A program made the position numbers and the translations under genes. The notes beneath the pieces are model-generated. The model was given only the letters and a program-made list of their open reading frames with translations, was not told the DNA's origin and searched no databases. A DNA stretch of 12,980 nucleotides from Myxococcaceae bacterium (GTDB lineage Bacteria > Myxococcota > Myxococcia > Myxococcales > Myxococcaceae): positions 1 through 12,980 of the forward strand of contig JAIBBQ010000187.1 of NCBI GenBank assembly GCA_019694595.1. The letters are read 5' to 3'. Positions within the stretch are counted from its first letter, which is position 1, and each line of letters opens with the position of its first letter. Positions 1 through 12,980 of this stretch are shown here, piece by piece.

Positions 1-181
1 CACCGCCGGTGCTGCCGGAGCCGCCGCCGGTGCTGCCGGAGCCGCCGCCGGTGCTCCCCGAGCCGCCCCCGGTGCTGCCGGAGCCACCGCCCTTGCCGCC
101 GCCCGAGCTGCCCGACGGGGACGAGTCACAGCCGAGGAACGCGAGCGCGGACAGGGTGCAGACGAGGACGAGGAATCTCAT
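1..181 (-). CDS. Partial lipoprotein with Gly/Ser-rich repeat linker. The N-terminus is in the window and the C-terminus runs off the left edge.
   Basis: The minus-strand ATG is the complement of 179-181. The translation is MRFLVLVCTLSALAFLGC-DSSPSGSSGGGKGGGSGSTGGGSGSTGGG..., a signal peptide with lipobox (AFLGC) followed by GSGSTGG heptad repeats. There is no stop before the window edge. The 62-aa plus-strand ORF at 9..197 is the antisense reading of this. Confidence 0.6.
   Translation of the reverse strand, partial: MRFLVLVCTLSALAFLGCDSSPSGSSGGGKGGGSGSTGGGSGSTGGGSGSTGGGSGSTGG
8..100. repeat. 21-bp tandem repeat, about 4.4 units, encoding the heptad GSGSTGG on the minus strand.
   Basis: ggtgctgcc/ggtgctccc recurs at 8, 29, 50 and 71 (period 21). 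The units are near-identical, ccggtgctgccggagccgccg. The repeat probably continues past the window edge. Confidence 0.8.
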
Positions 182-203
182 GGGGTGGGCCTTGTAGCGA
201 AAG

Positions 204-965
204 TCAGAGCGTCTCGCCGCCGTCGATGCTGTAGGCGGCGCCGGTGATGCTCTTCGCGGCGTCGTTGGCGGCGAGGAACCAGGTGAGCTCGGCGACCTCC
301 TCGGCGGTGACGAAGCGCCCCTGGGGCGTCATCTTGGCGAGCTCGGCGCGGGCGTCGTCGGTGCTGCGGCCGGTGGCCTTGACGATGTTGCCCACCGAGT
401 TCGAGAGCATGTCGGTGTCGGTCCACCCGGGGCACACCGCGTTCACGGTGACGTTCTTGGCCGCCAGCTCGTGCGCCAGCGCGCGGGTGAGCCCAAGCAG
501 CGCGTGCTTCGAGGCGCAGTAGGCCGAGGTGTACCGGAAGCCCTTGAGCGCGGCGGTCGAGGCCACGTTCACCACCCGGCCGCCGCCGGACTTCACCATC
601 GCGGGGATGACCGCGCGGCACAGCTGCCACGGCGCGGTGACGTTGACCTGCATCACCTTGGCGAAGTCGGCGTCGGAGGTCTTCGCGAGCGGCGCGGAGA
701 TGGCGATGCCCGCGTTGTTGACCAGGGCCTCGAGGCGGCCTGCGCCCTGGAGCACGGTCTGCGCGGCGGCCTCCACGGTGGGGCTCGACTCGGCGTCGAA
801 GCGCACCGGGTGCAGCAGGCTGCGCTGGGCGGGCGGCACCTCGATGGCGGCTTCGGGTTTGCGCACCAGGGCCCAGACGTGCCAGCCCTCGCGCAGGAAG
901 CGCAGCGCGATGGCGCGGCCGATGCCTCGGGAAGCTCCAGTCACCGCGACGTGTCGATCGGACAT
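204..965 (-). CDS. Short-chain dehydrogenase/reductase (SDR) family oxidoreductase, 3-oxoacyl-ACP reductase-like.
   Basis: 253 aa. It has the TGASRGIGRA Rossmann motif (TGxxxGxG), NNAG, and the YCASK catalytic Y-x3-K. GC3 is very high. AGAGGG lies just upstream of the ATG. Confidence 0.9.
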   Translation of the reverse strand: MSDRHVAVTGASRGIGRAIALRFLREGWHVWALVRKPEAAIEVPPAQRSLLHPVRFDAESSPTVEAAAQTVLQGAGRLEALVNNAGIAISAPLAKTSDADFAKVMQVNVTAPWQLCRAVIPAMVKSGGGRVVNVASTAALKGFRYTSAYCASKHALLGLTRALAHELAAKNVTVNAVCPGWTDTDMLSNSVGNIVKATGRSTDDARAELAKMTPQGRFVTAEEVAELTWFLAANDAAKSITGAAYSIDGGETL

Positions 966-1123
966 GGCCCCCCTCTAACAAGGCGCCGCGCCTGGGTGTG
1001 CGGGGTGACAACTCCAGTTGCCGTCACCGCCTCGCGACGTCTCCTCCCGTTGACAGGTGCGCGGGCCGCGGCGCGGGCAGATGGTGCGGGGCAGTCGGGC
1101 CCTCTTCACGCGAAAGGCGCCGC

Positions 1124-3016
1124 ATGCGCACCCAGAGCCTCGCCACCTTCCTGCTGCTCGCCGCTGCCTGCGGCCCCGTCGACGACCACGAGTCGGCCTA
1201 CGTCGACCACGACATCGGCTCCTTCGAGCAAGGCCTCAACGTGGGCGCCGCCGGCGGCTGCGACACCTCCATCGTGCGCGGGCTGACCGCGCAGCTGTAC
1301 GCGGAGATGAACTGCATCGCGCCCAACACGATGGTGAACTTCACCGGGCCCAACATCAGCATCACCTCGCCCGTGGAGCCGTACCTCGCCCCGCCGGCGA
1401 GCGCGGCGATGAAGCGGGCGGTGGCCGCGTCGGGCACCAACATCACCATCAACAGCGCCTGGCGCTCGGTCGCCCAGCAGTACCTGCTCTACAAGTGGTG
1501 GAAGGCGGGGCAGTGCGGCATCCAGATCGCCGCCGCCCCCGGCAAGAGCAACCACCAGTCGGGGCGTGCGCTCGACGTGCCGTCGTACTCGTTCTGGATC
1601 CCGAAGCTCCAGGCCCAGGGCTGGCGCTGGCTGGGCAGCTCGGACCGGGTGCACTTCGACTACAACGGCGCGGCGGACCAGTCGGCGCGCTCGGTGCTCG
1701 CGTTCCAGCGCCTGTGGAACAAGAACAACTCCAGCAAGCTCGCCGAGGACGGCTCCTGGGGGCCCAACACCGAGAGCGCGATGTCGCGCTCGCCGGCGAC
1801 CGGGTTCGGCACCTCGGGGTGCGCGCCCAAGCCGCCGCCTCCGCCGACCGTCACCACCGGCACCTTCAAGGGCAAGGTCTTCAAGCTCAACGCGGCCGCG
1901 CCCACCGACGTCTCGGTGGCGGTGAGCGGCGCCACGGTGAAGGTCGGCGGCAAGGTGCTCACCACCGACGCCGCTGGGGCCTTCACGGTGGTGCTCCCGG
2001 CGGCGACCTACACGCTGAGCGCGGAGGCCACCGGGTACACCGCGGCCTCGGTGAGCAAGGCGCTCACCGCCGGCCAGACGGTGACGGTGAACGTGGGCCT
2101 CGCGCCGGTGGGCGTGGCGGACACCATGAAGCCGGAGATCGACCTCCTGACGCCGGAGTCGGGCGCCAAGCTCGACGTGGCGAAGGTCACGGTGACCGGC
2201 ACCGCGAGCGACGACCGCAGCGGGGTGAAGACGTTCACGATGGCGCAGAACGGCGGCGTGGCGAAGGCGGTGGCGCTGCAGACCGGCGGCGACTTCTCGG
2301 TCGACGTGGTCCTCGCGCCGGGCGCCAACACGCTCGTCTTCTCCGCCACCGACGGCGCGGGCAACGTGGGCACCCTCTCGGTGCCGCTCACCTTCCGAGC
2401 GGGCCTCGAAGGCCTGGTGACGTCGGGTGACGAAGGCAGCGCGATGCCGCTCGAAGGCGTGCAGGTCGAGCTGCAGGACGGCGCCGGCATGGTGCTCCTG
2501 TCCACCACCACCGGGCCCGATGGCACCTACGCGATCGAGCTCACCGACGTGCCCGCGGAGCGGGTGCTGGTGGCGCGCCTCGGCGGCTACGCCGACTACC
2601 GCTCGCCGGTGAGCCTGTCGGCCGACGCGCGGACCCAGTGGAGCTTCACCATGGACCGCTCGATGGGCACCGGGCTGCGCATCCTCTCGCCCGAGGAAGG
2701 CGACGTGGTGGACACCGCGAGCGTCTCGGTCGCCGGCGTGGTCGACGGCTTCGCGCCGACGAGCGTGCTGGTGAACGGGACCGAGGCGACGCTCTACCCG
2801 GGCGGCCGCTTCGGCGTCTCCGTGGGGCTCTTGTACGGCACCAACGCGGTGGTGGCGGTGGCGCGCGGCGCGAACGGCGAGACCGCGGAGCAGGTGGTGC
2901 ACGTGCGGCGCGAGAGCGGGACCATGGCGGCGGGCGGCGGCTGCTCGGCGGCGCCGGGGACCTTGGTGCTCCTCGCCGCGGCCGCGCTGCTGCGGCGCCG
3001 CGCGCGTCATTCGTAG
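1124..3016 (+). CDS. Lipoprotein peptidase M15 (VanY / D-Ala-D-Ala carboxypeptidase-like, LAS zinc peptidase fold) with tandem carboxypeptidase-regulatory-like / Ig-like beta domains and a MYXO-CTERM-like C-terminal sorting tail.
   Basis: The start MRTQSLATFLLLAAACG (lipobox LAAAC) at 1124 is preferred over the upstream in-frame start at 998; AAAGG lies upstream. The zinc-ligand pattern is SNHQSGRALD (H-x6-D) followed by DRVHFDY. A PKPPPPP linker follows, then repeated roughly 90-aa beta modules (GTFKGKVFKL..., LEGVQVELQDGAGMVLLSTTTGPDGTYAIEL...). The tail is GGGCSAAPGTLVLLAAAALLRRRARHS. Confidence 0.8.
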   Translation: MRTQSLATFLLLAAACGPVDDHESAYVDHDIGSFEQGLNVGAAGGCDTSIVRGLTAQLYAEMNCIAPNTMVNFTGPNISITSPVEPYLAPPASAAMKRAVAASGTNITINSAWRSVAQQYLLYKWWKAGQCGIQIAAAPGKSNHQSGRALDVPSYSFWIPKLQAQGWRWLGSSDRVHFDYNGAADQSARSVLAFQRLWNKNNSSKLAEDGSWGPNTESAMSRSPATGFGTSGCAPKPPPPPTVTTGTFKGKVFKLNAAAPTDVSVAVSGATVKVGGKVLTTDAAGAFTVVLPAATYTLSAEATGYTAASVSKALTAGQTVTVNVGLAPVGVADTMKPEIDLLTPESGAKLDVAKVTVTGTASDDRSGVKTFTMAQNGGVAKAVALQTGGDFSVDVVLAPGANTLVFSATDGAGNVGTLSVPLTFRAGLEGLVTSGDEGSAMPLEGVQVELQDGAGMVLLSTTTGPDGTYAIELTDVPAERVLVARLGGYADYRSPVSLSADARTQWSFTMDRSMGTGLRILSPEEGDVVDTASVSVAGVVDGFAPTSVLVNGTEATLYPGGRFGVSVGLLYGTNAVVAVARGANGETAEQVVHVRRESGTMAAGGGCSAAPGTLVLLAAAALLRRRARHS

Positions 3017-4197
3017 AGCGAGCCCACCGCGCCTTGCCAGGCGTGGGTCACGCCCCCGCTCTTCGAGCTGAGGATGAACGGGACCTGGAAGGTCGCCGGG
3101 AGCGCCGCAGCTGCGCTCACCGTGAGCGTCAGGTCCTGCCCGTCGTTGGTGGTGGTGCTCGAGAGCGAGAGCTGGACCCGCGCATCCAGGCTGAGCGCCT
3201 GCAGCGTCCAGTCGGGGACGGCGCCGAGGCTGCGGCTGCGGAGCGGGATCGTCGTCGCCTCTCCGGGGCGCAGCACGATCAGCGTTCGTCCCGAGACCGG
3301 CACCGTCGTGAAGTCGACGCCGTCGGAGTCGAGTCTACAGGGGTCGAGGCCACGCGCCGCGCGACGGTCCGAGTACACCCGTTCCACCTCATGGGGCCCC
3401 GCGGTGGTGGTGCCTGAATAGAGGCAGACGTCGGCGAGCTCGGCGCCGTGGGTCGCGGCCCAGCCCGAGTCGTCGACCACGAAGCCATCCATGAAGGGGT
3501 CGGTCGCCGCCTCGACGAGCTCGTGCGACGCGAGGAAGGTCTGCGTGCGGAGCGTGCTGGAGTCGGAGCAGCGGAGCATGACGGAGTAGGGGACCCGCAC
3601 CGGCGCGCCCGCCCGCGACTGGAGCGTGAGGAAGTAATGGTACGCGTGGTATCCGCTGCACGAGGGCGCTCCGAAGGGCTGCGTGAAGGTCGCGCCCGCG
3701 GGAATGAAGAGCAGGTAGTTGCTCTGCGCGTCCGGTTCGCGCACCGCGGGGTTGGCGAGATCGGCGGCGATCAGCGCCCTGACGTCGTCCTCCGAGTAGC
3801 TGGTGGCCGGAGGCAGGGTGACGGTGCCGTCGAAGGCTCCAGGACCGATGCAGCCGTTGGGGCCGCAGTACTCGGCGGTGACCTGGGCCCACCAGGCGCT
3901 GGTGACGATGTCCCGCGAGAAGGTCTCGAGCGCGCCCGCGAGCGGATCTCCCGCGGCGATGGCCACTCTCAGGTGGACCTGCGTCTGCACCAGGCCGCCG
4001 TGGCTGCGCACGCGGGGGTAGCGGGGGAAGAGCGCCGTTCCCGCGTCGGTGCCGGCGTCCATTCCGGCGTCGGGCGTGGGACCCGTGTCGGGCACCATCG
4101 CCAGACCGGCGTCGGGGCAGTCCATCGACGAGACCGGCGGCGTCGAACCGCCACATGCAGCCAGCACGGCCGCAACTGCCAGCAGGACAGGTTTCAT
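3007..4197 (-). CDS. Secreted lipoprotein of unknown function (397 aa), with an Asp/Ala/Gly/Pro-rich linker after the lipobox.
   Basis: The start MKPVLLAVAAVLAACGG is the complement of 4195-4197; GGGAG lies 6 nt upstream. The listed 666-aa ORF 3007..5007 carries a spurious Arg/Gly-rich N-terminal extension that overlaps the real gene 4392..4997 in another frame. The C-terminal part is beta-rich. A HELVE stretch (not HExxH) is the only peptidase-like hint. GC3 is noticeably lower than in flanking genes. Confidence 0.7.
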   Translation of the reverse strand: MKPVLLAVAAVLAACGGSTPPVSSMDCPDAGLAMVPDTGPTPDAGMDAGTDAGTALFPRYPRVRSHGGLVQTQVHLRVAIAAGDPLAGALETFSRDIVTSAWWAQVTAEYCGPNGCIGPGAFDGTVTLPPATSYSEDDVRALIAADLANPAVREPDAQSNYLLFIPAGATFTQPFGAPSCSGYHAYHYFLTLQSRAGAPVRVPYSVMLRCSDSSTLRTQTFLASHELVEAATDPFMDGFVVDDSGWAATHGAELADVCLYSGTTTAGPHEVERVYSDRRAARGLDPCRLDSDGVDFTTVPVSGRTLIVLRPGEATTIPLRSRSLGAVPDWTLQALSLDARVQLSLSSTTTNDGQDLTLTVSAAAALPATFQVPFILSSKSGGVTHAWQGAVGSLYE

Positions 4198-4391
4198 TCG
4201 AGGCTCCCGACGCGTCGCACCTTCCGGACCGGCCTTCTCTTCCGGAGACAGGACGCTCTTGGTCTCGGAACTTCCAAGAAGGCAGTCTGTCCGGATGAGG
4301 ACGCCCGTGACGGCGGTAGAGCTCAGGTGGGGAAACACCGGCTGGTCGGCCTGACGCTCGGCCCCTCGCCTCGCCGGCGGGCTCGGCAGGC

Positions 4392-4997
4392 CTACCGCCG
4401 CGTCGCCGGCCTTCGTCGTGTCTTGCTGGCGGCGATCGCGGCGGCCATCGCCAGCTGATGGTCCTTCTGCCAGGGCGCGCCGGCCTCCGCGCGGGCCGCG
4501 GCGAGGTGCTGCTTCAGCGTGCCACCGAGCACCCGGTCGGCCTCGTCGAGCGCCTGCTTGGGCTCGTACCAGTGCACCGCCCAGCCGCGCGCCGTCGCCG
4601 CGGCGGCGAGGGCCCGGCGGTACATCACCCAGTCGGCCACGCACATCGCCCGGTAGTTCTGGATCCGCGCCTCCACCGTCCCGGGGAGCGGCGGGCACAC
4701 GCGCAGCGCGATGCCCGTCGGCTCGACGCCGAGCTCCGCCGCAAGGGTCGAGAGTGCGGCCTCGGAGCACCGCTGCGCCGAGCGCTCGACCTGGCGGACC
4801 AGGGCCACGGCCTTCGCCAGCTCGAGCCTTTGGCCCTCGTGGTGGTGGGGCATGACCGGAAGGCCCGCTTCCGTGAGAGCGACGCGCCGTCGGTCGAGCA
4901 GGGCGCCGGGAGGGCGCACCGTGATCAGCACCGCCCAGCCCGCATGGTCCATCACGCCCACCAGCGCCCGGCCCGCGCGCGGACGCCGGTTGCTCAC
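4392..4997 (-). CDS. Hypothetical protein (201 aa), translationally coupled to the upstream sigma-54 activator gene.
   Basis: Third-position G/C is strongly enriched in this frame (checked across 4441-4500). The start is GTG, complement of 4995-4997, overlapping the TGA stop of the upstream gene (GTGA overlap). An alternative ATG lies at residue 16. I recognise no domain. Confidence 0.55.
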   Translation of the reverse strand: MSNRRPRAGRALVGVMDHAGWAVLITVRPPGALLDRRRVALTEAGLPVMPHHHEGQRLELAKAVALVRQVERSAQRCSEAALSTLAAELGVEPTGIALRVCPPLPGTVEARIQNYRAMCVADWVMYRRALAAAATARGWAVHWYEPKQALDEADRVLGGTLKQHLAAARAEAGAPWQKDHQLAMAAAIAASKTRRRPATRR

Positions 4998-6346
4998 CGC
5001 GCGTCACCGCGCGTCTTGAGCCCCAGCCGCGCCATCATGGTGCGCACGGTGCCACCCGGGTCGCGCGCCTTGCCGCGCCCCACCTCGCCGAGCAGCCGCG
5101 CTGCCTCCGCTGCGTTGCCGCCCGCGCGCCGCAGCGCCTCTTCCAGCGCCGCGCGCTCGAGCGCCTCGCGCTCCTGCTTCAGGTTCATCGTGCCCGCGGC
5201 CACGCGCCGGGCGACCTCGGCCACGTCCACCACCGCGCCGACCACCTGGGGCGCCTCGCGGCGGATGAGGCGCCGCGGGAGGTCCGACGGCAGGAGCTCC
5301 TCCCCGGCGGTCTTCTGCACCAGCGCCGAGGCGATGACGTTGCGCAGCTCGCGGATGTTGCCCGGCCAGCGCCACTGCACGAGCAGCTCCATCGCCTCGT
5401 CGGTGACGGTGCGCACCTGGCCGCGCGAGGCGGTGGTCTCCTGCGCGTAGAACTGGGTGATGAAGTGCTCGACGAGGTGGGGAATGTCCTCGCGGCGCGC
5501 GCGCAGCGGCGGCAGCTCGAGCGAGAGCACCGAGAGCCGCTCGAAGAGGTCGGCCCCGAAGGTGCCTTGCTCGATGAGCACCCGCAGGTCGCGGTTGGTC
5601 GCCGCCACCAGCCGGAAGTCGACCTGGTGCCAGACGCTCTCGCCCAGGCGGGAGACCACCCGGTCTTCCAGCACGCGCAACAGCTTCACCTGCAGCGAGT
5701 GGGGCGTGTCGTCGATCTCGTCGAGGAAGACGGTGCCGCCTTCCGCCGCGAGGATGAGGCCGTCGTAGTCCTTCACCGCGCCCGAGAAGGCGCCCTTGGT
5801 GTACCCGAAGAGCTCGCCTTCCATCAGCTCGTTGGGAATGGCGGCGCAGTTGATGGGCACGAAGGTCTTGCGAGACCGCGGGCTCCACTGGTGCAGGAGG
5901 CGCGCGGCGACCTCCTTGCCGGTGCCCGTCTCGCCGGTGATGAGCACCGGCATCGACGTCTTCGCCGCGCGGCTCACCTGCGCCAGCAGCGCCCGCGTCA
6001 CCGGGCTCTTCGCCACCACGCCCGCGGGAATCGTCGGCGCCGACACCTCGAAGAGCAGCTCGCGCAGCCGCCGCACCAGCCGGTCGCGGCCCGCCGGTGA
6101 GGCGAGCGTGCAGGCGTCGTGGGCACCGCGCTCCACCGCCTGCAGCACCTGGCCGCCGCCGAGCTCCACGTCGCAGACCCACACCCAGGGCTCGAGGCCG
6201 CGCGGCGCCGGCGGCACCTCGGCCTTCGCGGTGCGCACCACCCGGATGCGCGCCGGGCTCTTGCCGCGCTCCAGCCCCAGCGCGCCGATCGCTGCCGCCA
6301 GCGGGCCCTGCGGCGGCGTTCCCTTCCAGTCGAGGCCTTCGCTCAT
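4994..6346 (-). CDS. Sigma-54-dependent transcriptional activator (bacterial enhancer-binding protein, NtrC/Fis family) with an atypical N-terminal domain.
   Basis: It has the AAA+ sigma-54 interaction domain: Walker A GETGTGKE, the GAFSGA variant of GAFTGA, Walker B VFLDEIDD, and the GNIRELRNV arginine finger. A C-terminal Fis-type HTH follows (AAEAARLLGEVGRGKARDPGGTVRTMMARLGL). The roughly 130-aa N-terminal region lacks the receiver DD...D...K signature. The alternative 455-aa ORF 5004..6371 in another frame has Arg/Gly/Ala artefact composition. Confidence 0.9.
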   Translation of the reverse strand: MSEGLDWKGTPPQGPLAAAIGALGLERGKSPARIRVVRTAKAEVPPAPRGLEPWVWVCDVELGGGQVLQAVERGAHDACTLASPAGRDRLVRRLRELLFEVSAPTIPAGVVAKSPVTRALLAQVSRAAKTSMPVLITGETGTGKEVAARLLHQWSPRSRKTFVPINCAAIPNELMEGELFGYTKGAFSGAVKDYDGLILAAEGGTVFLDEIDDTPHSLQVKLLRVLEDRVVSRLGESVWHQVDFRLVAATNRDLRVLIEQGTFGADLFERLSVLSLELPPLRARREDIPHLVEHFITQFYAQETTASRGQVRTVTDEAMELLVQWRWPGNIRELRNVIASALVQKTAGEELLPSDLPRRLIRREAPQVVGAVVDVAEVARRVAAGTMNLKQEREALERAALEEALRRAGGNAAEAARLLGEVGRGKARDPGGTVRTMMARLGLKTRGDAR

Positions 6347-6418
6347 GGCGCTGCACGGTAGCGCGATTCAAATGGTGGTGATGGCGGAGTGAAATGCCGA
6401 GTCACTGCTCGAGCGCCG

Positions 6419-6435
6419 GTGGCACCTGAGCCGCG
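6419..6435 (+). promoter_or_regulatory. Candidate sigma-54 (-24/-12) promoter for the divergent giant ORF.
   Basis: TGGCAC-ctgag-ccGCg has the GG and GC dinucleotides at the canonical 10-bp spacing and a perfect -24 hexamer. It sits between the EBP gene and the 6453 ORF. The predicted TSS is near 6446, leaving only about a 7-nt leader before the ATG at 6453. The -12 region matches only the GC core. Confidence 0.35.
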
Positions 6436-6452
6436 CCGGGTAGACTGCATGA

Positions 6453-9400
6453 ATGCGGATCGGGGGGATCCTGGCGACGTTGGTGTGCCTCCATGCGCCG
6501 GCGGCCCTGGCCGACGGGTTGATCGGCGTGCCCCCGTACCCACCGAGGAACGTCTCGCGGCCCGACGGTTCCTACGCCGAGTTCATCCAGGTCGGCGCCG
6601 GTGGGGAGCCTTCGGCGACGATCACCACCGCGGGCACGACGATCTCGGTCGACGCGCTCCTCTTCTACGTCGAGGAGGTGCAGAGCTCGGGCAACGTCAC
6701 CCTGACGGTGAGCACCGGCGCAGCGTCCGTGTCCTCGGTGCTGTCGGTCGGGCAACCGGGGTGGACGGAATGGCGCTTCGTCCCGCCGGTACCTGTGGGC
6801 AACTCGACCCTCACGCTCACGCCAGACCCGGGAGTCGCGGTCACGTTCCGGCACCTGCGGCACGAGTACGAGGCAGACCATCAGCTGGGGGGCGAGGCCG
6901 CGCCGCTGCTGTTCCCCACGGGCCTGCGTGACGGTGGGCCCCCGTACGACGTGTCGTTCGTCTTCCGCCGCAGCGGTGGTCGAGATCCGTATGCGTTGCC
7001 TGGTTGCAGCGCCGCCGATTCCGATCCGGTGGGGGGCTTCCCGTACGTCCGCGTGTTCAAGGTGCCCATCGACCCGGCTTCCGGGTTGAGCCAGTCGCTG
7101 GTCTTCCCGCCCGGGTTCCGGAGTTTCGGTGGCGGCTCGTGCGTGCAGACCGGCTTGGCGTACGCCTCGCCGGAAGCGAGTCTGAGCGTTTCGTACTCGG
7201 CCATCGATGGTGGACCCGGGCCGTGGGTGCCGCTTCTCGAGAGCGGGCTTGCGTCTCGTGCGCCGGTGGTGGCTGACGACGATGGTGGTGTCAGCGCACC
7301 GTTCACACTGTCGATCCGGAGCGACGGTGGCCTGGCCGCGTGGGCGATGTTCGACACCGGCCCGGAGCTGCTCGACCCGTGCCACCCCGCCGCGCGCGCG
7401 ACCTTCGGAGGTGCCCGCGCCAGAGCGGTGGGCTTCGGGGCCGGCGCGGATCTGGCGACGCGCTTCTCCGCCTCCGCTGCGCTGCCACGCTGGCCCGACG
7501 ATGACGGCGATGGGTACGGCGCTCGCGGGGCCCAGCGCTGGGTGTGCTCCTTCGTCGCTCGGTCTGCCGTGGGCCTCGTCGTCAACGGCGAGGACTGCGA
7601 CGACCGCTCCTTCGACACGAAGCCCGGGGCGGGCGAGCTCTGCAATGGGCGCGACGACGACTGTGATGGCCTGGTCGATGCCGACGACACGCTCGAGGCC
7701 ACGCCCGCCTGCGAGCTGTCTCGGGGCGTCTGCGCGGGGGCACGGCACGACTCCGTTCGTTGCCGCGGTGGCCGGTGGGACGCCTGCGGGAGCGAGTACG
7801 GCCCGCGGTACGAGGCGCAGGAGGTGTCCTGCGACGGGCTGGACAACGACTGCGACGGCCGGACCGACGACGTCGGTGCAGGGCCGCCCTGCTTCTTCCA
7901 GCTCGGCGTCTGCGCGGGTGCGCGTGCTCGCGTCTGCACGTCGGAGCGTTGGCTCGCTTGCACCGACGCCGACTACGGGCCCGACTTTCAGGCGGTCGAG
8001 ACGCAGTGTGACGGACTGGACAACGACTGTGACGGCAGAACGGATGGGGCAGACTTCGACCTGCCTTCGACGCTGTGTGAGAAGCAGCTCGGCGTCTGTG
8101 CCCGCGCCGTTCACGCTGCCACGGACTGCACCGCCGCAGGGTGGGCCGAATGCCCGGCGTCGCGCTACCCCGCCGACTACGAGCCGATCGAGGGCCGCTG
8201 TGACGGGCTCGACAACGACTGCGACGGCGTCGTCGACGAGGGCTGCCGGGCCGCGCCACCGCCTGCCCGGTGCGGCTGCGGAACGACCCTGGGCGTGTGG
8301 CCAGCACTGGGGCTCCTCGTCTGGTGGGGCCGCCGCCGGCGTGCGCACGCGCTGACGCTCGTCGCCGTCGTGCTCGCGCTTCCAGCTCGCGCGGAAAGCG
8401 TTCAGACCGTGATCGTGCAGGGCCCCACCGCGGTGGAGGTGACGGCGCCCTCAGCGGTGTCGACCGCGCACGACGGCCGCTCGTTCCTGGTGGTGTTCAA
8501 CGCCGACCGCGCTTTGATCGCACGGCTCACCGAAGCTGGCGGACAGTCAGGTCGCGCGGAAGACCTCGGGCCGCCGTTCGCCCGCGGTGCCGGGTGCAAG
8601 CCGGCGGGGCGCTGCGTGGTCAACCTCCGGGGGACGCTCTCGGTCCTTCGGGACGCCGGAGACGGCGGCTGGGGACTGGGACCTTCCACCGGCCTGGTGA
8701 AAGCCTTCGATGCCGACCCCGGTGGCTGGGTCGTGCTGGCCGAGGAGAGTTCGGGAACGGTTCGGAAGGTCGACGAGGCCATGGCGCTGCAGTGGCAGCG
8801 AACCGTCTCTCCGTTCGCCGACCGGGTGTACTTCATCGCCGACGACGAAGGCTTCGTCGCGCTGGGATACCTGCGGGGATTCACCACGACGTCGTACATC
8901 ACGGTGATCGCCCCGGACGGCGGACAGGAAGGGCTGGCCGAGATCCTGGTTCCGCCAGGGGCCATCGTGGCGGGGCAGGCCAACTCGGGCAGCTGGACCG
9001 CGGCGTCGGTCGCCCCGCGCGAGGTGGTGCTCATGTCCCGCAACTCACTGTGGACGCCCGCGGGAACGCCCATTCCCTTTCCCGTCTCCATGTCCCAGCG
9101 AACCACGGGCGGCGTCGCGTTCTTCGGCCGGCAGGGAGACCAGATGATGTCGCTCGCCGTCGACCGCGCGGGCCTCGCGCTCGCGCTCTCGACCCTCGGC
9201 GACGGTGGCGCTTGCAGTGACGAGGCTGCCTTCGCGGCGGGCGCGGACGCCGGCGTGGCCTGCTGGTCGAAGACGGGCCAGTGCTGGAATGGCCCCTGCT
9301 GCAAGGTCGGCTGCGCGTCGACCGATGCCGTCGCCCGGCCGACGGGGCCCTGGGTGCCGTTGGTCGCTGACGCGGTCACTCATCTGACGCCTTCGGTGCA

Positions 9401-10748
9401 GCTCGCGGCACGCGATGGCGGCGTCGTGCAGTGTGAGCTCTCGCTCGAGCGCGGCGGAGTGCACGCGGTGTGGGACCTCGGTGCGCTCGATGGCGGAAGT
9501 CCGGCGCTGTTCCCACCAGGGACGACGGTCGACCTCGTGCCCTGGGGGCGGGTCCTCCGGAGCGCCTCGGCGCTCACGACCCTCTCGACGAGCGGTCAGC
9601 CCGGCCCGTCGGTGGCCATTCCCCCGGGAGCCTCGCTCGCGCTCGCGGAGGACGGCTACCTGCGGATCCGCCTCGATGGGGGAACGCTCGAGTTCGTCCA
9701 GATCGCGGCGTCGCCCACCGGCTTCACGGAGACCCGGCCGGTGGTGCTGCGACGCGCTGCGCCCGTCGGCGGCCTCCGGCTCACCAGCTCCGGACGCGGC
9801 GTGCTGGTCGTCTGGGACGAGCAGGACCAGCGCTTCGGCGCCGTGGTCCAGCGCGGCCTGCCGCTCCCCGCCGTGTCGTCATTCGGGCCCGCGGTTCCGG
9901 TCCTGGGCCTGGGAACGAGCGCAGACGATTCGGTCTGGCAGGTGCTCCAGCGCGTCGACGGAGGGGTCGCGCTGGTCACCTGGACCGAGACCGACGCCGG
10001 GCTCGTCGCTGCGGGCAGCGTCGAGTTGCCGGTCCACGATTGTCTCGAGCCCACGCTCATCGGCGGCACGCCGCCGGTCCTCCAGTGCGTGACCGGTGCG
10101 GAAGCCCGGCTGGCGCTGTCCTGGGTCGACCCCGACGGCGGCTTGCGGGCGATCAGAGGACTCGACGGGGCCTCGTCGGTGCGCGAGGTCGGCGCCGCAC
10201 GCTCGGGCGAAGGGCTGATGCTCGCAGTCGCCCGGCGCGCCCTCGACGGCGGCAGTCAACTCGACCTGGTCCGGGTCGACTCGCTCGCGCTGGGGTCGCC
10301 GTGCGCGTCGGGCGAGGCGTGCCGGTCCGGCTGGTGCGTGGACGGGGTGTGCTGTGACGACCCTTGCGGCGGCGGCCTCGACGGGGACTGTCTTGCGTGC
10401 TCGGCGACGCGTGGGGCGCCAGCCGATGGTCGTTGTGCCCCGGTGCTCGCAGGGACCGTCTGCCGGCTTTCTCAGGGGCCCTGCGACCTGCCGGACGTGT
10501 GCGACGGGCTGCACGCGAGCTGCCTGCCCCGCACCATGAGCGACGGCACGGTGTGCGAAGTCAGCGGGCGGCAAGCCACCCGGGTGTGCAGTGCTGGAAA
10601 GTGCCTGCCGCTGGCGCCTGCAGAGCCTCCGGTCCTCGTCGCTCCTGCCCCGGCACCGGCGTGTGGCTGCGGAGCGCTCGAGGGGGCGTGGTGGCCGCTC
10701 GCGCTGCTGCTGGTGCTTGCGAAGCGAATCATGGCCAAACGCGAATGA
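6453..10748 (+). CDS. Giant cell-surface protein (1431 aa) that looks like two MYXO-CTERM proteins fused in frame.
   Basis: The N-terminal signal peptide is MRIGGILATLVCLHAPAALA|DG. A roughly 370-aa unknown domain follows, then four Cys-rich repeats with the core CDGLDNDCDG, then ARCGCGTTLGVWPALGLLVWWGRRRR (MYXO-CTERM-like). The frame then continues with AHALTLVAVVLALPARA|ESV (signal-peptide-like), a roughly 640-aa beta-rich region, a 16-Cys module, and a terminal ACGCGALEGAWWPLALLLVLAKRIMAKRE. There is a single open frame with consistent GC3 throughout. Confidence 0.75.
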   Translation: MRIGGILATLVCLHAPAALADGLIGVPPYPPRNVSRPDGSYAEFIQVGAGGEPSATITTAGTTISVDALLFYVEEVQSSGNVTLTVSTGAASVSSVLSVGQPGWTEWRFVPPVPVGNSTLTLTPDPGVAVTFRHLRHEYEADHQLGGEAAPLLFPTGLRDGGPPYDVSFVFRRSGGRDPYALPGCSAADSDPVGGFPYVRVFKVPIDPASGLSQSLVFPPGFRSFGGGSCVQTGLAYASPEASLSVSYSAIDGGPGPWVPLLESGLASRAPVVADDDGGVSAPFTLSIRSDGGLAAWAMFDTGPELLDPCHPAARATFGGARARAVGFGAGADLATRFSASAALPRWPDDDGDGYGARGAQRWVCSFVARSAVGLVVNGEDCDDRSFDTKPGAGELCNGRDDDCDGLVDADDTLEATPACELSRGVCAGARHDSVRCRGGRWDACGSEYGPRYEAQEVSCDGLDNDCDGRTDDVGAGPPCFFQLGVCAGARARVCTSERWLACTDADYGPDFQAVETQCDGLDNDCDGRTDGADFDLPSTLCEKQLGVCARAVHAATDCTAAGWAECPASRYPADYEPIEGRCDGLDNDCDGVVDEGCRAAPPPARCGCGTTLGVWPALGLLVWWGRRRRAHALTLVAVVLALPARAESVQTVIVQGPTAVEVTAPSAVSTAHDGRSFLVVFNADRALIARLTEAGGQSGRAEDLGPPFARGAGCKPAGRCVVNLRGTLSVLRDAGDGGWGLGPSTGLVKAFDADPGGWVVLAEESSGTVRKVDEAMALQWQRTVSPFADRVYFIADDEGFVALGYLRGFTTTSYITVIAPDGGQEGLAEILVPPGAIVAGQANSGSWTAASVAPREVVLMSRNSLWTPAGTPIPFPVSMSQRTTGGVAFFGRQGDQMMSLAVDRAGLALALSTLGDGGACSDEAAFAAGADAGVACWSKTGQCWNGPCCKVGCASTDAVARPTGPWVPLVADAVTHLTPSVQLAARDGGVVQCELSLERGGVHAVWDLGALDGGSPALFPPGTTVDLVPWGRVLRSASALTTLSTSGQPGPSVAIPPGASLALAEDGYLRIRLDGGTLEFVQIAASPTGFTETRPVVLRRAAPVGGLRLTSSGRGVLVVWDEQDQRFGAVVQRGLPLPAVSSFGPAVPVLGLGTSADDSVWQVLQRVDGGVALVTWTETDAGLVAAGSVELPVHDCLEPTLIGGTPPVLQCVTGAEARLALSWVDPDGGLRAIRGLDGASSVREVGAARSGEGLMLAVARRALDGGSQLDLVRVDSLALGSPCASGEACRSGWCVDGVCCDDPCGGGLDGDCLACSATRGAPADGRCAPVLAGTVCRLSQGPCDLPDVCDGLHASCLPRTMSDGTVCEVSGRQATRVCSAGKCLPLAPAEPPVLVAPAPAPACGCGALEGAWWPLALLLVLAKRIMAKRE
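7597..8247 (+). repeat. Four tandem protein-level cysteine-rich repeats (about 55-60 aa each) of the Myxococcales CDGLDNDCDG putative metal-binding type.
   Basis: The units end in LCNGRDDDCDGLVDADD, SCDGLDNDCDGRTDD, QCDGLDNDCDGRTDG and RCDGLDNDCDGVVDEGC. Each is preceded by C-x5-6-GVCAGA-x-C-x6-W-x2-C-x4-Y-x6-E. The DNA units have diverged; the repeat is visible in the translation. Confidence 0.75.
8262..8400 (+). other. Internal MYXO-CTERM-like sorting motif immediately followed by a signal-peptide-like segment (junction of the two halves of the giant ORF).
   Basis: The translation reads CRAAPPPARCGCG-TTLGVWPALGLLVWWG-RRRR-AHALTLVAVVLALPARA-ESVQ, i.e. Cys motif, hydrophobic helix, basic cluster, a second hydrophobic helix and an AxA-type cleavage site. 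There is no in-frame stop. The only in-frame alternative start nearby is GTG at about 8295. Confidence 0.6.
10297..10745 (+). other. C-terminal 16-Cys module plus terminal MYXO-CTERM sorting signal of the giant ORF.
   Basis: SPCASGEACRSGWCVDGVCCDDPCGGGLDGDCLACS...GKCLPLAP has 16 Cys in about 110 aa. The C-x-SG-x-C-VDGVCC pattern resembles Dickkopf-N-like / disintegrin-like bacterial Cys-rich modules. PAPAPACGCGALEGAWWPLALLLVLAKRIMAKRE follows. Confidence 0.5.
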
Positions 10749-10841
10749 AATGACGTCGCGGTGTCGTGGTCCCAGTCGTCCTCCACGGCCACCTCCGGCA
10801 CCCCGGGTGCACTCCCACCGGCATCTCGAAGGGAGGCCCGT

Positions 10842-12719
10842 ATGTTCGACATCTCGACGTGGGTGGTGCTGGGAGCGGTGGTCCTCAAGCTCGGGTTCAT
10901 CGTGGTGCTGCTGGGCTTGTGGGTGATTCGCGAGAACGAGGCCGGGGTGGTGGTGAAGAAGTTCGGCCCGGGGCTTCCCGCGGGGCGCCTCATCGCGCTC
11001 AACGGCGAGGCCGGCTACCAGGCGGAGCTGCTTCCGCCCGGCTGGCACTTCGGCCTGTGGCGCTGGAAGTACAAGGTGCTGCGGGTGCCGCTGGTGACGG
11101 TGCCACCGGAGGAGATCGCGCTGGTGGTGGCGAAGGACGGCGCCGCGATTCCCGCGGAGCGCATCCTCGGACAGGAGGTGTCGTGCGATGACTTCCAGAG
11201 CGCGCGGGCGTTCCTCACCAACGGCGGCGAGAAGGGGCGGCAGCTCGCCTTCCTCACCGCCGGCACCTACCGGGTGAACCCGGCGCTCTTCGACGTCATC
11301 ACCACCAAGAACGCGAGCCACTACGGCCTGTCGCCGTCGCAGCTCGAGGTCTTCCGGGTGCAGCCCGACCGCGTGGGCATCGTGACCACGCTCGACGGCG
11401 CGCCGATCGCGGCTGGCGATCTCGCGGGCCCCGAGGTCCAGGGGCACGAGCACTTCCAGCGTGGCCAGGCGTTCATCGACGCGGGCGGCTGCCGCGGCCT
11501 GCAGGAGCAAGTGCTCCTGTCCGGCGCGTGGAACCTGAACCCGTGGCTGGTGCAGGTCGACCAGATCCCGATGACCGAGATTCCCATCGGCTACGTGGGC
11601 GTGGTGGTGAGCTACGTGGGCAAGGAGCACGTCGACCTGTCCGGTGACGACTTCACCCACGGCGACCTGGTGGAGAAGGGCCGCAAGGGCGTGTGGATCG
11701 AGCCCCTGCTGCCCGGCAAGCACCCCATCAACACCCGGGTGATGAAGGTCGAGCTCGTGCCCACCACCAACATCGTCCTCAACTGGGCGACCCGGACCGA
11801 GGCGCACAAGTACGACGAGAAGCTCTGCCCGATCACCGTCCGCTCCAAGGACGGCTTCAGCTTCACGCTCGATGTGTCGCAGATCATCCACATCGGCATG
11901 AAGTCGGCCCCGCGGGTCATCTCGCGGGTGGGCTCGATGCAGAACCTGGTGGACCACGTGCTGCAGCCGACGGTGGCCAACTACTTCCGCAACTCGGCCC
12001 AGGAAGTCTCGGTGCTCGAGTTCCTCTCGGCGCGCAGCCAGCGCCAGCAGGAGGCGTACGCCAACATCAAGAGCGCGACCGAGGCGTACGACGTGGAGTG
12101 CATCGACACCCTCATCGGCGACATCGTGCCGCCGGCCGAGCTGATGAAGACGCAGACCGACCGGAAGATCGCCGACGAGCTCAAGCGCACCTTCGAGGTG
12201 CAGCGGGAGGCCCAGATGAAGCGCCAGGAGCTGGAACGCGAGACGTCGATCGCCAACATGCAGGCCGAGGTGGTGCGCTCCGAGCAGACGGTGCGCATCA
12301 GCGAGCGCAACGCCCAGTCGGTCGCCGAGACCGCCAAGGGTGAAGCGGCCCGCCGCCGGGTGAACGCCGAGGCCGACGCGCTGAGCCTCAAGCTCGGCGC
12401 CGAAGCCGAGGCCCAGGCGGTGCGCCTCAAGGGCATCGCCGAGGCCGACGCGGTGCGCGCGGTGGGCGCCGCGAAGGCCGAGGCGTACCGCTCGGGTGTC
12501 GAGGCGCTGGGCACCGGGGCGTACACCACGGTGCAGCTCGCCGGCATCCTCGGTGAGCACCACGTCAAGCTGGTGCCCGACGTGGCGGTGGGTGGAGAAG
12601 GTGGGGCAGGGGCGCTGGCGACCGCGCTGATGGGGCGGATGCTGAGCGGCGCTGCCACGCCCGCGAAGGCGACGGCCGCGGTGGCCCCGCCTCCGCTGCC
12701 CACCAACGGCAAGGCCTGA
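10842..12719 (+). CDS. Flotillin-like SPFH/band-7 family membrane protein (FloT/YqiK-type).
   Basis: The ATG at 10842 is preceded by GGGAGG at 10831-10836 with a 5-nt spacer. The listed GTG start at 10761 adds a non-hydrophilic leader and is less likely. There is an N-terminal TM hairpin (MFDISTWVVLGAVVLKLGFIVVLLGLWVI), an SPFH core, and a C-terminal coiled coil rich in Ala/Glu (SLKLGAEAEAQAVRLKGIAEADAVRAVGAAKAEAYRSGVEALG) typical of the flotillin tail. GC3 is very high. Confidence 0.8.
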   Translation: MFDISTWVVLGAVVLKLGFIVVLLGLWVIRENEAGVVVKKFGPGLPAGRLIALNGEAGYQAELLPPGWHFGLWRWKYKVLRVPLVTVPPEEIALVVAKDGAAIPAERILGQEVSCDDFQSARAFLTNGGEKGRQLAFLTAGTYRVNPALFDVITTKNASHYGLSPSQLEVFRVQPDRVGIVTTLDGAPIAAGDLAGPEVQGHEHFQRGQAFIDAGGCRGLQEQVLLSGAWNLNPWLVQVDQIPMTEIPIGYVGVVVSYVGKEHVDLSGDDFTHGDLVEKGRKGVWIEPLLPGKHPINTRVMKVELVPTTNIVLNWATRTEAHKYDEKLCPITVRSKDGFSFTLDVSQIIHIGMKSAPRVISRVGSMQNLVDHVLQPTVANYFRNSAQEVSVLEFLSARSQRQQEAYANIKSATEAYDVECIDTLIGDIVPPAELMKTQTDRKIADELKRTFEVQREAQMKRQELERETSIANMQAEVVRSEQTVRISERNAQSVAETAKGEAARRRVNAEADALSLKLGAEAEAQAVRLKGIAEADAVRAVGAAKAEAYRSGVEALGTGAYTTVQLAGILGEHHVKLVPDVAVGGEGGAGALATALMGRMLSGAATPAKATAAVAPPPLPTNGKA

Positions 12720-12734
12720 TCCGCCGGTGGAAGT

Positions 12735-12772
12735 GCCCGGGCGCCCTTCGCGAGAGCGGGGGGCGCCCGAGC
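12735..12772 (+). terminator. Candidate GC-rich hairpin terminator after the flotillin gene, with no U-tract.
   Basis: gcccgggcgccc (12735-12746) pairs with gggcgcccgagc (12761-12772) as a 9-bp perfect stem CGGGCGCCC/GGGCGCCCG with a 14-nt loop. It lies 16 nt after the stop. No T-run follows. Confidence 0.3.
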
Positions 12773-12830
12773 CGTTGCGGGGCCCACCCGGGTGGCGCCG
12801 GGGGAGCCGGGTTTGCTAGGGCCATCGCCC

Positions 12831-12980
12831 ATGCGCGCACTCGTCCTGGGGCTCTCGATGCTGGCCATGGCCTGCGGTGGCCTCAAGGGCGGCAGCTCCG
12901 GAGGCGGGGCAGGTGGCTCGGGCGGCAGCACGGCGTCGGGCGGTGGGTCGGCGCAATCGGGCGGCGGCTCCAGCGCGGGT
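12831..12980 (+). CDS. Partial lipoprotein with a Gly/Ser-rich linker (N-terminus only; it runs off the right edge).
   Basis: The ATG is at 12831. The translation is MRALVLGLSMLAMACGG-LKGGSSGGGAGGSGGSTASGGGSAQSGGGSSAG, a signal peptide with lipobox LAMAC then a G/S-rich low-complexity stretch with good GC3. It resembles the left-edge lipoprotein. Confidence 0.55.
   Translation, partial: MRALVLGLSMLAMACGGLKGGSSGGGAGGSGGSTASGGGSAQSGGGSSAG

Follow-up and report, generated by a model that had tools for sequence, protein, structure and literature searches.

Organization of the locus

The window, meaning the whole 12,980-nt stretch of Myxococcaceae DNA analysed here, encodes a lipoprotein-like protein, a 201-aa protein and a sigma-54 enhancer-binding protein (EBP) on one strand, and a giant secreted protein and a flotillin-like SPFH protein on the other (Table 1). 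Four Cu-binding_MopE domains were assigned to the giant protein by Pfam. Its classification as a MYXO-CTERM protein was rejected, as the match (E 1.5) misses the cut-off and amounts to resemblance only. The EBP and giant genes diverge from a 106-bp spacer, and the tetranucleotide GTGA at 4994–4997 (reverse complement of 4991–5000, GCGGTGAGCA) combines the stop codon of the EBP gene with the GTG at which the 201-aa gene begins, an overlap already pointed out in the sequence-only reading and seen again here. Pfam, NCBIfam and PADLOC scans gave nothing usable for the EBP N-terminal domain, the 201-aa protein or the lipoprotein-like protein.

Table 1. Genes, protein domains and regulatory elements in the window
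Feature	Position	Strand	Basis or remark
Lipoprotein-like gene (MKPVLLAVAAVLAACGG...)	3007..4197	-	Follows the 201-aa gene after ~195 nt
201-aa RuvC/RNase H-fold protein, widespread uncharacterised family	4392..4997	-	GTG start overlaps EBP stop
Sigma-54 enhancer-binding protein (EBP), 450 aa	4994..6346	-	Pfam domains, PDB sequence matches
Fis-type HTH, aa 393-420	5087..5170	-	PF02954 (HTH_8)
AAA+ sigma-54 interaction domain, aa 111-276	5519..6016	-	Sigma54_activat, Walker A GETGTGKE
GAFSGA loop (GAFTGA variant), aa 185-190	5777..5794	-	
Predicted receiver-fold N-domain without phospho-acceptor pocket (pseudo-receiver), aa 1-100	6047..6346	-	
EBP-proximal AT-rich boxes GATTCAAAT (6365-6373) and TGAAATGCCG (6390-6399)	6365..6399	+	Resemble boxes before orthologous SPFH promoters
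Sigma-54-like TGGCAC-CTGAG-CCGCG	6420..6435	+	TGGCAC 6420-6425, CCGCG 6431-6435
1431-aa secreted MopE-repeat protein gene, between EBP and SPFH genes	6453..10748	+	Cu-binding_MopE x4
SPFH-proximal boxes GCGAATCATGG (10724-10734) and TGAAATGACG (10746-10755), candidate enhancer (UAS)	10724..10755	+	
Conserved putative sigma-54 promoter CGGCAC-CCCGG-GTGCA	10796..10811	+	9/11, GG-N10-GC, TGCA at -12
Shine-Dalgarno AGGGAGG	10830..10836	+	5 nt before ATG 10842
Flotillin-like SPFH/Band_7 membrane protein, 625 aa	10842..12719	+	PF01145, E 9e-25 (Pfam)

An enhancer-binding protein with a receiver-like N-terminal domain

By its AAA+ domain, GAFSGA loop and HTH, the 450-aa protein is a bacterial enhancer-binding protein and, on these sequence features, a putative activator of sigma-54 promoters. 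Residues 111–276 were assigned to Sigma54_activat (PF00158, E 5e-61) and residues 282–365 to AAA_lid_14, while HTH_8 (PF02954) scored 23.7 bits against a cut-off of 22 (E 4e-5); the AAA+, GAFSGA and Fis HTH modules named in the sequence-only reading were all recovered by Pfam or in the sequence. ZraR, NifA, NtrC1 and FleQ were among the PDB sequence matches, and all NCBIfam equivalog scores lay far under their cut-offs. Of 42 orthologues, 40 have Ser and 2 have Thr at position 4 of the GAFSGA loop, and a Thr-to-Ser variant of GAFTGA keeps function in PspF mutagenesis. Myxococcota hold more than 100 full-length orthologues of this EBP (55–66% identity), and cultured Pyxidicoccus, Corallococcus and Aggregicoccus contribute members to the subfamily. 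No rpoN gene lies on the 13-kb contig, and the lineage is presumed to possess one, as Myxococcota generally do.

The N-terminus had been described as lacking a recognisable receiver, GAF or PAS signature, and residues 1–110 indeed gave no Pfam or NCBIfam match even at E ≤ 10, the receiver model PF00072 included; PF00072 is also missing among the precomputed domains of the orthologues. In the AF2 model, residues 1–100 reach a pLDDT of ~90 or higher and adopt the CheY-like (beta/alpha) fold characteristic of REC domains, with the TadZ atypical receiver as the best Foldseek match. Alignment of 42 full-length orthologues revealed no conserved Asp or Glu after beta1, where the consensus reads G-x-x-P, and the residue after beta3 (D59 in the window EBP) is Asp in 7 and Glu in 8 of the 42. 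No column of residues 1–105 reaches 50% Lys, and the beta4 Thr/Ser is not conserved either, the sole Ser/Thr column of at least 70% being position 39, outside beta4. The structural model, the Foldseek match and the alignment together support the earlier suggestion that the region may be a degenerate receiver devoid of the acidic pocket, hereafter the predicted pseudo-receiver. A phmmer search with the domain against 1.8 billion representative proteins returned 34 weak relatives, nearly all fragments of the same EBP subfamily; the rapid divergence of the domain puts its relatives beyond the reach of searches with one sequence. A metagenome scan with the N-domain alignment, in which the scan patterns were Walker-A peptides, was set aside, since its 80 loci were mostly generic EBPs matching only residues 68–160 and were useless for synteny.

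The 201-aa protein belongs to a widespread RuvC-fold family

The 201-aa ORF bears a clear coding signature, with GC contents of 0.78, 0.56 and 0.93 at codon positions 1, 2 and 3. The protein had been regarded as an orphan, a description that no longer holds, as more than 528 homologues with 50–60% identity were found in at least 377 species. The family spans Acidobacteriota, Eremiobacterota, Planctomycetota and Myxococcota in variable gene contexts: among 83 loci, no neighbour is common to more than ~15, and only one locus contains an EBP within 5 kb. Reciprocally, none of nine orthologous EBP loci (see below) contains a homologue. A defence or mobile-element role was considered for the gene, for which no PADLOC match and no conserved neighbour were found.

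The AF2 model of the protein (pLDDT 92.5) retrieved RuvC as all of the top 11 Foldseek matches (E 1e-5 to 3.5e-4, probability 1.0 for the best, target-normalised TM 0.57–0.66), indicating an RNase H-like fold. In the family alignment, beta1 ends in an invariant Asp (D17), and the C-terminal helix has a conserved Asp followed by His, with D179 in at least 90% of sequences and H180 invariant; these residues may correspond to members of the acidic catalytic tetrad of RuvC (D-E-D/H-D). The family differs from RuvC in that identity is only 12–18%, the 201-aa protein is ~40 residues longer, and an invariant set of its own is present (H18, D35-R36-R37, H51-H52, Q56, R99, D122, R127 and W176). RuvC membership by sequence found no Pfam, NCBIfam or PDB match; PDB sequence searches with the protein and with the family profile matched kynurenine 3-monooxygenase alone, over a short local stretch (E 0.006–0.34), and this match was regarded as spurious. 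A large, strongly conserved RuvC-fold family without a Pfam or NCBIfam model is thereby brought to light.

A conserved SPFH gene and promoter cassette accompany the EBP

Nine orthologous EBP loci were compared (L084, L085, L086, L167, L168, L169, L170, L171 and L172), a small sample among the more than 100 orthologues that was chosen partly by size of contig. An SPFH/Band_7 gene of 600–650 aa lies beside or near the EBP gene in all nine. The two genes are divergent in L084, L085, L167, L168, L169, L171 and L172 and convergent in L086, and 7.4 kb of inserted genes stand between them in L170. The SPFH protein of the window is 64–75% identical to the EBP-adjacent genes of L084, L085, L168, L169, L171 and L172, and consists of an N-terminal membrane segment, Band_7 and a long Ala/Glu-rich C-terminal region.

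A common cassette precedes these SPFH genes, comprising TGAATCACG-type AT-rich boxes, a gap of ~40–55 nt, the element (T/C)GGCA(C/G)-N5-NTGCA, and a leader with a strong Shine-Dalgarno (SD) sequence. The sigma-54 element, spaced as GG-N10-GC and with TGCA/T conserved at -12, is found in 8/9 loci, and the same eight carry the AT-rich upstream boxes and the SD leader; L168 has no correctly spaced -12 GC. Leaders measure 16–44 nt (~116 nt in L167), and an SD is present in all of them. The heptamer AATCACG occurs in 5 of 10 regions upstream of SPFH promoters (p 3e-7), and CGAATCA and AATGACG are likewise enriched, in 4 of 10 regions each; the box motif was defined after inspection of the sequences, while the k-mer enrichment test itself is unbiased.

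In the window, the cassette spans 10724–10841. Its promoter element is the only intergenic sigma-54-like site of the window scoring 9/11, although its -24 hexamer starts with C rather than T, and the gap from the box to the promoter (10755 to 10796) is 40 nt, as in L170, L171 and L172 (40–41 nt). The start of the SPFH gene is likely ATG 10842 and its placement at GTG 10761 an annotation error; together with the finding that the 201-aa protein is no orphan, this corrects the annotation of the locus.

No homologue of the giant gene between EBP and SPFH is present at the nine orthologous EBP loci, and the GC3 of this gene is 0.85 as against 0.95–0.96 in the flanking genes. By composition and synteny, it looks like a lineage-specific 4.3-kb insertion that split the EBP/SPFH pair.

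Alternative readings of the EBP, its neighbour and the 6420 element

If the receiver still worked, with D59 phosphorylated by a histidine kinase encoded elsewhere, the receiver fold of the N-domain and the Asp after beta3 in the window EBP would be accounted for. We give this reading very little credence, given that D59 is an Asp in so few orthologues, that the acidic pair after beta1, a conserved beta4 Thr/Ser and a conserved Lys are all missing, that PF00072 finds no match even at E 10, and that neither the window nor the listed neighbours of the orthologues include a kinase gene. Equally improbable is a dedicated partnership in which the 201-aa protein serves the EBP as sensor, antagonist or co-regulator, as the sequence-only reading had proposed. 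The GTGA overlap implies co-transcription and possibly translational coupling, and L170 shows a similar overlap between the EBP stop and an unrelated 141-aa ORF; against a partnership speak the RuvC/RNase H-like fold, the cross-phylum distribution of the family with a nearby EBP at a single locus and no conserved neighbour, and the lack of the gene at all nine orthologous EBP loci. In the favoured reading, the 201-aa gene is a member of an unrelated widespread family, possibly coupled translationally to the EBP, and this by happenstance in this lineage only.

The third alternative concerns the TGGCAC-N5-CCGCG string at 6420, which had been taken for the sigma-54 element of the giant gene. As was stated then, the spacer has no other sigma-54-like site, although within the window the 9/11 site at 10796–10811, before the SPFH gene, is better placed; the GG-N10-GC spacing of the 6420 string is correct and it stands 17 nt before ATG 6453, so the leader would be only ~7 nt long. 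A functional EBP-dependent promoter at this position, producing a nearly leaderless giant-gene transcript beside or instead of the SPFH transcript, would fit the perfect -24 hexamer, the box-like GATTCAAAT and TGAAATGCCG just upstream, the heptamer TGAAATG, which occurs in the window only at 6390 and at 10746 in the SPFH cassette, and the failure to find a sigma-70 consensus that could drive the giant gene otherwise (scans for sigma-70 promoters and terminators found nothing, a result that is uninformative at 72% GC). A second EBP-dependent promoter is conceivable because the boxes are combined with a perfect TGGCAC and the 9-mer TGGCACCTG is common to the EBP-proximal spacers of the window and L170. 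We nevertheless consider such a promoter rather unlikely. Matches of this kind occur at chance level, with 49 sites of at most three mismatches in the window versus 43.5 expected and, when GG and GC are required, 23 sites of at least 8/11 versus 18.6 ± 4.1 expected; the 6420 site is one of 20 scoring 8/11. Its -12 element, CCGCG, has neither the T that opens TGC nor an A/T at -11, both of which occur in all conserved SPFH promoters, the gap to the box is 20 nt instead of the conserved 40–41, and the short leader contains no SD, unlike the SPFH leaders. The homologous stretch in L170, the closest relative, reads CCGGTG--ACCTG and is a non-promoter segment upstream of the true promoter of that locus, and because the giant gene is absent from 9/9 orthologous loci the proposed promoter has no support from conservation. 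The string is probably a chance or relic match within a remnant of the old spacer. An origin of the two regulatory regions (6347–6452 and 10700–10841) by duplication was rejected as well, the pairwise alignment being non-significant (p 0.31).

Proposed regulation of the SPFH gene

Synteny and promoter conservation make it fairly probable that the EBP has its conserved partner, and its target, in the flotillin-like SPFH gene 4.4 kb away, rather than in the 201-aa gene or the giant gene. The EBP would bind the TGAATCACG-type boxes and assemble there into a hexamer, whose ATP hydrolysis would open the sigma-54 closed complex at the SPFH promoter. Gating would proceed without Asp phosphorylation, through contact of a protein or ligand with the predicted pseudo-receiver or through the expression level of the EBP alone. 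In the window, the compositionally distinct 4.3-kb surface-protein gene would have split the EBP/SPFH pair, leaving the SPFH gene with the complete cassette (10724–10841) and a second set of boxes beside the EBP start (6365–6399).

A more far-reaching version, to which we attach a low probability, would see in the pseudo-receiver EBP and the SPFH protein a Psp-like membrane-stress circuit that operates across Myxococcota, with the SPFH protein, or the membrane state that it reports, acting back on the N-domain of the EBP and so gating transcription of the SPFH gene itself from its sigma-54 promoter. In this lineage, the EBP-proximal boxes and TGGCAC at 6420 would in addition have been co-opted, and the newly inserted giant gene would have joined the regulon by way of an almost leaderless sigma-54 transcript.

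The simpler pairing of the EBP with a sigma-54-dependent SPFH target would make the system one of an ordinary kind whose target has not been described before. Most of what was noted originally is ordinary: the activator belongs to the NtrC family and its receiver is degenerate, the gene next to it is unrelated, and the promoter-like string is attributable to chance. What gains interest is that, across Myxococcota, one EBP subfamily is associated with a flotillin-like SPFH gene preceded by a conserved putative sigma-54 promoter and candidate enhancer boxes. Myxobacteria have many uncharacterised EBPs, and this association provides a concrete, testable regulon candidate for one of them.

Comparison with known systems

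The EBP family departs from NtrC, DctD and NtrC1 by the lack of a conserved phospho-acceptor Asp, acidic pair, Thr/Ser and Lys, of a PF00072 match and of an adjacent histidine kinase. It resembles FleQ and the atypical receiver domain (ARD) of TadZ/CpaE, in which a receiver fold serves regulation or interaction independently of phosphorylation; the AAA+ domain of FleQ is moreover a strong sequence match, and TadZ is the best structural match of the N-domain. The N-domain has, however, no detectable sequence relationship to either, and the putative target is a flotillin-like gene instead of flagellar, EPS or pilus genes.

In the Psp system, an EBP without phosphorylation control is encoded beside a sigma-54-dependent gene for a membrane-associated protein concerned with membrane integrity, usually divergently and with the enhancers in a short spacer. 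The present arrangement is alike in that a predicted non-phosphorylated EBP lies near a putative sigma-54 membrane-protein gene, again usually divergent and with candidate enhancer boxes in the spacer, as for PspF and pspA of Enterobacteria. It differs in that PspF is without any N-terminal domain, whereas the window EBP keeps one with a receiver fold; in that the putative target is SPFH/flotillin-like (Band_7) and not PspA/IM30; and in that no PspA-like negative regulator was identified at the window EBP. Scores of 248 and 219 bits against the pspF models, with cut-offs of 444 and 529 (NCBIfam), place the EBP outside that family.

The SPFH protein shares its N-terminal membrane segment, Band_7 domain and Ala/Glu-rich C-terminus with FloT/YqiK, yet its match to the FloT model is weak (23.9 bits, far under the equivalog cut-off of 700; NCBIfam). 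The searchable literature yielded no account of an SPFH gene under sigma-54/EBP control. The flotillin genes of B. subtilis are under the control of an ECF sigma factor and not of sigma-54, while the pairing in Myxococcota suggests that a bacterial flotillin may be controlled by sigma-54.

Gene organization of the window

The window, the complete 12,980-bp contig of a Myxococcaceae metagenome-assembled genome, has a GC content of about 72%, so that long spurious ORFs are common, and the real ORFs were distinguished from them by codon-position GC. The resulting genes and the regulatory sequences between them are listed in the table below.

Genes and candidate regulatory sequences of the window
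Feature	Coordinates	Strand	Remark
VanY/CarboxypepD_reg protein	998-3016	+	
Lipoprotein-like gene	4197-3007	-	
201-aa gene	4997-4392	-	
Sigma-54 enhancer-binding protein (EBP)	6346-4994	-	
Box-like GATTCAAAT	6365-6373		EBP-giant gene spacer
Box-like TGAAATGCCG	6390-6399		EBP-giant gene spacer
Sigma-54-like element (6420 element)	6420-6435		TGGCAC-CTGAG-CCGCG
1431-aa MopE-repeat secreted protein (giant gene)	6453-10748	+	
Sigma-54-type element of SPFH gene	10796-10811		CGGCAC-CCCGG-GTGCA
SPFH/Band_7 (flotillin-like) gene	10842-12719	+	best start ATG 10842, versus longest-ORF GTG 10761

The start of the SPFH gene was assigned to the ATG, which follows a strong Shine-Dalgarno sequence (AGGGAGG) and agrees with the N-termini of the orthologues, and the GTG of the longest ORF was rejected on these grounds; a start at the latter position would hide a 93-nt regulatory region. 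The 3' ends of the convergent VanY-like and lipoprotein genes overlap by 10 nt (3007-3016). Downstream of the SPFH gene, a lipoprotein-like ORF (MRALVLGLSMLAMACGG...) begins at ATG 12830 and continues past the contig end; 12 nt before this ATG is a sigma-54-like GGGAGC-N5-TTGCT (12802-12817), which scores 8/11 and has a good -12 but a poor -24.

An EBP with a pocket-less receiver fold

Pfam analysis of the EBP identified Sigma54_activat at residues 111-276 (E 5e-61), AAA_lid_14 and HTH_8, with the GAFSGA loop at residues 185-190, confirming the AAA+ and Fis-type HTH assignment made by the sequence-only reading. For residues 1-110, neither Pfam nor NCBIfam gave a match, even at E 10. Searching with residues 1-158 returned a small set of EBP fragments sharing the N-terminal pattern, and the full-length search recovered more than 100 orthologues of about 445 aa with 55-66% identity, among them cultured Aggregicoccus, Pyxidicoccus parkwayensis and Corallococcus species; none of the orthologues contains a Pfam receiver domain. 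Gene calling split the orthologous EBP and SPFH genes of four metagenome contigs (L084, L086, L167 and L169) into two or more pieces; these breaks look like frameshifts caused by assembly or sequencing errors and account for the mostly short "proteins" returned by the N-domain search.

The suggestion that the N-terminal region is a degenerate receiver lacking the acidic pocket is supported by both its fold and its conservation pattern. In the AlphaFold2 model, residues 1-100 form a compact alpha/beta domain (pLDDT about 90 or more), and its Foldseek matches are receivers with weak E-values, the best being the TadZ atypical receiver (5e-3). An alignment of 42 full-length orthologues showed W56, A70, G74, R93 and E96 to be invariant; it contains no conserved acidic residue after beta1 and no column with Lys at 50%, and the position after beta3 (D59 in the window EBP) is Asp in 7 and Glu in 8 of the 42 sequences.

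Conserved pairing of the EBP with an SPFH gene

An SPFH/Band_7 gene is located near the EBP gene in all nine orthologous loci retrieved, and homologues of the giant, 201-aa and lipoprotein genes are found in none of them. A sigma-54-type element with the correct GG-N10-GC spacing precedes the SPFH gene in eight of the nine; L168, which lacks a correctly spaced -12 GC, is ambiguous.

Orthologous EBP loci, their SPFH genes and SPFH promoter elements
Locus	Source	Arrangement of EBP and SPFH gene	Identity to window SPFH	SPFH sigma-54 element
L084	metagenome contig	divergent	64% (over 268 aa)	TGGTAT-N5-ATGCT
L085	Myxococcaceae MAG	divergent	72%	TGGCAG-N5-ATGCA
L086	metagenome contig	convergent; SPFH promoter ~2 kb from EBP end	47-88% (frameshifted pieces)	TGGCAG-N5-ATGCA
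L167	metagenome contig	divergent	only ~45 aa on contig	TGGCGA-N5-GTGCA
L168	metagenome contig	divergent	75%	
L169	metagenome contig	divergent	67%	TGGCCT-N5-CTGCA
L170	closest relative, 9-Mb Myxococcaceae MAG	~7.4 kb apart, nine unrelated genes between	69%	TGGCAC-N5-ATGCT
L171	Pyxidicoccus parkwayensis	divergent	74%	TGGCAG-N5-GTGCA
L172	Corallococcus carmarthensis	divergent	74%	TGGCAG-N5-ATGCA

The leaders downstream of these elements measure 16-44 nt, except in L167 (about 116 nt), and all carry a strong Shine-Dalgarno sequence. The window SPFH gene has the same layout, with 30 nt including the AGGGAGG between element and ATG, and its element scores 9/11, as do just two other sites in the window, neither of them intergenic. 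The 130 nt preceding the -24 element were screened for enriched 7-mers in an unbiased way across ten loci; AATCACG came out first, with 5 of the 10 regions containing it (p = 3e-7, which becomes about 0.003 when corrected for all 7-mers), and next came CGAATCA and AATGACG, each found in 4 of 10. All three are parts of paired AT-rich boxes, such as CGTGATTCAA-N15-TTGAATCACG in L170, and 40-41 nt separate the promoter-proximal box from the -24 element in L170, L171, L172 and the window SPFH region (10755 to 10796). These boxes are interpreted as the candidate enhancer for this EBP.

In L170 the nine intervening genes occupy positions 583-8000, and box-like sequences occur at two places, one next to where the EBP gene begins and the other ahead of the remote SPFH gene. 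Together with the giant gene of the window, this insert indicates that the same intergenic region was split independently in two lineages.

The 6420 element and the giant gene

The sequence-only reading proposed that a near-leaderless sigma-54 element drives the giant gene. The string is indeed present 17 nt before ATG 6453 with correct spacing, but the match does not rise above chance: 49 sigma-54-like matches with up to 3 mismatches occur in the window against 43.5 expected, and requiring the GG and GC doublets leaves 23 sites that score at least 8/11 where 18.6 +/- 4.1 are expected, the 6420 site being one of 20 at 8/11. A functional promoter here is unlikely. The -12 element, CCGCG, lacks the TGC(A/T) kept by every conserved SPFH promoter, the box lies 20 nt away rather than 40-41 nt, and the leader of about 7 nt has no Shine-Dalgarno sequence. 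One observation counts in favour of the element: its 9-mer TGGCACCTG (6420-6428) also occurs in the spacer next to the EBP in L170, but the L170 copy has no GC at -12 and the pairwise alignment of the two spacers is not significant (p 0.17). The stretch around 6420 aligns (p 0.004) with the L170 segment between the boxes and the true promoter, CCGGTG--ACCTG lying opposite CCGGTGGCACCTG and the real L170 promoter starting 9 nt further downstream.

The EBP-giant gene spacer is nevertheless related to the conserved SPFH regulatory region, since it carries box-like sequences and TGAAATG occurs only there and at 10746 in the whole window. The giant gene is absent from the nine orthologous loci and has a GC3 of 0.85 versus 0.95-0.96 for the EBP and SPFH genes, which fits a later insertion into an ancestral EBP-SPFH spacer and further weakens the case for a 6420 promoter. 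Within the giant ORF, an internal CGCGTTLGVWPALGLLVWWGRRRR is directly followed by a signal-peptide-like AHALTLVAVVLALPARA/ES (8268-8395), and a second CGCG-hydrophobic-KR tail is located at the C-terminus (10650-10748). Both look like MYXO-CTERM sorting tags, with a TIGR03901 match of only E 1.5; given this resemblance, the ORF may represent two tandem genes fused in frame.

The 201-aa protein

The EBP stop and the GTG start of the 201-aa gene overlap as GTGA, as previously described, and the ORF has a clear coding signature (GC3 0.93). Its product is not an orphan: more than 528 homologues exist, with 50-60% identity across Myxococcota, Planctomycetota, Acidobacteriota, Eremiobacterota and other phyla, and at least 377 of 185,579 species genomes scanned encode the family, for which there is no Pfam, NCBIfam or PADLOC model. 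The alignment shows many polar residues among the invariant ones (D17, H18, D35-R36-R37, H51-H52, Q56, R99, D122, R127, W176 and H180). The AF2 model is very confident (pLDDT 92.5), and every one of its 11 best Foldseek PDB matches is a RuvC Holliday-junction resolvase (E 1e-5 to 3.5e-4, probability 1.0), which assigns the protein an RNase H/RuvC fold; PDB sequence searches with the protein and the family profile gave no sequence-level support for RuvC family membership. This group could be defined as a new family.

Homologues in three distant genomes have unrelated neighbours, and no neighbour family is common to more than about 15 of 83 loci. An EBP gene lies within 5 kb in only 1 of the 83, not adjacent, and the gene is missing from the nine EBP loci; these distributions and the RuvC fold argue against the protein being an EBP partner, and the coupling is a local arrangement conserved in no other locus examined.

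Proposed mechanism and comparison with known systems

These loci bring together a sigma-54 activator domain architecture, a pocket-less receiver fold, EBP-SPFH synteny and a conserved -24/-12 element with boxes and leader. In the proposed mechanism, the EBP would bind the boxes through its Fis-type HTH, form a hexamer and remodel the sigma-54 closed complex at the SPFH promoter. The rpoN gene, which Myxococcota carry, is not on the 12,980-bp contig. Because the receiver is not phosphorylatable, what controls EBP activity is probably the binding of a protein or ligand to this domain, or the amount of EBP; speculatively, the receiver could repress AAA+ assembly in the manner of NtrC1/DctD, acting via the helix at residues 84-99.

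Full-text searches, whose incomplete coverage makes this absence of evidence only, found no paper linking sigma-54 or an EBP to flotillin or SPFH genes, including in Myxococcus, and a large comparative sigma-54 regulon survey mentions none of Band 7, SPFH, stomatin, flotillin or HflK (PMC3162934). The system does not belong to Psp, since its target is Band_7 rather than PspA and the EBP scores to pspF models are far below the cut-offs. In function it is still closest to PspF/pspA, where an EBP that is not phosphorylated sits next to a membrane-integrity gene dependent on sigma-54. NtrC-family EBPs that combine an atypical receiver with a sigma-54 target nearby are an already-known kind of system; what is new and useful here is that the pairing with a flotillin-like gene is conserved.

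Follow-up and report, generated by a model that had tools for sequence, protein, structure and literature searches.

Anatomy of the open reading frame

The stretch of DNA analysed here, 12,980 nucleotides in length and hereafter called the window, carries a gene in which two MYXO-CTERM-like sorting tags occur in one open reading frame, the first of them internal and directly joined to a segment resembling a signal peptide. The open reading frame at 6453-10748 is a real gene and no artefact of assembly, and a distant homologue keeps it; we judge it somewhat probable that it codes for a two-cargo precursor which is processed into two lipid-anchored surface proteins. The ORF listing and the translation give one open frame of 1431 aa on the + strand (6453..10748), which begins with an ATG and has no internal stop. 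From the N to the C terminus, the protein presents a predicted signal peptide, an N-domain, four MopE repeats, a CGCG/hydrophobic/RRRR stretch, the segment AHALTLVAVVLALPARA followed by ESV, a cargo of 756 aa, a Cys-rich module and a CGCG/hydrophobic/KR tail. From ESV onward, 784 more residues follow AHALTLVAVVLALPARA and the protein ends in ACGCGALEGAWWPLALLLVLAKRIMAKRE and the stop. The features are the following, a slash before D or E marking a predicted cleavage site.

6453..10748, + strand: whole precursor, 1431 codons plus stop (ORF listing, GC3, identical protein in the JGI scaffold)
6453..6512, + strand: predicted N-terminal Sec-type signal peptide, MRIGGILATLVCLHAPAALA/DG, aa 1-20 (hydrophobic peak; AxA/D kept in the homologue as AHA/DG)
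6513..7487, + strand: N-domain of cargo 1, aa 21-345, beta-rich (37% identity to the homologue)
7488..8246, + strand: Cys-rich region with four MopE-type repeats (PF11617), aa 346-598 (Pfam, 76.6 bits; DNA repeat families D1 and D2)
8271..8342, + strand: internal MYXO-CTERM-like tag, made of CGCG (8271-8282), TM1 (8283-8330) and RRRR (8331-8342) (motif, hydropathy; HMM below cut-off)
8343..8393, + strand: internal signal-peptide-like segment AHALTLVAVVLALPARA, aa 631-647 (hydropathy; pattern kept in the homologue)
8394..10301, + strand: cargo 2, aa 648-1283, beta-rich domain (26-27% identity to the stitched homologue)
10302..10604, + strand: Cys-rich module of cargo 2, aa 1284-1384, motif CVDGVCCD.PCG (42% identity to the homologue)
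10662..10748, + strand: terminal MYXO-CTERM-like tag CGCGALEGAWWPLALLLVLAKRIMAKRE plus stop (translation, hydropathy)
6419..6433, + strand: possible, weak sigma-54 -24/-12 element TGGCAC-N5-CCGC (read from the sequence; GG and GC dinucleotides kept)
4994-6346, - strand: divergent sigma-54 activator gene

Continuity of the coding frame

The G+C content at third codon positions (GC3) was highest in the frame of the ORF in every 300-nt interval (0.77-0.94) and, measured over 120 nt, stayed at 0.80-0.93 across the junction between the two halves, with no shift at the junction. This continuity indicates that no frameshift is hidden in 6453-10748. The ORF listing, the translation and GC3 bear out the single uninterrupted frame described in the original prediction. 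The contig is labelled Myxococcaceae. In a second assembly, a JGI scaffold from sample 3300006092, the ORF is nucleotide-identical and the protein identical; this scaffold differs from the window outside the ORF by two SNPs and an N-gap and was counted as independent.

The original prediction had offered three explanations for such a frame, the first of which was a stop codon lost or mis-sequenced between two adjoining MYXO-CTERM genes, by sequencing or assembly error or by very recent mutation. The source is indeed a metagenome-assembled contig, and the +1 frame contains a TGA (8353-8355) and a GTG (8341), so indels could in principle yield a nearby stop and start. Frame analysis however led to the rejection of single-indel scenarios around 8330-8355: in none of them does gene 1 end while a following gene 2 acquires its own start codon and signal peptide. 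Moreover, TM1 and the following h-region are separated by RRRR and one Ala alone, too short a stretch to accommodate a distinct stop, start and n-region. With GC3 in one continuous frame, an identical second assembly and a homologue of about 36% identity that also reads through, a merger of two genes by error or recent mutation is extremely improbable.

The second explanation was that another gene starts at the in-frame GTG at 8295. An initiation of cargo 2 at this codon, or at the in-frame GTG at 8370, besides or instead of the full-length product, appears very unlikely. Both codons are present, but GTG is common in DNA of 72% G+C, and neither a promoter-like site nor, in the 20 nt upstream, a Shine-Dalgarno-like purine run was detected. 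The product initiated at 8295 would open with the helix of the first tag, and the one initiated at 8370 would carry a pre-sequence of 8 residues, too short for export. As the upstream frame is open, an internal start is also unneeded, and nothing in the analysis favoured a second gene beginning at 8295.

No sigma-70-like promoter and no intrinsic terminator were found inside or around the ORF. The possible sigma-54 element lies 20 nt 5' of the ATG at 6453; it was not picked up by a consensus scan allowing up to two mismatches.

The two cargos

The predicted signal peptide of cargo 1 shows an n/h/c pattern, as judged by eye and by hydropathy. The N-domain that follows has no match in Pfam, NCBIfam or PDB and belongs to no known family; its AlphaFold2 model is mostly beta and of low confidence (mean pLDDT 42.2). 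The Cys-rich region matches PF11617 in four stretches (aa 381-600) with 76.6 bits, for a gathering threshold of 27.

Cargo 2 has no Pfam or PDB match, and a phmmer search against 1.84 billion representative proteins returned only the query itself, so that no relatives were detectable outside the pair formed by the ORF and its homologue. PDB sequence searches with cargo 2 and with the N-domain gave nothing significant. The AlphaFold2 model of cargo 2, also mostly beta (mean pLDDT 35.9), is like that of the N-domain too poor for a fold search. In the Cys-rich module, Pfam detected a weak match to Disintegrin (E=0.02), below the cut-off.

A tandem duplication as the origin of the two halves was rejected: their best local alignment (E=0.009, 58 aa) does not make them paralogues, and the two tags share no long DNA repeat.

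A distant homologue with the same architecture

The only homologue found is encoded on the Logan contig L002. After stitching, this protein has 1425 aa and about 36% identity to the ORF product, with which it is collinear from the signal peptide to the second tag; identity reaches 37% in the N-domain, 50% in the MopE repeats, 26-27% in cargo 2 and 42% in the Cys-rich module. At 41%, the junction is better kept than cargo 2. As in the window, the junction of L002 is read without a stop, as GCGC...RRRR-APLVLSLVALSAAA/EP, and GC3 there is 0.88-0.91 in its own coding frame. The second half of L002 as assembled (run ERR14790956) has two compensating frameshifts, at contig positions 12491 and 12930, which could reflect either a decay of cargo 2 in that organism or an error-prone assembly.

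Neither half was met as a separate gene by phmmer (for cargo 2), by scans of genome and metagenome contigs or by protein searches. A fusion origin is therefore unproven, and the original prediction of two proteins joined in frame holds as a description of the architecture and not as a demonstrated history; the separate search of each half for stand-alone orthologues that it had proposed returned none. The scans of genome and metagenome contigs, carried out with peptide patterns and the back-translated CHPAARATFGG, gave no relatives. As the CHPAARATFGG pattern matches the window, L001 and L002, the scanned collections lacked even the source contigs. The word-index protein searches with cargo 2 and with an alignment of the N-domain returned nothing and also missed the query's own entry, so they are no evidence of absence. 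Among the best 120 MopE-containing matches, a regular expression for internal tags retrieved only the query and P0010, together with one false positive lying inside a repeat.

Both tags carry the MYXO-CTERM signature

The tags were compared with the MYXO-CTERM criteria as listed by Haft and with the HMMs TIGR03901 (cut-off 20) and TIGR03382 (cut-off 15.85). The invariant-Cys signature is present in both, as CGCG at aa 607-610 in the internal tag and at aa 1404-1407 (Cys 1404 and 1406) in the terminal one. Each motif is followed by a Trp/Pro-containing hydrophobic segment of moderate peak (1.5-1.7), with uncharged runs at aa 611-626 (TTLGVWPALGLLVWWG) and at about aa 1411-1423, and then by a basic cluster of two to five mostly Arg residues. 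This cluster is RRRR (aa 627-630) in the internal tag and is weaker in the terminal one, where the basic end KRIMAKRE is Lys/Arg-mixed. The terminal tag stands at the C terminus of the ORF, as expected; the internal tag departs from this placement, since 801 residues come after it.

With the HMMs, the internal tag scored 15.4-15.5 bits against the cut-off of 20 (TIGR03901) and 13.3-14.6 bits against 15.85 (TIGR03382), thus short of both, and the terminal tag matched neither model. The score of the internal tag (15.5 bits) is close to that of the ordinary C-terminal tag of the neighbouring gene 1124-3016 (15.9 bits), which provides, with the two of the ORF, the three tag-like ends of the 13-kb window. 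The homologue, whose motifs are GCGC in the internal tag and CGCG in the terminal one, exceeds the cut-offs, with 26.3 bits (TIGR03901) and 23.6 bits (TIGR03382) for its internal tag and 16.9 bits against 15.85 (TIGR03382) for its terminal tag. Cys-Gly-Cys directly precedes the hydrophobic segment in all four tags of the two proteins. The two MYXO-CTERM tags announced by the original prediction were accordingly recovered as motif, hydrophobic segment and basic cluster; in the ORF itself, both remain under the cut-offs of the curated HMMs.

The junction resembles a cleavable signal peptide

Kyte-Doolittle hydropathy revealed hydrophobic peaks only at the N terminus and at aa 363-378 (within the Cys-rich region), 609-623, 630-650 and 1404-1428. 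The segment AHALTLVAVVLALPARA gives the strongest peak of the protein (2.09), with an uncharged run of only 15 aa. Judged by the rule used for Sec signal peptides (basic n-region, h-region of 7-15 residues, small residues at -3/-1, no Pro at +1), aa 627-647 fit the pattern of a cleavable signal peptide, with RRRR, AHALTLVAVVLAL and PARA/E as successive parts, and depart from it by lying inside the chain, 630 residues past its start. The predicted signal peptidase I site ARA/E falls between nt 8393 and 8394, where Pro occupies -4 and Ala both -3 and -1. In L002, the corresponding parts are RRRR, APLVLSLVAL and SAAA/E, with an uncharged run of 14 aa. PMC2120157 tells cleaved signal peptides from signal anchors by the shorter hydrophobic cores of the former. 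In both proteins, the segment after RRRR, with its 15 or 14 uncharged residues, small residues at -3/-1 and a Glu directly behind, looks like a signal peptide and not like a membrane anchor. The internal AxA/E sites echo the N-terminal sites of the two proteins themselves, ALA/D and AHA/D.

The same data have to be weighed against another reading, in which the product would be a single inner-membrane protein with three helices, unprocessed or partly processed. In such a protein, two periplasmic domains would be joined by a hairpin made of CGCG/TM/RRRR/TM, and the last helix would serve as a plain anchor; ARA/E would not be cut, and myxosortase would cleave nothing or only the internal tag, in which case the hairpin would keep cargo 2 in the inner membrane. 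The hydrophobic peaks and the charges fit such an out-in-out-in topology equally well, the tags of the ORF lie under the HMM cut-offs with no match at all for the terminal one, and the lack of homologues of either half alone is part of what the original prediction itself had set as its refutation. A plain anchor, however, needs no Cys-Gly-Cys, and this motif is kept in four of four tags of two proteins of about 36% identity; the tags of the homologue pass curated MYXO-CTERM models; and the second arm of the hairpin, with 14-15 uncharged residues and a conserved AxA/E, has features typical of cleaved signal peptides and little length for a stable helix. A three-helix membrane protein is for these reasons considered unlikely.

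Proposed processing of the precursor

Established are the ORF with its single coding frame and its anatomy, the fact that a distant homologue conserves it, and the HMM identity of that homologue's tags. Of the explanations given in the original prediction, the genuine polyprotein is the best supported; from these features we infer its processing, namely the topology, both kinds of cleavage, the lipidation and the surface delivery of the product. The N-terminal signal peptide would begin the Sec translocation of cargo 1 (N-domain and MopE repeats) until TM1 of the internal tag acts as a stop-transfer sequence and RRRR stays in the cytoplasm. This Arg cluster may double as the n-region of the next segment, with LTLVAVVLAL as h-region and PARA as c-region, so that AHALTLVAVVLALPARA would insert N-in/C-out, giving a tight hairpin, and the translocation of cargo 2 would restart. 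Signal peptidase I would then cleave after ARA (aa 647), and cargo 2 would be anchored by the terminal tag. The Cys of each CGCG would be lipidated and the membrane helix removed by myxosortase (MrtX), an enzyme known to cleave TraA bearing a C-terminal FLAG extension (PMC11980579). The predicted outcome is two C-terminally lipid-anchored proteins, in a 1:1 ratio, reaching the surface via the type II secretion system, and a leftover hairpin peptide of about 38 aa.

In its complete form, the proposal is that of a polyprotein of the cell envelope with a sorting tag and a signal peptide back to back around a common Arg cluster. One Sec-targeting event would then deliver two unrelated cargos, which signal peptidase I and myxosortase would split; both would be lipid-anchored at the surface 1:1, presumably as a two-component complex. 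We regard the chances of this full scheme as evenly balanced. The weak points of the two-cargo reading are the HMM scores of the ORF tags, the weak basic cluster (KR..KR) and missing HMM match of the second tag, and the single homologue.

Relation to known systems

Rare ORFs with internal MYXO-CTERM motifs, such as MXAN_5598, have been described, and gene fusion with processing of the N-terminal part was proposed for them (Wall and co-workers, mBio 2025, PMC11980579). In MXAN_5598 of M. xanthus, as in the present ORF, the tag lies mid-ORF after an adhesin-like N-terminal part, for which the authors propose surface anchoring (PMC11980579). According to its description, MXAN_5598 differs by what lies downstream, an outer-membrane beta-barrel and an OmpA domain with no second tag, whereas the ORF continues into a soluble-looking cargo with its own tag, through a conserved signal-peptide-like junction sharing the Arg cluster of the internal tag. 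TraA of M. xanthus is built like the first half, with a signal peptide, a variable N-domain, Cys-rich repeats and MYXO-CTERM, and its partner is encoded directly downstream (PMC11980579). TraA and TraB are however the products of two overlapping ORFs, TraB is OmpA-type and untagged, and the likeness is one of general build; the repeats of the first half are MopE-type.

Outside the Myxococcota, PMC11980579 cites a Haloferax volcanii ArtA substrate (Abdul Halim et al. 2017, J Bacteriol 199:e00802-16) whose tripartite sorting structure is reportedly processed although it does not lie at the C terminus; unlike the present case, it involves an archaeosortase, a PGF-type tag and Tat export in an archaeon. 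In the bunyavirus Gn/Gc precursor, as described in PMC5113920, a stop-transfer helix is followed by an internal signal peptide and signal peptidase frees the second ectodomain; since this precursor depends on the eukaryotic ER machinery and has no lipid-anchoring tag, the analogy is limited to the mechanism.

The original prediction had presented the architecture as one not known to be described. Internal MYXO-CTERM tags are already known, though rare, and this part of the claim does not stand; what the ORF adds is the second tag together with a signal-peptide-like junction, and no description of a double tag with a common Arg cluster and an internal signal peptide was found in the literature. 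A bacterial precursor reportedly divided through an internal signal peptide is FbcH of Bradyrhizobium japonicum, which Thony-Meyer and co-workers are said to have described in 1991: one gene for cytochromes b and c1, giving two membrane/periplasmic proteins. These are reportedly respiratory-chain subunits which, unlike the products proposed here, have no sorting tags and are not delivered to the surface.

With an internal and a terminal tag and a conserved signal-peptide-like segment between them, the ORF is a natural construct bearing on the distance allowed between a tag and the C terminus. An unprocessed precursor would simply be a three-helix membrane protein of an unusual kind. Should processing take place in the way proposed, myxosortase acts on internal tags, and the tag, RRRR and the signal peptide would make up a compact stop-transfer/restart module for the co-export of two proteins in fixed stoichiometry; two-product genes of this kind in Myxococcota could then be missed by gene callers and annotators.

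Organization of the open reading frame

Translation, Pfam searches and hydropathy analysis reproduced to the residue the anatomy originally predicted for 6453-10748, in which two tagged surface proteins are joined in frame. The sequence 6453..10748 (+) is one ORF of 1431 codons starting with ATG and containing no internal stop, with the following features:

N-terminus of the ORF: signal peptide, MRIGGILATLVCLHAPAALA|DG
aa 21-345: N-domain, matching no known family
Downstream of the N-domain: four Cys-rich repeats of the MopE type (PF11617; 76.6 bits, cut-off 27)
aa 607-610, nt 8271-8282 (+): CGCG of the internal tag (tag 1)
Directly before RRRR: 16-residue hydrophobic segment of the internal tag, TTLGVWPALGLLVWWG
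nt 8331-8342 (+): RRRR of the internal tag
nt 8343-8393 (+): post-RRRR segment AHALTLVAVVLALPARA, then ESV
After the ESV junction: cargo 2, ~636 residues, without detectable relatives
aa 1284-1384: Cys-rich module of cargo 2
End of the ORF: terminal tag, the second tail ACGCGALEGAWWPLALLLVLAKRIMAKRE*

The N-domain and the repeats constitute cargo 1. Hydropathy peaks of the protein were restricted to the N-terminus, aa 363-378 in the Cys-rich region, the two junction segments and the C-terminal tail. The junction and tail segments could be read as the helices of a three-helix membrane protein, unprocessed or half-processed, but this is an unlikely reading. Judged by sequence rules, the post-RRRR segment is built like a cleavable Sec signal peptide and not like a membrane anchor, both in this protein and in its homologue on a Logan contig (L002, see below). 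RRRR provides the basic n-region, and the uncharged run spans only 15 residues (14 in L002). A helix-breaking Pro or Ser precedes the putative cleavage site, at which both proteins have Ala in positions -3 and -1 and then Glu, as at their N-terminal sites ALA|D and AHA|D. The hydrophobic core has been reported to be shorter in cleaved signal peptides than in signal anchors (PMC2120157).

Continuity of the junction

A stop codon lost or mis-sequenced between two adjacent genes had been envisaged. In the ORF frame the G+C content of third codon positions (GC3) was 0.77-0.94, exceeding the other two codon positions in each 300-nt window, and it was 0.80-0.93 across the junction in 120-nt windows; since it stays high throughout, both halves share one frame and no frameshift is hidden at the junction. 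The identical protein was recorded from a JGI scaffold (L001, sample 3300006092), a separate assembly in which the ORF is nucleotide-identical over its full length, the differences elsewhere being a 99-N gap and two SNPs (window 5966 and 6152). The gap (L001 943-1041, against 68 bases at window 6020-6087) falls inside the sigma-54 activator gene, which is therefore split in the JGI calls. A single-base indel near the +1-frame TGA 8353 or GTG 8341 never yielded a terminated first gene plus a second gene with start codon and export signal. Together with a homologue that reads through the junction, these results effectively refute the lost stop.

The full-length protein search returned mostly MopE-repeat proteins. 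One product, P0010 (931 aa, Logan run ERR14790956), aligned without break through the junction (54% query coverage, 36% identity), its junction sequence being ...KPGCGCTTVDGPLFALLALVALAARRRRAPLVLSLVALSAAAEPRIAIE... On its contig, L002, frame 2 matches query residues 2-781 and 1032-1408, and the stretch between them (~440 nt) lies in frame 0, the shift being followed by GC3. The stitched homologue of 1425 aa is collinear with the window protein and ends in a second tag, AACGCGAGASVPTLLALIALLGLRRERRAAAIAK*. Identity was 37% in the N-domain, 50% in the MopE repeats, 41% in tag 1, 41% in the post-RRRR segment, 26-27% in cargo 2 and 42% in the Cys-rich module. The L002 junction has no stop and lies in a GC3-supported frame (0.88-0.91). 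As assembled, L002 cargo 2 contains two mutually cancelling frameshifts (~12491 and ~12930), reflecting either assembly error or recent decay or disruption; the gene caller divided this homologue into products of 931 and 441 aa. Because the fused, double-tagged layout is kept in two proteins about one-third identical and in different gene neighbourhoods, a local artefact is excluded, and an artefactual junction has very little probability.

Assignment of the tags

Scored in isolation, the window internal tag obtained 15.5 bits with TIGR03901 (cut-off 20) and at most 14.6 bits with TIGR03382 (cut-off 15.85), and the terminal tag matched neither of these curated MYXO-CTERM models; strictly read, both fall short of the cut-offs. 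The L002 internal tag passes (26.3 and 23.6 bits), as does its terminal tag with TIGR03382 (16.9 bits). As calibration, the textbook terminal tag GGGCSAAPGTLVLLAAAALLRRRARHS* of the neighbouring gene 1124-3016 obtained just 15.9 bits with TIGR03901, below the cut-off of 20. Cys-Gly-Cys directly precedes the hydrophobic segment in all four tags of the two proteins, and the Cys signature, helix and basic cluster of Haft's published criteria are all present; among these criteria, tag 1 lacks only the location near the C terminus. The contig carries a Myxococcaceae label.

Neighbouring genes

The gene 1124-3016 (+) encodes VanY peptidase, CarboxypepD_reg, Big_7 and Glucodextran_B domains. Its product has a lipoprotein-type signal at the start (MRTQSLATFLLLAAAC) and the canonical MYXO-CTERM-like tag at 2912-3013, and may therefore carry a lipid anchor at each end. 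At 3007-5007 (-), a 666-aa ORF matched nothing in Pfam or NCBIfam. Its GC3 signal, 0.78, is weaker than that of the surrounding genes (0.94-0.96), and it may represent either a genuine orphan gene or an ORF with partly wrong boundaries. The divergent sigma-54 activator gene lies at 4994-6346 (-) (Sigma54_activat, 205.7 bits). The 106-nt gap that it shares with the ORF contains a candidate -24/-12-like element, TGGCAC-N5-CCGC (6419-6433 (+)), 20 nt upstream of the ATG, a weak match missed by a consensus scan at <=2 mismatches. Downstream on the same strand, an SPFH/Band 7 (flotillin-like) membrane protein gene (10839-12719 (+)) starts less than 100 nt past the ORF's stop and may be co-transcribed with it; no such gene adjoins the L002 homologue. 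From ~12831 (+), a lipoprotein-like start (MRALVLGLSMLAMACGG) and a Gly/Ser-rich linker precede the window end, where this reading frame runs out of the window.

Origin and proposed processing

An exhaustive phmmer search of cargo 2 against 1.84 billion representatives returned cargo 2 itself alone, and pattern scans of genome and metagenome collections, which evidently lack even the source contigs, gave no relatives. Neither half was seen as an independent gene in these searches. A second gene starting at the in-frame GTG near 8295 was unsupported, and an internal start for cargo 2 appears highly improbable. Comparison of the halves ruled out that they are paralogues of each other; structure predictions were too poor for use. 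Among the 120 best MopE-protein matches the internal tag was limited to the query and P0010, so the arrangement is rare.

The favoured reading is a genuine two-cargo polyprotein, supported in part, for which we infer the following mechanism. Sec would translocate cargo 1 and the tag-1 helix would stop transfer, leaving RRRR cytoplasmic according to the positive-inside rule. The same Arg cluster would also serve the internal signal peptide as its n-region, and re-insertion of this peptide would restart translocation of cargo 2; signal peptidase I would cut at ARA|E and cargo 2 would be anchored through the terminal tag. Both CGCG cysteines would be lipidated before helix removal by myxosortase (MrtX), as in the TraA working model (PMC11980579), and the type II secretion system would bring both lipid-anchored products to the surface. 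A cut at the internal tag is plausible because MrtX still cleaves TraA with a C-terminal FLAG extension and because sorting tags function mid-protein, according to the same authors citing sortase and archaeosortase work (PMC11980579). The full model, one precursor giving two lipid-anchored surface proteins, we regard as somewhat probable.

Viral glycoprotein precursors, with their internal signal peptides, offer a mechanistic analogue. The B. japonicum FbcH precursor is reportedly another. No description of this architecture had been known at first, but part of it, an internal MYXO-CTERM, is on record: MXAN_5598 runs from an adhesin through an internal tag to an OM beta-barrel/OmpA part, and is discussed as a probable two-gene fusion with a processed N-terminal part (PMC11980579). 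In contrast to MXAN_5598, the downstream cargo of the window ORF has a second, terminal tag, a conserved signal-peptide-like re-entry segment shares its Arg cluster with the internal tag, and the whole arrangement is kept in a distant homologue; these three features are new relative to MXAN_5598, and no mention of them was found in two Haft preprints or the mBio paper (PMC11980579). The ORF extends the known internal MYXO-CTERM arrangement in a family of two known members, and its two-product reading is readily testable.
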